Below, one piece after another: positions 1 through 64,000 of a stretch of DNA of 64,000 bases. The DNA comes from Candidatus Poribacteria bacterium (GTDB lineage Bacteria > Poribacteria > WGA-4E > WGA-3G). The notes below the pieces were generated by a model. That model had not been told where the DNA came from. It ran no database searches and saw only the letters and a list, made by a program, of their open reading frames with translations. The stretch is taken from contig OZ251518.1 of assembly GCA_965242965.1 (NCBI GenBank), forward strand, positions 1,856,001 to 1,920,000, in the 5' to 3' direction. How positions within the stretch are numbered: the stretch's first letter is position 1; each line of letters starts with the position of its first letter. The translations under genes were made by a program, and so were the position numbers.

Positions 1-23
1 GCACTTTTGTGGTATAATTAATG

Positions 24-558
24 GAGGGTTTTTCATATCTCGATGGTTTCCCTGTAGGAGAGCCCTCGGGGCTCGATGCAATAGCCCGGGGCAGCGGCGA
101 CAGAAAGCCCCCCTTTATCGTAGGGCGTGGGCCTGTCCCTCGCCAGGCCTGGGTCTATCGCAGCCTCGCGGGGGACAGGCCCCCGCGCTACGGTGTCGGG
201 CCGGTTTCTTACAGGATGAGAGGCGTTCCAACATTAGAAACGTTTGGTCCATCAAACTGCGCTTCTAGTCCGTAGGACCTAAATGTCTATAGAAAAACGT
301 GCCACACCCTAGCAAGGTCCGTAGGACCTTAATAAGGGTTATAGGGTTGCATCGAGACCAGGAGGTCTCTCCTACGGGACGCTCGCGGGGAACAGGCCCC
401 GCGCTACGGTAACCGGACGGTTTCTTGACAACCGAACGGGCCCTTTCCCCGTAGGGCGAGGGCCTGTCCCTCGCCATGCCTGGGTCTGTCGCAGCCTCGC
501 GGGGGACAGGCCCCCGCGCTACGGTAACCGGACGGTTTCTTGAGTTATGAAACACCTG
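24..558. repeat. REP cluster (several GTAG-type families) bounded by inverted GAGGGTGTTTCATA-like motifs
   Basis: GTAGGGCGAGGGCCTGTCCCTCGCC, CGCGGGGGACAGGCCCCCGCGCTAC, GTAGGAGAGACCTCC.GGTCTCGA and AGGTCCGTAGGACCT units; gagggtttttcatatc at 24-39 and tatgaaacacctg at 546-558. Confidence 0.85.
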
Positions 559-624
559 CTGACAACTAGCGATTTCACGGCGACGCGGAAAATGCGAATC
601 CGGAAATAGGCGGAGGCTCACTTT

Positions 625-2313
625 ATGCGCACTTTAACTCATAACATTGCGAAGATTGTCAATAATTACCTATTAGCACAGCGAGAGACAGACCCTCGTC
701 CTACAAATATTGAGGTTATCTTTTTCGGCGGGCTGCTCCTTCTGTGCCTCATCGGATGCCACAAGCAAGCCCCGAGCCCCGATGCGCTCCGTCTAGAAAT
801 CGACACGCGCCAAACACAACCCCTTCGCCAAGAACTCTACGGCTTCAACACCAACATGATGAGCGGGGATTATGGCTACCTTGACCCGGGTTTTGTCTCG
901 CTGACTCAGGCACTGCGCCCGAAAACATTGCGCTTTCCCGGCGGCACCGTCGGCAATTTCTATCATTGGAAAACCGCTGGATTCGTCGAAAGCGAAATGG
1001 CGACAACGCTCAATACAAAACTTAATAAACGAAATAAGGGAAATTACGTCAAACTTCAGAGGCGGCGAAACGGAAAAATCGCCTTTGACGATTTTATGCA
1101 ACTGTGCCGCGAGTTAAGCATTACCCCCATCGTCGTCGTCAATCTCTGGACAGGAAGCCCGGAGGAGAGTGCCGAGTGGGTGCAATACGCGAAGACCAAG
1201 GGATATGAAATCGCGCACTGGGAGCTCGGCAACGAGTATTATCTGCCGCACTACGTTAACAAATATCCGACGGTAGAAACCTATATCGCGCGTGCGAAGG
1301 AACATGCTGCTGCGATGAAAGCGGTGAACCCCAATATAAAGGTTTCGGTGTGCGCCACCCCGGTCGCCTTTCACAAAGAGGGATGGCTCATCAAAACCTA
1401 TCAACGCAAGTGGGATGAAGGCTTGGCGGCGGATACCTCCTTTTACGATGCCTTCACCGTTCACGTTTACGCCTACAAAGCAGTGCGCGATGAACCCATT
1501 GAGACGATGCGCGGTTATCTCTTCGGTTGGATTCACTTCGCCGTTGACGAGGCACTTGACTATTACCAAGAGTTGTTCAATCCCGTAGGAGAGCCCTCCC
1601 GGTCTCAAGTAGGAGAGACCTCCCGGTCTCGCAAAGAAATGTGGATAACCGAATGGAACATCGCGAACCCCGGCAACCGCGTCGCAAACACGCAACTCCA
1701 CGCGATGTATGTCGGCGATTTCTTTCTGAAAATGTTGAGCATGCCAGAGGTGACACAGGCTAACTTCCATGTCATCGCGGGACCGGGCAAAGGTTTCCCT
1801 GTGTTTTCACCGATAACCCCGCCGACCCCTGGCACGTTTTGGAAATACGGAGGCGAACCTCCCGCCGCGCCCGATAATTTTGATGGAAAGGCGATAAAGC
1901 GCGCTGTCTATCCCACTTTTCAACTCATCGGCGAGGCGTTCGCGCAAGCAGATAAGCACTTTAAGTTGACACTGCACAATTTGCCAACCCTTGCGGGACA
2001 ACTGACATACAAGGGCAAACAGATGGATGGAATGCAGGCGCAAGCTGTCGGCGATGCCGAACGCTTGTTTATTCTCATCAGCAATCGGACAGGAGAAGTG
2101 CAGGTGCCGCAACTCGTGATTGACAGGAAACGATTCAAAGGAGAGGTAACGTATCGCTATGTTGCCAATGAGAATCTGGCGGCCTCAAACGGCGGGAATG
2201 CGGAGATGGAAGGTTCAGGCGGGATTGAGGTGCGCATTCAGGAATGGCGCGGGCAGGCTGACAAACTCCTCATTCCAAAAAATAGTTTCGGCGTAATTAA
2301 GGTGCAAAGGTGA
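625..2313 (+). CDS. GH-A clan glycoside hydrolase (GH51/GH79-like), probable lipoprotein
   Basis: LRFPGG, WELGNE (acid/base) and MWITEWN (nucleophile) motifs; LLLCLIGC lipobox-like segment; GGAGG at 612-616; start uncertain. Confidence 0.75.
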   Translation: MRTLTHNIAKIVNNYLLAQRETDPRPTNIEVIFFGGLLLLCLIGCHKQAPSPDALRLEIDTRQTQPLRQELYGFNTNMMSGDYGYLDPGFVSLTQALRPKTLRFPGGTVGNFYHWKTAGFVESEMATTLNTKLNKRNKGNYVKLQRRRNGKIAFDDFMQLCRELSITPIVVVNLWTGSPEESAEWVQYAKTKGYEIAHWELGNEYYLPHYVNKYPTVETYIARAKEHAAAMKAVNPNIKVSVCATPVAFHKEGWLIKTYQRKWDEGLAADTSFYDAFTVHVYAYKAVRDEPIETMRGYLFGWIHFAVDEALDYYQELFNPVGEPSRSQVGETSRSRKEMWITEWNIANPGNRVANTQLHAMYVGDFFLKMLSMPEVTQANFHVIAGPGKGFPVFSPITPPTPGTFWKYGGEPPAAPDNFDGKAIKRAVYPTFQLIGEAFAQADKHFKLTLHNLPTLAGQLTYKGKQMDGMQAQAVGDAERLFILISNRTGEVQVPQLVIDRKRFKGEVTYRYVANENLAASNGGNAEMEGSGGIEVRIQEWRGQADKLLIPKNSFGVIKVQR

Positions 2314-3476
2314 AGGAGAACAAAATACTCTTCGTTGTCGGCAACAGCCGAAGCGGCACAACGATGATGGGACGTATCTTGGGCAACCACCCAGACGTTT
2401 ACACATTCGGAGAGCTGCACTTCTTTGGGCAGTTATATTCTCCGCCACGGGCATCGCAATCGGTAGGAGGGACATCCCTGTCCCGAAAAAAGGATAACTC
2501 TGAACCCGTAGGAGGGACATCCTTGTCCCGAAAAGAAGATAGCTCTGAAGCGGTAGGAGGGACATCCCTGTCCCGAAAAAAGGATAGTTCTGAATCATTG
2601 AGTGAGCCGGCAGCAGTAGAACTCGCCGCGCGACTACTCTGCATTCAGCGCGAGGGATATCGGACGCACGGAAACCCGCAGCGGTTTCGAGAAGAGGCGC
2701 GGGCGTTTTTGGATGCATTATCTGAATCCCCGGCAACACCTGCTGCACTTTTCTCAGCATTTCTCTGCCATGAAGCGGCGCAGAATGGGAAATCAATTCC
2801 GTGCGATCAGACACCTCGCAACGTGTTTTACATTGAGGACATCTTGCGGTTTTATCCGCAGGCGAAAGTTATCAATATGATTCGCGACCCTCGCGATGTC
2901 CTCTTATCGCAAAAACGGAAGTGGAAGCGCAGATTTTTGGGCGGCACCGATATGCCGCTCAGAGAGACGTTCCGCGATTGGATTAACTATCACCCGATAA
3001 CGATGAGCCGCATCTGGCACACTGCTGTCTCCGCCGCCGATAGGTTTGCCGACAGTGACAAGGTGATGTCTATTTATTTCGAGGAACTCCTCGCGCAACC
3101 CCAAGCAACGGTTCGGCAGGTGTGTGATTTCGCGGACATCGACTATGCCGACACCTTGCTTCAGGTGCCTCAAGTCGGTTCATCTTCGGGTGCGGATAAA
3201 CCGACGCAACTCGGCATCAACCCAACGCGCGCGAACAGTTGGAAGAAGGGCTCGGGTTCAGGCGAGCCTGCGCTAAGTTCGGCAGAAATTTACCTCTGCG
3301 AAACACTGAACGCACCGTTAATGAAAAAGCACAACTATTCCATCGTCTCACGCCGGCCGAACCCGGTAAGATTAGCAATCGATGTGCTTTCGTTTCCTAT
3401 GAAATTAACGATGGCGTTCCTCTGTAATCTGGACAGGATGAAGAACATCCGTGAAACCCTCAAAAGACGAATCTGA
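2310..3476 (+). CDS. Sulfotransferase family protein
   Basis: 5'-PSB-like FVVGNSRSGTT and 3'-PB-like IRDPRDVLLS; GTGA overlap with the upstream gene. Confidence 0.85.
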   Translation: MKENKILFVVGNSRSGTTMMGRILGNHPDVYTFGELHFFGQLYSPPRASQSVGGTSLSRKKDNSEPVGGTSLSRKEDSSEAVGGTSLSRKKDSSESLSEPAAVELAARLLCIQREGYRTHGNPQRFREEARAFLDALSESPATPAALFSAFLCHEAAQNGKSIPCDQTPRNVFYIEDILRFYPQAKVINMIRDPRDVLLSQKRKWKRRFLGGTDMPLRETFRDWINYHPITMSRIWHTAVSAADRFADSDKVMSIYFEELLAQPQATVRQVCDFADIDYADTLLQVPQVGSSSGADKPTQLGINPTRANSWKKGSGSGEPALSSAEIYLCETLNAPLMKKHNYSIVSRRPNPVRLAIDVLSFPMKLTMAFLCNLDRMKNIRETLKRRI

Positions 3477-3587
3477 AAGAAATCTTTTTTTACTAATGCA
3501 AGCTTGCGCCAACGGCGCAAGCGGAACTAGTAAGATGACGGTATTGTCTCAGAAACCTTTACCGTTCGCTTTGCGCCAATACGAAAA

Positions 3588-4640
3588 ATGATAGCACAAT
3601 TGGACCGGCTTTACATCAAAACGCGCCCGACGAAGATGCTGACGCGTCTGATGAGCTACGCGCTCTTCGAGGGCCGTCCCGTGACGACAAAGGGCCGCTG
3701 GATAAACCCGCTTGTCTTTTCGTTGTTGAAAACGGTATCAGAAACGCCGGTAGGTGCGCAACTTTGTGAAAAGTGGAAGCGCGCCGTAGAAAAACCCATC
3801 TTCATCTTGGGAACCGGCCGGAGCGGCTCAACGATTTTAGGCATTGTGCTCTCAATGCACCGGCATGTCGGGTATCTGAACGAACCGAAGGCAATGTGGC
3901 ACCTCATCCATCCGAACGAAGATATCATCGGCAACTATAGCAGTGCCGAGGCGAAGTATCGCCTCACGGCGGAAGATGCCACGGATGCAATGAAGCACCG
4001 CGCGCATCGGTTGTTCGGTGCTTACTTAGCAAGCACGTTCTCGCATCGCGTCGTTGACAAGTATCCGGAACTCATCTTCCGAGTCGATTTTGTGCGCGCC
4101 CTTTTCCCCGATGCCCGGTTTATCTTTCTGGTGCGGAACGGCTGGGATACGTGTCACTCTATTGCAACCTGGTCAGAACGGTTGGGCGTTCGCGTCAACG
4201 GCGAAACACACGACTGGTGGGGGGTGGAGGACCGGAAGTGGCATCTCTTAGTCAAGCAACTCGTTGAGCCAGAACCGCTTTTCCACGGAGGAATCGCGGA
4301 GATTCAACATTTCGATCGACATTTAGACAGAGCTATGGTAGAATGGATAGTCACGATGCGAGAGGGGCTTCGGTTAATAGAAACCGAACCGGATGCTGTC
4401 CATCAGGTTCGGTTTGAGGAGTTGACATTGAACCCAGACGCAACGCTTGCGAGGCTGTGTGACTTCTGTGAACTGCCTGTGGATGCGCGGTTTCTCCATT
4501 ATGCGCGTGAGACGTTACGTCCGGTGCCGCCGCGCGAACCGTTTGAGGCGCATCCGCAACTCGCGCCGATTTTTCATGAAACGATGACACGTTTAGGATA
4601 TAATCATCAACAATCGACACCGGGCTCTCTCATATTTTAG
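3588..4640 (+). CDS. Sulfotransferase family protein
   Basis: PIFILGTGRSGST, DKYP and LVRNGWDTCHS motifs. Confidence 0.85.
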   Translation: MIAQLDRLYIKTRPTKMLTRLMSYALFEGRPVTTKGRWINPLVFSLLKTVSETPVGAQLCEKWKRAVEKPIFILGTGRSGSTILGIVLSMHRHVGYLNEPKAMWHLIHPNEDIIGNYSSAEAKYRLTAEDATDAMKHRAHRLFGAYLASTFSHRVVDKYPELIFRVDFVRALFPDARFIFLVRNGWDTCHSIATWSERLGVRVNGETHDWWGVEDRKWHLLVKQLVEPEPLFHGGIAEIQHFDRHLDRAMVEWIVTMREGLRLIETEPDAVHQVRFEELTLNPDATLARLCDFCELPVDARFLHYARETLRPVPPREPFEAHPQLAPIFHETMTRLGYNHQQSTPGSLIF

Positions 4641-4729
4641 GGAGATTATCGAAAGTATGTCTCCATATCAGAAGATATTTCCACTGAACCGAAGAGTCTT
4701 TAGCGATAATTCCAAAAATGCTAAAAAAT

Positions 4730-4758
4730 TTGACATCCGATGCAAAATATGGTATAAT
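4730..4758 (+). promoter_or_regulatory. sigma-70 promoter
   Basis: TTGACA-17 nt-TATAAT with TG extension. Confidence 0.8.
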
Positions 4759-4837
4759 ATTAAAAAACGTTCGGAGAAAAAACGCGATGTTTGACGATTT
4801 CTCCGATTGACAATCAGAAAATGATAGGAGATGAACG

Positions 4838-5410
4838 ATGCTAAAAATTCAGATAACCCTATTGGCTATTTTAATCGGCGGTCTTGCCTTTGTATCCTGC
4901 GACCGCGTCCAGCAGATGTCGCAACCAGTTTTACCGGATGAGGATGCGATGGATCCCGGTGTGCAAGAGACTCTTGTCGTTATTAACGAACTAATGGCCT
5001 CCAACTCCGATAGTTTCGCCGACCCGCAAGGGGAATATGACGACTGGCTTGAGTTGCACAACCTCACCGATGAGGCAGTGCTGCTCACGGGGATGTACCT
5101 CACGGACAAAGAGGACGATCTCAGGAAATGGGAATTTCCCGAAAATACTGAGATTCCACCAAATGGGTACTTGATTGTGTGGTTAGATGAAGATGAAAAT
5201 GCGCCCACAGGGTTGCATGCCAACTTCAAACTGGCCCGCGGTGGCGAAACCGTCATGCTCGTGGATACTGATGCGCGCAGCAATCAGGTCCTAGATGCAA
5301 TCACTTTTGGCGAACAGGAGAAAGACACTTCCTTCGGACGCTGGCCGAATGGGACAGGCACTTTCCAAGTGGTTCAAATGACCCCCGGGGCACAAAACAT
5401 GTCTAATTAA
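4838..5410 (+). CDS. Lamin tail domain (LTD) lipoprotein
   Basis: LAFVSC lipobox; VVINELMASN...DWLELHN...GMYLTD...NFKL...SFGRWPNG; AGGAG RBS. Confidence 0.8.
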   Translation: MLKIQITLLAILIGGLAFVSCDRVQQMSQPVLPDEDAMDPGVQETLVVINELMASNSDSFADPQGEYDDWLELHNLTDEAVLLTGMYLTDKEDDLRKWEFPENTEIPPNGYLIVWLDEDENAPTGLHANFKLARGGETVMLVDTDARSNQVLDAITFGEQEKDTSFGRWPNGTGTFQVVQMTPGAQNMSN

Positions 5411-5652
5411 ACGATTAACCGCAACGACGACGAAATCAACCAGAGGCATTTCGGTTCGGTTTTGATGTCACCACAGAAAATTGACAACGTGTCCGCCTCC
5501 TGTCCGTGGAGATTCGGTTGAACTTGCCCTGTTTGCGACAGGCGAGCGCAAACGACAGATATGGGCCAACTGAATGCCTATGGGTTAATTTCACAGCGCG
5601 CCGTTTTTGTGGTATCGTTAAGTCTGAATTCCGCAGAAATTGTCACTTTAAT

Positions 5653-5681
5653 TTGACACCGTGCATTTTTCGTGGTATAAT
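5653..5681 (+). promoter_or_regulatory. sigma-70 promoter driving a long structured leader and the LRR gene
   Basis: TTGACA-17 nt-TATAAT with TG extension. Confidence 0.85.
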
Positions 5682-5694
5682 TAACTGCAACGAT

Positions 5695-6029
5695 TAAAGT
5701 TTGGACAATTTACGCAAACGCGCGGCGGGGTGAACAATTGCAGCCGATCTGCACACGGTTCCATCCCCGCATAAGAAAGGATGCCGTTTTCTCGCGAGTC
5801 ACCGTTCAACGACTCAAAAATGGAGGTAGTCAACTTGCAGTGTCGGAAACCATCGAGACTCGGTACTGCAACTCCATAGAATTTCTTCGTGATGATAGCC
5901 GCTTTTTTAGGGCATCCTTATGCTCCAAGTTGGTTTCTTTGCCAACTACCAAGGAAACCAAGTCGCAGAATATTTCCACTGCTGCTTGATAAAGCGGCAA
6001 GAAACTTGATGCAAATTGTCCAAAGTTTA
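5695..6029 (+). ncRNA. Candidate large structured RNA (leader or sRNA)
   Basis: 12-bp perfect closing stem 5700-5711/6013-6024 plus at least six internal helices found by eye; begins just after the promoter. Confidence 0.6.
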
Positions 6030-6059
6030 GCAATTTCAAACTAAAGGTGTATAAATCTC

Positions 6060-8087
6060 ATGAAATTCTCACAGATACCGAATCAACGCGGACTTGGGCT
6101 CTCAAGGCAGAACTGGAGACTTATCCATGTCGTCACCCTGATTCTCACCGCATGCGTCCTATTTTTCGCACCACACCGGATAGCAACCGCACAGACTGTC
6201 CATATTCCAGACCCGGCCCTCCGCAAGACTCTTGAGATGGCATTGGGTAAAGAGGCTGGGAGCGACATCACCCAGGCGGAGATGGCGAGTTTAACATCCC
6301 TTCAAGCCGGATGCCGCTTTTTGAAGTTGTCGGAAACGGGACTATGGGCGCGAGAACGGTGGATATGCCAATCTACCAATGATGCTTTTGAATCAGGCAT
6401 TCAAGATTTAACAGGCCTTGAGTTCGCTACCAATCTGATAGAGCTGCAGCTTGGCCTCAATCGGATATCGGATGTATCCGCGCTCAAGGATTTAACGAAC
6501 CTGACACATCTCGCTCTTGGCCGCAATCAGATATCGGATGTGTCACCGCTTGAAGAACTGACAAACTTGACACACCTCTCTCTCAGAGGCAATGGGATGT
6601 CGGACGTATCCCCACTCAGCACTTTGACAAATCTGATAGAACTGGATCTTCACGGCAATCAGATATCGGATGTGTCACCGCTTGAAGAACTGACAAACTT
6701 GACACACCTCTCTCTCAGAGAAAACGAAATCTCGGATGTGTCAGCACTCAAAGATATGACAAAATTGATAATGTTAGATCTTCAACTCAACGGGATATCG
6801 GATGTCTCCCCACTCAAAAATTTGACAAATCTGAGATACCTGGATATTGATAGCAATCAGATATCGGATGTGTCACCGCTCGACACTTTGACAGATCTGA
6901 GATACTTGGATATTTCCGACAACCAGATATCGGATGTGTCAGCACTCAAAGATATGACAAAATTGGCGGCAGTGCTGGATCTTGACGACAACCAGATATC
7001 GGATGTGTCAGCACTCAAAGATATGACAAATCTGAGGAGGCTAGACCTTGACGACAACCAGATATTAGACGTGTCACCGCTCAAAGATTTGACGAACCTG
7101 ACATGGCTAGATCTTGACGACAACCGGATATCAGATTTGTCACCGCTCGAAGATATGACAAACCTGACATACCTAGATCTTGATGGCAACCAGATATCGA
7201 ATCTATCCCCTCTCAGTTCCTTGATAAACCTGACAGAATTGGATCTTGATGGCAACAAGGTATCAGATCTGACACCACTGAGTGTTTTGACAAACCTGTC
7301 AGAGTTAGATCTTCACGAGAACCGGATATCGGATGTGTCACCACTTAGCACCTTGATAAATCTGTCAGTGCTCAAGCTTCACGAGAACCGGATATCGGAT
7401 TTCTCCCCGATTGCCGGATTGATACCTAATCTGGTAGAATACGATGACAGCAGCCAAACGTTTCCGCCTACCGAGGCGGAGGATGTCAACGGCGATAGCA
7501 TAGTGGACATCTTGGATCTGACGCTAGTCGCCTCGCGCTTGGGCCAGACAGGAACTACTGCCGCGGATGTGAATGGGGATGGGAGAGTCAACATTCAGGA
7601 TCTCGTCCTGGTTGCGGGTGCTTTAGGAACTGCGGCAGGCGCGCCTTCCGGAACTTATCGCGATTGGAAGGTTAGTCTTACAAAAGCAGATGTTCAGCAG
7701 TGGCTCAGCCAAGCCCAACAACTAGAGGCGACAAACCCCGCGTACCAGCGGGGCATTGCTGTGCTGGAACAACTTCTCGCAGCTTTGACACCCAAACAAA
7801 CGGTACTGCTGCCAAACTACCCCAATCCGTGCAATCCGGAGACATGGATACCGTATCAATTGGCACAATCCGCGGATGTCACGCTCACCATCTACGCGGC
7901 AAACGGGACAGTAGTGCGGACCTTGGCTGTGGGCAATAAGCCTGCCGGCCTCTATGAGAACCACAGCCGCGCAGTGTATTGGAATGGCAGAAATGAGGCG
8001 GGGGAACCTGTTGCCAGCGGCGTTTACTTCTATACCCTCACCGCCGATAACTTCACGGCTACCCGTAAAATGCTCATCCGAAAGTAA
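6060..8087 (+). CDS. Secreted internalin-like LRR protein with dockerin-like repeats and a C-terminal FlgD-Ig/T9SS-CTD-like domain
   Basis: IPDPALR cap; ~15 22-aa LRRs (NQISDVSPLxxLTNLxxLDL); DVNGD repeats; LLPNYPNPCNPETWIPYQL...SGVYFY...TRKMLIRK. Confidence 0.9.
   Translation: MKFSQIPNQRGLGLSRQNWRLIHVVTLILTACVLFFAPHRIATAQTVHIPDPALRKTLEMALGKEAGSDITQAEMASLTSLQAGCRFLKLSETGLWARERWICQSTNDAFESGIQDLTGLEFATNLIELQLGLNRISDVSALKDLTNLTHLALGRNQISDVSPLEELTNLTHLSLRGNGMSDVSPLSTLTNLIELDLHGNQISDVSPLEELTNLTHLSLRENEISDVSALKDMTKLIMLDLQLNGISDVSPLKNLTNLRYLDIDSNQISDVSPLDTLTDLRYLDISDNQISDVSALKDMTKLAAVLDLDDNQISDVSALKDMTNLRRLDLDDNQILDVSPLKDLTNLTWLDLDDNRISDLSPLEDMTNLTYLDLDGNQISNLSPLSSLINLTELDLDGNKVSDLTPLSVLTNLSELDLHENRISDVSPLSTLINLSVLKLHENRISDFSPIAGLIPNLVEYDDSSQTFPPTEAEDVNGDSIVDILDLTLVASRLGQTGTTAADVNGDGRVNIQDLVLVAGALGTAAGAPSGTYRDWKVSLTKADVQQWLSQAQQLEATNPAYQRGIAVLEQLLAALTPKQTVLLPNYPNPCNPETWIPYQLAQSADVTLTIYAANGTVVRTLAVGNKPAGLYENHSRAVYWNGRNEAGEPVASGVYFYTLTADNFTATRKMLIRK
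6460..7410 (+). repeat. 66-bp tandem LRR-coding repeats
   Basis: Recurrent cagatatcggatgtgtca; copies starting near 6523 and 6655 are identical over ~65 bp. Confidence 0.9.
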
Positions 8088-8290
8088 TCTCCTGTGCCCG
8101 CTTGTAGGAGGCTCTTTGAGCACACCACTCAAAATGAAGCCAGAGCGAGCTCCCGCTAGCGATAGGAATCAGGATAACTTAGTCTGAATCTGGTGCGCTG
8201 CTTTGAAACAGGCGCACCACTCAGCAAACAACACGAATCACGGTAACTTCGTATAAAACCCGTTAAGGGCAACATGTTCGTAAATAAAAA

Positions 8291-10360
8291 ATGAAAAACG
8301 AATCGCGCCCGGTAGCACACACCTACAAACAGAAGAAGTTCTCACGTCCAGTGACGCGCCGTGACTTCCTCTCAACAGGGCTCAAGGTGGGAGCAGCTGC
8401 CTTTACGACAGGGCTGTTACCCCGCCTTAAGGGAGAGGCAGCCAGCCAATACAACGTGTTGTTCATCTTCGCCGATGACCTGCGTCCCTTGCTCGGATGC
8501 TATGGGCACCCAGAAATGCACACGCCGAACATTGATGCATTAGCCCAGCGCGGTACGCTATTTAACCGCGCCTATTGTCAATTTCCGGTGTGTAATCCCT
8601 CGCGAGCCTCTATCCTTACCGGGCTGCGGCCCGAGACAACCCGCGTGCTTGATAATTTTGCGGATTTTCGGCAGACTGTGCCGAGTGCTGTCACCCTACC
8701 CCAGCATTTCAAATCCCACGGATACCACACACGTTCCGTCGGTAAAATCGACCACGGGCTTCGCGCTTTAAAGGATGAAGCCTCCTGGAGCACCCCAATT
8801 TGGTGGCCAAGATGGAGACCTTATGAAGGCACCCCTTCTTGGCAAACTCTTGACGTTGCTGATGATGAACTCAGCGATGGAGAAACTGCAAAGCGAGCCG
8901 TAGAAGTCTTGGAGGAGATTCAGGATTCGACCTTTTTTCTTGCGGTAGGTTTTTACAAACCGCATATGCCCTTCAATGCTCCAACCCGATATTACGAATT
9001 GTATGATATAGAAACCTTTAAAGATGCCCCGTATGTAGCTCCCCCTGCTGGGCATGAAATACGGGTGTATTCAGATATTCCCGCCGGAAATACGCCGCTT
9101 TCTGAAGAGAAAACGTTAGAATTAATTCGGGCTTATGCTGCCTCAACAAGTTACGTGGACGCGCAAGTCGGACGGGTCCTCGCTCAACTGGACACGCTCG
9201 GGCTCACTGAAAAGACAGTCATCGCTTTCTGCGGTGACCACGGTTTTCATCTTGGGGAGCACGGTACATGGGGTAAGAGAACCGTCTTTGAGGTCGCGCT
9301 CCATTCACCATTGATACTGAGCATCCCTGGACACGCGCAGCCTGGCACCAAAACCAATGCTCTCGTTGAACTCGTTGACATCTACCCAACTTTGTGCGAC
9401 GCTTGCCAACTGCCTATTCCATCAGAACTTGAAGGAATAAGTATGATGCCGGTAATTGAGTCACCCACACGCCCATGGAAAACTGCCGCTTTTAGCCGAA
9501 TCGGGAAAGCAAATGGAAAACGCTCCATGCGCACCGAGCAGTACCGGTACACTGAGTGGGGCATCAATGCCGCGCTTGGTAAAGAACTATACGATTATCA
9601 AGCAGACCCGGGGGAAACTGTCAACATCGCGCATCATCCTGAAAACACGAACCTTGTCGCACGCCTCAGCGAACAACTCCGTGCTGGCTGGAAAGGTGCC
9701 CTCCCTGATAATCAGGAACAAGTCCCGGGGACACAAACCCTTCCGTGGGATGTAAACAATGATGGTGTCGTTGATATCCGAGATCTTATCCTCGTCGCCA
9801 ACAGTTTTGGGGAAGAAACACTTGCGTATCCCAAAGTAGACGCAAATCAAGATGGCACTGTTGACATCTTTGACCTGCTCATCGTTGCATCGCATTTCGG
9901 TGAGACCGGGAATTCCGCCTCCCCGCCGCAGGCAACGAAACTCCTGCCGCAACATGTCGACAGCGTCACAGAATGGCTCGCCGAGGCACGTACCGTTGAT
10001 GATGGCTCTACACTTCTCCGAAAGGGCATCGCTACCTTGGAGCATCTGCTATACACCACAGTGCCTACCGTGACATCTCTTTTGCCGAACTACCCCAACC
10101 CGTGCAATCCGGAGACATGGATACCTTACGATTTGGCGGAAGGTGCCGAAGTCTCTATCTATATCTATACCCAACGCGGTGAGACTGTGCGACGATTATC
10201 CCTCGGTTTTCAAACGGCAGGCGTTTATCGGAGTCGCGAGCGGGCAGCGTACTGGGATGGGCGCAATGCTACCGGTGAACCTATCTCAAGCGGTGTCTAT
10301 TTTTATTCCCTACACGCCGGCGGTGTTAAAGCAACGCGTCAGTTGGTAATTGTAAAATAG
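8291..10360 (+). CDS. Tat-exported Cys-type sulfatase (iduronate-2-sulfatase-like) with dockerin and C-terminal Ig/CTD-like domain
   Basis: TRRDFL twin-arginine; DDLRP; CNPSRAS formylglycine motif; GDHGFHLGEHG; DVNNDG repeats; NYPNPCNPETW. Confidence 0.9.
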   Translation: MKNESRPVAHTYKQKKFSRPVTRRDFLSTGLKVGAAAFTTGLLPRLKGEAASQYNVLFIFADDLRPLLGCYGHPEMHTPNIDALAQRGTLFNRAYCQFPVCNPSRASILTGLRPETTRVLDNFADFRQTVPSAVTLPQHFKSHGYHTRSVGKIDHGLRALKDEASWSTPIWWPRWRPYEGTPSWQTLDVADDELSDGETAKRAVEVLEEIQDSTFFLAVGFYKPHMPFNAPTRYYELYDIETFKDAPYVAPPAGHEIRVYSDIPAGNTPLSEEKTLELIRAYAASTSYVDAQVGRVLAQLDTLGLTEKTVIAFCGDHGFHLGEHGTWGKRTVFEVALHSPLILSIPGHAQPGTKTNALVELVDIYPTLCDACQLPIPSELEGISMMPVIESPTRPWKTAAFSRIGKANGKRSMRTEQYRYTEWGINAALGKELYDYQADPGETVNIAHHPENTNLVARLSEQLRAGWKGALPDNQEQVPGTQTLPWDVNNDGVVDIRDLILVANSFGEETLAYPKVDANQDGTVDIFDLLIVASHFGETGNSASPPQATKLLPQHVDSVTEWLAEARTVDDGSTLLRKGIATLEHLLYTTVPTVTSLLPNYPNPCNPETWIPYDLAEGAEVSIYIYTQRGETVRRLSLGFQTAGVYRSRERAAYWDGRNATGEPISSGVYFYSLHAGGVKATRQLVIVK

Positions 10361-10369
10361 AGGAGACAA

Positions 10370-11998
10370 TTGATGAAAACAGAGTTGCAACAACAGGCGT
10401 TCTCACTTCCGTCCACTCGGCGCGACTTCCTCAAAACCAGTCTGAAAGCCGGTGCCGCTGTCTTCACGACAGGGCTGTTACCCCGCCTGCATGCGAGAGC
10501 CGCATCCTCTAACGTTTTGTTTATCTCTGTAGACGATTTGCGGCCGCTGCTCGGCTGTTATGGACACCCAGAGATGCACACCCCGAATATTGACGCACTC
10601 GCGGAACGCGGGACGCTCTTTAACCGCGCCTATTGCCAATTCCCGGTGTGTAACCCATCGCGGGCTTCCGTGCTGACAGGGCTGCGTCCGGACACCGTTG
10701 GAGTCTACGATAATCCCACCGATTTCCGTGAGGTGCTACCAGAAGTTGTGACGCTTCCACAGCATTTCAAGGCGCACGGTTATCATACACGCTCCGTCGG
10801 TAAAATCGCGCACGGTGCCGCTGCATGGAAGGATGAACTCTCCTGGAGCGCGCCGATCTGGCGGCAGCGGTGGAAAGCCATTGATAAATCCACATCTCCT
10901 TCTTGGCAGGCACTTGATGTCACGGACGATGAATTGGAAGATGGCAAAATTGCAAACGCGGCGATACAAGTCCTCAACGAAATAAAAGAGCAGCAGTTTT
11001 TCCTCGCCGTTGGGTTCAACAAACCGCATTTGCCCTTCTACGCCCCGAGCAAATACTTTGAGCACTATACGCTTCAAGACTTCAGATTGCCGGTGGATTC
11101 AACCCTGCCTCTCAATGCTCCAACTCTCGCATCCAATCCGAAATGGTTGAAGGCGTATCAGGACATTCCACACAACCCACCGCTCCCCGATGGATTGACA
11201 CTGGAATTGACTCGCGCTTATGCGGCAAACATTAGTTATGTAGACGCATTGGTAGGCCGCATTCTAACTCAGTTGGATACGCTTGGACTCGCGCAAAACA
11301 CCGCCATCGTTTTCTGGGGAGACCACGGGTTCCACCTCGGTGAACACGGCTGTTGGAGAAAGAATACCCTTTTTGAGGTGTCGCTTCGCTCACCGCTGAT
11401 TGTCAGCACGCCCGAACAAATCCCGCGCGCAGCCTCTAGCGACGCGCTCGTGGAACTCGTTGACATCTTCCCCACGTTGTGTGATATATGTCAACTCCCG
11501 GCTCCCGCTGAATTAGAGGGGAGCAGTCTGGTGCCCCTGTTTGAACAACCGACACAGCCCTGGAAACCAGCCGTTTTTAGCCAACTGAAAAGGGGAACGA
11601 TAAACGGATACTCCGTACGCACCGCTCGGTACCGATACACCGAATGGGGCGACGATGGCAGCAGCGGCAAAGAACTTTACGACTACCTGAACGAGCCAGA
11701 CGAAACAGAAAACATTGCACTACGCCAAGAAAACGCAGCACTTGTCGCACAACTCAGCGAACAACTCAAAGCGGGATGGCAACAGGCTATGCCAGGGGTG
11801 GAGGGATATGTCTCTGTGTCACAGGAGCTGCAAGGGGATGTGAACAACGATGGCGTTGTCAATATCCGCGACTTAGTGCAGGTATCCAACAAACTTGGAG
11901 AAGCCGGCGGCGCATCCGTTCCCGAGGATGTTAATCAAGATGGCGTTGTTGATATCCGAGATCTGGTGCGTGTCGCGAACCATTTCGGTAAACGGTAG
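10370..11998 (+). CDS. Tat-exported Cys-type sulfatase with dockerin
   Basis: TRRDFL; CNPSRAS; KPHLPF; GDHGFHLGEH; two DVN.DG repeats; ATG start likely at 10373. Confidence 0.9.
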   Translation: MMKTELQQQAFSLPSTRRDFLKTSLKAGAAVFTTGLLPRLHARAASSNVLFISVDDLRPLLGCYGHPEMHTPNIDALAERGTLFNRAYCQFPVCNPSRASVLTGLRPDTVGVYDNPTDFREVLPEVVTLPQHFKAHGYHTRSVGKIAHGAAAWKDELSWSAPIWRQRWKAIDKSTSPSWQALDVTDDELEDGKIANAAIQVLNEIKEQQFFLAVGFNKPHLPFYAPSKYFEHYTLQDFRLPVDSTLPLNAPTLASNPKWLKAYQDIPHNPPLPDGLTLELTRAYAANISYVDALVGRILTQLDTLGLAQNTAIVFWGDHGFHLGEHGCWRKNTLFEVSLRSPLIVSTPEQIPRAASSDALVELVDIFPTLCDICQLPAPAELEGSSLVPLFEQPTQPWKPAVFSQLKRGTINGYSVRTARYRYTEWGDDGSSGKELYDYLNEPDETENIALRQENAALVAQLSEQLKAGWQQAMPGVEGYVSVSQELQGDVNNDGVVNIRDLVQVSNKLGEAGGASVPEDVNQDGVVDIRDLVRVANHFGKR

Positions 11999-12149
11999 CC
12001 GGTTAAAGTCTTCGCATGGCGAGGGAAACCCGCTCGCATGCGCGTGTGGCATGCGAGGGCCCTTGCCCTACGTAACATGAGGGCACTTTCGGAACAGGTT
12101 TTTTCCTTCTCCGAAAACGAACGCGTCAACTCGCAAGGAAAACATCTAA

Positions 12150-13721
12150 ATGTTCAAAGATACCAACCCCCGGCAACGCTCATTGACTCGGCGCGATTTT
12201 CTCGCAACGAGCCTGAAAGTCGGTGCAGCCGCTTTCACGACAGGGCTGTTGCCGCGCCTGCGCGCTAGAGCAGCCGGAGAATATAATGTGTTGTTCATCA
12301 TCGCCGATGATTTGCGCCCGATGCTTGGCTGCTATGGTTATCCCGAAATTTACACACCTAACATAGATAGGCTTGCCGCACGCGGTACGCTGTTCAATCG
12401 CGCCTATTGTCAGTACCCACTCTGTAATCCCTCTCGGGCTTCTATACTTACGGGATTGCGACCGGAGACAACGCGTGTGAACTCAAACGCCGCGAATTTT
12501 AGACAGACGGTACCCGAAGCAGTAGCACTCCCTGATTATTTCGCAGCACACGGGTATCATACCCAATCCATCGGGAAAATCGAACACATCAATCAACCGT
12601 TCAAGGGGGGGCCGTCTTGGAAAGCCCTTGACGTTGCCGATGATGAATTGGAGGATGGCAAAACTGCAAATAAAACTGTCGAAACTTTGCGGGCACTGAA
12701 GGAACAGCAGTTTTTCTTGGCAGTTGGCTTTGACAAACCGCATTTACCTTTCTGGGCTCCAAGGAAATATTACGAATTCTACAACTTGGAAGATGCACAC
12801 CGGAGTTTCCGCCTCCCCGCTACTTCAAGTTACCCCGAAAACTCGCCGGAGATAGCCCATAACAGTTTGGGACTATTCAGTCTGTACAGGGATATTCCCG
12901 CCGGAGATGGCCCGTTTTCTGATGAGCAAACGCTAGCATTAATTCGGGCCTACGCTGCATCCACAACTTATATGGATGCCCAAATCGGCCGCGTTCTAGA
13001 TCAACTTGACACGCTGGGCTTGACAGAAAAGACGGTTGTTGTTTTCTGTGGAGACCACGGTTTTCATCTGGGAGAACATGGAACTTGGAGGAAGAACACG
13101 CTTTTTGAGGTAGGAGTCCGTTCGCCGTTGATTATTAGCATGCCGGCCCAATCCCATCCCGGCACTAAAACCGACGGCCTCGTTGAACTCGTTGACATCT
13201 ATCCTACGCTGTGCGACGCGTGTCATCTGCCTATTCCGCAAACACTTGAAGGCACGAGCATGATGCCGCTGCTTGAAGAACCAACCCAGATATGGAAATC
13301 AGCCGCCTTTAGCAAAGTCGTCCGTGGCGGCCGTTCCATCCGAACAGCCCAATACCGATACACCGAATGGGGAAGTAACGGACGCAGAGGTAAGGAACTC
13401 TACGATTATTACAAAGATCCGCACGAAACGCGGAACATCGCGAATCTCCCTCAAAACGCCGAACTCATCGCGCATCTCAGTGAAAGACTCCGAGCCGGTT
13501 GGCAAAGGGCTGTGCCAGGGACAGAGGAAGATGTCCCTGTCCCACAGACGCAACCCGCGGATGTGAACAACGACGGTGCTGTCGATATTCGCGACTTGGT
13601 GCAGGTATCCAACGAACTTGGAAAAGCCGGCGGCGCATCCGTTCCCGAGGATGTAAATCAAGACGGCGTTGTTGATATCCGAGATCTGGTGCGCGTCGCG
13701 AACCATTTCGGTAAACAGTAG
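12150..13721 (+). CDS. Tat-exported Cys-type sulfatase with dockerin
   Basis: TRRDFL; CNPSRAS; GDHGFHLGEHG; dockerin nearly identical to that of the previous gene. Confidence 0.9.
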   Translation: MFKDTNPRQRSLTRRDFLATSLKVGAAAFTTGLLPRLRARAAGEYNVLFIIADDLRPMLGCYGYPEIYTPNIDRLAARGTLFNRAYCQYPLCNPSRASILTGLRPETTRVNSNAANFRQTVPEAVALPDYFAAHGYHTQSIGKIEHINQPFKGGPSWKALDVADDELEDGKTANKTVETLRALKEQQFFLAVGFDKPHLPFWAPRKYYEFYNLEDAHRSFRLPATSSYPENSPEIAHNSLGLFSLYRDIPAGDGPFSDEQTLALIRAYAASTTYMDAQIGRVLDQLDTLGLTEKTVVVFCGDHGFHLGEHGTWRKNTLFEVGVRSPLIISMPAQSHPGTKTDGLVELVDIYPTLCDACHLPIPQTLEGTSMMPLLEEPTQIWKSAAFSKVVRGGRSIRTAQYRYTEWGSNGRRGKELYDYYKDPHETRNIANLPQNAELIAHLSERLRAGWQRAVPGTEEDVPVPQTQPADVNNDGAVDIRDLVQVSNELGKAGGASVPEDVNQDGVVDIRDLVRVANHFGKQ

Positions 13722-13751
13722 TTTCAGAGCAGCCGCTGAGGAAACATCTAC

Positions 13752-14010
13752 ATGCCAACAAACTCAAATTCATCGCAACGCCTACTCACTCGGCGCGATT
13801 TCATCTCAACAAGTCTGAAAGCCGGGGTTTCCGCCGCGTTCACGGGTATCAAACCTTCAGGAGCTCCTTATCGCGCAAGAGTTCGCAGGGGTGGAAACGC
13901 TTGAATATCCCCAGGCCGACGTGAATCAAGATGGCATTGTTGATGACGCTGATCTGCGCATTGCAGCCTCGCATCTCGGTGAAACTAGCAATAGACGCGG
14001 GCCGCGCTAA
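13752..14010 (+). pseudogene. Remnant of a fourth sulfatase-type gene: Tat signal joined out of frame to a dockerin fragment
   Basis: MPTNSNSSQRLLTRRDFISTSLKAG stops at 13904; another frame reads ETLEYPQADVNQDGIVDDADLRIAASHLGETSN, matching the dockerin of 8291..10360. Confidence 0.75.
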
Positions 14011-14031
14011 GGCAACGCGCCTTAATAAAAT

Positions 14032-14257
14032 CAGGGTGTTTCATAAATCGCTCAACGTCGCGGTGACAGGCCACCGCGATAGGCTAAAAAAAGGGAATTG
14101 TTCGATAGGCGCGCCGGGTCTCGAGGCACTCTTGGTAGGAGAGACCTCCCGGTCTCGATGCAATACCCCGTAGGAGAGACCTCCTGGTCTCGATGTTGTT
14201 TCGTATCGGGACAAGGATGTCCCTCCTACCGGGGAAAATGAGATATGAAACACCCTC
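14032..14257. mobile_element. MITE-like element: inverted termini enclosing REP copies
   Basis: cagggtgtttcataa (14032-14046) and gatatgaaacaccctc (14242-14257) are inverted; REPs inside; no transposase. Confidence 0.5.
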
Positions 14258-14278
14258 ACTAAAATAAGGAGGAAGAGA

Positions 14279-15985
14279 GTGCTCCGAAAGATGATGTTAC
14301 GGATTTTGTTAATCGTTGGAACTGCAGCGTGTATCGCGGCTTCACCAATTGTGGATGCCGCCTCGCTGCTTAACGTTCCGCTGAATCCGAATCTTTCCGA
14401 TTTTAATCGTGAAACCTATCGCTTTATTCATCGTTTATTAAATAAGAGAGTGTTGCCCGGCATTCCGCGCGGCTCGTTACCTCTCACGCGGAAACAGGTA
14501 GCATCGCTTCTCACCGAAGTTGCCCGGAAGCAAGAAAATGGCGAAGTCACGCTGAGCCCCAACGACTCAAAGCGGTTGCAGTCCCTGTTAGCGTTTTACT
14601 CGGATGCCGGCACCGGAGTGCCTTCCCACCGAAAAATGCACATTTTGACGTTCGAGGCGGATGATGAATCGCAGCAAGGAAAGGAAGAACCGAGTCAAGG
14701 AAGTCTCTCCTACAAGTTTTCGTTTGATTTACGGGCGAAACAGCGCGTCATCACCCGGTTGGTAGATAACGTGTCAGGAGAACCGCCGGTGGAAGGAACG
14801 ATGTTCGTCACCACGCCGTTGCCGCACCTCTATGGGCAAGTCGGCGAGGAATTCGCCTTCACTACGGATATGGCATACCGCTGGCTATACGGCGACTTTT
14901 TTAACGACATCTACCCCGACGAGTCAAAATATCGGCAATTGGAGGGGGAACGGGAAGGACAACTGAAAAATCGGGCGGCTACGAACAGCTACCTCAAATT
15001 CAGTCTCCCATGGTTTGAGATGCAATTTGGACAAGATAATCTCCGGTGGGGGCCGGGGTATCACGGCAACCTGCTCATCTCCGAAAACCCCATCGCGTGG
15101 GACATGCTCAAGTTGCAAGCGACTTACAAAAACGTCACGTTCACAGGATTTACCGGTGTGCTGGAAGATATGGCGGCGGACATCAACGAAAAATATATCT
15201 CTGGGCACAGAGCGGAGGGGTATTTTTGGGACAGGTTCGGCTTCGGGATTTCGGAAGTTGTCGTCTACGGAAACCGCTTTGAGCCGGGATATTTGAATCC
15301 TGTCAACATCTATCTGATTAACGAGCAGACAATTTCGCGTGCGGATAGTCGTGCCCCCGGCAGCGGCGATAATGTCCTCGCGAGTGTGGACATGCGGCTC
15401 AGAGTCGTGGATAATTTCGAGATATACGGCGAACTGATGCTTGACGATGGAGATCCGTTTGCTAGTTTCAAGCATTGGGATACCAAGTTTGGCATCCTCG
15501 GTGGCATCTACCTCACGGATGCGTTTGGCATTGCCGACACAGATTTTCACGCCGAATACGCCTTTATCAACCAATATGCCTATACGCACGAAAATCCTGT
15601 AAACGTTTACAAACATTTCACGTCTGCTATTGGGCATCACATCGGCACGGATGCGGATAACCTATGGGTGCAATTGCGCCGCCGGTGGACAGATAAACTG
15701 GAGTCCGTTTTCACGTATGATTTGGAACGGCACGGTTCAGGCGATATCAATAAACGGCATCCCGCCGATGCCCCTGCCGATGACGTGTGGACACCACTAT
15801 CGGGCATCACCGAGAGTGAGCATCGGTTGAAAGTGGGGGTTAACTGGGTTTCAATTGGGCACTATTCCCTCTATGCGGAGTGGGCGCGCATCTGGCGGCG
15901 CAACGTCGGCAATCGCCGAGATGTCCATGAAAGCGGCAACGAAATCCAAGCGAGTGTGCTGTATCGGTTTGAACCTTTCTGGTAA
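14279..15985 (+). CDS. Capsule assembly Wzi family outer-membrane protein
   Basis: Signal peptide; GQDNLRWGPGYHGNLLISEN, ISEVVVYG, DNVL, IYGELMLDD, IGHHIGTDAD; aromatic C-terminus. Confidence 0.75.
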   Translation: MLRKMMLRILLIVGTAACIAASPIVDAASLLNVPLNPNLSDFNRETYRFIHRLLNKRVLPGIPRGSLPLTRKQVASLLTEVARKQENGEVTLSPNDSKRLQSLLAFYSDAGTGVPSHRKMHILTFEADDESQQGKEEPSQGSLSYKFSFDLRAKQRVITRLVDNVSGEPPVEGTMFVTTPLPHLYGQVGEEFAFTTDMAYRWLYGDFFNDIYPDESKYRQLEGEREGQLKNRAATNSYLKFSLPWFEMQFGQDNLRWGPGYHGNLLISENPIAWDMLKLQATYKNVTFTGFTGVLEDMAADINEKYISGHRAEGYFWDRFGFGISEVVVYGNRFEPGYLNPVNIYLINEQTISRADSRAPGSGDNVLASVDMRLRVVDNFEIYGELMLDDGDPFASFKHWDTKFGILGGIYLTDAFGIADTDFHAEYAFINQYAYTHENPVNVYKHFTSAIGHHIGTDADNLWVQLRRRWTDKLESVFTYDLERHGSGDINKRHPADAPADDVWTPLSGITESEHRLKVGVNWVSIGHYSLYAEWARIWRRNVGNRRDVHESGNEIQASVLYRFEPFW

Positions 15986-16047
15986 AACGCGGGCATTTTA
16001 AATGAAGTTTTAGCGTGCCTTATTCGTCTAAAAAAGCGAAAAACCGC

Positions 16048-16240
16048 AGTAGGAGAGCCCTCCCGGTCTCGATGCAATTATCGGGACAAGGATGTCCCGC
16101 CTACCGAGAAATAGGAGAGCCCTCCCGGTCTCGATGCAATTATCGGGACAAGGATGTCCCGCCTACCAAGAAAAATGAAATAGGAGAGCCCTCCCGGTCT
16201 CGATGCAATTATCGGGACAAGGATGTCCCGCCTACCGGGG
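16048..16240. repeat. Three tandem composite units of two inverted REP families
   Basis: (TAGGAGAGCCCTCCCGGTCTCGATGCAATTATCGGGACAAGGATGTCCCGCCTACC) x3. Confidence 0.9.
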
Positions 16241-16250
16241 AAAATGAAAT

Positions 16251-16279
16251 TTGACTTTTGCGCTAAAAGTGTGTATAAT
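16251..16279 (+). promoter_or_regulatory. sigma-70 promoter upstream of the glycosyltransferase
   Basis: TTGACT-17 nt-TATAAT with TG extension. Confidence 0.7.
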
Positions 16280-16299
16280 ATATAGTACCGAAGATTGAA

Positions 16300-16465
16300 C
16301 TAGCATGGCGAGGGACAGGCCCTCGCCCTACGGTGAAGCTCTGATTCGACTAGCATGGCGAGGGACAGGCCCTCGCCCTACGGTGAAGTGAGGGACAGGC
16401 CCTCGCCCTACGGTGAAAGCGGCAATCAAGCATGGCGAGGGACAGGCCCTCGCCCTACGGTGAAG
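16300..16465. repeat. Four tandem REPs in the glycosyltransferase leader
   Basis: GAGGGACAGGCCCTCGCCCTACGGTGAA x4. Confidence 0.9.
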
Positions 16466-16508
16466 TTTTGATTGCACCTTGTTAGGGGCATACGAAAAAA
16501 CGAAAAAT

Positions 16509-17627
16509 ATGAGAATTCGCGTCTTAGGCATTCGCGGGCTCCCCGCCACCTATAGTGGACTGGAAACCATCATGAGTGAACTCGCGCCGCGCTGGGTAGC
16601 GGCAGGGCACGAGGTTACGGTCTACTGCAGAAAAGCACTCTTTAAAGCACGGCCGCAGGAGTGGAAGGGCATCAAACTCGTCTATCTGCCGAGCATTGAG
16701 CATAAGATGTTCAGCACCCTCAGCCACAGCTTTTTAGCGACGTTGCACGCATTGGGGGCACCCTCGGATGTGATCCTGACGTGGAACGCCGGGAACGGGC
16801 CCTTTGGATGGTTCTTTCGGATTGCGAGGAAACCGGCTGTCATTAACGTCGACGGCATGGAGTGGCTCCGTCCGAAATGGAAGGGGTTAGGCGCGCTTTA
16901 CTTTAAGTGGGCGGCAAAAATGGCGACAGCGGCGTTTCCTGTCGTCATCACCGATGCCGATGAGATGCGGCGGCTCTATTTGGAGGAGCTCGGCGCGGAA
17001 ACCACCTACATCGCCTACGGCGCGAACATTGAACCGTCGGAACATCCGGAAATCCTTGAAGAGTATGGGCTTAAATCGCGCGACTACTACCTCATCGCGA
17101 GTCGGCTTGTGCCGGATAACAACGCCGATCTGATTTTAGAGGCGTTCGTTGCATCTAACAGTCAAAAGCAGTTCGCCATCGCCGGCGGCGCGGATTATCG
17201 GGGCAATAAACTCGAAAACGAATTTTTGGATAAACTGAAACGCATCGCCAACGACAACGTGAAGTTCCTCGGGCACATTGACAACTCGGCGCATATCAAG
17301 GAACTCCACCATCACTGCTTCGCTTATGTCCACGGGCATCAGTTCGGCGGCATCAACCCTTCTATTTTGAAGGCGTTGGGGTTCTCTAACTGCATCCTCG
17401 CGCTGAACACGCCGTTTAACGATGAAGTGTTAGACAGCGGACGGTATGGCGTGCTGTTCGAGAAAAACGTCCCTGACTTGCAAGCGAAAATCGAACATTT
17501 AGAGAGCCACCCTGACGAGGTTGAGGCATTCCGAAATCGGGCACCCGAGCGGATACGCACCCATTTTAACTGGGACCGCATCGCACAACAGTATCTTGAC
17601 GTTTTTGAAGCAGTAAAGAAACAGTAG
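16509..17627 (+). CDS. GT4 glycosyltransferase (DUF1972-type N-terminus)
   Basis: MRIRVLGIRGLPATYSGLE, NVDGMEW.R.KW, SRLVPDNN, HGHQFGGINPS. Confidence 0.85.
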   Translation: MRIRVLGIRGLPATYSGLETIMSELAPRWVAAGHEVTVYCRKALFKARPQEWKGIKLVYLPSIEHKMFSTLSHSFLATLHALGAPSDVILTWNAGNGPFGWFFRIARKPAVINVDGMEWLRPKWKGLGALYFKWAAKMATAAFPVVITDADEMRRLYLEELGAETTYIAYGANIEPSEHPEILEEYGLKSRDYYLIASRLVPDNNADLILEAFVASNSQKQFAIAGGADYRGNKLENEFLDKLKRIANDNVKFLGHIDNSAHIKELHHHCFAYVHGHQFGGINPSILKALGFSNCILALNTPFNDEVLDSGRYGVLFEKNVPDLQAKIEHLESHPDEVEAFRNRAPERIRTHFNWDRIAQQYLDVFEAVKKQ

Positions 17628-17880
17628 GAGGGACATCCCTGTCCCGATGTAACGTCGGTAGGTGGGACATCCTTGCGAGGGACAGGCCCTCGCCCTACGG
17701 ACAGTCCCGATGCAGGCAGGATCAGGCGATCCTGCCCTACAGAGGGGACAGGCCCTCGCACTACAGACATGTCCCGATGTCATGTTCGGTAGGAGGGACA
17801 TCCTTGTCCCGACGCAATTTGGTATTAGGCTCATCGGTAGGAGGGACATCCCTGTCCCGACGCAATTTGGTATCAGGCTG
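17624..17880. repeat. REP cluster between the GT and sugar transferase genes
   Basis: GTAGGAGGGACATCC(C/T)TGTCCCGA copies; the first GTAG contains the GT stop codon. Confidence 0.85.
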
Positions 17881-17882
17881 AC

Positions 17883-18491
17883 ATGTTAGTATCAACAGGA
17901 ACCCAAGTGGAACGACTTTCCTCCTTCTACGCAAAACACGGCAAACATCTTTTTGATGCCATCGCAGCGTTCTTCCTCGTGTTGGTGTTCTCGCCGCTGA
18001 TGGTGCTCATCGCGATGCTTATCAAGCTCACCTCACGCGGTCCCGTTTTTTTCTCGCACAAACGGGTAGGGGCAAACAACGAACTCTTCCTCATTTACAA
18101 GTTCCGGAGCCTCCACACCGACACGCCGTCCTATTCGGAGAAACCGGATTCAACGGAAGATGTCCGCATCACGCTAGTAGGCAAATGGCTGCGCAAAACA
18201 AGTTTAGACGAATTGCCGCAACTTTTCAATGTGCTGAAGGGAGAGATGAGCCTCGTCGGGCCGCGGCCGGAAATGCCGTTCTTGGCGGAGCATTATGAAC
18301 CTTGGGAAAACCAGCGGCACCTCGTTCGGCCTGGTATGACAGGACTCTGGCAGCTGAGCCCTCGCCGACGCGGTTCAATCCGCGAGGGAATTTCTGTAGA
18401 CTTGGAGTATATCGAAAACTTGTCCCTATGGAACGATTTCAAGATTTTGCTCCGGACTTTCAAGGTTTTTTGGGATAATAACACCTATTGA
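17883..18491 (+). CDS. Priming sugar transferase (polyprenyl-phosphate glycosylphosphotransferase, small type)
   Basis: GPVFF...YKFRS...[28 protein letters not shown]...PGMTGLWQ; start may be GTG at 17907. Confidence 0.9.
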
Positions 18492-18510
18492 GTCGTCCCC
18501 ATACTTTACC

Positions 18511-18864
18511 ATGAAACTCAAAAACCTCGCGCGCGCCTTCCGCTGCGGCTTCCGCCTCAAATGTCCCAAATGCGAACGCGGTCCGCTGTTCCAAAGACGG
18601 TTTTCGATGTTCGCGCATTGTCCCGAATGCGGCATGAAAATTGAACGCGAGCCCGGCTATTTTGTCGGCGCGATGTATCTGAACTACGGCGCGACGGTGT
18701 GCATTGCCTTTCCGGGTTTCTTCCTGCTTGAGGTGTTCACTGCGATTCCGTTCGCAATCAATTTAGGCGGATGGGGCCTTTTCTCTGCGCTTTTCCCCGT
18801 GCTCTTCTATCGCTATTCCAGAAGTTTGTGGTTGAGTTTTGATTACATGTTCAATCCGAAATAA
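18511..18864 (+). CDS. DUF983-like zinc-ribbon membrane protein
   Basis: CPKC..G.LF...CPECG followed by two TM segments. Confidence 0.7.
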   Translation: MKLKNLARAFRCGFRLKCPKCERGPLFQRRFSMFAHCPECGMKIEREPGYFVGAMYLNYGATVCIAFPGFFLLEVFTAIPFAINLGGWGLFSALFPVLFYRYSRSLWLSFDYMFNPK

Positions 18865-18889
18865 AAACTTGACTCCCATCTCTTCCCCT

Positions 18890-19285
18890 GTAGGGCGAGG
18901 GTTTGTCTCTCGTCTTGTCCAAATCCCTCCTTTTGATCGGGCACTTGCGGGGGACAGGCCCCCGCACTACGAAAAAAGGAAATTTCCTTTCAAGCCGAAC
19001 CGCGCCCACGAACCGTAGGGCGAGGGCCTGTCCCTCGCCACACTTCCTTCCCCCGCACTACGAAAAAAGGAAATTTCCGTTCAACCCAAACCACGCCCCA
19101 CGAACCGTAGGGCGAGGGCCTGTCCCTCGCCACACTTCCTTGTAACAAAAAATATCCATAGGTTAAGGACGATGTCCGTTCAACCCAAATCGCGCCCGCG
19201 AAACGTAGGGCGAGGGCCTGTCCCTCGCCATGCCGTGCAGTCTGGAGCAGGATTTCCAAGATTTTCAAGATGAACAGGATTAGGC
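18890..19285. repeat. REP cluster
   Basis: GTAGGGCGAGGGCCTGTCCCTCGCC x3 with duplicated flanks. Confidence 0.85.
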
Positions 19286-19360
19286 GGTTTTATTGCGATA
19301 AAACGTCTCTTTGGATATGTAAGTCCTTAATGCCTATAGCACGCAGCGACGCGAAAATGT

Positions 19361-19389
19361 TTGACATTTCTCGCGTTTTTTGCTAAAAT
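19361..19389 (+). promoter_or_regulatory. sigma-70 promoter
   Basis: TTGACA-17 nt-TAAAAT with TG extension. Confidence 0.7.
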
Positions 19390-19472
19390 AAACTCAGTTG
19401 GGATTTTTCGAGAAAAACATATTCCGTTTGACGACGGTGGGGAATCTCACTGTCAATGAGGAGGATAAGTTA

Positions 19473-21227
19473 ATGAAAAAACGAATATTCGTCTGTTTTT
19501 TGATTTTTATAGTGTGTGTGTTTCACAACTCGCTGCCGGGCACTGTCTTTGGACAAAATGCGTCACTTGCCCAACGGGTGCTGGGAAAATACAGCGACAT
19601 ATTGCAGCGCGAGGACATTCAAGCGGTTCTCCCGGATGTCTTGGAGGGGATTAAGGCTCCAAACATTCAGGAACTCTTAAATCCGGTCCTCATCACTGCT
19701 GCTGTTGCGAATCCTGATTTATTAGCACTTGTAGGAGTTGAGCAGCGTTTCATCAACCTGCTGAAAACGGATGCCGAACTCCGAGCGATGCTTGGCGATG
19801 CGCAAGTGCAAGCTTTGCTGCAGAATACCGCCGCAATCGACGAGCTCGCAACTTTGCTGAGAGTCGTTGAACCCCCGGTGGTTCGGCAGTCTTCGCTCGC
19901 TCAGCAGGTGTTTGAAAAATATAGCGCAACGCTCCTGCGAGCCGATATCCAAGCTGTTCTCCCGGAGGTTTTAACTGGTATTAAAGCACCGGAGATTCAA
20001 GCACAATTGAATCCGACTATCATCCGTGCTGCTATCGCGAGCCCAGATCTTTTAGCATTGATTGGAGTTGAGCAACGTTTCATCAACCTGCTAAAAACGA
20101 ATGTGCAACTCCAGACAATGCTCAGTGACGCGCAAGTTCAGGCGTTGCTACTGGAGCCAACGGCAATCGACGAACTCGCCGCTTTGGTGAAGGCTCCCAG
20201 ACCAGGGGCAACCGCCGGCCCGCTAGGATATCCGAGAGGTGCTGTCATCATTAGCGAAATCATGTTTGATTCGGGAGGTGGCACGCTGCCCCAGTGGATA
20301 GAACTCTATAACCCGTCCAGAACCGAGGCACGCAACCTGAGTGGCTGGACGTTGGAGATTCAGAACGTCAATTCTGCGGACTTGGTCGGCAGACTCAACG
20401 TCGCGCTGACACTGCAGGAAAAGGTGATACAGCCGAATCAGACGCTGCTGATTGTTGCGGGCAATACCCGCGCCGCGTCAGCCGGGATGTTCCCGGCGCG
20501 CCGCGTCTATAACTTGCTGGCTCTGCATCAGCAGAACCTGCGCATCAACACACCGAGCGATACGTTCTTGAGTGCGGTAGGCTTCCACCTGAAGTTATCC
20601 GATCGAAACGGGCGACTTGTTGACGAAGTGGGGAACACGGATGGAAATTGGCGCACCAATGACATCCCTGCCTGGGACTTTCCATGGAGTCCGTGGTGGA
20701 AGACTCGCAGTTCACTCATCCGCCGTTATGACAATGGCGTTGCGCTGGATGGAACGACGCGTTCAAGTTGGGCATTGGCTGCGAATATCAATAAGATTGT
20801 TGAAGACACACTTTATTACGGTCACAGAGTTGACATCGGTACACCGGGGTATCGGCACAGTGTGTTGCCGGTGGATTTGTCAAGTTTCACAGTCACTCGC
20901 AACGACAACGGTGCTGTTGTCGTCACTTGGATAACCGAGTCCGAGGTAGACAACGCCGGGTTCAATCTGCGTCGTAGTGAAAAACGCAACAGCGATTTCA
21001 CTCTGCTGAATCCTGCGTTGATTGCAGGTGCTGGCACTACAGGCGAACTTCAAACTTACACGTTCACCGATACGTCGGCGAAGCCCGGTGTTGCGTATTA
21101 CTATCAGATTGAGGAAATCTCGTTTGATGGGGAGCGAGAAACATTGGCGACGCGGCGGTTGCGCGGTCCCGTATCTGCTGTGAATCGGCAGTTGACGACG
21201 TTGGGGGCAGTTAAGCAGCGGAAATAG
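19473..21227 (+). CDS. Secreted protein with two ~110-aa helical repeats, an LTD and a C-terminal Ig-like domain
   Basis: GAGGAGG RBS; MKKRIF signal peptide; duplicated SLAQ.V..KYS..L.R.DIQAVLP; IISEIM...PQWIELYN; LPVDLSSF...WITESEVDNAGFN. Confidence 0.8.
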   Translation: MKKRIFVCFLIFIVCVFHNSLPGTVFGQNASLAQRVLGKYSDILQREDIQAVLPDVLEGIKAPNIQELLNPVLITAAVANPDLLALVGVEQRFINLLKTDAELRAMLGDAQVQALLQNTAAIDELATLLRVVEPPVVRQSSLAQQVFEKYSATLLRADIQAVLPEVLTGIKAPEIQAQLNPTIIRAAIASPDLLALIGVEQRFINLLKTNVQLQTMLSDAQVQALLLEPTAIDELAALVKAPRPGATAGPLGYPRGAVIISEIMFDSGGGTLPQWIELYNPSRTEARNLSGWTLEIQNVNSADLVGRLNVALTLQEKVIQPNQTLLIVAGNTRAASAGMFPARRVYNLLALHQQNLRINTPSDTFLSAVGFHLKLSDRNGRLVDEVGNTDGNWRTNDIPAWDFPWSPWWKTRSSLIRRYDNGVALDGTTRSSWALAANINKIVEDTLYYGHRVDIGTPGYRHSVLPVDLSSFTVTRNDNGAVVVTWITESEVDNAGFNLRRSEKRNSDFTLLNPALIAGAGTTGELQTYTFTDTSAKPGVAYYYQIEEISFDGERETLATRRLRGPVSAVNRQLTTLGAVKQRK

Positions 21228-21239
21228 CACCTTCCATAC

Positions 21240-21555
21240 CGGAGGGCGAGGGCCTGTCCCTCGCCATGCATCGTTCGTGACAGAAAACGTCCGCGGCCGC
21301 TAGGTTACGGACGTTTTTCGTTTCGTTTGAGGGTTTGCGGGGGACAGGCCCCCGCACTACGCGCTCGGGAGCAGGTGCTCCCGAACTACAGTCTCCTCAA
21401 GGTTCGCGGGGGACAGGCCCCCGCGCTACGCGCACTAAAACGTCTTCAAACCGTAGGGCGAGGGCCTGTCCCTCGCCGTGCCACTTGGAAAACGCAGTCT
21501 TCAGAAACTAATAATCCTGAAAATCTTGTGAATCTTGTGAATCCTGATTCAGACA
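21240..21555. repeat. REP cluster between convergent genes
   Basis: Several GTAG-type palindromes plus an AATCCTG-type unit. Confidence 0.8.
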
Positions 21556-21564
21556 AAGGACGAA

Positions 21565-22317
21565 TTACCGCGTAAAAATCTGCCCGCGCACATAAGATGC
21601 TTCATCTGAAGCGAGGAACGTCAAAATACGCGCCACTCCCGCCGGTTCTCCAAGCGAATTGCGCGCGTTCGCTACCGCCACATCGGCATCTTGTCCAGCG
21701 CGCCGAGCAGATTCAGCGATTTGCCCTAACTTCAGCGGTGTCGCAAGTCCACCCGGACAAATCGTATGCATGCGAATATTCAGGGGAGCGACTTGGTTTT
21801 CTACCGTCATCACTAGTCCGTTGACTCCGCCTTTGCTAGACGCATACGCAACCGAGGAACTGCCTCCCCGAACACCCGCACCGGAAGCGATACAGAGAAT
21901 AACGCCGCCTCTCCGCTTCTCCATAGCAGGGACAGCGTGTTTCACGGCATAAAACGTGCCTTTGAGGTTGACATCAATTACCGAGTCAAAAGTCGCGGCT
22001 TTAAAATCGTCAATGCGGAGACTTGCACCGCGCAGGATACCCGCCGCGGTTACCAATACGTCAACGCCGCCAAATTCGCGTTCAGCCGTGCCGATGAGTG
22101 CCGCTACCTCCGATTCCACGGTAACCTCGGTGCGTTGGAATGTGGCGATGCCTCCGTTGTCAAGAATCGTCTTGAGCGTCTTTTGGGCATCCTCTTCGTT
22201 AATATCGCCGAAGACGACATTCGCGCCAGCGGCGGCATAAGCAATCGCCGTCGCCGCGCCGATGCCTGTCGCTCCGCCGGTAATTACAGCAACCTTGCCT
22301 TTGAGTTGAATCTGCAC
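21565..22317 (-). CDS. Short-chain dehydrogenase/reductase
   Basis: TGGATGIG; YASSK catalytic motif. Confidence 0.9.
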   Translation of the reverse strand: MQIQLKGKVAVITGGATGIGAATAIAYAAAGANVVFGDINEEDAQKTLKTILDNGGIATFQRTEVTVESEVAALIGTAEREFGGVDVLVTAAGILRGASLRIDDFKAATFDSVIDVNLKGTFYAVKHAVPAMEKRRGGVILCIASGAGVRGGSSSVAYASSKGGVNGLVMTVENQVAPLNIRMHTICPGGLATPLKLGQIAESARRAGQDADVAVANARNSLGEPAGVARILTFLASDEASYVRGQIFTR

Positions 22318-23111
22318 TATTTCTCTCCCTTAAGACTGAAACGATACGGGATGCGGATGCGCTGGCTGATGGCAAATTCGGCTTGCGTCGCCGGCACGAA
22401 TTGCGATGCTTTGAGAGCCTGCACCGCCGCCGCTACACATCCCAATCCGTTCACTCCAACAACTTCTAGCACCTGAATGTCTCGCGCTTTTCCATCTACG
22501 CCGATTGTCGCTTCAAGGAGCACTGTCCCCTGTATATGCACAGCACGGGCGGCTTCAGGGTATCTCGGTTCAACTTTGTGGGAGAACTGCGCGTTTTGTA
22601 TCGGTGCCAGCAGACGCGCCGGGTCCAACGGAAATTCGGCGACTTCCGGACTCGCGGCGATGGCTGATGTCGTGAAGGTGGGACGCGCTGTCCGTTTCGG
22701 CGTGAAGCGTGCCGGCGGCGAACTGACCGGTGTAATCGTAGGTGCCGCCGGATAATTTTCGCTTCTGCCACTGGGATACGAAACGAAAGAGCCGTAACCG
22801 GCGAGTGGTTCTGTCGCGATGCCAGTGAAAACCGGTGCCGTATCTACGCGCAACCTCGGCACCTGGATGACAGGCTCCATTCTCTGGATGTGCGGCACCT
22901 GGAGACGCTGCTTCAAGTCTGTCCGCGGTTCCTTATCAATATGCCTACGAGGCATCGTCTTGGGCAGCGTGATAAACTCTGCAACAAAGGCATCTTCGTG
23001 GCCCACCTCTGTCGTCCCAACGATAGACACCGCTGCGATGGTAACGCCTATCAGGTGAAGGCAGATAGACAGCAGGAGCGATTTGTTCAGAAATTGGATG
23101 ACGCTGTTCAT
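22317..23111 (-). CDS. TonB family energy transducer
   Basis: N-terminal TM with S...H (LSICLHL); Pro-rich linker; PRYPEAAR...GTVLLEATIGVDGKA...F.PA. Confidence 0.8.
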   Translation of the reverse strand: MNSVIQFLNKSLLLSICLHLIGVTIAAVSIVGTTEVGHEDAFVAEFITLPKTMPRRHIDKEPRTDLKQRLQVPHIQRMEPVIQVPRLRVDTAPVFTGIATEPLAGYGSFVSYPSGRSENYPAAPTITPVSSPPARFTPKRTARPTFTTSAIAASPEVAEFPLDPARLLAPIQNAQFSHKVEPRYPEAARAVHIQGTVLLEATIGVDGKARDIQVLEVVGVNGLGCVAAAVQALKASQFVPATQAEFAISQRIRIPYRFSLKGEK

Positions 23112-23293
23112 AATTTAAACACCTACACGTTTACAGATTTTTGTTGTTCGCGAGGCATTCGCTTAGGGTTATTGGTGCGAGAGCCTCTGTCTGCGTAGTT
23201 CGTCAAGGGCTGACACTAGCTGCCAGTCGTTTGACGTTGTCGATGACTACAAATCGGCGATGCTCGCGCTTGCGAGCCGTTTTAAGTATTGAT

Positions 23294-23310
23294 AGCAAAT
23301 TCTATGCCAA
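23294..23310 (-). promoter_or_regulatory. sigma-54-type promoter for the TonB-SDR unit
   Basis: Minus strand reads TTGGCATAGAATTTGCT (GG-N10-GC). Confidence 0.65.
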
Positions 23311-23334
23311 TCTATAGACAGCCGCCCTCCCCAG

Positions 23335-23707
23335 TAGGAGAGACCTCCCGGTCTCGATGCAATAGGGCGGTGCGCCTACCGGGGCCGCGGCGGCAGAAAG
23401 CCCCCCTGCACTACGAAAAAAACGTCTCTTAGGTCCGTAGGACCTTAATGTCTATAGTACTCGTTGACGTGAAGAGATTTAAGGTCCTTTAGGTCCTTAA
23501 TATGTTTTGCTGCGGCGCGTTTTCGTATTAAGGACCTAAAGGACCTTGACAACGTAACGACACGTTTTTCTATAGACATGTAGGTCCTAAAGGACCTAAG
23601 ACGCATCGTGATGATGGAGATCGCGGGGGACAGGCCCCCGCGCTACGGGAAGAATCAAGTCCCGGGGGCTCTCCTACCGGGCAAACATCAAGATATGAAA
23701 CACCCTC
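23335..23707. repeat. REP cluster including a ~170-bp AGGTCC/GGACCT palindrome
   Basis: taggtccgtaggaccttaatgtctatag ... ctatagacatgtaggtcctaaaggacctaa; ends in gatatgaaacaccctc. Confidence 0.8.
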
Positions 23708-23740
23708 AATAAACTAAATGCCTCTAAAAAAATAAAAAAC

Positions 23741-23769
23741 TTGCAATTTCCAAACGTTTGTGGTAAAAT
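23741..23769 (+). promoter_or_regulatory. sigma-70 promoter of the selenoprotein gene
   Basis: TTGCAA-17 nt-TAAAAT with TG extension. Confidence 0.65.
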
Positions 23770-23806
23770 TAAAGTAGTCAACACTCAAAAGAGGAGGATA
23801 AATCCA

Positions 23807-24037
23807 ATGGAAGTGAGAATTGAATACTGCTCCGCCTGAAACTACGAGCCGCGGGCAGCCAGTTTGGCTGATGCCCTGAAGCAGACGTACGGCGCGGAAG
23901 TGAAGACGGTAGACCTGGTTCCAGGCAGTGGTGGAGCCTTCGAGGTTTCGTTGAACGGAACGTTGCTCTATTCCAAACTGAAAACGGGGCAATTCCCGAC
24001 GACTGAGCAGATAACCACTGCGATTAACGGCGCGTAG
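23807..24037 (+). CDS. SelT/SelW/SelH (Rdx family) selenoprotein with CxxU motif, 76 aa
   Basis: GAGGAGG RBS; MEVRIEYCSA-TGA(23837-23839)-NYEPRAASLA...PGSGGAFEVSLNGTLLYSKLKTGQFP; not in the ORF track. Confidence 0.9.
23853..23876 (+). promoter_or_regulatory. Candidate bacterial SECIS hairpin
   Basis: GGGCAGCCA-GTT-TGGCTGATGCCC; loop G lies ~22 nt after the UGA. Confidence 0.65.
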
Positions 24038-24050
24038 CGTAATTCGCGCA

Positions 24051-24082
24051 CAGAAGCGCGCGGTATCACCGCGCGCTTTTGT
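24051..24082. terminator. Probable bidirectional intrinsic terminator
   Basis: AAGCGCGCGGT-ATC-ACCGCGCGCTT followed by TT, between convergent genes. Confidence 0.7.
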
Positions 24083-24943
24083 CTACTCTATCGCAATAAT
24101 CGCGATTTTCCACCGATTCGCTTGTTCAATGAGCGCGTCTGCATCCATGACAAAGGTGCGCCGTGCTTCAACTGCTAACACTCGCGCCTTCACGTCATGC
24201 AGCGTCTGTAACGTCTGCATGCCCACCGTCGGGACATCAACTCGGAAATCGTGATGTTCGGCGGCGGCTTTGGCGACGACAACGCCTTTTCCCCCCAAAG
24301 TTCCCCCTCTCCGAATCGCCTTATCTGTTCCCTCAATCGCTTCAACCGCAAGCACCATCTGATTTTTAACGACGACAGTTTGGCCGATATCCATGTTCGC
24401 CATATGTCTTGCTACGGTGATGCCGAAGTGGGCATCCTCTGCCTGGCGCGATGTCGGTTTGCGCGCCGTTAACACTCCCGGTTGCGCTAGGAGATGCCTG
24501 AGGAATTTATCTTGTGGAAGGACAGCAATGCCGGATGCTTCAAAATGCGCGAGGATTGCGGCAACGATTTTTCTGTCATACGCGTCAATGACAGCATTGC
24601 TAAAGCGTGCCTGTGCTAAAATCTTCAGCGTGGTGGCATCAACCTGGAAGGGACGGAGCAAAATGTTCTTTTCCACTTTGCCGATGATGACGATTTCGTG
24701 GACATCGGCATTGCGCAGTGTGCGGATGATTTTCTGAATCTGTCCAACGCCGAGCGTGTGGATTTCGGCGGGGAGTCCTGCAAATCGTCCTGCATCCGCT
24801 TCGGCAATTTGGATGATAACCGGTTGTCTGTCTTGGGCGATGGCGGCGTGTGCGAGTAGCACAGGCAATTCGCCCGCGCCGGCGATGATACCCAACTTTT
24901 TTTTATTTTTTAGTGGTGGTTTGACGTTGTCTTCCAAAATCAC
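24083..24943 (-). CDS. lpxI: UDP-2,3-diacylglucosamine diphosphatase LpxI family
   Basis: GIIAGAGELP, DIGQTVVV, AVEAIEGTD, DVPTVG; directly downstream of lpxA. Confidence 0.9.
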   Translation of the reverse strand: MILEDNVKPPLKNKKKLGIIAGAGELPVLLAHAAIAQDRQPVIIQIAEADAGRFAGLPAEIHTLGVGQIQKIIRTLRNADVHEIVIIGKVEKNILLRPFQVDATTLKILAQARFSNAVIDAYDRKIVAAILAHFEASGIAVLPQDKFLRHLLAQPGVLTARKPTSRQAEDAHFGITVARHMANMDIGQTVVVKNQMVLAVEAIEGTDKAIRRGGTLGGKGVVVAKAAAEHHDFRVDVPTVGMQTLQTLHDVKARVLAVEARRTFVMDADALIEQANRWKIAIIAIE

Positions 24944-25015
24944 TCCGCTTAATCCAAGGATATTCAGATTTCAGTTGTTGGGAAAACTGAATGCAGATGT
25001 CTTTAACCGATGTCT

Positions 25016-25834
25016 TTAACCGACGAGCGGCCGATTCGGATGGCTAAACCCAATGCCGCGCTTGGAGTTCTCAATAAACCGCAGCAGGTATTCTACCTCA
25101 GGGTTCGCCGCTATCTCCGCCCGCACTTTGGTGACAGCGTGCTGCAATGGGATACTGGAACGAAACAGAATACGAAAGGCTTTCTTCAACAAGGCGAGGG
25201 TTTCGGGGGGAAGTTGAGACAACGGATTGATTTGTGAGGTATGAATGCCGATGCGGTTTAAACTCCGCACGCGCGCCGGTTGTCCCGCGGAAAGTGCGAA
25301 AGGCGGGATATCTTGCACGATTTTTGAGAAGCCGCCCGCCATCGCCATCTTGCCGACGCGGACATATTGATGCAACGCCGCATGCGCGCCGAGCCGAACG
25401 TCGTCCTCAATTTCTACGTGCCCAGCCAGCGAGACAAAGTTCGCCATGATAGTGCGGCTGCCGACAACGGTATCGTGAGCGAGGTTCACCCAATTCATGA
25501 GTAGATTGTTATCGCCGATGAGCGTCACCCCCTCTTCAAAAGTAGATCTGGAAATGGAGACATACTCGCGGAGGATATTCCTGTCGCCGATTTTAACATA
25601 ACTCCGTTCCCCCTTATATTTCAAATCTTTGGAGGGATTTCCAATGGTTGCGCCAAAAAAGATGCGACAGTCCTCACCGATGGTAGTCCACTTGTCAATT
25701 TGAACATGCGGGCCAATCTCAGTGCCGCGCCCGATATGCGCATAGTCGCCGACAAGGCTGTAGGGGCCGATGCGGACACCTTCCTCCAAAGTCGCCTTCG
25801 GAGAGATTATCGCGGTTGGGTGAATGTTTGTCAT
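25016..25834 (-). CDS. lpxA: UDP-N-acetylglucosamine O-acyltransferase
   Basis: IHPTAII hexapeptide repeats; KDLKYKGE; AHD; LAGHV; QDIPPF. Confidence 0.95.
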   Translation of the reverse strand: MTNIHPTAIISPKATLEEGVRIGPYSLVGDYAHIGRGTEIGPHVQIDKWTTIGEDCRIFFGATIGNPSKDLKYKGERSYVKIGDRNILREYVSISRSTFEEGVTLIGDNNLLMNWVNLAHDTVVGSRTIMANFVSLAGHVEIEDDVRLGAHAALHQYVRVGKMAMAGGFSKIVQDIPPFALSAGQPARVRSLNRIGIHTSQINPLSQLPPETLALLKKAFRILFRSSIPLQHAVTKVRAEIAANPEVEYLLRFIENSKRGIGFSHPNRPLVG

Positions 25835-25848
25835 TTTTGTATTTCCTA

Positions 25849-27144
25849 TTAATTGGGCGCGAGGGCGATTGACAATTCCGCCTCCGTCGCGAGTGCATCG
25901 TCAACATACGCCTGTCCTTTGATGCGCGCCAGCGTGCTACGACGCTGGACAACTTCGATCTCCAAGCGGAGCTGGTCCCCCGGTACAACCGCTCTCCGAA
26001 ACGTCGCCTTACTGATAGTGCGGAAGTACCCGAGCTGCCCCTCCTTGCCGATTTCCTGCAGCACCAGCCACGCCGCCAATTGTGCCAATGCCTCGACTTG
26101 CAACACCCCCGGCATGACAGGTTGCGCGGGGAAATGTCCTTCAAACACCCGCTCGTTATACGTCACGTTTTTGATGCCGATGGCGTATTTGCCGTTCTCA
26201 TACTCAAGCACTCTGTCCACGAGACACATCGGGTGCCGGTGCGGTAGAATGCGGTAAATCTCCTTCACATCGACTGGCTGTTGCGCTGTCTTGAGGAGCC
26301 CCTTCTCGGCGAGCGTCTGCACAAATTTCGCGTGGAACGTGTGCCCAGTGCGCATCGCGATGACGTGCGTCTTCTTAAAAATGTGCGGTAGACACCCCGC
26401 CAGGCAAAGATCTCCAACGAGATCGAGGATTTTATGGCGCACAAACTCGTCTGGAAAGCGCAGCGGCGTGCTCGGCGCGCCATCGGTGCCAATAACGACG
26501 ACATTCTCATAACTCGCACCTTTCCCTATGCCGAGGGACTGCAGTGCAGCTATCTCACTCTCAAAACAGAAACTCCGTGCCGGCGCGATGTCACGGAGAT
26601 AAGCCTCCGGTGTGATTTGCAACGTGACGATTTGCGGTGCGGTTTGCGGATGCGCGTAAACGAACGTCACCTGCAACGCATCCGCCGGGTGCAACACGAG
26701 CTGCCGTTCTCCTTCTGAAAAGGCGAACGCATCCGAAAGTTCTATGGCGCGGCGTTCAGCATTTTCTTGCGCTACCACACCGACGCGCTGGATTTCCTCG
26801 GCGTATGGCAACGCACTCCCGTCAAGCGCGGGCGGCTCAACGGCATCAAGTTCCACCACCGCATTGTCTACACCGAGGCATCCCAATGCGGAGAGAATGT
26901 GCTCAACGCTACTGACTGTTGTTTCCCCACTGCGCAAACTGGTGCAGCGCGGGAGGATGTCTGCCCAGTTTTCTGGACACACCTTGATTTCAGGGGCCCC
27001 TGCGATGTCCACGCGCCGGAAGACGATACCGTGGTCTGCCGGTGCGGGGCTCACGCTCAATGTAACGGGCGAGCCAAGCATCAACCCCTCACCCGAAAAT
27101 GTGATTTCATTCTGAAGTGTCTGCTGTGAATCAGCCTTTGGCAT
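25849..27144 (-). CDS. lpxC: Bifunctional LpxC/FabZ
   Basis: VEHILSAL and HKILDLVGDL zinc ligands; C-terminal LPHRHP...GHFP..PVMPGVLQVEALAQ. Confidence 0.92.
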   Translation of the reverse strand: MPKADSQQTLQNEITFSGEGLMLGSPVTLSVSPAPADHGIVFRRVDIAGAPEIKVCPENWADILPRCTSLRSGETTVSSVEHILSALGCLGVDNAVVELDAVEPPALDGSALPYAEEIQRVGVVAQENAERRAIELSDAFAFSEGERQLVLHPADALQVTFVYAHPQTAPQIVTLQITPEAYLRDIAPARSFCFESEIAALQSLGIGKGASYENVVVIGTDGAPSTPLRFPDEFVRHKILDLVGDLCLAGCLPHIFKKTHVIAMRTGHTFHAKFVQTLAEKGLLKTAQQPVDVKEIYRILPHRHPMCLVDRVLEYENGKYAIGIKNVTYNERVFEGHFPAQPVMPGVLQVEALAQLAAWLVLQEIGKEGQLGYFRTISKATFRRAVVPGDQLRLEIEVVQRRSTLARIKGQAYVDDALATEAELSIALAPN

Positions 27145-27201
27145 TTGCTATGCAACCTTTCTTAACCGGTGGGCACGCTTCCACAGCGCGCCACCCATTT
27201 A

Positions 27202-27975
27202 TTAGATTTCTTTAATCGGCAATTCCAACGCCGCGCGGACGGTGCGGCGAATCTCTGTGCAGATGCGCACCGCTTCCTCAACATCATCCTTGTTCGCGAA
27301 GTAGCCGGGATAGCGGCCATCTACGGCATATTTGTCAAATGTCGCGACATCCTTTTCCCACGCCTGCCACGCCGGAATTGATGGCACAATCAGAGCCAGC
27401 AATTCTTTCAAATCGTGCGTCCGCGGCGAACGAAGATTCGCTTCCTGCAGCCACGCCTTGAGATATTTTTCAATGCACTGCTGCGCGTGGAAACAAATCG
27501 GATCAGAGACAGGCGTAGGTGATTGCTGAAGCCATTTTACAGCGGTATAATCGTCCTCAGCCTTCTGCACCAATTCCAATGTCAACGGGTTCACGAAACC
27601 TGTCTCATTCCATATCATCGGCACCGAGAATTTTTCGGCGAAAACTAGGTGCCCTGCTCCTTCGGTGGCATAAAGCACGTCGCCTTTTTCAAAGATGTCG
27701 CGCAGAAACCAGTCGTTGCGCGAGATACGATAGGCAATATCGTCCGGGGAACGAACGTGCAAATCAAGGCGGAACCGTTCGGGAATCCGCTTTTTAATGT
27801 CGCGTTCTTGCCGGCGCGTCTCCGAGCTCAGAACCGACATCACTACTAACAGATCGACATCCGAGTCCTTTGTCGGCGTGCCATACGCGTAGGAGCCGAA
27901 GAGGATAACTTGGAGCGGCGAAAATTCGCGCACGATGTCATCACACGTGGCTTGAATCGCTTTGAAGGGAATCAT
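27202..27975 (-). CDS. Fused minimal nucleotidyltransferase (MNT)-HEPN protein
   Basis: LFGSYAYG...DSDVDLLV; ICFHAQQCIEKYLKA...THDL...RYPG; AAGGAGG RBS before ATG 27975. Confidence 0.85.
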   Translation of the reverse strand: MIPFKAIQATCDDIVREFSPLQVILFGSYAYGTPTKDSDVDLLVVMSVLSSETRRQERDIKKRIPERFRLDLHVRSPDDIAYRISRNDWFLRDIFEKGDVLYATEGAGHLVFAEKFSVPMIWNETGFVNPLTLELVQKAEDDYTAVKWLQQSPTPVSDPICFHAQQCIEKYLKAWLQEANLRSPRTHDLKELLALIVPSIPAWQAWEKDVATFDKYAVDGRYPGYFANKDDVEEAVRICTEIRRTVRAALELPIKEI

Positions 27976-28200
27976 GAAGTCCGCCTCCTTGCAGTATAAC
28001 ATGAAAACGTGACAACTGTCAACTGCCTCATTCGGTTTTAATGAAATGCCTCTGGTAAGAGAGACATCCCTGGCGCGATGCAGTGACATTGACGTTCGCG
28101 GGGGACAGGCCCCCGCGCTACGGTGGGCCGATGCTTCTCTGTAGGAGAGACATTGACGTTCGCGGGGGACAGGCCCCCGCGCTACGGTGGCCTCGATGCC

Positions 28201-29229
28201 TTATCGGCCTCCCCGGTCTCGCCTATTTTTTCGCTGCATCTTTTGAACGATCCGATTATGTTCACGGATTGTTTTCGAGAAGTGATGCTTTCCTTCGCCT
28301 ATCGCCATGAAAAAGAAGTAGTCTGTCTTTTCTGGTTGCAGTGCCGCCCGAATTGAAGCGAGACCGGGATTACATATCGCTCCCGGTGGCAACCCCTTAT
28401 GCTGATACGTATTGTAAGGCGAATCCACTTTCCAATCTGCCCTGGTGAGCAGGCGTTCAGGGTTACCGAGCGCGTAAGCCACCGTCGGGTCTGCGTTCAA
28501 CAGCCAGTTGTGCTTGAGTCGGTTATGGAAAACACTCGCAATTCTCGGCCGCTCTGAAGCAGTGCCAGCCTCTTTCTCAATGATGGATGCCAAGATGATA
28601 ATTTCGTGCCTTGTGAATTTCTTGTTTCCTACCTCAACCTCGTCCAACCCGCCTGCCGCTTCGTCCCACTGCCGGTTGAATTCTGCCAGCATCATCTCGA
28701 CAACCGTATCTGCACCGGTGCCTTTCGCGAACTTGTAGGTATTCGGAAAAAGATAGCCTTCAGCGGTTTCCTGTTTTTCCAAAAACTCCGGTGACGTAGT
28801 TGCCGCGAGGAATTCCGCTGCCGTGCCAAAGCCAGCGGTTTCCCAAAGTTCTGCGATAGCAATTGTGGTGAGTCCCTCTGGTACTGTCCAACTCTCCAAA
28901 GTGACATATCCTTTTTGCAGTTCATCTAAGATTTGCATTAAGGACATATTCCGCCGCAGTTGATAACTGCCAGCTTTTAACTGCGTGTCGGCACCTCGGT
29001 ATCGGAGGGCAATCCGAAAGGCGAGCTCACTCCGAATTAACCGCTCGGCGACTAGCTGCTTCGCGATTGTCCGCGAACTAGTTCCTGTCTGCACATTGAA
29101 GAGAACGACTTCGTCCCCACTTCCCCCAGGTGATGAGAGGTAATATCCTAGCAGGGAGCCACCGACAAGCAGCGCGATGCCGATGCACCCGAGTGTATAG
29201 AGGGAAAGTCGGCGCGCGGTTTTTCGCAT
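28201..29229 (-). CDS. mltG: Endolytic transglycosylase MltG
   Basis: TVPEG, EGYLFPNTY, LASIIEKE, SPYNTY..KGLPPGAICNPG. Confidence 0.95.
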   Translation of the reverse strand: MRKTARRLSLYTLGCIGIALLVGGSLLGYYLSSPGGSGDEVVLFNVQTGTSSRTIAKQLVAERLIRSELAFRIALRYRGADTQLKAGSYQLRRNMSLMQILDELQKGYVTLESWTVPEGLTTIAIAELWETAGFGTAAEFLAATTSPEFLEKQETAEGYLFPNTYKFAKGTGADTVVEMMLAEFNRQWDEAAGGLDEVEVGNKKFTRHEIIILASIIEKEAGTASERPRIASVFHNRLKHNWLLNADPTVAYALGNPERLLTRADWKVDSPYNTYQHKGLPPGAICNPGLASIRAALQPEKTDYFFFMAIGEGKHHFSKTIREHNRIVQKMQRKNRRDRGGR

Positions 29230-29661
29230 TTAACCTTTGTTCCCCTCTTTGCGCTGACGCTCCAGATACTCGCTGAGGATAATCGTCGCGGCAACCTGGT
29301 CGATGATATCCTTCTGCTCTTTGGAATTTTTGTTCAGTTCACGCAGAACATCTTCCGCTTCAACAGTAGTGAACCGTTCGTCCCAAAATTCAATAGGCAC
29401 CTTGATAACCTTGCCTAGGCGTTGGGCGAACTTTTGCACGCTCCGCGCCTGCGTTCCGATAGTGCCGTCAAGCGAGATAGGTAACCCGATGATGACGCGT
29501 TCAACTTTGTGGATAGAAACCAGGTCAGAAATTGCCACCAGATCTACCTGTCGATTTTTGCGTGTCAGGGTGCATAACGGATGCGCGGCGATGCCGAGTT
29601 CGTCGCTGCGCGCCACGCCGATGCGTGCATCGCCGACATCCAATCCAAGTAAAACTCCCAT
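29230..29661 (-). CDS. ruvX: Holliday junction resolvase-like RuvX/YqgF
   Basis: GLDVGDARIGVA.SD, IGLP, WDERFTT, DQVAA. Confidence 0.95.
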   Translation of the reverse strand: MGVLLGLDVGDARIGVARSDELGIAAHPLCTLTRKNRQVDLVAISDLVSIHKVERVIIGLPISLDGTIGTQARSVQKFAQRLGKVIKVPIEFWDERFTTVEAEDVLRELNKNSKEQKDIIDQVAATIILSEYLERQRKEGNKG

Positions 29662-29810
29662 AATCGTGCCTCTTTTTCGTATGTCCTAGCCATGGTTTGA
29701 CGTTGTCAAAACTTGCATAGTTTTCAAACTTAGCCAAGGTGCCGGTGCCCAGTGCGTTAGCGGAAACGCAGGTGGGGCCGCCTTGAACCGAACGCTTGGT
29801 GACATCTACT

Positions 29811-31583
29811 TTAGAACCGTCCTGAACGGATGATAGAAATAACTAACCCGAATCCGAAGAACGTAGCGGTAGCGTAGCCCATAATGCCGAGGAAAAACTT
29901 CCATTCCCAGAGTGCAGCGTTTTGTAGGATAAACGACGAACCGATGATGAGAGAGGCGATAATGAGACTGAACGCGACCCGGTTGATGCCCCGGTCAAAC
30001 GCCTTCAGGGCTGCTTCAAGGCTGAGATGTTCCAATTCAAACTTGAGGGAACCGCGCTGTAACTTTTGCAAGATGCGGCGCAGTTGCAGCGGCAGATCTC
30101 GGGCCAATTCGGTGAAATCTTCTCCTGAATCGGCGAACCGCCGGGCCCACCGGGCTGCATGTCGCTCTTGCGCGAGGAACTGCGCGAGAAACGGCTGACT
30201 GAATTCCAAGATATTGAAACCCGGGTCCAGTTTCATGACAGCCGATTCCACGGTTGCAACCGTCTTGCTAAGCATGAGAAACGCCGGCGGCACATGGATC
30301 TGATGCCGCAGCGATGCGTTAAATACCTCGTGAATTACCTCGCCGATGCGGTGTCTATCCGGCGGCATGGTGAAGTAACGTTCCAAAAAATCGTGCATCT
30401 CTAGTTTGAGCGCAGCGATGTCGGTTTCATCACCAAGGATGCCCATCCGAATGTAACTTCGGACGATGGTATCCACATCGCGGGTGAGAACTGCGCCAAG
30501 CCACGTGCAGATGTGTTGCAGCATGTCATCGCTAATCCTGCCTACCATTCCAAAATCGACGAGTCCGATTCTGCTATCTTCTAAAACGAAGACGTTCCCC
30601 GGGTGCGGGTCCGCGTGAAAATAGCCATCGCCGAGGACTTGCGCATAAAACAACTCGACAAGCGTCTCGGCGAGTTGCCCCCGGTCAAACCCCTTTTCGT
30701 CTAACTGCGCGACCGCGTCGATGGGAATCCCGTCAATCCGTTCGACTGTCAAGACGCGTCGATTCGTGAATTCCCAATGGACTTTAGGAATCTTCACCTG
30801 TGCGGAATCTGCGAACCGGTGATAAAAGGCATCCGTATTCGCCGCTTCCAGCGTAAAATCAATCTCCTTCTGAATGGAACGCGAAAATTCGCGAACGAGC
30901 TCTGTCGGTTTGAAGAGATGGCTTTCCGGGCTGTGGTTTTCAAGCCGTTCTGCTAACTCCATCAAGAGACTCAGGTCTGTCTGAATTATCGCTGCGACGC
31001 GCGGGCGTTGCACTTTCACAACGACCGGCTCGTTATCCGCCAATGTTGCGGCATGCACCTGCGCGATTGATGCCGCCGCGAACGGCTGCTGTGCGAAGGT
31101 TGCGAATACCTCCTCAAGCGGCTTCTTGAATTCTTGTTCTATCGTCGCTCGGACTTCGTCAAAATCGAAGGGTTGTGCATGCCGCTGTAATTTTTGGAAC
31201 TCGGTAATCCACGCCAACGCCTCTTCCTGTCCGACGATTTCGGAGAGGATGTCCACCCGCGTGCTCAGCACCTGTCCTAATTTAATAAAGGTCGGTCCTA
31301 ACTCTTCAAATGCGAGCCGCAGGCGTTCTGGGACAGAAATGAGCGGTACCGGGACGCTTTCATCGCCTTGGTTGCGCGTTCTGCGGAGTCGCCACCACTT
31401 CCGTTTGGCGGTGCCTTCCTGCACTCTCCGCGCGAGCCCTCTTCCGAATCCGAAGCGGGTTGTGCGTCCCCGGCCAAAGATTTGCGAGATGATGTGTCCA
31501 AAGCCGTGCCGTGCGAAGACGCTAATAATTTCGGGCAAGCGTTTTGCACTTTTAAGTTTGCGGTTGAGGTTCAGAATTGGCAT
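29811..31583 (-). CDS. AarF/UbiB (ABC1) family kinase-like protein
   Basis: LGPTFIKLGQ, AAASIAQVH, VVKVQRP, FHADPHPGN, DFGMVG; C-terminal TMs. Confidence 0.92.
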   Translation of the reverse strand: MPILNLNRKLKSAKRLPEIISVFARHGFGHIISQIFGRGRTTRFGFGRGLARRVQEGTAKRKWWRLRRTRNQGDESVPVPLISVPERLRLAFEELGPTFIKLGQVLSTRVDILSEIVGQEEALAWITEFQKLQRHAQPFDFDEVRATIEQEFKKPLEEVFATFAQQPFAAASIAQVHAATLADNEPVVVKVQRPRVAAIIQTDLSLLMELAERLENHSPESHLFKPTELVREFSRSIQKEIDFTLEAANTDAFYHRFADSAQVKIPKVHWEFTNRRVLTVERIDGIPIDAVAQLDEKGFDRGQLAETLVELFYAQVLGDGYFHADPHPGNVFVLEDSRIGLVDFGMVGRISDDMLQHICTWLGAVLTRDVDTIVRSYIRMGILGDETDIAALKLEMHDFLERYFTMPPDRHRIGEVIHEVFNASLRHQIHVPPAFLMLSKTVATVESAVMKLDPGFNILEFSQPFLAQFLAQERHAARWARRFADSGEDFTELARDLPLQLRRILQKLQRGSLKFELEHLSLEAALKAFDRGINRVAFSLIIASLIIGSSFILQNAALWEWKFFLGIMGYATATFFGFGLVISIIRSGRF

Positions 31584-31683
31584 AACGGACTTTCCATCTT
31601 TCCATAGACGCGCGCTGTTTCAGAGTTTTCTACCCTACTCTTTAAATTTTAGCATGAAAAGGAAAATAGAGTCAAGAAAAAAT

Positions 31684-31713
31684 TTGACTTTACCGAGAGG
31701 AATGTGATATAAT
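31684..31713 (+). promoter_or_regulatory. sigma-70 promoter
   Basis: TTGACT-18 nt-TATAAT with TG extension. Confidence 0.65.
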
Positions 31714-31739
31714 AAAAAAACAACACGGAGCAACACCCT

Positions 31740-33389
31740 ATGGAAAAACGACAAACACGAACTTTTGAAACGCGCGGGCCGGTGATGCCTGAACGGAACT
31801 ACGTCGTTCAGCGCGGTGAAGAGCTCGCCGATTTTATCAACCGCGTCAAACTGGGACGTTACATCGTCCTCTTTGCGCCACGTCAGACAGGGAAGACGAC
31901 GTTCTTCCGCACGGCGATGCGGACGCTATCGGCAGCAGAGCCGGTTTATTTCCCGGTCCAACTCAATTTTGAACGGTATGAAGGCTGGCCGCTGCAGGAG
32001 TTTTACCGCGACTTCTACGAAAGAGTCCACGAGCAAATCGAATACGTTTTCCACACCCGCGGCAGCGCGCTACCTGAAGCGTTAACCCGTTTTTTGGAGA
32101 GCCAACCTCCTAACGGCAATCAGTTCACGCTGTTCAAATTCTTCAAAGAATTGGGGCGTTTGCTGGACGGACAGCGAGTGGTGCTTGTCATTGACGAGTT
32201 TGATGGAATCCCCCGCGACGCGCTTCCAGGGTTCCTGCATACCCTTCGTGACATTTACCTCACCAAGGATTTCGCGACACCGTGCCCTTACAGCGTCGGC
32301 ATCGTCGGCATCAAGGGCATCACGCAGCTCAACTATGACAGGACTATCTCGCCGTTCAACATCCAAGACGAGTTCCATTTGCGGAATTTCACACCGCCGC
32401 AGGTGCAGGAACTCTTTGGACAGTATACCGATGAAGTCGGACAAGCTTTCGCGCCGGAGGTGATTGAGACGCTGCATCGTCAGACAGCGGGGCAGCCGTT
32501 CCTCGTCAACCGTCTCGCGCAGATACTCACGGAGGAGATACGCGTTCCGAAGACAGAAACGATTACCCACTCGCACTTCGCGGCAGCGCACACGGCACTG
32601 CTAAAGGAAGACAACACCAATTTTGCTCATCTGACTGCTAATATCCGGAGAAATCCACGATTTGAAAGCATCTTGATGCAAATTGCCTCTTCTGAGAAAG
32701 GCATCCGTTTCAATAAACGCGATGAAGAGATGAAAGAACTCGTAACATCCGGTGTCATCGCAGAAGGTGCCGATGGACAATGTGTGATTGTCAACCCGAT
32801 TTATCAGGCGTGCATTATGGAAGCGTTCCAGCCACTGTTTAATGGCTTGGAGCGGGACTACCTCCCCGAAGACACGCATGCCGGTTTTCTAGATTACCTC
32901 ACGCCGGAGGGGCATCTGGATATGGTATCGCTATTGGATAACTTCCGCGATTTTATTGCGCGCATCGGGTTTCGCATCCTGCAAGTCCCAGAAATTCCCA
33001 GAGAATCTGTGGGACAGCACCTTCTGGCAACGTATCTGGGCGGTTTTGTGCACATCGTGGGCGCGAACATGTATCTTGAAGTGCCAACAGGCCGCGGCAG
33101 GACAGATCTCGTCATCCTCCACAAGGAGCGAAAGTATATCGTTGAACTGAAGTTGTGGGGTGGTGCCGGGTTATATGAAGCCGGGAAGCAGCAACTCGCC
33201 GCCTACCTGAAATTAGAGGGGGCCGTGGAGGGATACTACGTCGTGTTCGATCATCGGGCGGCACCGGAACCGCGGACAGAAACCGAAATGATAGACGGCT
33301 CGCGCATTCGGAGTTATGTTATCCGGGTGGTACAAGAGCGGCCCTCAGATTTAGCGGAGGAAGAAAGCGGATATAATAGATTCGTTTAG
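31740..33389 (+). CDS. AAA-like P-loop NTPase with a C-terminal PD-(D/E)xK-like domain
   Basis: APRQTGKTT Walker A; LVIDEFD Walker B; GQPFLVN; GRGRTDLVI...IVELK. Confidence 0.8.
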   Translation: MEKRQTRTFETRGPVMPERNYVVQRGEELADFINRVKLGRYIVLFAPRQTGKTTFFRTAMRTLSAAEPVYFPVQLNFERYEGWPLQEFYRDFYERVHEQIEYVFHTRGSALPEALTRFLESQPPNGNQFTLFKFFKELGRLLDGQRVVLVIDEFDGIPRDALPGFLHTLRDIYLTKDFATPCPYSVGIVGIKGITQLNYDRTISPFNIQDEFHLRNFTPPQVQELFGQYTDEVGQAFAPEVIETLHRQTAGQPFLVNRLAQILTEEIRVPKTETITHSHFAAAHTALLKEDNTNFAHLTANIRRNPRFESILMQIASSEKGIRFNKRDEEMKELVTSGVIAEGADGQCVIVNPIYQACIMEAFQPLFNGLERDYLPEDTHAGFLDYLTPEGHLDMVSLLDNFRDFIARIGFRILQVPEIPRESVGQHLLATYLGGFVHIVGANMYLEVPTGRGRTDLVILHKERKYIVELKLWGGAGLYEAGKQQLAAYLKLEGAVEGYYVVFDHRAAPEPRTETEMIDGSRIRSYVIRVVQERPSDLAEEESGYNRFV

Positions 33390-33560
33390 ACACTCATTCC
33401 CCGCGGGTAAGGCGCGGTTTAAATCCGCGCTAGAATCCCCGGTAGGAGAGCCCTCCCGGTCTTGATGAATTCGGACTACCTCAACCAGAGAGAACGAAAC
33501 CGTTTTGGATTTGCATACATTTTGTGAGTGTGGTATCCTAAACGGAAGGAGGCATTGAAA

Positions 33561-34208
33561 ATGAAAAATCTAAAGGAAATAGCGTCCCAATTCCGCGAGG
33601 AAGTCCATACGTTTTTGGACATCAAAGCGCAAATGGCGAAATCTGGGATTGTGAAAACCATCGACGATATGAAAGCACGGCTCGCGGCGGGGAAAGAACT
33701 CGTTGCCGCGGCGATGGCAGAAGAGGAACGGTTGAAGCGCGCTTACCAAGAGGCTGTCACGGCTGCGCAGGCCTGGGGAGAAAAGGCAGATGCCGCCCTG
33801 AAAAAGGGACAAACCGCACTCGCACGCGAGGCGTTACAGCAACAGCAGAAAAGTCTTGCGTACCTCGCGCGCCTCCAAGAGCAGCTTGAAACGCAGAAAG
33901 GGGTAGTCGTGAACCTCAAAGCCACCCTGCAGGAATACTATCGGCAATTCCAGAACGCCGTGGAACGCGCCGACTTCTTGCAAACGCGTCAAAAACAAGC
34001 GGCGACGCGCGTGGATTTCTACCAAATTTTCAACAGAAATCCGGAAGAAGCCGTTTTTAAGGAGGCAGAACAGCAGGTGAAGGAGACAGAGGCGCAAGCC
34101 GACTCCCTTCAGAACGCCGATGCAGCACCGAAGCATTCTTCCGAAGGCGGCAAGCAAAATGTAGATGCCGCGCTCGCGCAACTCAAAGACGACGTTTTGA
34201 GGAAATGA
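33561..34208 (+). CDS. PspA/IM30 family coiled-coil protein
   Basis: AAGGAGG RBS; W..KA..AL.KG...LAREAL; C-terminal VDAALAQLK. Confidence 0.75.
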   Translation: MKNLKEIASQFREEVHTFLDIKAQMAKSGIVKTIDDMKARLAAGKELVAAAMAEEERLKRAYQEAVTAAQAWGEKADAALKKGQTALAREALQQQQKSLAYLARLQEQLETQKGVVVNLKATLQEYYRQFQNAVERADFLQTRQKQAATRVDFYQIFNRNPEEAVFKEAEQQVKETEAQADSLQNADAAPKHSSEGGKQNVDAALAQLKDDVLRK

Positions 34209-34954
34209 TTCAGACAACGCATCTCACAAAATACTTCGGGAAGTTGTGCGCGGTAGATAGTCTGACGCTGCAGGTGGCGGCGGGCGAAATTTTCGGGTTC
34301 CTCGGTCCGAACGGTGCGGGCAAAACGACGACGATTAACATACTGACAGGCTTGCTCCAGCCGACATCCGGCACCGCAACCCTCGACGGTTACGACATCC
34401 AGACGCAGAGTCTCCAAGCGAAAGCCATCCTTGGATTGATGCCCGATACGCCGCAAATCTATGAGACGTTGACTGGCAGGCAGTTCGTCCGTCTCGTCGC
34501 CGATTTGTATGAGGTGCCGCCGCAGCAATCCGATAATGAGATGGAGGCGTTGCTCGTGCAGTTGGAACTCGCCGATGCCGCCGATGAACTGATTAAGAGC
34601 TATTCCTACGGCATGCAGAAGAAGATTTTGCTCATCTCGGTGTTGGTGCATCACCCGCGCATCCTGTTTTTAGATGAACCGACGAGTGGACTTGACCCGA
34701 GGAGCGCGCGCACCGTCAGGGAGATTCTGCGAGAACGGTGTGAACAAGGATGCACTGTCTTCTTGACAACGCACATCCTTGAAATCGCTGAGCGGCTCTG
34801 TGACAGGGTGGGGATTATCAACAAAGGACAACTTATCGCCAGCGGCACGTTAAGCGAGTTGCAAGCGCAGAAGGATAGTCGGCGTGAACACCCAATAGCG
34901 AATCCTACGGCAACGCTTGAGGATATTTTCCTCGCGTTAACAGAAGAAACATGA
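34205..34954 (+). CDS. ABC-2 type exporter ATP-binding protein
   Basis: GPNGAGKTT, YSYGMQKK, LDEPTSGLD, TTH. Confidence 0.95.
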   Translation: MIQTTHLTKYFGKLCAVDSLTLQVAAGEIFGFLGPNGAGKTTTINILTGLLQPTSGTATLDGYDIQTQSLQAKAILGLMPDTPQIYETLTGRQFVRLVADLYEVPPQQSDNEMEALLVQLELADAADELIKSYSYGMQKKILLISVLVHHPRILFLDEPTSGLDPRSARTVREILRERCEQGCTVFLTTHILEIAERLCDRVGIINKGQLIASGTLSELQAQKDSRREHPIANPTATLEDIFLALTEET

Positions 34955-35013
34955 CAAGATGTCGAGAGCGGGAGGGCTATCCTACCGATTTTCCTCGCGT
35001 TAACGGAAGAAAC

Positions 35014-36627
35014 ATGACACCGATGACACTCCTGCTCCGCGCGGGTTGGCAAGGATGGCTCAACAACCTGAAACGCGGGCGTGACGCACGACAGAAACTC
35101 CTCTTAAAATGGGTAGGGTATCTCATTCTCATCGGCGCGCTGTCCCTATTAGGCACGTCTCTCTTCGCGCACCTGCGGTTGTCTGGGGCATCGCCTGCTG
35201 TTGTGTTCCGCGCAATCAACGGGTTCATGATTTTCGGCATCATCATCGTTGCGCGAGACTTGATGGAGAACTCGCTGAAATTTCTGTATGAGGCACCCGA
35301 TAGCGTGCTACTCCGCGCCATGCCGATAACACCGGGAGCGATTTTCGGGTTCAAGTTTGTCCACCTCACCACGAGCCGATTTTTGAGCCTGTTCTGCTTT
35401 TTGGGGCCACCGTGGATAGCATTTGGGCTGATGTTTCAGCTGCCGTGGCACTATTACGTTGCGTTTATGCCAGCATGCGCATGCTTTCTCGTCCTCATCG
35501 CGAGTCATGTCACCATTGGCATGATGATAGTCGCGCGTTTTTTTTCAACGGGAGGGCTCCTCTCTGCACTCAAAATACTCGGCGCAGTGATAGGCGTGGC
35601 ACTCGGCTTCCTCATCTCGTTGACATTCTTCTTCCAATTTGAGGCGATGTCAGTGAAACGATTCCTGCTGGAGTGGGTATCCGCTGGAAATGCGGACGCG
35701 GAACCTGCCGCATGGTATCCGTATCAATGGATGGGCCAGTTAATGTTCAGCTGGGTGACAGGCGCGGGCATCAAATGGGGAACGCTGCTGCTCGGCGGCA
35801 GCCTCGGTTCCGCGGGCATTGCAACGCTTATCGCGACGCAAATTTACACACGGGGATGGGAGAATCTCCGGCAAAGCGCACCGAAAAGAACCCGCACCTG
35901 GGGACGAACGAATGCCACTGCCACATTGCGATTTCCTATGATGCGCGGAAAAATACGCGCGCTGATGGGAAAGGACTTCATCGTCTTCATCAAGCACAGG
36001 GGCCGCTTTGTCGGGATTGCCATGCTCACGCTGTTTTTGGTGATGCACCTCGGCATCTTACTCGCGCAAGGCAACACCGGGGATACGAAGGATGCCGCTG
36101 TCTTCGGCATTCAGATTATGCTTTACAGCACGCTGATTACCTTTGGCTTGAGTTGCAACGGGTTTCGCGAGGAGGCGAAAACGTGGTGGCTGCTGAAAAC
36201 CGCGCCTGTCACCCCCGAATTGGCATGGACGAGCAAATTCCTGACAGCCCTCCTCTTCGCGCTGATTTACGCTGAAGTCTGTCTGTTCATCGCTATGATG
36301 CTGCTCCAAACCCCGCGCGACGCGTGGGCATCGCTGCTACTGATACCCATTTTGACGCTCACCACGGTAACGGCGGTGAACACCGCAGTCGGCACATTAC
36401 CGTGGATGGCGGAATTGCCAAACGCACGAAACCCGCTGTTGCGATTCTTCACCTACATATTCGCCATTCTTATTGATATGGTGCTTGTCATTGCACCGAT
36501 GCTAGCATGGCATCTCGCGGGTGTGGCGTGGTTTGTCGGGATAATGGTGCTGTGTCTCGGCGGATTTGGCATCGCTTATAGATTAGGCGTGCGGAATCTC
36601 CGGAAGTTGTTGGCGGCACAAGCGTAA
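35014..36627 (+). CDS. Putative ABC exporter permease
   Basis: ~12 hydrophobic segments; follows the ATPase; alternative in-frame start at 34951 arises from a local duplication. Confidence 0.75.
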   Translation: MTPMTLLLRAGWQGWLNNLKRGRDARQKLLLKWVGYLILIGALSLLGTSLFAHLRLSGASPAVVFRAINGFMIFGIIIVARDLMENSLKFLYEAPDSVLLRAMPITPGAIFGFKFVHLTTSRFLSLFCFLGPPWIAFGLMFQLPWHYYVAFMPACACFLVLIASHVTIGMMIVARFFSTGGLLSALKILGAVIGVALGFLISLTFFFQFEAMSVKRFLLEWVSAGNADAEPAAWYPYQWMGQLMFSWVTGAGIKWGTLLLGGSLGSAGIATLIATQIYTRGWENLRQSAPKRTRTWGRTNATATLRFPMMRGKIRALMGKDFIVFIKHRGRFVGIAMLTLFLVMHLGILLAQGNTGDTKDAAVFGIQIMLYSTLITFGLSCNGFREEAKTWWLLKTAPVTPELAWTSKFLTALLFALIYAEVCLFIAMMLLQTPRDAWASLLLIPILTLTTVTAVNTAVGTLPWMAELPNARNPLLRFFTYIFAILIDMVLVIAPMLAWHLAGVAWFVGIMVLCLGGFGIAYRLGVRNLRKLLAAQA

Positions 36628-36725
36628 CAGGAAAGACGCACAGGAAAAACGCAAAGGTTTCATGAATCTTCTATCAGTTCTGGTTAAATTGAACGGGCGA
36701 ATAGAGGACAGGATAACGCAAAACT

Positions 36726-37247
36726 ATGTTGATTGAATATGAAGGGATAACGCCAAAGGTGCATGACTCTGTTTTCGTCGCGCCGGGTGCGATGCTCATC
36801 GGCGATGTGACGATTGGCGAAGAATCAAGCGTCTGGTTTAACTGCGTGCTCCGCGGCGATTTAGAGCCTATTCGCATTGGATGCCGCACCAACGTTCAGG
36901 ACGGTGCCGTTATCCACATGGACAAAGAGATGCCCTGTCTCATCGGCGATGACGTTACCATCGGGCACGGTGCGATTCTCCACAGCTGCATCATCAGCAA
37001 TGATGCACTTATTGGCATGGGCGCGATTCTACTGAGCGGTTCGGTGATTGGCGAGCGCGCCATTGTCGCCGCGGGCGCACTGGTGCGCGAAGGACAGGAA
37101 ATTCCACCGGATGCCCTCGCGATGGGCGTGCCGGCGAAGGTTGTGCGCGAGGTAACGGCGGCTGAACTAGAACGCGTCCGAATCGGCAAGGATGACTATG
37201 TCTCACGCGCACGCCAGATGCAAAAAGCGCGTCTGTCGGATAAATAA
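36726..37247 (+). CDS. Gamma carbonic anhydrase family protein
   Basis: IGDVTIG...LRGD...NVQDG..IH...IGHGAILH. Confidence 0.9.
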   Translation: MLIEYEGITPKVHDSVFVAPGAMLIGDVTIGEESSVWFNCVLRGDLEPIRIGCRTNVQDGAVIHMDKEMPCLIGDDVTIGHGAILHSCIISNDALIGMGAILLSGSVIGERAIVAAGALVREGQEIPPDALAMGVPAKVVREVTAAELERVRIGKDDYVSRARQMQKARLSDK

Positions 37248-37316
37248 TGGACACGGGCGGCGCGAGACAGCCGTCCTTACACGCAGGAATGTGTGCGTAA
37301 CTTGACAGGAGAAACT

Positions 37317-38357
37317 ATGGCTAAAAAAACATGTTTGATGATTGGCGGTAGCGGCATGGCCGGCGGCTGGATAAACAATTGGACTCGCAATTTCAGCGAC
37401 GAGGTGCAAATTGTCGGCGTGGCAGATGTCAATACCGACGTGTTAGCGGCACAAGGCGAAGCGTTAGGGTTGAGTCAATCGCAACTCTTCACCGATTTCA
37501 ACGAGGCGTGCGCCACGGTGAAGGCGGACTTCTGTGGGGTTGCTACACCACCACAATTCCACAGCCCGGCTGCAATCGCCGCCATGGAAAACGGCATGCC
37601 GGTAATCTGCGAGAAACCCATCGCCGATACGCTGGATGCCGCCAAAGCGATGGTGCGCACCGCGCAGAAAACGGGGTTGCCGTGCGCGATTATCCAAAAT
37701 TACCGATACGCCGATAACAAGCAGGAACTCGTTCGCATCCGAGACGAAGGCAGATTGGGACGACTCCAGCATATCGTCGGACGCTACGCCTGCGATTACC
37801 GCCGCTATCTCTCCTGGGGCAAAGCGTGGCGGCATGACATGGATTTCGGGCTGCTCTTTGAGGGCTCTGTGCATCACCTTGACATGCTACGCTTTCTCTC
37901 CGGTGGCGACTGCGAGACGCTCATCGGGTTCGGCTGGAATCCACCCTGGTCAAGTTTTCAGCACTACTCCAGCGGTTTCTACGTTATGCGGATGGACAAC
38001 GGTGTCCACACCTCCTACGAGGGAAACAGTTCCGCCGCTGGCATCGTCAACTGCTGGAATCAGGAGTATTATCGCGCAGAGTTTGAGGAAGGTGCCGTTG
38101 AAATCGCGGGCGGAAACCAGATGACTCTCCATCGCGTCGGCGGCGAAACCGAAGTCTACGAGGCACCGGCGATTCCTTATTACGCGCATCAGCATCTGTT
38201 CCACGAATTCCTCAATTGGCTGGATGGCGGCGAACCTTCTGATACGCGGATTGAGGATAATATCAAAAGTTTCGTCCTCGTCATCGCCGCAATGGAGACA
38301 ACGCTTGACGGGCAACCGAAGCACATCGCGGACTATTTGGGTGACTTGTCACTTTAA
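37317..38357 (+). CDS. Gfo/Idh/MocA oxidoreductase
   Basis: GGSGMA, ATPPQFH, CEKP, SVHHLD; AGGAG RBS. Confidence 0.85.
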   Translation: MAKKTCLMIGGSGMAGGWINNWTRNFSDEVQIVGVADVNTDVLAAQGEALGLSQSQLFTDFNEACATVKADFCGVATPPQFHSPAAIAAMENGMPVICEKPIADTLDAAKAMVRTAQKTGLPCAIIQNYRYADNKQELVRIRDEGRLGRLQHIVGRYACDYRRYLSWGKAWRHDMDFGLLFEGSVHHLDMLRFLSGGDCETLIGFGWNPPWSSFQHYSSGFYVMRMDNGVHTSYEGNSSAAGIVNCWNQEYYRAEFEEGAVEIAGGNQMTLHRVGGETEVYEAPAIPYYAHQHLFHEFLNWLDGGEPSDTRIEDNIKSFVLVIAAMETTLDGQPKHIADYLGDLSL

Positions 38358-38413
38358 CCAGATATCTGTTTGTCAGGGCGGATGGCTCTATCCGCCCACA
38401 TTCTGGGAAAACC

Positions 38414-38707
38414 ATGCACAACATACCCCCAGAACTGCCGCGCGTCCTTGAAGACATCCCCGAAGCCGAGCAGCGCGCCTTGCTTGAAAAGTTGGCACAT
38501 TGGATTGTGCGGCGGCAACTCACCGCGCCTGCCATTCTCTTCTTGGAGACAGGGAAGCCGCTTAATTTTCTGGGCAGTCAACTGATGCTCGCCTTCAGTC
38601 CGTTTGTCCAAGCGTTCTTCAAAGGCGAACAATACCACAAATTGGCTCTCATCCTTGAAAAAGATGAAAATGTTGAGATGCTGATACAACTCATCGAAAA
38701 GGCATAG
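38414..38707 (+). CDS. Hypothetical small protein
   Basis: 97-aa ORF on the operon strand; no motif recognised. Confidence 0.6.
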   Translation: MHNIPPELPRVLEDIPEAEQRALLEKLAHWIVRRQLTAPAILFLETGKPLNFLGSQLMLAFSPFVQAFFKGEQYHKLALILEKDENVEMLIQLIEKA

Positions 38708-38957
38708 AAATTTTTGTTTAGAACGCACGCCGTTTTTTTCCCGTAGCGCGGGGACCTGTCCTCAGCGAGCGTTGGAGTGCGACGACGATGGCGAGGGAAA
38801 CCCGCTCGCATGCGCGTATGGCATCCGAGGGCCCAAGCCCTACGATGAAGGGGCGGCGTGTTTTTTCACCGTAGCGCGGGGACAGGTCCCGCTACGTTGA
38901 GAGATTTAGGAAACACCCTAATCTAATTCCTATTGTTGCGCCTAAAGGAGAAAACCT

Positions 38958-40301
38958 ATGGCAGTAGAACTCAGAATGCTTCAGATGGATCAGACGATGA
39001 CGAAAGGGAAAATTGGGAAATGGCTCGTGAACGAAGGCGATACCGTTGCGGAAGGACAACCTTTGCTGGAAATTGAGACAGACAAAGTCGTCCACGAACA
39101 GGAATCCCCTGCCGATGGCGTTATCGCGCAACTGCTCGCGAGAGAGGGGAGCGATGTGCCTGTTAACGAGTTGCTCGCCATCATCGCCGCGCCGGGTGAG
39201 GAGGTGGCGCGCGTTGAGGTGGAAGCGCAATCAACCAGTGAAACGGAACAAATCGCGCCGCAGCGCGCGACATCGGACATCAAGGCTTCCCCAGCGGCGC
39301 GCCAACTTGCCGAAAAACTTGCAATTAAACTTGAAGAGGTAACAGCTTCCGGTCCCGGCGGCCGCATCTTGGAAAGCGATGTCCAGCGGTATATTGAACT
39401 GCGGGAGCCGGTGGTAGGCGAAAACCTTATTCCCGATGTTGCAAGCAAACCGTCTCGTCTCAAAGCATCCCCGCTAGCGCGGCGATTGGCGAAGGAGCAC
39501 GGTATTGACTTGACAGCGGTTGTAGGTTCAGGACCGGATGGCAGAATCGTCCGGGACGATGTGTTGGAACGCAGGCATGAACGCCAGCCCGCGCCTGCAT
39601 ATACTGCACCGGAGACGGCCGAAGTCATTCCGATGAGCGGCATCCGCGGCATCATCGCAGAACGGATGACGATGAGCGTCCAGACAAACGCGAACGTTAC
39701 GCTTCACACTGAAGTTGACGCGACAGAATTCGTGCAATTGCGCAGTCGTCTCAACGAAAAATTAGCGGCGCGCGACGTTACGCTTACCTACACAGACATG
39801 CTCGTCAAAGTCGTAGCGAATGCCTTGCGCGCGCACCCAAGGCTCAACGCGACGCTCACTGACGAGGGAATTCATCTCTTAACGGAAATCAACATCGGCG
39901 TAGCGGTTGCCCTAGCAGATGGGCTCGTCGTGCCGGTGATTCGCGAGGCCGATAGGCAGGGGTTATCCGCTATCTCGGCGCAGGTGAAAACGTTCGCCGA
40001 GAAGGCGCGTAACAATCAGCTAACTCCCAGTGAACTGCAGGGCGGCACTTTTACCCTCACGAACCTCGGCAACTTCGGGGTTGATGCTTTCACGCCGATT
40101 ATCAATCCGCCGGAGTGCGCTATCCTCGGCGTAGGCAGAATTCTCAAGAAGCCGGTCGTCCAAAACGATGAAATCGTTGTTCGGAGCATGCTGACGCTGA
40201 GTTTGACATTTGACCATCGTGTCGTAGACGGCGCGCCTGCGGCGCAGTTCCTGCAGACTATAGGGGGTTATATCCAAGAACCGTATTTGCTGTTAGTTTA
40301 G
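38958..40301 (+). CDS. 2-oxoacid dehydrogenase E2 dihydrolipoamide acyltransferase
   Basis: Lipoyl motif ETDKV; two E3-binding domains (ASP.AR...GP.GRI...DV); catalytic DHRVVDG. Confidence 0.92.
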   Translation: MAVELRMLQMDQTMTKGKIGKWLVNEGDTVAEGQPLLEIETDKVVHEQESPADGVIAQLLAREGSDVPVNELLAIIAAPGEEVARVEVEAQSTSETEQIAPQRATSDIKASPAARQLAEKLAIKLEEVTASGPGGRILESDVQRYIELREPVVGENLIPDVASKPSRLKASPLARRLAKEHGIDLTAVVGSGPDGRIVRDDVLERRHERQPAPAYTAPETAEVIPMSGIRGIIAERMTMSVQTNANVTLHTEVDATEFVQLRSRLNEKLAARDVTLTYTDMLVKVVANALRAHPRLNATLTDEGIHLLTEINIGVAVALADGLVVPVIREADRQGLSAISAQVKTFAEKARNNQLTPSELQGGTFTLTNLGNFGVDAFTPIINPPECAILGVGRILKKPVVQNDEIVVRSMLTLSLTFDHRVVDGAPAAQFLQTIGGYIQEPYLLLV

Positions 40302-40303
40302 GA

Positions 40304-41410
40304 TTAGGCTAATTTGAGCTCCTCCAACACGACTGTCGCGTAACCGCCGGGAGGCAATGTAAACGCCAAACGTATCCCCGTATCAACCGCCGTCCCCTGA
40401 TGGACTGTTACCGGCATCCGAAGTGGGCGGCGTGTTCCCGGCATCCGAATGCCGGCGACTTTACGGAATGATTCCAGTGTAACACCTTCGGTTGCAAGCA
40501 CCGCCGCTTCCAACGCCTGCGCTGCACCTCTCGGTTTTTGCATCTTATATCCGAAGATTGGCCCCGAAGGACTAATCTCCAACGCGTCCGAGCGCGGTTG
40601 TTCAACTTCGGCATTTTCAACGAGGAAAGGCGCGCCGTTGCTATGCTTTATCGCGATGTCGCCATCAATGAGGTGTCCCAATTTGGGCGAACGTTGTTCC
40701 AAGACGCGGTTGAACAGATGCGCTTGATACGCCGATAAAAAGAGTTTACGCAGCCGATGCGGAATCGATGCCACCGCTTTCTCTGCCGAGTTGCGTTCCA
40801 TTTCGCGTTGCACACGCTTTGCGATATCGCTCTCGGCAGTGACGAGGAAGTGCGCCGCTGTCTCCCATGCGCCTTGCACCAATGCTTTGCCGATAAGGTG
40901 CGAGTCGTTGTGATGCCCAAATCGCTGAGGTCCGAACCGATTAGGAACGCCTTCTTTTGCCAGACGTTCCATCATGATTTGCGTAGTTCTCAGCGTGTCC
41001 GGTGATACTTCGCGCGCCGTGATTTCAAACCGATTCCCGAGGAGATGCCCCACCCGTAATTTGTGCGGATGCGGCTTCGCCCACAAAATTTCGATGGCAG
41101 GCAGTTCTAACGCCAAGAGCATTTCAGGCGTGATGCCTTCTACGGACAAAACTTGGGTTGTCACTGCCCTCTTATCTTTTAGCCCGGCGTAACCGATGTC
41201 TCGCGCGTTGACATGCAACTCGCGCGCGATGCGGTGAATGGCTTCTAGCGTGCCCAGTTCTCGTTTCCTCACTGCAAAAAAGGTATGCGTGCCGGTCCCG
41301 GACGGTTCATAAAGCGGTAGTTCTTCAACGATGAAATCTTCAGGTTCTGTTTTAATCATTTTTGTTATTCGCGAGGCGTTCGGCAAACGGTACTGAGATA
41401 AAAAACCCAT
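40304..41410 (-). CDS. truD: tRNA pseudouridine(13) synthase TruD
   Basis: PEDFIVEE, GYAGLKDKRAVTTQ, GNRF, NRFGPQRFG, F.LPPGGYAT; start uncertain (41410, 41437 or 41359). Confidence 0.92.
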   Translation of the reverse strand: MGFLSQYRLPNASRITKMIKTEPEDFIVEELPLYEPSGTGTHTFFAVRKRELGTLEAIHRIARELHVNARDIGYAGLKDKRAVTTQVLSVEGITPEMLLALELPAIEILWAKPHPHKLRVGHLLGNRFEITAREVSPDTLRTTQIMMERLAKEGVPNRFGPQRFGHHNDSHLIGKALVQGAWETAAHFLVTAESDIAKRVQREMERNSAEKAVASIPHRLRKLFLSAYQAHLFNRVLEQRSPKLGHLIDGDIAIKHSNGAPFLVENAEVEQPRSDALEISPSGPIFGYKMQKPRGAAQALEAAVLATEGVTLESFRKVAGIRMPGTRRPLRMPVTVHQGTAVDTGIRLAFTLPPGGYATVVLEELKLA

Positions 41411-41560
41411 TTTACCAGGTCGACTTGACGTTGTCAAGTCTTACACGCGAGGCAAGGCGCGCCCGTAGGCGAGACCTCCCGGTCTCGATTTCTTCGGGTA
41501 GGCGAGACCTCCCGGTCTCAATTTTTCTGTTATAGGAAAACCCCCGGTCTCGGTTTTTTG

Positions 41561-41589
41561 TTGCAAAATGCAATAATTTGTGGTATACT
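41561..41589 (+). promoter_or_regulatory. sigma-70 promoter
   Basis: TTGCAA-17 nt-TATACT with TG extension. Confidence 0.65.
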
Positions 41590-41613
41590 TAAAAGGAGAA
41601 GGAGGCGAAAAAA

Positions 41614-42879
41614 ATGGCTTACATAATTTGCGAACCGTGCGTTGACGTGATGGACACCGCCTGCGTTGACGTATGTCCGGTGGATTGCATCCACACCACC
41701 GAAGGGGAAAACCAACTCTATATCAATCCGGATGAATGCATCGACTGCGCGGCGTGCGAACCGGCGTGCCCTGTCGATGCGATAAAAATGCGAGATGAAG
41801 TCCCCAGCGAGTGGGAACCCTTTATCGCCATAAACGCTAAATTTTTTGAGACGTTCGTTAAACCCGAAACAGTGGCGGCCGCGTCAGGCGATTCTGGGAC
41901 AACGAAGAAACAGAAAGAACAAGGGATTCCCGAAGAATTCGTGCTACTGCCGGAGGCACCCGCATCTTCGCTGCGTCCGCCGTTTGGATTGTTGGCGATG
42001 CTCGGGCAGCCTATCCTCGGTGCTTTCTCCGCGTCGTTTAAGCGTCGGCTTGAAGAGATGGCAGGCAACACGCGCACTTTCAGTGCCGCCATTTCAACCG
42101 GCATTAATAGTCTCGTCAACCTGATGCTCTATCCGCTTGTGCTGTTCCTTATCGGTGTGCAGTGGCGCGGCATCAGTCTTTTCAGTAGTGAAGGCAATCT
42201 GATGATATTCCTGGGGATAATCGCAGCCATCGGCGAGGGAATGTATCGGTTTAAGGACGAACTGATTTCCGATGCCGATGAGGAACAACCGCGTTATGGT
42301 GCGGCGTTCTACGGTTGGATAGCTTCCCTCTTCGCGACACCGCTATTGGCACTTTTGCGTCCCGCGCTAGTCGTTGAGCCGAACGTGCCTCGCACAACGC
42401 TACCCGGTGCAGTGTTAACCGCCGGCGAAATCTACGCCGATGATGTCCGCGAACGCTATAGACGTTACGGCATGGTAAACCGCATTACTGAAGCAGCAGA
42501 TTACTACCAGGTCGAAATTGAATTTCCGCGGTGGGTGCCGAATTCTGTCGCCAAAAAAGAGCATGAACTCCCCGACAGAATGCCGGACTATGCCTATGAA
42601 ATTCATCTCAGCGCGCCCTATTTTCCTAATGACGAACCTACGGCAGAGAGCGTTCTCACCGTTCAGACGCAGCTGGATGACCCGAGGTTTGCGTCTGTCG
42701 TCGGCCGCACGAGTTCGTTTCCGAACGGCTTCACGAATACTCTGCCTATCCCGGGGCAACCTGAAGATTTCCATGCAACGTATCGGGATAAGGTGCTGAC
42801 GATTATCCTTTCCAAAACCGGAAAATGTGAATCCCTTGGGCTTGAACCGACGGTTCACTATGCGAAGTTGAAAGGTTAG
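41614..42879 (+). CDS. FdxA-type dicluster ferredoxin fused to membrane helices and an HSP20-like C-terminal domain
   Basis: CEPCVDVMDTACVDVCPVDCI...CIDCAACEPACP; 3-4 TM segments; ITEAADYYQVEIEFP...FTNTLPIP...HATYRDKVLTIILSK. Confidence 0.75.
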   Translation: MAYIICEPCVDVMDTACVDVCPVDCIHTTEGENQLYINPDECIDCAACEPACPVDAIKMRDEVPSEWEPFIAINAKFFETFVKPETVAAASGDSGTTKKQKEQGIPEEFVLLPEAPASSLRPPFGLLAMLGQPILGAFSASFKRRLEEMAGNTRTFSAAISTGINSLVNLMLYPLVLFLIGVQWRGISLFSSEGNLMIFLGIIAAIGEGMYRFKDELISDADEEQPRYGAAFYGWIASLFATPLLALLRPALVVEPNVPRTTLPGAVLTAGEIYADDVRERYRRYGMVNRITEAADYYQVEIEFPRWVPNSVAKKEHELPDRMPDYAYEIHLSAPYFPNDEPTAESVLTVQTQLDDPRFASVVGRTSSFPNGFTNTLPIPGQPEDFHATYRDKVLTIILSKTGKCESLGLEPTVHYAKLKG

Positions 42880-43214
42880 TTGAGGATGTTTCATAACTCC
42901 GTTTCGGTAGTTATCCCCTCCTTGGAGGACGGGCGAATACCGAGCCCTCTTGGCAGGAGAGACCTCGGGTCTCGATTTTTTCGTAGGGTTTTTCTCCGTC
43001 CGTAGCGCGGGGGTCTGTCCCCCGCGAGCCCCATCGTCAAGCGGTGGCGTTTTAGGTCCTTTAGGACCTAAGAGAACAAAAGACGTTTTTTCGTTCTCCC
43101 CTCTGTAGTTTGTGATCGCCTGATCACAAACAGGTCAGGATTAGGCGATCCTGACCTACAGAGCTTGGCGCGCAAACAATACGGTGCCCTCGGCAGAAAT
43201 GGTATTTCAACAAT

Positions 43215-44585
43215 ATGCCCGATAAAGAGACGCTTATTGCCTGGGATAAACGCTATCTCTGGCACCCCTTCACGCAGATGAGTGATTGGCAACAGGATAC
43301 ACCTGTCATCATCGCGCGCGGGGAGGGGTGCTACCTGATTGACATTGACGGTAACCGTTACCTAGACGGCACCGCCTCAATGTGGACGAATGTCCACGGA
43401 CACAATCATCCGGCACTTAATGCCGCTATCAAGGCGCAGGTAGACAACATCGCGCACAGCACGCTGCTCGGATATAGCAATATCCCCGCGATTCGACTCG
43501 CGAAAAAGTTGGTGGAACTCACGCCGCCGGAGCTCAACAAAGTCTTCTACTCCGACAACGGTTCCACCGCCGTTGAAGTCGCGCTGAAGATGGCGTATCA
43601 ATATTGGCAGCACAAGGGACAACCGCAACGTAAGAAGTTTGTCCACCTAGATAAGGCATATCACGGAGATACAATAGGCGCGATGAGTGTCGGCGGTATT
43701 GAGAGTTTTCATGAGACTTTCAGTTCGCTTCTTTTTGAGGGCATTCGTGTGCCTGCGCCAGAAAGTGCGCGGTTGGAGACAGTGCCTCCCTGTAAGCGTG
43801 CTTGGGAACCGCGTCCTACAAAAACACGCTGTCTCAATGAGATAGAACGCGTCCTCACCGAACATGCCACAGAAATTGCAGGCATCATCGTGGAGCCGCT
43901 TATCCAAGGCGCGGGTGGTATGCGCGTCGCGCCGGAAGGCTTGCTGAAAGGCATCGCGACGCTGGCGCGGCAACATGAGACGCTGCTCATCGTTGATGAG
44001 GTGATGACGGGGTTTGGGCGCACCGGCAAAATGTGGGCTTGCGAACACGAAGATGTTAGTCCATCTCTGCTCTGCACAGCGAAGGGGTTAGCAGCCGGCT
44101 ACCTCCCCCTCGCGGCGACGTTAACCACCGATGAAATCTATAACGCCTTCCTCGGCGAATACGGCGAACTCAAAACCTTTTTTCATGGCCATACCTTCAC
44201 GGGGAATCCGCTGGCGTGCGCTGTCGCCTTGGAAAACATCGCTATCTTTGAGCGCGAAGAGCTCCTCACTCGCCTCCAAACAACTATCAGCCACTTTCAA
44301 AGGCGGCTGCAAGAATTCTATCAACTGGCGCACGTTGGAGAGGTGCGGGTTTGCGGGTTAGCTGCCGGTGTTGAACTCATAAAAAACGCGGATACCCATG
44401 AGCCTTATCCGCTAGAAGACAAGATAGGTATCCGCGTTTGCGAGGCGGTTCTCGCGCGTGGGGTGATACTTCGGCCGCTCGTCAATACGATTGTTTTGAT
44501 GCCGCCGTTGCAGATTTCGCTTTCGGAACTAGATGTCCTTTTGGATATTACCTACCAGGCGATTGCTGACGTGACGAGTTTTTAG
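43215..44585 (+). CDS. bioA: Adenosylmethionine-8-amino-7-oxononanoate transaminase
   Basis: LWHPFTQM, YHGDTIG, DEVMTGFGRTG, AKGL..GYLP, HGHTFTGNPLAC. Confidence 0.93.
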   Translation: MPDKETLIAWDKRYLWHPFTQMSDWQQDTPVIIARGEGCYLIDIDGNRYLDGTASMWTNVHGHNHPALNAAIKAQVDNIAHSTLLGYSNIPAIRLAKKLVELTPPELNKVFYSDNGSTAVEVALKMAYQYWQHKGQPQRKKFVHLDKAYHGDTIGAMSVGGIESFHETFSSLLFEGIRVPAPESARLETVPPCKRAWEPRPTKTRCLNEIERVLTEHATEIAGIIVEPLIQGAGGMRVAPEGLLKGIATLARQHETLLIVDEVMTGFGRTGKMWACEHEDVSPSLLCTAKGLAAGYLPLAATLTTDEIYNAFLGEYGELKTFFHGHTFTGNPLACAVALENIAIFEREELLTRLQTTISHFQRRLQEFYQLAHVGEVRVCGLAAGVELIKNADTHEPYPLEDKIGIRVCEAVLARGVILRPLVNTIVLMPPLQISLSELDVLLDITYQAIADVTSF

Positions 44586-44644
44586 AGCTGGGTTAGGTTG
44601 GCTATGGGTGAGCGGCATTTGTTAAGTGGCAGCGGCAGTTTTGT

Positions 44645-45360
44645 TACCGTAGGGCGGGGGCCTGTCCCCCGCCATGCCGCGAGCACTCCAACGCCTCGCG
44701 AGGGACAGGCCCTCGCGCGACGGTGAAACGGCGGTTTGCGTTATTCCCTTCTGTAGTTTGTGATCGCCTGATCGCAAACAGGTCAGGATCAGGCGATCCT
44801 GAACTACAGAGGAGCTCAACGCCTCGCGAGGGACAGGCCCTCGCACTACGGTGGCAGCGGCGGTTTTGTTACCGTAGGGCGGGGGACAGGCCCCCGCCAT
44901 GCCGCGCACGACGCTGCAGCAGACGCTTATCCTGAAAATCGTGATAATCGTGTAAATCCTGCTTCAGACTTGGACGCTCGCGAGGGACAGGCCCTCGCGC
45001 TACGGTGCCGCGGCGGTTTTCGGTATTCCCTTCTGTAGTTTGCGATCGCCTGATCGCACAGGTCAGGATCAGGCGATCCTGACCTACAGAGAAGGAGCTC
45101 AACGCCTCGCGAGGGACAGGCCCTCGCGCTACGGTGAAGGGGCAGTTTTGTTACCGTAGGGCGGGGGCCTGTCCCCCGCCATGCCGCGCGCGACGCTGCA
45201 GCCGACTCTTATCCTGAAAATCGTGATAATCCTGGAAATCCTGCTTCAGACACTTGAACGCTCGCGAGGGACAGGCCCTCGCGCTACGGACGAAGGGGCG
45301 GTTTTCGTTTCGATCGGTGCCTCGCGAGGGACAGGCCCTCGCGCTACGGTAACAAAGCGG
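44645..45360. repeat. Large mosaic REP cluster between convergent genes
   Basis: Many CTCGCGAGGGACAGGCCCTCGCGCTACG and CTGTAGTTTGTGATCGCCTGATCGCA units; a ~300-bp block appears twice. Confidence 0.9.
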
Positions 45361-45383
45361 TTTGCGGTTAGAGCGGGCCCGAA

Positions 45384-47297
45384 CTAAAACAAAAACCGAT
45401 ACATCGGCAAATCTACCGTAATCCCAATCAGACTCCAGACGCTACCAACGATGAACTCTCCCAAAATCAAACCCAGAAACAGCGGGATAAGTTTCCGATG
45501 CAGGCTCACGCCGCCATGACGGAGGATAAGCCACTTCAATGCCGAACTCACTAAAATCGAAAACCAAAAGACATTCATCGACCAGCTGCTGGAAATCGCA
45601 AAACCCGCCGGATGGAACGGCCACCAAAACAACTGCATCCGCATCGTCATCAGCAAACAGGTAATCGCGAACCCGATGCACATCGCAATAATCGCCGGCA
45701 CATCCGGTGCCTTCGGCGAGACAAGCCAACTCTGCAGCCGATTAAACGGCCGCCCCGCAAACCAATCTCGCGCGCCTTCGATGTAGGAGATATGGTAGAA
45801 CGCCCAAAACGAGGCGAACGTGCCGATGACTATCGCGATGCACATCGCTATCATCAAACGCCGATTGGAGATGCTTGTCCGTTCCGCGAGTTTAAACCCT
45901 TCCAAGATATGCGGCATCGGATGCCCACGGTAGGCGCGGTTAAAAAAGAAGAGGTAGGCAAACATCGTCAAATTCTGCGGACCGAGGATACGCGTGCCGA
46001 AAATGCGAGGCATCATCTCATCAGGTCCGATGAAATGCAAATCGTGGACAGGCGAACCGAGCTCCGCACGCATCCGCGTCACCGCCGTCGAAATCGCATA
46101 GTAAATGCCGAAAAATACCAGAATCACCCACACCGACATCCCCGCCATTTTACAGAAAATGACGATAAAAAGCAGACTCGCGAGAAGCCCAAGCACGGTG
46201 ACGCGATAGGACATCGGCTCATCTGAATCGTCAACGTGCTGGACGTTCCTAAAGATTTTCCGGCCCACCTGCGCGAGATGTTTGCGCGTCGCAATAATCG
46301 CGATGACGAACAAGCCAAGATACGCACCGAACGACTGCTCATCGGTGAACGGAAAATTCGGCATGCCGCGCACGCCTAACGCATCCCCGAAAACGCGCTC
46401 CGCCTTCCAAAACAGATAGAAAAACCAGCACGAAAACGATAAATCCAGCGGAATAAAAAATGCGATGCCGACAGCGAACGGAAACACGGCGATGGGTGTC
46501 CAACCTATCGCACTCCACGGTTTCTGCGTGAAGAAGGGACGAAGATCGTAAAGTCTCCCCCCTAAACTCGGAACGGTAGGATAGAGATGATGCAAGCCGT
46601 TCAGAATGTCAATCGCACCGGCTATCCCGAACCCCAACCACATCATCTTGTTTGTCAACAGATTTGACCGGCTCTGGCTAGTCAATTCCAGCGGCAGTTG
46701 GATAATCGGATAACTCAACTTTTCATGCTCTGTCCACTGCTTGCGGACGAGACTATTGATGCACACCATCAGGAACACCATCGCGCACAGAAAACCACCC
46801 CACGCCGCCGTTGTCGTCAGCCATCCTTCTATCACTTCCCATTGATAAAAACTTGTCTCGCCGCGGTAATACTCTGTCAGAAAGGCGCGCTCCTTCACCG
46901 CCATCCAATCCGGAATATACCGATGGAACAAATCTGCCCAATCGTTTTCGGGTGTCGCGTACCAGAACGCATACGGAATCATCGGAATCAAGACGCGCAG
47001 AACGTCATGTCCCGCTAGGGAAGAGGCGATGGCTAACATGACGTAGATAGTCAGCAATTCTCCCTGCCGTAATCCATAGGCGCGCCCGCCTTTTGGCGAT
47101 AACCACGTCAAAAACAGATTCGCACCTGTTAAAACAAAAACGCAGAAAATAACGTTGAAATAGAGCGAAACGGTCGTCGGGAACCCTTGTCCCGCCGAAT
47201 CCAGAATCCAATAGACGTTCGGGATAACGAGAGCGGTGCCGATGAGGATGGCGCGCCAAGTCGCACCAAAATTTTGTTGTGATGAAGTGTTTCTCAA
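45384..47297 (-). CDS. DUF6785-like polytopic membrane protein (putative OPT-like transporter)
   Basis: ELLTIYVM, QWTEHEKLSYPI, R.RAELG.P, WWPFHPAG, FLGLILGE; TTG start overlaps the TGA of the R-M gene, with GGAG upstream. Confidence 0.7.
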   Translation of the reverse strand: MRNTSSQQNFGATWRAILIGTALVIPNVYWILDSAGQGFPTTVSLYFNVIFCVFVLTGANLFLTWLSPKGGRAYGLRQGELLTIYVMLAIASSLAGHDVLRVLIPMIPYAFWYATPENDWADLFHRYIPDWMAVKERAFLTEYYRGETSFYQWEVIEGWLTTTAAWGGFLCAMVFLMVCINSLVRKQWTEHEKLSYPIIQLPLELTSQSRSNLLTNKMMWLGFGIAGAIDILNGLHHLYPTVPSLGGRLYDLRPFFTQKPWSAIGWTPIAVFPFAVGIAFFIPLDLSFSCWFFYLFWKAERVFGDALGVRGMPNFPFTDEQSFGAYLGLFVIAIIATRKHLAQVGRKIFRNVQHVDDSDEPMSYRVTVLGLLASLLFIVIFCKMAGMSVWVILVFFGIYYAISTAVTRMRAELGSPVHDLHFIGPDEMMPRIFGTRILGPQNLTMFAYLFFFNRAYRGHPMPHILEGFKLAERTSISNRRLMIAMCIAIVIGTFASFWAFYHISYIEGARDWFAGRPFNRLQSWLVSPKAPDVPAIIAMCIGFAITCLLMTMRMQLFWWPFHPAGFAISSSWSMNVFWFSILVSSALKWLILRHGGVSLHRKLIPLFLGLILGEFIVGSVWSLIGITVDLPMYRFLF

Positions 47298-50200
47298 TTG
47301 TCGATCTCCCCGGTCACCTTCAACGTCTCCGCTAACGCCGCAAGCACCTGCCGATATTGACGAATATCCGCATGCGTCAACGCCTCTCCCCGCCGATCTC
47401 GCAGCCACTTTTCGCAAGGTTGATACGCGCCTATCTCAAACTCCCAAACCGCCGATGGCACATCCGAGAAATACTGCGTCCGATTTATCCAGACATGTCC
47501 ATCGCGGTATTGCACGCGCCCGACGACGCTATCGCCTTCACCCTCAAATCTCGATGTCGCACCCGGCATGTCACGCCTGCCGAGATGCACGTCCATTAAC
47601 GTATGTCCAAACCTCGCGAGTTTTTGGAACTGCGCCAGATCTGTCGGCAGCGGGATACGCGGAAAGTCGTATTTCAAAAATTCGGCATACCGTTCTCGGT
47701 AAGCAGGACTGTGCAAAACAGCGTAGATCCAAGCGAGGATGTCCTCCGGGGAGATGCCCTGGGGGATGCCGAATGACTCGGTTTGCGGCAAGGCCAATCT
47801 CTCCGCAAGTGCTTTAAGAAAAGCAGGCGTTAAATTGAGCACCCGTTCTCTTGACAATTCCAACTCTTCCGGATGTGGATAAAGATAGAGCGGGAAGATA
47901 TAGCTGGATTCACTCGGTTTATTTGAAAGATAACACTGATCCGCAATCTTGTCGGTTACCAAAGCATGTTGCCAGGTAGGAATTGTGACAATACGACACG
48001 TGCAAAGCGCGAGGTTCTCCCCGGCGAGCAGATGGTGCATAATTCTGCGGGCAGGCGTGCTATAAAACCCGCGCGACTGCCCCGTGTAGTAAGTGAAACG
48101 GGGATCAAACGCGCGATAGTTTGCCTGGACGACATACTCGTCTTTCGGGGAATAATGAGTGACAGAATATCCTTCGTTGGCTTCGCAATGCGCGCGGAGG
48201 TCTGCTTGTGCCCAATTCACCCGCCAATCGCGTCCATCCTTGCCCAAGTTATATCTGCCGCGTGCTTCGTCCTCTGAAAGGGATGCAAAGTCGGTTACCG
48301 TATGACGAACGGCTTCCTCGGTGCGATGCATGGTTAACTTATCCCGCGCGGTTATGAACCCAACCGAGCGTTCTTGAAAGATGTCGGTGACGCTCCAGCC
48401 GTTCTCATATTCCGCTTTGTGTTCGGTGTTTTGCGGCACGAAGAGATAAAACGGCGAAGAAGGATGGAGTTCCTCCCAATCGGTGTTCAGGACATCCGAT
48501 GCCGACAGCGCACGATACTTTTCCTCCCGGCTCCCCCACATATCGGCGTAATAGACTTTCGCAGGTGCCGGATTGTCCCGCTCTTTCACGCACAGCAAGA
48601 TAGATACGCCTTGCTGGATGTCAAAGACGTTTTCGTTGCTTTGGCCATCAGGCACAGGCTCTGTCCTTCTGCTGTTGCCGTGCAGATTGAGAAGGTAAAT
48701 GGCGTTGAAACTGTTGATCAAGCTATACCGCATGCCGCGTAGGACAAGCCCATCAAGGAAACTGTTGTTCACAACGTAACCGATAGCACCTTCGCCATTT
48801 TTGTGAACGCGCCACTGTGCCCACCGGATAAACTTGACATAGTCGCTCTGAAGCACCGTGGCACTTCTTTCCCTCATCGGTTTTCCATCCACGGATTTAT
48901 AGTCCTCAATGAGCGAACCAATAAAGGTGAATTTGCCGGTGCTATCGCGACTCGGATTGGCAGAATTATAGGTGTAGGGGGGATTGCCGACGATGACAAG
49001 CAGCGGCACATCGCGTTTGACAGAAACCGCCGCGTTCGCCTCATCGGTGAGGAATTCGGCGAAGATATGTCCCTCGCGTTCGATCGGTTCCTCCAGCGTA
49101 TTCGTGAGGTAAATGTGAATGCGTTCGGTATCCGTCCTCTGTCCATGCGCTTGTAGGAAGCGGCTCAGGTTCAGATGCGCAATCGTATAGGGCGCGACGA
49201 GCAGCTCAAACCCGAAGAGTCGCTCAGCCAGGGAGGTGTTGACATACGGTGCCCACGCCGCAGTGCCATCGGTTTCAATGACGTGTTGGCGGATGTGGTT
49301 GAGGACTTCCATGAGAAACCCGCCGGTGCCGGTTGCAGGATCGAGGATGAGCGTCTCGTTATCGGCGAGGCCGTCGGGTTTTCGCAACGCCGTTTTGAGG
49401 AGTGCATCGACGGACCTAACGATATAGGAGATAACGGGTTGCGGCGTGTAGTAGACCCCTCTGTCAACGCGTCGCCCCGGGTCATACGCAGCGAGAAATG
49501 TTTCGTAGAAATGAATCACCGGGTCTTCGGCGTGAGTGCGTGCGTCGAAGGCGGTGCGGAGCATTTCGGTGGAGACGCTGCGCAGGAGCGTGGCAATTTC
49601 GTCTAAAACCCATCCGATGCTGTCATCGAGTTCTGGCGATGCGACTTGGTGGAAAAGTCGGCGCAGGAACGGGTTTGAACGCGGGAGTGTAGCGGCGGCG
49701 GTGCTGCGCGAGAAGTTAGTTGCATTCGGGAGTGTGTATCGCGCCGCGAACATACCGTAGGCGAGGGTTTGCGCATACATATCGGCGAAATCGGCGGGAG
49801 TGAGCGTGGCGAGGAGATGTTCGCGAAACGTTTCAAACATGCGGAAGAGGGGGGTTTCTTCGTCGGCGATGGCGGTTGCGATTTGGGTTTGAAGTTCGCG
49901 TGTGCGCCGTGCGAAGTGCATTGCGAGGACTTCGGGGGTTGTGATGTTCAGCGCGCCTGCGTTGAAAAATCGGTTGAGGAGGGTTTCCAGCGCGTGCACC
50001 TCTTCGGGTAGGAGGGACATCCCTGTCCCGATGTCTTCAGATAAACTCGCCGTTGCGCGCAATTCGCCTTCGGTATAGAGACGAAATTCAACGAAATTGG
50101 TGAGGACAAAATTATCCAGATTTTCGATGAACCGCGCATTCTGTTCGCGCGCGTGCCCGGTGAGTGCATTCAAGTCTGTGCCGAATTTCTCCGCTTCGAT

Positions 50201-50428
50201 GTAGCCGATGGGGAGTTGTCCTTCCTCCGTGGCGATGAAATCCGGTCTGCCGATGTCAAGTTGGCGCGGTTCGTGCGTCAATGTGATGGCATGTCCTAGG
50301 CAGGCCGCGCTCTGTTCCAGGAATGCGCTCAGGTGCCGATGGAAAGAGAGTTCATCGGTTGCGGTGGTATTCGCGCGCGTCTCTAAGAGTTCTCGTAGAT
50401 AGGTGTTGCAGAGGTGTTGAAATTGCAT
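47294..50428 (-). CDS. Type IIG / Type ISP-like single-chain restriction-modification protein (N6-adenine MTase plus C-terminal specificity domain)
   Basis: GRPDF...IEAEK nuclease-like N-terminus; GVYYTP; LDPATGTGGF; GNPPY; DYVKFIRWA; YAVLHSP.YR.RY...DFPRIP. Confidence 0.85.
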   Translation of the reverse strand: MQFQHLCNTYLRELLETRANTTATDELSFHRHLSAFLEQSAACLGHAITLTHEPRQLDIGRPDFIATEEGQLPIGYIEAEKFGTDLNALTGHAREQNARFIENLDNFVLTNFVEFRLYTEGELRATASLSEDIGTGMSLLPEEVHALETLLNRFFNAGALNITTPEVLAMHFARRTRELQTQIATAIADEETPLFRMFETFREHLLATLTPADFADMYAQTLAYGMFAARYTLPNATNFSRSTAAATLPRSNPFLRRLFHQVASPELDDSIGWVLDEIATLLRSVSTEMLRTAFDARTHAEDPVIHFYETFLAAYDPGRRVDRGVYYTPQPVISYIVRSVDALLKTALRKPDGLADNETLILDPATGTGGFLMEVLNHIRQHVIETDGTAAWAPYVNTSLAERLFGFELLVAPYTIAHLNLSRFLQAHGQRTDTERIHIYLTNTLEEPIEREGHIFAEFLTDEANAAVSVKRDVPLLVIVGNPPYTYNSANPSRDSTGKFTFIGSLIEDYKSVDGKPMRERSATVLQSDYVKFIRWAQWRVHKNGEGAIGYVVNNSFLDGLVLRGMRYSLINSFNAIYLLNLHGNSRRTEPVPDGQSNENVFDIQQGVSILLCVKERDNPAPAKVYYADMWGSREEKYRALSASDVLNTDWEELHPSSPFYLFVPQNTEHKAEYENGWSVTDIFQERSVGFITARDKLTMHRTEEAVRHTVTDFASLSEDEARGRYNLGKDGRDWRVNWAQADLRAHCEANEGYSVTHYSPKDEYVVQANYRAFDPRFTYYTGQSRGFYSTPARRIMHHLLAGENLALCTCRIVTIPTWQHALVTDKIADQCYLSNKPSESSYIFPLYLYPHPEELELSRERVLNLTPAFLKALAERLALPQTESFGIPQGISPEDILAWIYAVLHSPAYRERYAEFLKYDFPRIPLPTDLAQFQKLARFGHTLMDVHLGRRDMPGATSRFEGEGDSVVGRVQYRDGHVWINRTQYFSDVPSAVWEFEIGAYQPCEKWLRDRRGEALTHADIRQYRQVLAALAETLKVTGEIDN

Positions 50429-50449
50429 ATTTGTTTTATTGTCCGTTTT

Positions 50450-51230
50450 TCCCGTAGCGCGGGGGCTGTTTCCCCGCGAGCGTTTCGGTTACCGTAGCGC
50501 GGGGGCCTGTCCCCCGCGATCGTTCCTTTCACCGTAGCGCGGGGGCCTGTCCCGCCGTGCGTTTTGCTGCCAGACTGCATCACCTCTGTAGTTCAGGATC
50601 GCCTGATCCTGACCCGTTCGGGAGCAGGCGATCCCGAACTACAGAGTGGGCTTGCCATTCCCCGGCACGGCGAGGGAAACCCGCTCGGATGCGCGTGTGG
50701 CATCCGAGGGCCCAAGCCCTACGGATTGCGCGGGCGGTTTTGTTTTCCCCGCGAACGTTCCTAAATTTTACGTTAAATTTACCACAAAAACGCGCGTCTG
50801 TCAAATTTTTCTTGCGATTTTCCGCGAAGCAGGGTATAATTATGAGAAATCGCGAGACCTTCTCACCTCTGTAGTTCAGGATCGCCTGATCCTGACCCGT
50901 TCGGGAGCAGGTGCTCCCGAACTACAGTGGGCCCGATGCCTGCCTGCCAAGGCGGGATAAATACCGAACATGAGAGATCGCGAGGGACAGGCCCTCGCGC
51001 TACGGTGTAGGAGAGACCTCCTGGTCTCGATGCACAGCGAGGGACAGGCCCTCGCACTACGATTATCTGGAATTCGCGAGGGACAGGCCCTCGCGCTACG
51101 GTGTAGGAGAGACCTCCTGGTCTCGATGCACCCCCGTAGGTTCGCGAGGGACAGGCCCTCGCGCTACGGTGTAGGAGAGACCTCCTGGTCTCGATGCACA
51201 GCGAGGGACAGGCCCTCGCACTACGATTAA
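50450..51230. repeat. REP clusters flanking divergent promoters
   Basis: Multiple GTAG families; tandem composite CGAGGGACAGGCCCTCGCGCTACGGTGTAGGAGAGACCTCCTGGTCTCGATGCA x3. Confidence 0.85.
50776..50840. promoter_or_regulatory. Back-to-back sigma-70 promoters
   Basis: Minus strand TTGACA-17-TAAATT (50804..50776); plus strand TTGCGA-17-TATAAT (50812..50840). Confidence 0.6.
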
Positions 51231-51252
51231 GACAGATAGAGAGGACAAAACC

Positions 51253-52071
51253 ATGGATACAACATCGGCAGTTTTTACACCTGCACATAAAGAGTTCGTT
51301 GAAAACAACGGCTATCTCCTGATTAAAAACGCTTTGCCGCCGGATGTCGTGGCGGAAATCAATGATGCCGTTGACGAGGTTTACGAAAAAGAAGAAGCCG
51401 CCGGCCGACTTGAATCCGGCGGGAAACTGAACCTCCGCAACTGCATCACGCATCACGAGGCGTTTCTGCAACTGCTGGACTGGGAGAAAACAGTACCGCT
51501 GGCTTACGGCGTGCTGAATTGGAACGTTCAGATGATCACCTCGCATCTCATCGTGCTTCCTTCCGGTGAGGAACCGCCGCCGAAGGTGAAGAACCGCATC
51601 GGTTTGCATCGCGACGGTGGCACATCGTATCGAGAGATGCAGGAACCGCACCCGCGGATTATGCTGAAAATCGCCTACGCTATCAGCGATCAGTCAGACC
51701 CGGCCTCGGGTGCCACGGTCATCGTGCCGGGCAGTAACCGCCTCTCCGGCAGACCGGCGACAGACCCGGGGACCGGCTGGGCTCGCGGCGCGATTTCGAT
51801 GAATATCAACGCCGGTGATGCGTTTCTCTTTGAGCAACGCACATGGCACGGCATCGGACATAACTGGTCTGGGATACCCCGGAAGACTATCTTCATGGGA
51901 TACGCCTACCGCTGGGTGAAGCCGATGGATTATATCACGATGCCGGATACCCTGGTGGAGAAGTGCAATCCGATTCAGAAGCAGCTCATCGGTGTTGTCA
52001 GTGATCCGCTGAGTTATTATCTGCCGCAAGATAAGGATGTGCCGTTGAAGGCGGTGCTTGATGCAGATTGA
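51253..52071 (+). CDS. Phytanoyl-CoA dioxygenase (PhyH) family protein
   Basis: FVENNGYL, LHRD, VPGS, AGDAFLF...WHG. Confidence 0.85.
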   Translation: MDTTSAVFTPAHKEFVENNGYLLIKNALPPDVVAEINDAVDEVYEKEEAAGRLESGGKLNLRNCITHHEAFLQLLDWEKTVPLAYGVLNWNVQMITSHLIVLPSGEEPPPKVKNRIGLHRDGGTSYREMQEPHPRIMLKIAYAISDQSDPASGATVIVPGSNRLSGRPATDPGTGWARGAISMNINAGDAFLFEQRTWHGIGHNWSGIPRKTIFMGYAYRWVKPMDYITMPDTLVEKCNPIQKQLIGVVSDPLSYYLPQDKDVPLKAVLDAD

Positions 52072-52094
52072 TCGGGGCATTGCGCGCCAGGCCC

Positions 52095-52585
52095 TGTAGT
52101 TCAGGATCGCCTGATCCTGACCCGTTCGGGAGCGGGCGCTCCCGAACTACAGAGTCGGAAACACACATCGTGACGATGGAGATCGCGAGGGACAGGCCCT
52201 CGCGCTACGGTGAAAAAAACGCCATCCCCGCATCGTAGGGCTTGGGCCCTCGGATGCCACACGCGCATGCGAGCGGGTTTCCCTCGCCATGCCGCGCGCA
52301 AGCCAACGCTCGCGAGGGACAGGCCCTCGCGCTACGATTAAAAAACGCCACCCGCGCATCGTAGGGCGAGGGACAGGCCCTCGCCATGCCTCACGCAATC
52401 CAACGATGGCGAGGGACAGGCCCTCGCGCTACGGTGAAACGGCGGTGTGCGTCTTGACCGGGGCCTCGCGAGGGACAGGCCCTCGCGCTACGGTGACGTG
52501 GCGGTTTTCGTCTCGACCGGGGCATTGCGAGCTTCTGTAGGTTGCGATCGCCTGATCGCAACCAGCCCTCGCGCTACGGTGACGT
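52095..52585. repeat. REP cluster between convergent genes
   Basis: Repeated GAGGGACAGGCCCTCGCGCTACG and related units. Confidence 0.85.
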
Positions 52586-52598
52586 GGCGGTTTTCTCC

Positions 52599-53492
52599 TT
52601 ACTCTAATTCCGATTTGAGGGACAGACTATAATCCAACAACGCGTTCGCATACGGCATGTTGTGGAGCCCATACCCACTATCGCCTTTTACCATGTCGTA
52701 GTTGAGTTTGGCATCCTGATACGCCTGCGAAGTTTTGTCCGTGGCGTTCTCTAACATCGCTTTGACTGCCTGCATCTTCGCCTCAATTTCAGCGCGGTAT
52801 ATCGGGAGTTTCACCGACATATCGTTATCAACAGAATCATGACAGCCAGAGGTGCTACACACCGACATGTCGGCGATGAACGTATGTCCTCCGTGCTGCG
52901 CGACTGTCATCGGTTCTTCTTTCGCCATGTGGCAGTGGACGCACCGTTTTTTCATTGCGCGCACGTGCGGCGATGGCATCCGTTTCACGCCTGCTCCCTC
53001 GCGCCCGAGGAACATCTCCGATTGCGATTGATGCACCGTGCCGGCACCGGCGCAGCCGCAGTCCATCTTATGGCACGTAACGCACAACTTTTTCGCAGGC
53101 TTTACCAAGAGATGTTCTTCTTTGCTGGTATGCGAATGGCAAGAAGAGCAGGCGACTGCGTTCACCGCGGTCTCTAGGTTATACGTATGCCCCGGATACA
53201 CCCTATCCACGAAAACCTCGTAACCTGACGAGTGGCAACTCAGACAAGAACGGACGACCGGGTAAGGACCGGCGTGTAGGTTGACGAGTGCCTTGGCATG
53301 TCCCGCTTGTGCCCATTCCTGATACGCCGGTTCGTTTCCGTGGCACTTGTTGCAGCCTTCCGCGAACGGCGTGTGCGTTTCGGTGGTATCTGTCGCTTCG
53401 TTTGCCCGAAGGTTTGCGAGCAGCAAGAGCGTCAGCATGCCCATCAGCAGCGATATGCAGAAAAATAAGAGTCCCTGTTTTGGGTATTTCAT
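52599..53492 (-). CDS. Periplasmic multiheme cytochrome c (about six hemes)
   Basis: CNKCH, CLSCH, CSSCH, CVTCH, CVHCH and CSTSGCH; C-terminal D.GYGLHN; signal peptide; GAGGAG RBS. Confidence 0.85.
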   Translation of the reverse strand: MKYPKQGLLFFCISLLMGMLTLLLLANLRANEATDTTETHTPFAEGCNKCHGNEPAYQEWAQAGHAKALVNLHAGPYPVVRSCLSCHSSGYEVFVDRVYPGHTYNLETAVNAVACSSCHSHTSKEEHLLVKPAKKLCVTCHKMDCGCAGAGTVHQSQSEMFLGREGAGVKRMPSPHVRAMKKRCVHCHMAKEEPMTVAQHGGHTFIADMSVCSTSGCHDSVDNDMSVKLPIYRAEIEAKMQAVKAMLENATDKTSQAYQDAKLNYDMVKGDSGYGLHNMPYANALLDYSLSLKSELE

Positions 53493-53720
53493 TGTCTCCT
53501 CGTGAAATGTATTGTGGATTTTTATGGATAGGATATACGATTTTGCAAATTCTGTCAAGGAGAAAAGGAATTGTTTTCAGAACGATTTCGTTTTCGATTT
53601 GATGTTTTCCCGGTAGGAGGGACATCCTTGTCCCGATACGGTGTGCATCGAGACCGGGAGGTCTCTCCTACCCGAAGAAATCGAGACCGGGAGGTCTCTC
53701 CTACCGGGGACATTGAACGT

Positions 53721-53749
53721 TTGACATTTTCCCGAAAATGTTGTAAACT
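53721..53749 (+). promoter_or_regulatory. sigma-70 promoter
   Basis: TTGACA-17 nt-TAAACT. Confidence 0.6.
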
Positions 53750-53803
53750 AATTGCAATAAACAGAGAAGACTTTTCTGAAACCGAAGTTCAGGAGATGAG
53801 AGC

Positions 53804-54553
53804 ATGATGCAGCAAGACATTCAATCTGCACCCACACTTGACTATCCCGAATCGGATGGGAAACCTATGGCTGAAACAGATTTACATCGCGATTTAATGA
53901 ACGATTCCATTGAGACGTTGAAAGAGTATTTCGCCGCCGCGCCGAATGTCTATGTCTCCGGCAATCTTTTCGTCTATTACCCCGATGGTGCAGAGACGAG
54001 GGTAGTCGCGCCGGATGTTTTCGTGATTTACGGTGTCTCCAAAAAACAGCGGCGGATTTATGTCGTGGAGCGCGAAGGCCGCACGCCGGATTTTGTGCTA
54101 GAGATTGGGAGTCTCGGCACGTATCGGCAAGACAGGAACAAAAAGAAGGACATCTACGCGACCTTGCTCGGCGTGAAAGAGTATTATCTCTATGTCCCTT
54201 ACGGTGTAGTCGAGAAACCGCTGATAGGGTATCGGCTCGTTGGCGGTGCGTATGAAGAGATGGAGCTCGTGGACGGCCGGCTAAAATCCGCGGTTTTAGG
54301 GTTGGAGCTGGGAGAGCGTCCAGAGGGGTTGCGTTTTTACGATGCGCGGCAGCAGCGATGGCTGCAGCCGCCGAGTGAGCGCACGTTAGCAGCGGAGGCG
54401 CGGGCAGTGGATGCAGTGAATCGCGCCGAGACTGCCCTTGTGCGCGCTAACAGTGCCGAGTCACGCGCTGACATTGCCGAGGTACGCGCCGAAAATGCCG
54501 AAGCAAAACTCGCGGCGGCTTTAGCAGAACTTGAACGAATCAGGAGGAATTAG
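53804..54553 (+). CDS. Uma2 family putative endonuclease
   Basis: YPESDGKPMAET..H, APDVFV, PDFVLEI, GVKEY; C-terminal AE.RA coiled coil. Confidence 0.9.
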   Translation: MMQQDIQSAPTLDYPESDGKPMAETDLHRDLMNDSIETLKEYFAAAPNVYVSGNLFVYYPDGAETRVVAPDVFVIYGVSKKQRRIYVVEREGRTPDFVLEIGSLGTYRQDRNKKKDIYATLLGVKEYYLYVPYGVVEKPLIGYRLVGGAYEEMELVDGRLKSAVLGLELGERPEGLRFYDARQQRWLQPPSERTLAAEARAVDAVNRAETALVRANSAESRADIAEVRAENAEAKLAAALAELERIRRN

Positions 54554-54555
54554 AT

Positions 54556-55209
54556 ATGGCTCAAAATCTCTTTAACGGCAAAAACATGGACGGTTGGCTC
54601 GCCAGAGGCGGGGCACCTGAACACGCATGGGCAGCGGCTGGCGACATCGCGCTCCATCCGAACGATGCAAAGTTGTTAGTGCCTACCAGTGGTGAAGGCA
54701 TCTTTTACAACGGCACCACCGGCCGCACCGCCGACATCTACACCGAAACCGAACACGGCGATTGCGAACTGCGTGTGGAATTCATGGTGCCGCAAGGTTC
54801 CAATTCCGGCGTTTATCTCATGGGGAGATATGAAATCCAAATTTTGGACAGCTGGGGTGAGACAGAACTCCGCTACGGTAGTTGCGGCGGGGTCTATTGC
54901 CGCTGGCTTGACGAGAAACCGGTAGATGGCGTGCCGCCTCGCGTTAATGCGAGCAAACCGCCCGGTGAGTGGCAGCGTTATGATATTACCTTTCGCGCGC
55001 CGCGATTCGATGCATCGGGTAATAAGACTGTCAATGCCACGTTTGTCAAGGTGGTGTGGAACGGTGAGGTGATTCATGAGAACGTTGAGGTGGCGGGTTG
55101 CACGCGCGGCGCAATGTTCCCTGAAGAGGCATCCTCGGGTCCGCTGATGTTGCAAGGGGACCACGGGCCCGTGGCATATCGCAACGTTATCCTGAAACCG
55201 ATTTCTTAA
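54556..55209 (+). CDS. DUF1080 (3-keto-disaccharide hydrolase) domain protein
   Basis: LFNGKNMDGW, NSGVY, YEIQILD, GEWQ.YDI, LQGDHGPVAYRN. Confidence 0.9.
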   Translation: MAQNLFNGKNMDGWLARGGAPEHAWAAAGDIALHPNDAKLLVPTSGEGIFYNGTTGRTADIYTETEHGDCELRVEFMVPQGSNSGVYLMGRYEIQILDSWGETELRYGSCGGVYCRWLDEKPVDGVPPRVNASKPPGEWQRYDITFRAPRFDASGNKTVNATFVKVVWNGEVIHENVEVAGCTRGAMFPEEASSGPLMLQGDHGPVAYRNVILKPIS

Positions 55210-55219
55210 AGGGCGCGCT

Positions 55220-55732
55220 TTAGGATTGGTGTAAAATGTGATAAGTTGCCACGGCAAGCGCAACATGCACATTCAACGAACGTCCCTTGCCATACATCGG
55301 CAGGTAAATTGCAGCATCGCACGCCTCAAGCGTCCGCCGAGAAACGCCACGGTATTCATTGCCGACGATTAAGCAGACCTTTTCAGGATACGTGACGGTG
55401 TGATACGGCACCGCCTCCGATGTCACCTCTAGCGCGTACCCGGCATAGCCTTGTCTCTTGTAGGTTTCAATTGCGTCAGCGGCATGTTTAGTGGTGTGCC
55501 ACTTGACTCGGCGGTGCGCGCCGCGGCCAACACCGGCGATTGTCGGATGCGGCGGTGTCGCGCTGATGCCGGTTAACACGATTTCTTTAACGCCGCACGC
55601 ATCGGCAATCCGGAAGCACGCGCCGACGTTCACCGGGTCCTCCACGTCTTGAAGGATAAAAGTGAACGCAACCGATGGATAGCGCGCTTGTTTCAGGAAG
55701 TGTTTGAGTTCTTTGTCGCGGAGTTGTTTCAT
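55220..55732 (-). CDS. TrmH/SpoU family RNA methyltransferase
   Basis: DPVNVGACFR.AD, VGNEYRG, PMYGKGRSLNV; AAGGAG RBS. Confidence 0.9.
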   Translation of the reverse strand: MKQLRDKELKHFLKQARYPSVAFTFILQDVEDPVNVGACFRIADACGVKEIVLTGISATPPHPTIAGVGRGAHRRVKWHTTKHAADAIETYKRQGYAGYALEVTSEAVPYHTVTYPEKVCLIVGNEYRGVSRRTLEACDAAIYLPMYGKGRSLNVHVALAVATYHILHQS

Positions 55733-55769
55733 ATCGCAATCTAACTCCTTCGGGGAAAAAACGAAAAAA

Positions 55770-56828
55770 ATGAAAAAACTAAAACTTGGTATTATCGGCG
55801 CAGGCGGCATCGTCTGCAGGATGCACTTGCCCGACTTGGTGCAAGGCACCGATTTCGAGGTATCTGTTATCGGCGGTCGGCGCGAGCACCGCCTCAAACA
55901 TCAGTGTGAACACTTCGATATTCCGCGCTGGACGCAGGATTACGATGCCATCATCGCGGATGACTCGCTGGATGCAATTCTCGTTGGCACGCCGCACCCG
56001 TTGCACGTCTCGTGGGGTGTCAAAGCATTGGCGGCAGGCAAACACGTCTTGATGCAAAAACCGCTCTGTGGTGAGATGGCGGAGGCGAATCAGTTTGTCG
56101 CCGCAGCAGAGGCGAGTGGGAAAACGGTGATGTGTCTCCCGCATTTCAACGCCGCGATTTACAAAATCCGGCAGCTCATCGCCGAAAACGCAATCGGCAG
56201 AGTATCCGGCGCGAGGATGCGGAGTAGCCACGGCGGGCCAGAGATTTACTACGCCGAAATTCGCGATATCTTCGGGGAGACAGGGGACGATTTGTGGTTC
56301 TTTGACGCGAAGCAGGCGAGCGTCGGCGCACTCTTTGACATGGGGGTTTACGCCGTATCCGGGCTCGTCGCGATGCTTGGCACGTTTAAACGCGTCACCG
56401 GGTTTGTCTCAACCTTTGATAAACCGACAGCATTGGAGGATGTTGCTACCCTCGTGTTAGAAATGGCATCCGGCGGGATTGTCACCGCCGAGACAAGTTG
56501 GTGCGATCCGGCCCGCACCGGCGAGGCGAGCGTCCACGGCACCGCCGGCAAATTCACGATGCCCGGCAAAGACGGCGCGACGCTCAGTCAGTGGACACCT
56601 ACCTCCTACACGCGTGAACACGCACCCGTTGATGTCAAGTCGATTGATTGTTCGGACACCGCGCCGAGTGGGATGCACACACATTTCGCCGAATGCATCC
56701 GCGAAGGCACACAACCGCCGCTCTCCAACGTTTATACGGCGCGGCACGTCACCGAAATTCTCCTCGCAGGCCTTGAATCATCTGAAAAGGGCCAGGCGAT
56801 AACGCTCACGACGCAGGCTGATAAATAG
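55770..56828 (+). CDS. Gfo/Idh/MocA oxidoreductase
   Basis: GIIGAGGI, TPHPLH, GKHVLMQKP, GALFDMGVY. Confidence 0.88.
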   Translation: MKKLKLGIIGAGGIVCRMHLPDLVQGTDFEVSVIGGRREHRLKHQCEHFDIPRWTQDYDAIIADDSLDAILVGTPHPLHVSWGVKALAAGKHVLMQKPLCGEMAEANQFVAAAEASGKTVMCLPHFNAAIYKIRQLIAENAIGRVSGARMRSSHGGPEIYYAEIRDIFGETGDDLWFFDAKQASVGALFDMGVYAVSGLVAMLGTFKRVTGFVSTFDKPTALEDVATLVLEMASGGIVTAETSWCDPARTGEASVHGTAGKFTMPGKDGATLSQWTPTSYTREHAPVDVKSIDCSDTAPSGMHTHFAECIREGTQPPLSNVYTARHVTEILLAGLESSEKGQAITLTTQADK

Positions 56829-56914
56829 GAGAGCCGCGGTAGGTGTGCTTACCGGGCAGCCAAATTCGTATTTGAGGATATCCTTCGCATCCATCAATAT
56901 TTGGCCCGGACTCA

Positions 56915-57185
56915 CCGTAGCGCGGGGGCCTGTCCCCCGCGAGCGTTGGAGTACACCGACAATGGCGAGGGACAGGCCCTCGCCCTACGGTAAGACGGGC
57001 CGTTTTTTTCGTAGCGCGGGGGCCTGTCCCCCGCGATCGTTTCATCACGAGGTGCGTCTAGGTCCTTTAGGACCTGAAGAGACGTTTTTTCTCGTGCGGA
57101 CGATGGCGAGGGACAGGCCCTCGCCCTACGGTGAAAGGGAGACGGCCTTATCACCGTAGCGCGGGGGCCTGTCCCCCGCGAGCGT
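56915..57185. repeat. REP cluster
   Basis: Alternating GTAGCGCGGGGGCCTGTCCCCCGCG and GGCGAGGGACAGGCCCTCGCCCTAC. Confidence 0.9.
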
Positions 57186-57294
57186 CTTCGCATCCATCAA
57201 CTCATTCCTGCCAACTTTCCCCTTTTATTTTCTTAATGAAATGTGCCTTTATGATAGCGTAACGCGCTAAAAAATGAAAGAAAAATTAAAAAAG

Positions 57295-57324
57295 TTGACA
57301 TCCGTGGCGAATTTCATATATAAT
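57295..57324 (+). promoter_or_regulatory. sigma-70 promoter, probably giving a leaderless mRNA
   Basis: TTGACA-18 nt-TATAAT; ATG at 57331. Confidence 0.7.
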
Positions 57325-57330
57325 ATATCT

Positions 57331-58371
57331 ATGGAAACTCAAAACCTTATTTTACCAACGATTGATTGGACATCGCCGCACAACCGGTTTGACCTGGCGG
57401 TTAAACAACCTGCGCGCAATTTCCCAGACCAGGTGCTCCGCTTCCTTATGGGCAGAGACGACATTGAATTCCTGGAACACCTCCAGATCGATTTTCCGAC
57501 GGTGGAGGTGCGTTACATGGATACGCTGATAAAAGTGCGGATTGGTGGCGAACCCTCGCTAATCCATTGCGAGTACCAATTGGACGATAGTTCACCGGTG
57601 CCGATAGTTCAGCGCAACGTCGGCTACTTTGGACGGTGTTTTGAAGTCCACGGCCTGCCGATATACTCGCATGTCATTTACATGCGCCCAACTGCAGGAT
57701 TGAAAGACCCGGGCGGTTATCAACAAAACATACCGGGATACCGTTTCCTGTTTGAATACAAAGTCATCCGCCTGAGCGAATTGGAGGGAGAGGCACTGAT
57801 GCAAACCCCCCAGGCGGGGTTAATGCCGTTTGCACCGTTGATGAAGCCGCCAGTAGGGATGGACTCCGTTGAGTGGATGCGTCGCTGTGTGCAGACGACA
57901 CAAGAACTCCAACTTGAAGCACCCACGAAAGGGAATGTGCTCGTGACAATGGGGTTTCTGGGGAACGTTCTCCACTCCCCGGAGACTCTTAACGCTATTA
58001 TGCCGAGGGCCCTCATGCAAGAATCAACCTATTATCACTACCTGACGAAGGAAATCCGACAGGAAAGCCTTGAACAAGGCATCCAACAAGGCCGCGAGGA
58101 AGGCCGCGAGGAAGGCCGCGAGGAAGGCCGCGAAGAAGGACGCGAAGAAGGACGCGAAGAAGGACGCGAAGAAGGACGCGAAGAAGGTGAAAGGATGGCG
58201 ACGCTCAACTTGCTGCTCAGACTCCTTGAAAACCGCTTTGAACCCGAAGCCGCGCACACGTTACAGCCGTTCTTGGAAACTATTGAAGACTCCGGCCGGC
58301 TGGCGCGGTTAGCTCTCACTGCAGCGGATGCACCCAACCTGCAGACGTTCGTGAAGCATCTGGCGGGATAA
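57331..58371 (+). CDS. Rpn-like (recombination-promoting nuclease / PD-(D/E)xK) protein
   Basis: FD.AVK, MDTL...IHCEYQ; MQESTYY; EEGR repeats; helical C-terminus. Confidence 0.75.
   Translation: METQNLILPTIDWTSPHNRFDLAVKQPARNFPDQVLRFLMGRDDIEFLEHLQIDFPTVEVRYMDTLIKVRIGGEPSLIHCEYQLDDSSPVPIVQRNVGYFGRCFEVHGLPIYSHVIYMRPTAGLKDPGGYQQNIPGYRFLFEYKVIRLSELEGEALMQTPQAGLMPFAPLMKPPVGMDSVEWMRRCVQTTQELQLEAPTKGNVLVTMGFLGNVLHSPETLNAIMPRALMQESTYYHYLTKEIRQESLEQGIQQGREEGREEGREEGREEGREEGREEGREEGREEGERMATLNLLLRLLENRFEPEAAHTLQPFLETIEDSGRLARLALTAADAPNLQTFVKHLAG
58090..58187 (+). repeat. 12-bp tandem repeat encoding (GREE)n
   Basis: ggccgcgaggaa / ggacgcgaagaa, about 8 copies. Confidence 0.9.
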
Positions 58372-58468
58372 GTCTCCACCGCCGCGACACTAATCCGCCG
58401 TTACTGTAGAATCGGGCGAGGGACAGCCCCTCACCACGCCCACACTCTGTTGGAGTTCCAACGCCATT

Positions 58469-58768
58469 ATGCCGAGGGCATTCATGCAAGAATTAACCTA
58501 TTATCACTACCTGATGAAGGAAAGCTATGAAAAAGGATTCCGAGAAGGATTCCGAGAAGGATTCCAACAGGGCCTCAAGGAAGGTGAAAGGATCGGGACG
58601 CTCAACGTGCTGCTCAAACTCCTCGAAATCCGCTTTGAACCCGAGGCCGCGCATACGTTACAGCCGTTCTTGGAAACTATTGAAGACCCGGGACGGCTGG
58701 CGCGGTTAGTCCCCATAGCCGTGCAGGCACCCAACCTGCAGACATTCTTGAAGCATCTGGCGGGATAA
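58469..58768 (+). CDS. Stand-alone duplicate of the Rpn C-terminal region (RpnS-like)
   Basis: Paralogous to 58000..58371, including ~30 bp past the stop; intact ORF; alternative start at 58484. Confidence 0.7.
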   Translation: MPRAFMQELTYYHYLMKESYEKGFREGFREGFQQGLKEGERIGTLNVLLKLLEIRFEPEAAHTLQPFLETIEDPGRLARLVPIAVQAPNLQTFLKHLAG

Positions 58769-58940
58769 GTCTCCACCGCCGCGACACTAATCCGCCGTAA
58801 CTATGGAGAATTGCTGGTAGGAGAGACCTCCCGGTCTCGATGCATCCCCCTGTAGGAGAGACCAGGATGTCCCTCCTACGGGGAAGACACCAATATATGA
58901 AACGCCCTCAGTTTGAGTCTCTTCTACGGAGAATCGCGCG

Positions 58941-59990
58941 ATGAATACAACTTATGAAACCAACCACGAATGGGAAAAACTCGCACGGCGGATTGTCGCT
59001 TCGCGGCAACTCGTGCTAGTCATCGGTTCAGCCGATACCGGTAAATCGTCCTTCTGCCGCTTTTTAGCCGATTTTGCTGTCGCCGAAGGATTGAAGGTAG
59101 GTTTTGTTGACGCGGATATCGGGCAATCTCAAATTGGACCGGCGACGACTATCGGGTTTAAGTGTTTCGCGCCGAAGACAGAAACGCCTATTGAAATTGA
59201 TGGCGATGCTGACGCGCTCTATTTCGTCGGTGCCACCTCCCCGCGGCGCAACCTGTTGGAGGTAGTCACCGGCACACGGCTGATGGTAGACGCAGCGCGC
59301 AATGCCGAATGTGATTTCATCGTCGTGGACACGACAGGGTATGTTCATGAGAACGCCGCCATCGTCCTGAAACAGCACAAAATCGAACTTCTCCGGCCGA
59401 ACCATCTTGTCTGCATCGGGCGTTCAACGGAATTGGAACGGATAACCGCCGGCTACAGGCCGCAGGCGTGGATTACTGTTCATCACCTCTTGCCGCATCA
59501 GCGCGTCCGCTCGAAGAGCAAGAAGGCGCGCGCCCGGCACAGAAAATCGCGGTTGAACGCCTATTTCGCCGATAGCACCGTGCAACAAGTGCCGTTTGAG
59601 CAGATTCGCGGCGGACGCACGCCTTTTTTCATCGGGCGCATCGCGAACGAAAAAGAATTGGAGATTTTGACGCGCTTAACCGGCACCGAAGTCCATCACG
59701 CCGAATGGGGAAAACGGACTTTGTGCCTCATCGCATCTAGGCATCTCTCTAAGACAGCGATAGCCTCTGTCAAAAACTATCTGAGTTTGGAGCGTGTGAC
59801 AACCGAGGTTCGTTCTGCTTTTGCAAAGCGGTTGGTGGGACTTATTGGGACATCGGGAAACATTCTCTCCATCGGTATCGTTGAGGCACTTGACTTCCAA
59901 AAGCGCGAACTCAGCATCCGTTGCAAGCCGGAAGTAGCGAAGGATGCCTGCACGCTCCAATTTGGCGATTACCGCATTGAAGCATTATGA
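58941..59990 (+). CDS. Clp1/Grc3-like polynucleotide 5'-hydroxyl kinase
   Basis: GSADTGKSS Walker A, DADIGQS.IGP, VDTTGYV, R...R...YF. Confidence 0.82.
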   Translation: MNTTYETNHEWEKLARRIVASRQLVLVIGSADTGKSSFCRFLADFAVAEGLKVGFVDADIGQSQIGPATTIGFKCFAPKTETPIEIDGDADALYFVGATSPRRNLLEVVTGTRLMVDAARNAECDFIVVDTTGYVHENAAIVLKQHKIELLRPNHLVCIGRSTELERITAGYRPQAWITVHHLLPHQRVRSKSKKARARHRKSRLNAYFADSTVQQVPFEQIRGGRTPFFIGRIANEKELEILTRLTGTEVHHAEWGKRTLCLIASRHLSKTAIASVKNYLSLERVTTEVRSAFAKRLVGLIGTSGNILSIGIVEALDFQKRELSIRCKPEVAKDACTLQFGDYRIEAL

Positions 59991-61837
59991 GGGTAGTGAA
60001 CGTATCCTTGAACAAGCAATCCTTCCAACTCTACAAACGATTTGCCCGGTATCACGCGCCCTATCTCGTCTCCATTATTCTCGCAATGGCATGCGCCTTA
60101 ATCATCGCGCTCTGCGAACTCGGTGCCCTTCAAATCTTCTTCGTTGATACCATTGACGCACTGGTGGCAGTCAGCGGTAGCACTTATGAAGAACCAGTCA
60201 CTATTCGCTATTTTCAGATTGATGGGATTTTCAGTTTTGAGGGATTTGAAATTGCGCTGCCAGACATGGACGCGGCACTCCGTGCCATATTTTGGTTATT
60301 AGGTGCCTTCCTCGTCCTTGTCGCGCTCAAAGGCGTTTTTGCTTACGGTAATGACTATCTGATGGCGCGCGTGGCACATCAGGTATCCTTTCAGCTGCGG
60401 AACGCGCTCTATCAGCGGCTCGTTTCTGCCCCCTTAGCGACACTCCGCGATGAACGCAGCGGCGATTTGATGACGCGCGTCACCGATGATGTGCGGGTGT
60501 GGCAGAACGCTGTCGCCTCCATGGCAAATATCATCCGTGCTATCACCGTCGTCACCGTTTTTATGTGCTGGCTGCTCATCAGTAGTTACCGGATGACAGT
60601 TTTTGTCCTGCTGCTTCTCCCGCTGCTCGCGTATCTTATCATGCAGATAGGGACACGGATTCGCAAAAACAGCACCGAGATTCAGCAACGCAGCGCGGAC
60701 ATTTACTCTCAGTTGAAAGAGACGCTTTTCGGCATCAAGATTATCAAAAGTTTCACGGCTGAATCTGCGGAGATGGCACGCTTTCGCGCGATGAACTGGA
60801 GTCAGTACTGCGCGGCGATGCGGCGCGCGCGTTGGGCGGCGTGCTTACCACCGACGCTTGAGTGGCTGAGTGCCGTCGGCATCGCTAGCGTCTTTGGCCT
60901 CGGGTGCTGGCAGGTTATTTCAGGTTCGCTATCAACCGGCGAGTTCATCGGCTATATCACGATGGTAGGGCTGATGTTTAAGCCGATGAAGACAATCGGC
61001 GGTGTGAACACGGCGTTGCAACAGTGTCTCGCATCCGCAGAACGGATTTTTTATGTGTTAGAACTCCGCACGGAAGCGCGCGAGGAAAACGCGTCCGAAT
61101 TGCAAAACGTGCGCGGGGATGTCGCCTTTCACAACGTCTCTTTTGCCTATCATCAAGAACCTACCCTGAAGGACATCACTTTTGAGGCGAAGCAAGGCGA
61201 AGTCATCGCGCTTGTCGGGCCGAGCGGCAGCGGGAAAACGACGCTGCTTAATCTCCTGTTGCGTTTTTATGAAGTAGGCACCGGCACGATTGCGATTGAT
61301 GGCACGCGCATCGGCGAAGTCACGCTGGCATCCCTGCGCCGAAACATCGCGCTTGTCCCACAAGATACCTTCCTCTTTGACGGCACTATTTTAGAGAATA
61401 TCGGCTACGGTTACCCCGGTGCGTCGCGGGAAGCGATTATTTCGGCGGCACGACAGGCGAACGCGCACGACTTTATTAGCAAAATGCCTCGCGGCTACGA
61501 TACGCCAATTGGCGAAGCAGGCATGCGCCTTTCCGGTGGTGAACAGCAACGGCTTTCTATCGCCCGCGCGCTGCTCAAAGATGCACCCATCCTCGTGTTA
61601 GACGAAGCGACTTCCTCGTTGGATACGCATTCGGAAGCACTTATTCAGAAATCACTGACGAATCTGATGGCGGGGAGAACCAGTTTTATCATTGCGCATC
61701 GGCTCTCCACCGTGGTGCGCGCCGACAAAATCCTCGTCCTCCGCGATGGCGAGATTGTGGAAACGGGAACGCATGAGACGCTTTTGGCGGCGGGTGGATT
61801 GTATCAGAAGTTGTGCGAGATGCAGTTTGGGGTTTGA
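59987..61837 (+). CDS. MsbA-like ABC exporter (fused TM and ATPase domains)
   Basis: GPSGSGKTT, LSGGEQQR, LDEATSSLD, IAHRLST. Confidence 0.92.
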   Translation: MRVVNVSLNKQSFQLYKRFARYHAPYLVSIILAMACALIIALCELGALQIFFVDTIDALVAVSGSTYEEPVTIRYFQIDGIFSFEGFEIALPDMDAALRAIFWLLGAFLVLVALKGVFAYGNDYLMARVAHQVSFQLRNALYQRLVSAPLATLRDERSGDLMTRVTDDVRVWQNAVASMANIIRAITVVTVFMCWLLISSYRMTVFVLLLLPLLAYLIMQIGTRIRKNSTEIQQRSADIYSQLKETLFGIKIIKSFTAESAEMARFRAMNWSQYCAAMRRARWAACLPPTLEWLSAVGIASVFGLGCWQVISGSLSTGEFIGYITMVGLMFKPMKTIGGVNTALQQCLASAERIFYVLELRTEAREENASELQNVRGDVAFHNVSFAYHQEPTLKDITFEAKQGEVIALVGPSGSGKTTLLNLLLRFYEVGTGTIAIDGTRIGEVTLASLRRNIALVPQDTFLFDGTILENIGYGYPGASREAIISAARQANAHDFISKMPRGYDTPIGEAGMRLSGGEQQRLSIARALLKDAPILVLDEATSSLDTHSEALIQKSLTNLMAGRTSFIIAHRLSTVVRADKILVLRDGEIVETGTHETLLAAGGLYQKLCEMQFGV

Positions 61838-61839
61838 AA

Positions 61840-62300
61840 CGATGGCGAGGGACAGGCCCTCGCCCTACGGTGACGTGCCGTTTTTTTTCGTAGCGCGGGG
61901 GCCTGTCCCCCGCGTTTTCTCAAGAACCGTTTTTTTTCGTAGCGCGGGGGCCTGTCCCCCGCGATCTCCATCGTTCCGATGTGTGTTTCCCCTCTCTGTA
62001 GTTTGTGATCGCCTGATCACAAACGGTTCGGGAGCAGGCGCTCCCGAACTACAGAGCCTGGCGAGCGAGCGATGGCGAGGGACAGGCCCTCGCCCTACGA
62101 TACCGCACGCCGTTTTTTCGGCCGCAGCGATGGCGAGGGACAGGCCCTCGCCCTACGGTGAAAGGGAGGGCTTTTCTCCTACCGTAGCGCGGGGGCCTGT
62201 CCCCCGCGAGCGTTGGAGCGCGCGAACGATCGCGAGGGAAACCCGCTCGCATGCGCGTGTGGCATGCGAGGGCCCAAACCCTACGATACCGCACGCCGTT
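61840..62300. repeat. REP cluster
   Basis: Multiple GTAG-type families. Confidence 0.88.
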
Positions 62301-62388
62301 TTTTTCCATTCCAAAAAAAAATCCATCTTAAGTAAACCTATACCCCTCCGTTAACGTCATATATAGGTAACAAGAGGACAGGCATTAG

Positions 62389-62424
62389 AAAAAGGAAAAG
62401 CCCCAACCCGCAACAGGTTAGGGC
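62389..62424 (-). terminator. Intrinsic terminator of the pentapeptide gene
   Basis: Minus strand GCCCTAACC-TGTTGCG-GGTTGGGGC followed by TTTTCCTTTTT. Confidence 0.7.
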
Positions 62425-62441
62425 AACGCCACTGCTTGCGC

Positions 62442-63017
62442 TTAATTCCGTCCTTGTTTGGTGATGGCACCAGCCAAGTCTGCCTCACGATAGACGGCTT
62501 CGGAAAGATCGACCTCGTAGAGATAGGCACCTTTGAAATTCGCGCCGAGGAGGATAACGCCTTTCAGTTTAATTTCGCCGAAAATCGCCTCTTCGAGATT
62601 CGCGTTTTCAAAGGTGGTTAATGTGCCGAAGGGCCCCGGGACCACGCAGTGCGGGCAGCCGATGGTTGCCTTGCGTAGATTGGCACGTCGGAAATTCGTG
62701 CCGTTGAGTAGACTCCCGCTGAGGAACGCGCCCCGTAAATCCGCATCCTCGAACGTCGCGTCCGTTAAATTGGAACCGACGAGGTAGGTGCGGTGAAGTT
62801 TGGTGCCGGTGAGGACTGCACCGGTGAGATTCGCATCGTTTAGATTTGCGTCCGAGAGATCGGTTTCTCGCAGGTTCGCGCCACTCAGATTCGCGGCACC
62901 CAGGTCCAGCCCGGCCAGCGATTGTTCTGCCAAATCGATGTTCGCCAGATTTTCGCCGGCAAAGGATGCACCAGCGAGGGCCCCTTTGATAATGTCACTT
63001 TGCGTTAATTGATGCAT
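62442..63017 (-). CDS. Pentapeptide repeat protein
   Basis: A(N/D)LxX repeats; GGAGG RBS. Confidence 0.9.
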   Translation of the reverse strand: MHQLTQSDIIKGALAGASFAGENLANIDLAEQSLAGLDLGAANLSGANLRETDLSDANLNDANLTGAVLTGTKLHRTYLVGSNLTDATFEDADLRGAFLSGSLLNGTNFRRANLRKATIGCPHCVVPGPFGTLTTFENANLEEAIFGEIKLKGVILLGANFKGAYLYEVDLSEAVYREADLAGAITKQGRN

Positions 63018-63285
63018 GAGTTGCCTCCAATTTTTTCAAAATCGGACTTACGCGGGCGAGTGCTAAAAGCACGCCGACTCTCGTAGGGCGAGGGCCTGTC
63101 CCTCGCCATGCCGGCAGGCACGGCTTAAAAGCACGCCGACTCTCGTAGGGCGAGGGCCTGTCCCTCGCCATGCCGGCAGACTAGTGAGGTAAGTCCTACA
63201 ATAAAGTATACCACATAAACCGAGAAAAGTTAACTTATTTTTCGGTGGCGTGCCTGCCGAAACAAACATGCCGTGAGGTGCAGAA

Positions 63286-64000
63286 ATGAGAGACTATTAC
63301 GCGTTCTACCCAGAAGCGGAAGAGCTTTTCCAGCCGGAGGAGAAGCACGTCGAGTATCCGAGCACATCCAAGGATGAGAACTTCGCGTATCTGCAAAGAA
63401 TCGCGAGGACTCCCCTGCTTGAGCCGGCCGAGGAGCGCGCCCTCTTCCAAAAATATCGGGAGGGGTTGCAGACATTCATGGGGCTGTTAAATCGCTTCCC
63501 CACCTGGATGCTTGCATCGCTTGAATTTCCCCGGAACCGCGCCGCTAGCGGTGATTACGAATTTGAACCGGCGCAATCAGAACACGGAACTGTAGTAGAC
63601 CAGGTGCGCGCGCATGTCCACAACATCGGCGACTTGCTGGAACGCCTGGACGAAAAAGCGCAATGCCTCGCGGCGGCAGAGAAGCGTATCTTTGCAGCCA
63701 ACGCGCACCTCCTGAAAAAGTATGTGGAGGCGACTTCACTCGCGGCGGCGCGCACACAACTGACACCTACTGAATTGTGGCGTGCAGCACAATTCGGCCT
63801 TCGGCGCGCTATTGGAGAGTGCGGGATGCGACGCGGCGAGGAATTCCGCGCCTACGCGTGCCGCTCCATCCGCCGGAGCATCACCGCCTTGGCCAAACGG
63901 CAGGCGGGCCTGAAAAAGGACACCGAGGGGCACCCCGATGTCGCGCGACGCATGCAAAAACTTCTCCGCGCAACGCCGTTCAGCGCAATCGAAGAAGAAC
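63286..64000 (+). CDS. Divergent sigma-70-like protein (partial, runs off the window)
   Basis: Frame open from ATG 63286; region 1.2-like YLQRIARTPLLEPAEERAL; region 2-like IFAANAHL...GLRRAI...RRGEEFRAYACRSIRRSIT. Confidence 0.65.
   Translation, partial: MRDYYAFYPEAEELFQPEEKHVEYPSTSKDENFAYLQRIARTPLLEPAEERALFQKYREGLQTFMGLLNRFPTWMLASLEFPRNRAASGDYEFEPAQSEHGTVVDQVRAHVHNIGDLLERLDEKAQCLAAAEKRIFAANAHLLKKYVEATSLAAARTQLTPTELWRAAQFGLRRAIGECGMRRGEEFRAYACRSIRRSITALAKRQAGLKKDTEGHPDVARRMQKLLRATPFSAIEEE

Follow-up and report, generated by a model that had tools for sequence, protein, structure and literature searches.

A modular family of putative structured leader RNAs, found upstream of an LRR gene and of many anti-phage defence genes in a poribacterial genus

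Results and discussion

The promoter and the leader of the LRR gene

In the window (the whole 64-kb stretch of DNA that was analysed, which forms part of a 5.7-Mb genome, G000, by whose coordinates the related copies are named), a gene of 675 aa (6060-8087, + strand, ATG at 6060) encodes a product with LRR repeats, a dockerin and a FlgD-Ig/Por_Secre_tail-like end, and is preceded by a region that was read letter by letter (5400-6300) and folded as RNA on both strands (5690-6035). The promoter scan placed a sigma-70 promoter (TTGACA-17-(TG)TATAAT, 12/12 with the upstream TG) at 5653-5681 on the + strand, a perfect match that makes the expected start of transcription near 5688 reasonable, and a degenerate copy of this promoter repeat (TTCACA-17-TATCGT, 9/12, + strand) at 5590-5618. 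The resemblance of 5648-5684 to 5585-5621 marks the latter as a second, degenerate promoter unit, which precedes the main promoter by 55 nt. A Shine-Dalgarno-like AAGGUG, seen by eye at 6044-6049, lies in an A/U-rich and unpaired stretch of the fold, and no terminator-like site was found within 5400-6300.

The earlier note had proposed, by eye, that a large multi-stem RNA is encoded between this promoter and the LRR gene, and that the plus strand is the favoured one. Folding bore out both claims, the minimum free energy (MFE) of 5690-6035 being -119.6 kcal/mol on the + strand (shuffle mean -88.1, sd 5.4, z -5.87, 0/100 shuffles equal) as compared to a weaker fold of -110.8 (z -3.91) on the - strand, and all the pairings then listed are present, nearly all of them within the + strand MFE. 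The outermost is a closing stem (5700-5711 with 6013-6024, extended by 5695-98/6026-29), whose 5' arm (5696-5711) and 3' arm (6013-6028) were recovered by reading, by folding and as a duplex (-18.1 kcal/mol, 0/1000 shuffles equal); since the 5' arm begins 15 nt past the -10 box, it would make up the extreme 5' terminus of the RNA. Within it follow a divergent form of what we term module A (5725-5770: GCGGGG/CCCCGC, 5725-30 with 5765-70, around UGAAC, a UGCAG/CUGCA hairpin at 5739-43/5749-53, and GGUUC), a long-range stem that joins 5777-5785 to 5911-5919, a stem at 5796-5815, an AUGGAG/CUCCAU stem (5820-25/5872-77) around a further helix (5835-41/5865-71), and two hairpins, namely UUGGUUUCUUUG/CAAGGAAACCAA (5930-5961, pairing 5930-41 with 5950-61) and UGCUGCUU/AAGCGGCA (5980-5999). 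The + strand MFE holds the closing stem, GCGGGG/CCCCGC with its inner hairpin, the AAGGAUGCC/GGCAUCCUU stem, AUGGAG/CUCCAU, and the UUGGUUUCUUUG and UGCUGCUU hairpins. The pseudoknot that had been suspected between GUAGU (5826-30) and ACUAC (5945-49) gained no support from comparison: copy 442570 of G000, the only paralogue that keeps the hairpin needed for it, has GCAGU in the bulge and no ACUGC in the loop. On the 3' side of the LRR gene (window 8291-10360 and the next two ORFs) lie three paralogous ORFs with a twin-arginine-like N-terminal motif (RRDFL..GAAAFTTGLLPRL).

A modular family

An initial search of G000 yielded weak partial matches only, to copies 65-77% identical; iterative nhmmer searches converged on 22 matches at E≤1e-3, and a model of the core (R1) recovered 15 strong copies (E≤4.6e-15) and a weak one. 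The family is modular and reads in register as promoter, module A, variable hairpins and core. Its promoter is near-consensus (mostly TTGCAA-17-TGGTATCCT, T-rich in its upstream portion), module A is a 5' hairpin of the form GGUUCG-UGAA-hairpin-CAC-UCGGACC, and the variable hairpins that follow often include a GACGCG/CGCGUC hairpin. The core is near-invariant (AACUC-AAAGR-CGGAG-[GCAGUCAAC]-UUGCAG-(variable tip)-CUGCAA-CUCCG-N-GAGUU-UAUUCGU), with TTGCAG and CTGCAA set 11 to 28 nt apart.

The window copy is a divergent member, matched by R1 at 5773-5893 (+ strand, 83.5 bits, E 1.4e-18). Its outer core helix (P_a, 5811-15/5881-85) is weakened; P_b (5820-25/5872-77), the conserved bulge GUAGUCAAC (5826-34) and P_c (5835-41/5865-71, with a variable tip and followed by UUUCUUCGU) are in place. 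Its module A is altered and goes unscored by R2, the model built on the canonical form of this module. Two stems are particular to the window copy, that of 5777-85/5911-19, which occupies the place of the GACGCG/CGCGUC hairpin of the family, and that of 5796-5815, and the hairpin at 5930-5961 (module C) is common to the window and paralogue 442570 only. The tail of the window copy (UUGAUAAAGC..GAA.UUGAUGCA) is also found in copy 1069233. Furthermore, tandem pairs of complete leaders (promoter, module A and core) stand ahead of one gene in G000 (G000:C1 4564676-4565430) and in a second genome of the same genus, G108 (G108:C1 3056479-3056843 and 3454297-3454642), the first leader of each pair being without a gene of its own. 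An antisense fragment (1846465) and a tandem extra module A (4395663) were left out of the count of gene-linked loci.

Pairing constraint, strand and alternative helices

In an alignment of module A (A2: 29 sequences from four genome sources, with L074 and L076 omitted as duplicates of L072 and L064), 91.7% of cells are paired, as compared to 28-57% when the partners are slid, and double changes occur at 6/12 pairs (20 cells); 0/500 shuffles reached four of the five measures. The core (alignment A1, 21 sequences) is paired in 92% of cells (32-47% when slid), and its double changes are weak (5/22 pairs, a count reached by 58/500 shuffles), its stems barely varying. As these stems are almost invariant and their covariation is weak, the core is possibly conserved for its sequence and not for its fold. 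G.U cells outnumber A.C cells in the core (39:19) and in module A (67:5), a bias to be expected solely when it is the gene strand that folds. No reading frame is conserved through the leader, the best being open in 11/21 copies only, and a leader peptide or small protein gene was rejected on this ground. Taken together, the compensatory changes, the excess of G.U over A.C and the missing frame point to an RNA read from the gene strand. Homologues of the element, which the earlier note had described from the window copy, thus exist and carry compensatory changes in module A, core and closing stem.

An action at the DNA level was also weighed, in which the conserved blocks would be transcription-factor operators (e.g. 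GTTC..GAAC of module A) and the RNA folds incidental. It would suit the invariance of GTTCGTG and TCGG in 29/29 module A copies and the location of these blocks just downstream of the start site. Nevertheless, it leaves the compensatory changes in the outer stems and the strong strand bias of G.U over A.C unaccounted for, the half-sites are merely 6 bp apart from centre to centre, and the variable spacing between TTGCAG and CTGCAA is ill suited to an operator; we therefore regard it as highly improbable.

The core can form two mutually exclusive helices, UUGCAG:CUGCAA and GCAGU:ACUGC. RNAalifold prefers the second (as GGCAGU:ACUGC); the variable hairpin stacks on the first, which argues for that helix, and the 5' strand UUGCAG varies solely by changes that keep G.U pairs. 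In 14/21 copies the two competing helices lie ≤2.5 kcal/mol apart. Such near-equal predicted energies are suggestive of a switch and no proof of one, and they may follow from the repetition of GCAG.

Known RNAs and distribution

In line with the earlier observation that no tmRNA, RNase P, SRP or common riboswitch signature is recognisable, no Rfam 15 family matched the whole 64-kb window at gathering scores; at E≤10, positions 5500-6200 gave two sub-threshold chance matches on the other strand, and at E≤1, twelve loci with other copies gave two unrelated matches only. The Poribacteria-1 RNA motif, which the earlier note had brought up as a candidate, reportedly comes from the same phylum (Weinberg et al. 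2017) and is presumably included in Rfam. No Rfam 15 model of any name matched the 13 scanned copies at E≤1, which speaks against this identity as far as the Rfam models go. The word Poribacteria-1 is absent from the main text of PMC5737381, and in the literature searched on Poribacteria RNAs and on structured RNAs upstream of defence genes we found no description like this family.

The distribution of the family was assessed with strict filters and on samples of groups. Under these settings, the exact core pattern was found in one other species-representative genome, a Candidatus Poribacteria MAG with 6 loci, and R1 matched 2/151 genomes sampled across the phylum and 3/41 sampled in the family, all three belonging to the window's genus (16, 11 and 9 matches); five other genera (38 genomes) gave no R1 match. 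Module A reaches slightly further, R2 having matched twice in G061, a genome from a neighbouring genus, with single weak matches in G069 (E 0.0017) and G025 (E 0.005). A core candidate in G061, noticed by eye as a GUAGUCAAC..GCAAC stretch, was rejected, as it scored 5.2 bits and R1 gave nothing there at E≤10. A pattern scan of metagenomes retrieved two stretches, both judged to be chance on reading, and phage and plasmid collections gave no blastn match. On these comparisons of sequence, we consider the leaders to be an undescribed, genus-restricted family of structured RNAs, which would add a new RNA family to an uncultivated phylum of sponge symbionts.

Genes behind the leader

Poribacteria are known for large repertoires of defence and eukaryote-like proteins. 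All core copies (15/15) are co-oriented with a gene start and none is inverted; a same-strand ORF begins within ~130 nt after 14 of the 15, and a second leader follows the remaining one. Between core and AUG lie ~20 to >200 nt, with Shine-Dalgarno sequences that by eye are free. According to Pfam, the downstream genes are mutually unrelated. Among the first downstream genes in G000, 15/18 had a PADLOC match at E≤1e-5 and 10/18 at E≤1e-30 (as compared to 2 and 0, respectively, for 10 long ORFs drawn at random from G000), counts of genes and copies that are less than independent, since the family includes orthologues, paralogues and tandem duplicates. The first genes matched by PADLOC in G000 are those of PbeA (with PbeC behind it), SspD, two different TmtA, Dsr1, two MTase_I, GmrSD/Orf5, HKD+Snf2, an NsnB-like ATPase, two FRG-TPR proteins (PDC-S15) and a Sel1-trypsin protein, with weaker matches for a HATPase_c_3 protein and a tubulin-like protein. 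In G108, the leader stands ahead of DrmMII, HerA, a ParB_N protein and orthologues of G000 genes (the FRG genes being recognised by eye), and module A alone ahead of a CARF-HEPN Csx1; in G061, the genes behind module A are one like DruF and one for a non-defence lipoprotein.

The specific link to the LRR protein that had been drawn from the window is not sustained by the family, which precedes ~20 unrelated genes, mostly of anti-phage defence, and to which the LRR gene is the exception. As the LRR-dockerin protein itself has no PADLOC match, its link with the leader seems incidental. TPR, Sel1 and LRR genes nonetheless recur behind the leader, a hint that both gene sets are possibly under joint control.

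Comparison of these loci makes it evident that a unit of promoter and leader has been propagated ahead of many genes, probably acquired ones. The situation is akin to that of reused or 'mobile' promoters (PMC3575422), in which similar promoter-bearing upstream regions precede non-homologous genes of one genome, and here, too, a homologous promoter-bearing region was found ahead of non-homologous genes. The present unit differs from those promoters in that it includes a 100-330 nt RNA under pairing constraint and is associated with a single functional class of genes. If it were a plain propagated promoter-leader cassette, it would still be a clear natural case of the reuse of a promoter together with its UTR. 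A position directly upstream of a defence gene and a structured nature are also traits of type III toxin-antitoxin RNAs, of the AbiF-associated RNA (PMC12373285) and of retron/DRT RNAs. Each of these belongs with one protein family, unlike the leader, which is common to >15 unrelated systems. Moreover, the leader is without a reverse transcriptase and, by eye, its sequences hold no tandem short repeats of the type III toxin-antitoxin kind.

The closing stem and the question of mobility

The closing stem defines a subfamily that comprises the window copy, copies 1069233 and 442570, and the orthologues of 1069233 from two further genomes. Scored by duplex folding, it is found in 5/5 members (15-21 bp, -18 to -26 kcal/mol, 0/1000 shuffles equal), and the changes in its arms between copies either yield G.U pairs on the gene strand or, in one case, are double, so that pairing is kept. 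In copy 1069233 the duplex is far stronger on the + strand (-21.2) than on the - strand (-8.2). In the three paralogous loci (window, 1069233 and 442570) the 5' arm starts 13-15 nt past the -10 box, and the 3' arm ends ~30 nt before the AUG, leaving the ribosome site free. Most copies of the family lack this stem.

The same arms admit another view, already foreseen by the earlier note, namely a MITE with the closing stem as its paired termini. Inverted termini are present in 5/5 subfamily members, and several tests speak against a plain MITE. In the broader form of this view, which we take as the main rival, the element would be a Correia-like miniature mobile element or a 'mobile promoter' devoid of a dedicated regulatory role, its inverted repeats would be transposition termini, it would carry or abut a promoter, and it would accumulate by defence genes since defence islands are hotspots of insertion and recombination. 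In line with this view, the homology between the window, 1069233 and 442570 copies has its limits exactly at the inverted repeats AAAGTTTGG..CCAAACTTT, and a TA lies outside them in several copies (1069233 having CG on its 3' side). At 154866 and 4564906 the 5' arm is upstream of the nearest promoter(s), as is a 5' arm remnant at 4565088, and the 154866 arm lies 9 nt past a tRNA gene and encloses promoters. Moreover, the orthologous LRR locus of G061 is syntenic (flanking gene 80% and LRR gene 69-73% identity), and its spacer (~430 nt) is dissimilar to window 5410-6057 and contains small hairpin repeats of other kinds; the promoter-leader was hence either gained at the window locus or lost in G061. 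Both the arms upstream of promoters (two copies) and the element-free locus of G061 fit a mobile DNA element, the genome is rich in short dispersed repeats and repeated promoter units, and such elements and promoter reuse are on record (PMC2649163 and PMC3575422).

Against the same view, 15/15 core copies aim at a gene start, copies are just 65-77% alike, most members of the family have no inverted termini, and the changes in the arms yield G.U pairs solely on the gene strand. The terminus motif has 8 sites at ≤1 mismatch, 7 of which fall in four leader copies, and 164 sites at ≤3 mismatches (~140 expected by chance), numbers that leave no room for a large MITE family with these ends. The flanking TA itself extends the palindrome, so that no target duplication can be demonstrated, and the structured interior and the strand bias would stay unexplained. 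Orthologous copies in three genomes of the genus diverge alongside their genes, with modules gained or lost, and for this reason the unit looks more like a resident 5' UTR than like a recently jumping element. When set beside the Correia repeat-enclosed elements of Neisseria (PMC2649163) and bacterial MITEs (PMC10969869), the family shares the inverted termini, a long co-transcribed RNA stem open to processing by RNase III, the association with promoters and the intergenic location upstream of genes; it differs in being 2-3x longer, with a conserved structured interior, in being always directed at a gene, and in having few and divergent copies, most without termini and none with a demonstrable target duplication. 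We thus hold the mobile-element account, which is compatible with a leader and does not exclude one, to be possible though rather unlikely as the whole explanation.

A further reading of the closing stem is that the domain is cut from the mRNA at this stem (in an RNase III-like manner) and persists as a stable non-coding RNA, the mRNA keeping a short leader. A duplex of 15-21 bp that spans from the 5' end to ~30 nt before the AUG in all five subfamily members would lend itself to such a cut, and the gene-less first leaders of the tandem pairs would find a use. The cleavage, however, is deduced purely from the length of the duplex, and the stem is missing in most copies, which renders this reading decidedly unlikely.

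Possible function of the leader

From the promoters and the ORFs we infer that the leader is a 5' UTR, and by them we place its predicted start and extent. The explanation that we favour, and consider fairly probable, is that window 5696-6028 is the 5' leader of the LRR-gene mRNA and belongs, as a divergent member, to a modular and lineage-restricted family of leader RNAs that would serve control by a common factor. The copies of this family are each placed directly after a near-consensus sigma-70 promoter, on the gene strand, and stop some tens of nucleotides short of a start codon. The RNA would fold during its synthesis into a closed domain at the 5' terminus, formed by module A in most copies and, in the subfamily of the window, by the 15-21 bp stem that reaches from the 5' end to ~30 nt before the AUG; this domain may shield the 5' end and insulate the mRNA from its context. 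The core, with its 9-nt bulge and two exclusive helices, would provide a site of docking or switching for one common factor, acting in trans, which we would guess to be a protein and not a metabolite. The factor may set read-through or mRNA life in place of ribosome access, a preference that stems from the ribosome sites being free and at very different distances from the core and, for a control in trans, from no terminator or ribosome-site trap having been found. No consistent expression platform was recognised among the copies, the ribosome sites being by eye unsequestered and the hairpins after the core being followed by a U-run in some copies only. Antitermination of the RfaH/LoaP type (by a NusG paralogue) was considered and is unlikely, given that a specialised paralogue was sought in G000 and only one NGN-domain gene was found. 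The outcome of such a mechanism would be one post-transcriptional input common to much of the immune gene set.

By their structure, conservation, gene strand and position between promoter and start codon, the leaders are comparable to riboswitches and to ribosomal-protein, ANTAR and T-box leaders, and with protein- or ligand-responsive leaders at large they share compensatory changes and alternative pairings. They depart from these in matching no known family, in having no recognisable expression platform, in preceding unrelated defence genes instead of one pathway and in the conservation of the core stems as sequence. These points bear on whether the leader is itself a riboswitch or a self-cleaving ribozyme, with the conserved bulge and internal loops as a predicted ligand pocket or active site. 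Invariant unpaired nucleotides (GCAGUCAAC in the core, UGAA and CAC in module A), stem tips of varying length, the putative 5' UTR location and the two competing helices would all accord with it. Since no riboswitch or ribozyme model of Rfam 15 matched, no terminator or ribosome-site trap is common to the copies, the genes have no metabolite theme and stems conserved in sequence are unusual for aptamers, we regard it as quite unlikely.

The coordination of the many, often toxic, defence systems of bacteria is largely an open question, and the known controls are mostly transcription factors specific to a system. A bolder extension of the favoured explanation, which we put forward tentatively and consider doubtful at present, is that the leader is a sensor RNA common to >20 unrelated anti-phage systems, whose bistable core would respond to one signal derived from infection or stress. 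It would cover restriction-modification, GmrSD, the Pbe/Ssp phosphorothioate systems, Tiamat, Dsr1, HerA, Csx1 and a Druantia protein and, if true, would amount to an RNA-based 'immune regulon', a mode of regulation that is not on record for bacterial defence systems. One leader common to unrelated systems would be a simple and testable handle on the co-regulation of an immune arsenal, and would reveal how newly acquired defence genes plug into the expression machinery of the host.

Further observations on repeats and neighbouring loci

The window promoter (5640-5694) belongs to a dispersed family of promoter repeats with a unit of ~55 nt. Directly upstream of a tRNA gene (L002 1200-1800, - strand, equal to G000:C1 ~3550270-3550870), 7-8 units of ~60 nt are arrayed head to tail, each of them with a full consensus promoter (AATTTGACA-17-TGGTATAAT). 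Dense dispersed hairpin repeats of 30-150 nt (e.g. units with GACCAGGAGGTCTC and CCCCGCAAAGCGGGG) occupy the flanks of most leader loci in G000 and a locus of G061 (L117 2060-2330), and some are inserted within leaders, as in copy 442570 between the 5' arm and module A. In the HKD+Snf2 leader (G000:C1:154840-155260), the tRNA gene that precedes the 5' arm is the second of two adjacent ones, and a place directly after tRNA genes is a typical insertion point of islands. Behind one leader (L045, G000:C1 2447270-2454570) we observed SspD, a 294-aa protein, a 329-aa ORF and a patatin-like protein that begins with a GGGxKG motif, all but SspD being read by eye. Lastly, ~10 kb before the start of the window (G000:C1:1846389-1846465), a run of ~20 nt (GAUGGAGGCAGUCAACUUGC), the same in sequence as the 5' half of the core, is found in antisense orientation within an ORF of 424 aa, glycosyltransferase-like by eye, the mRNA of which would be complementary to the cores of the leaders.
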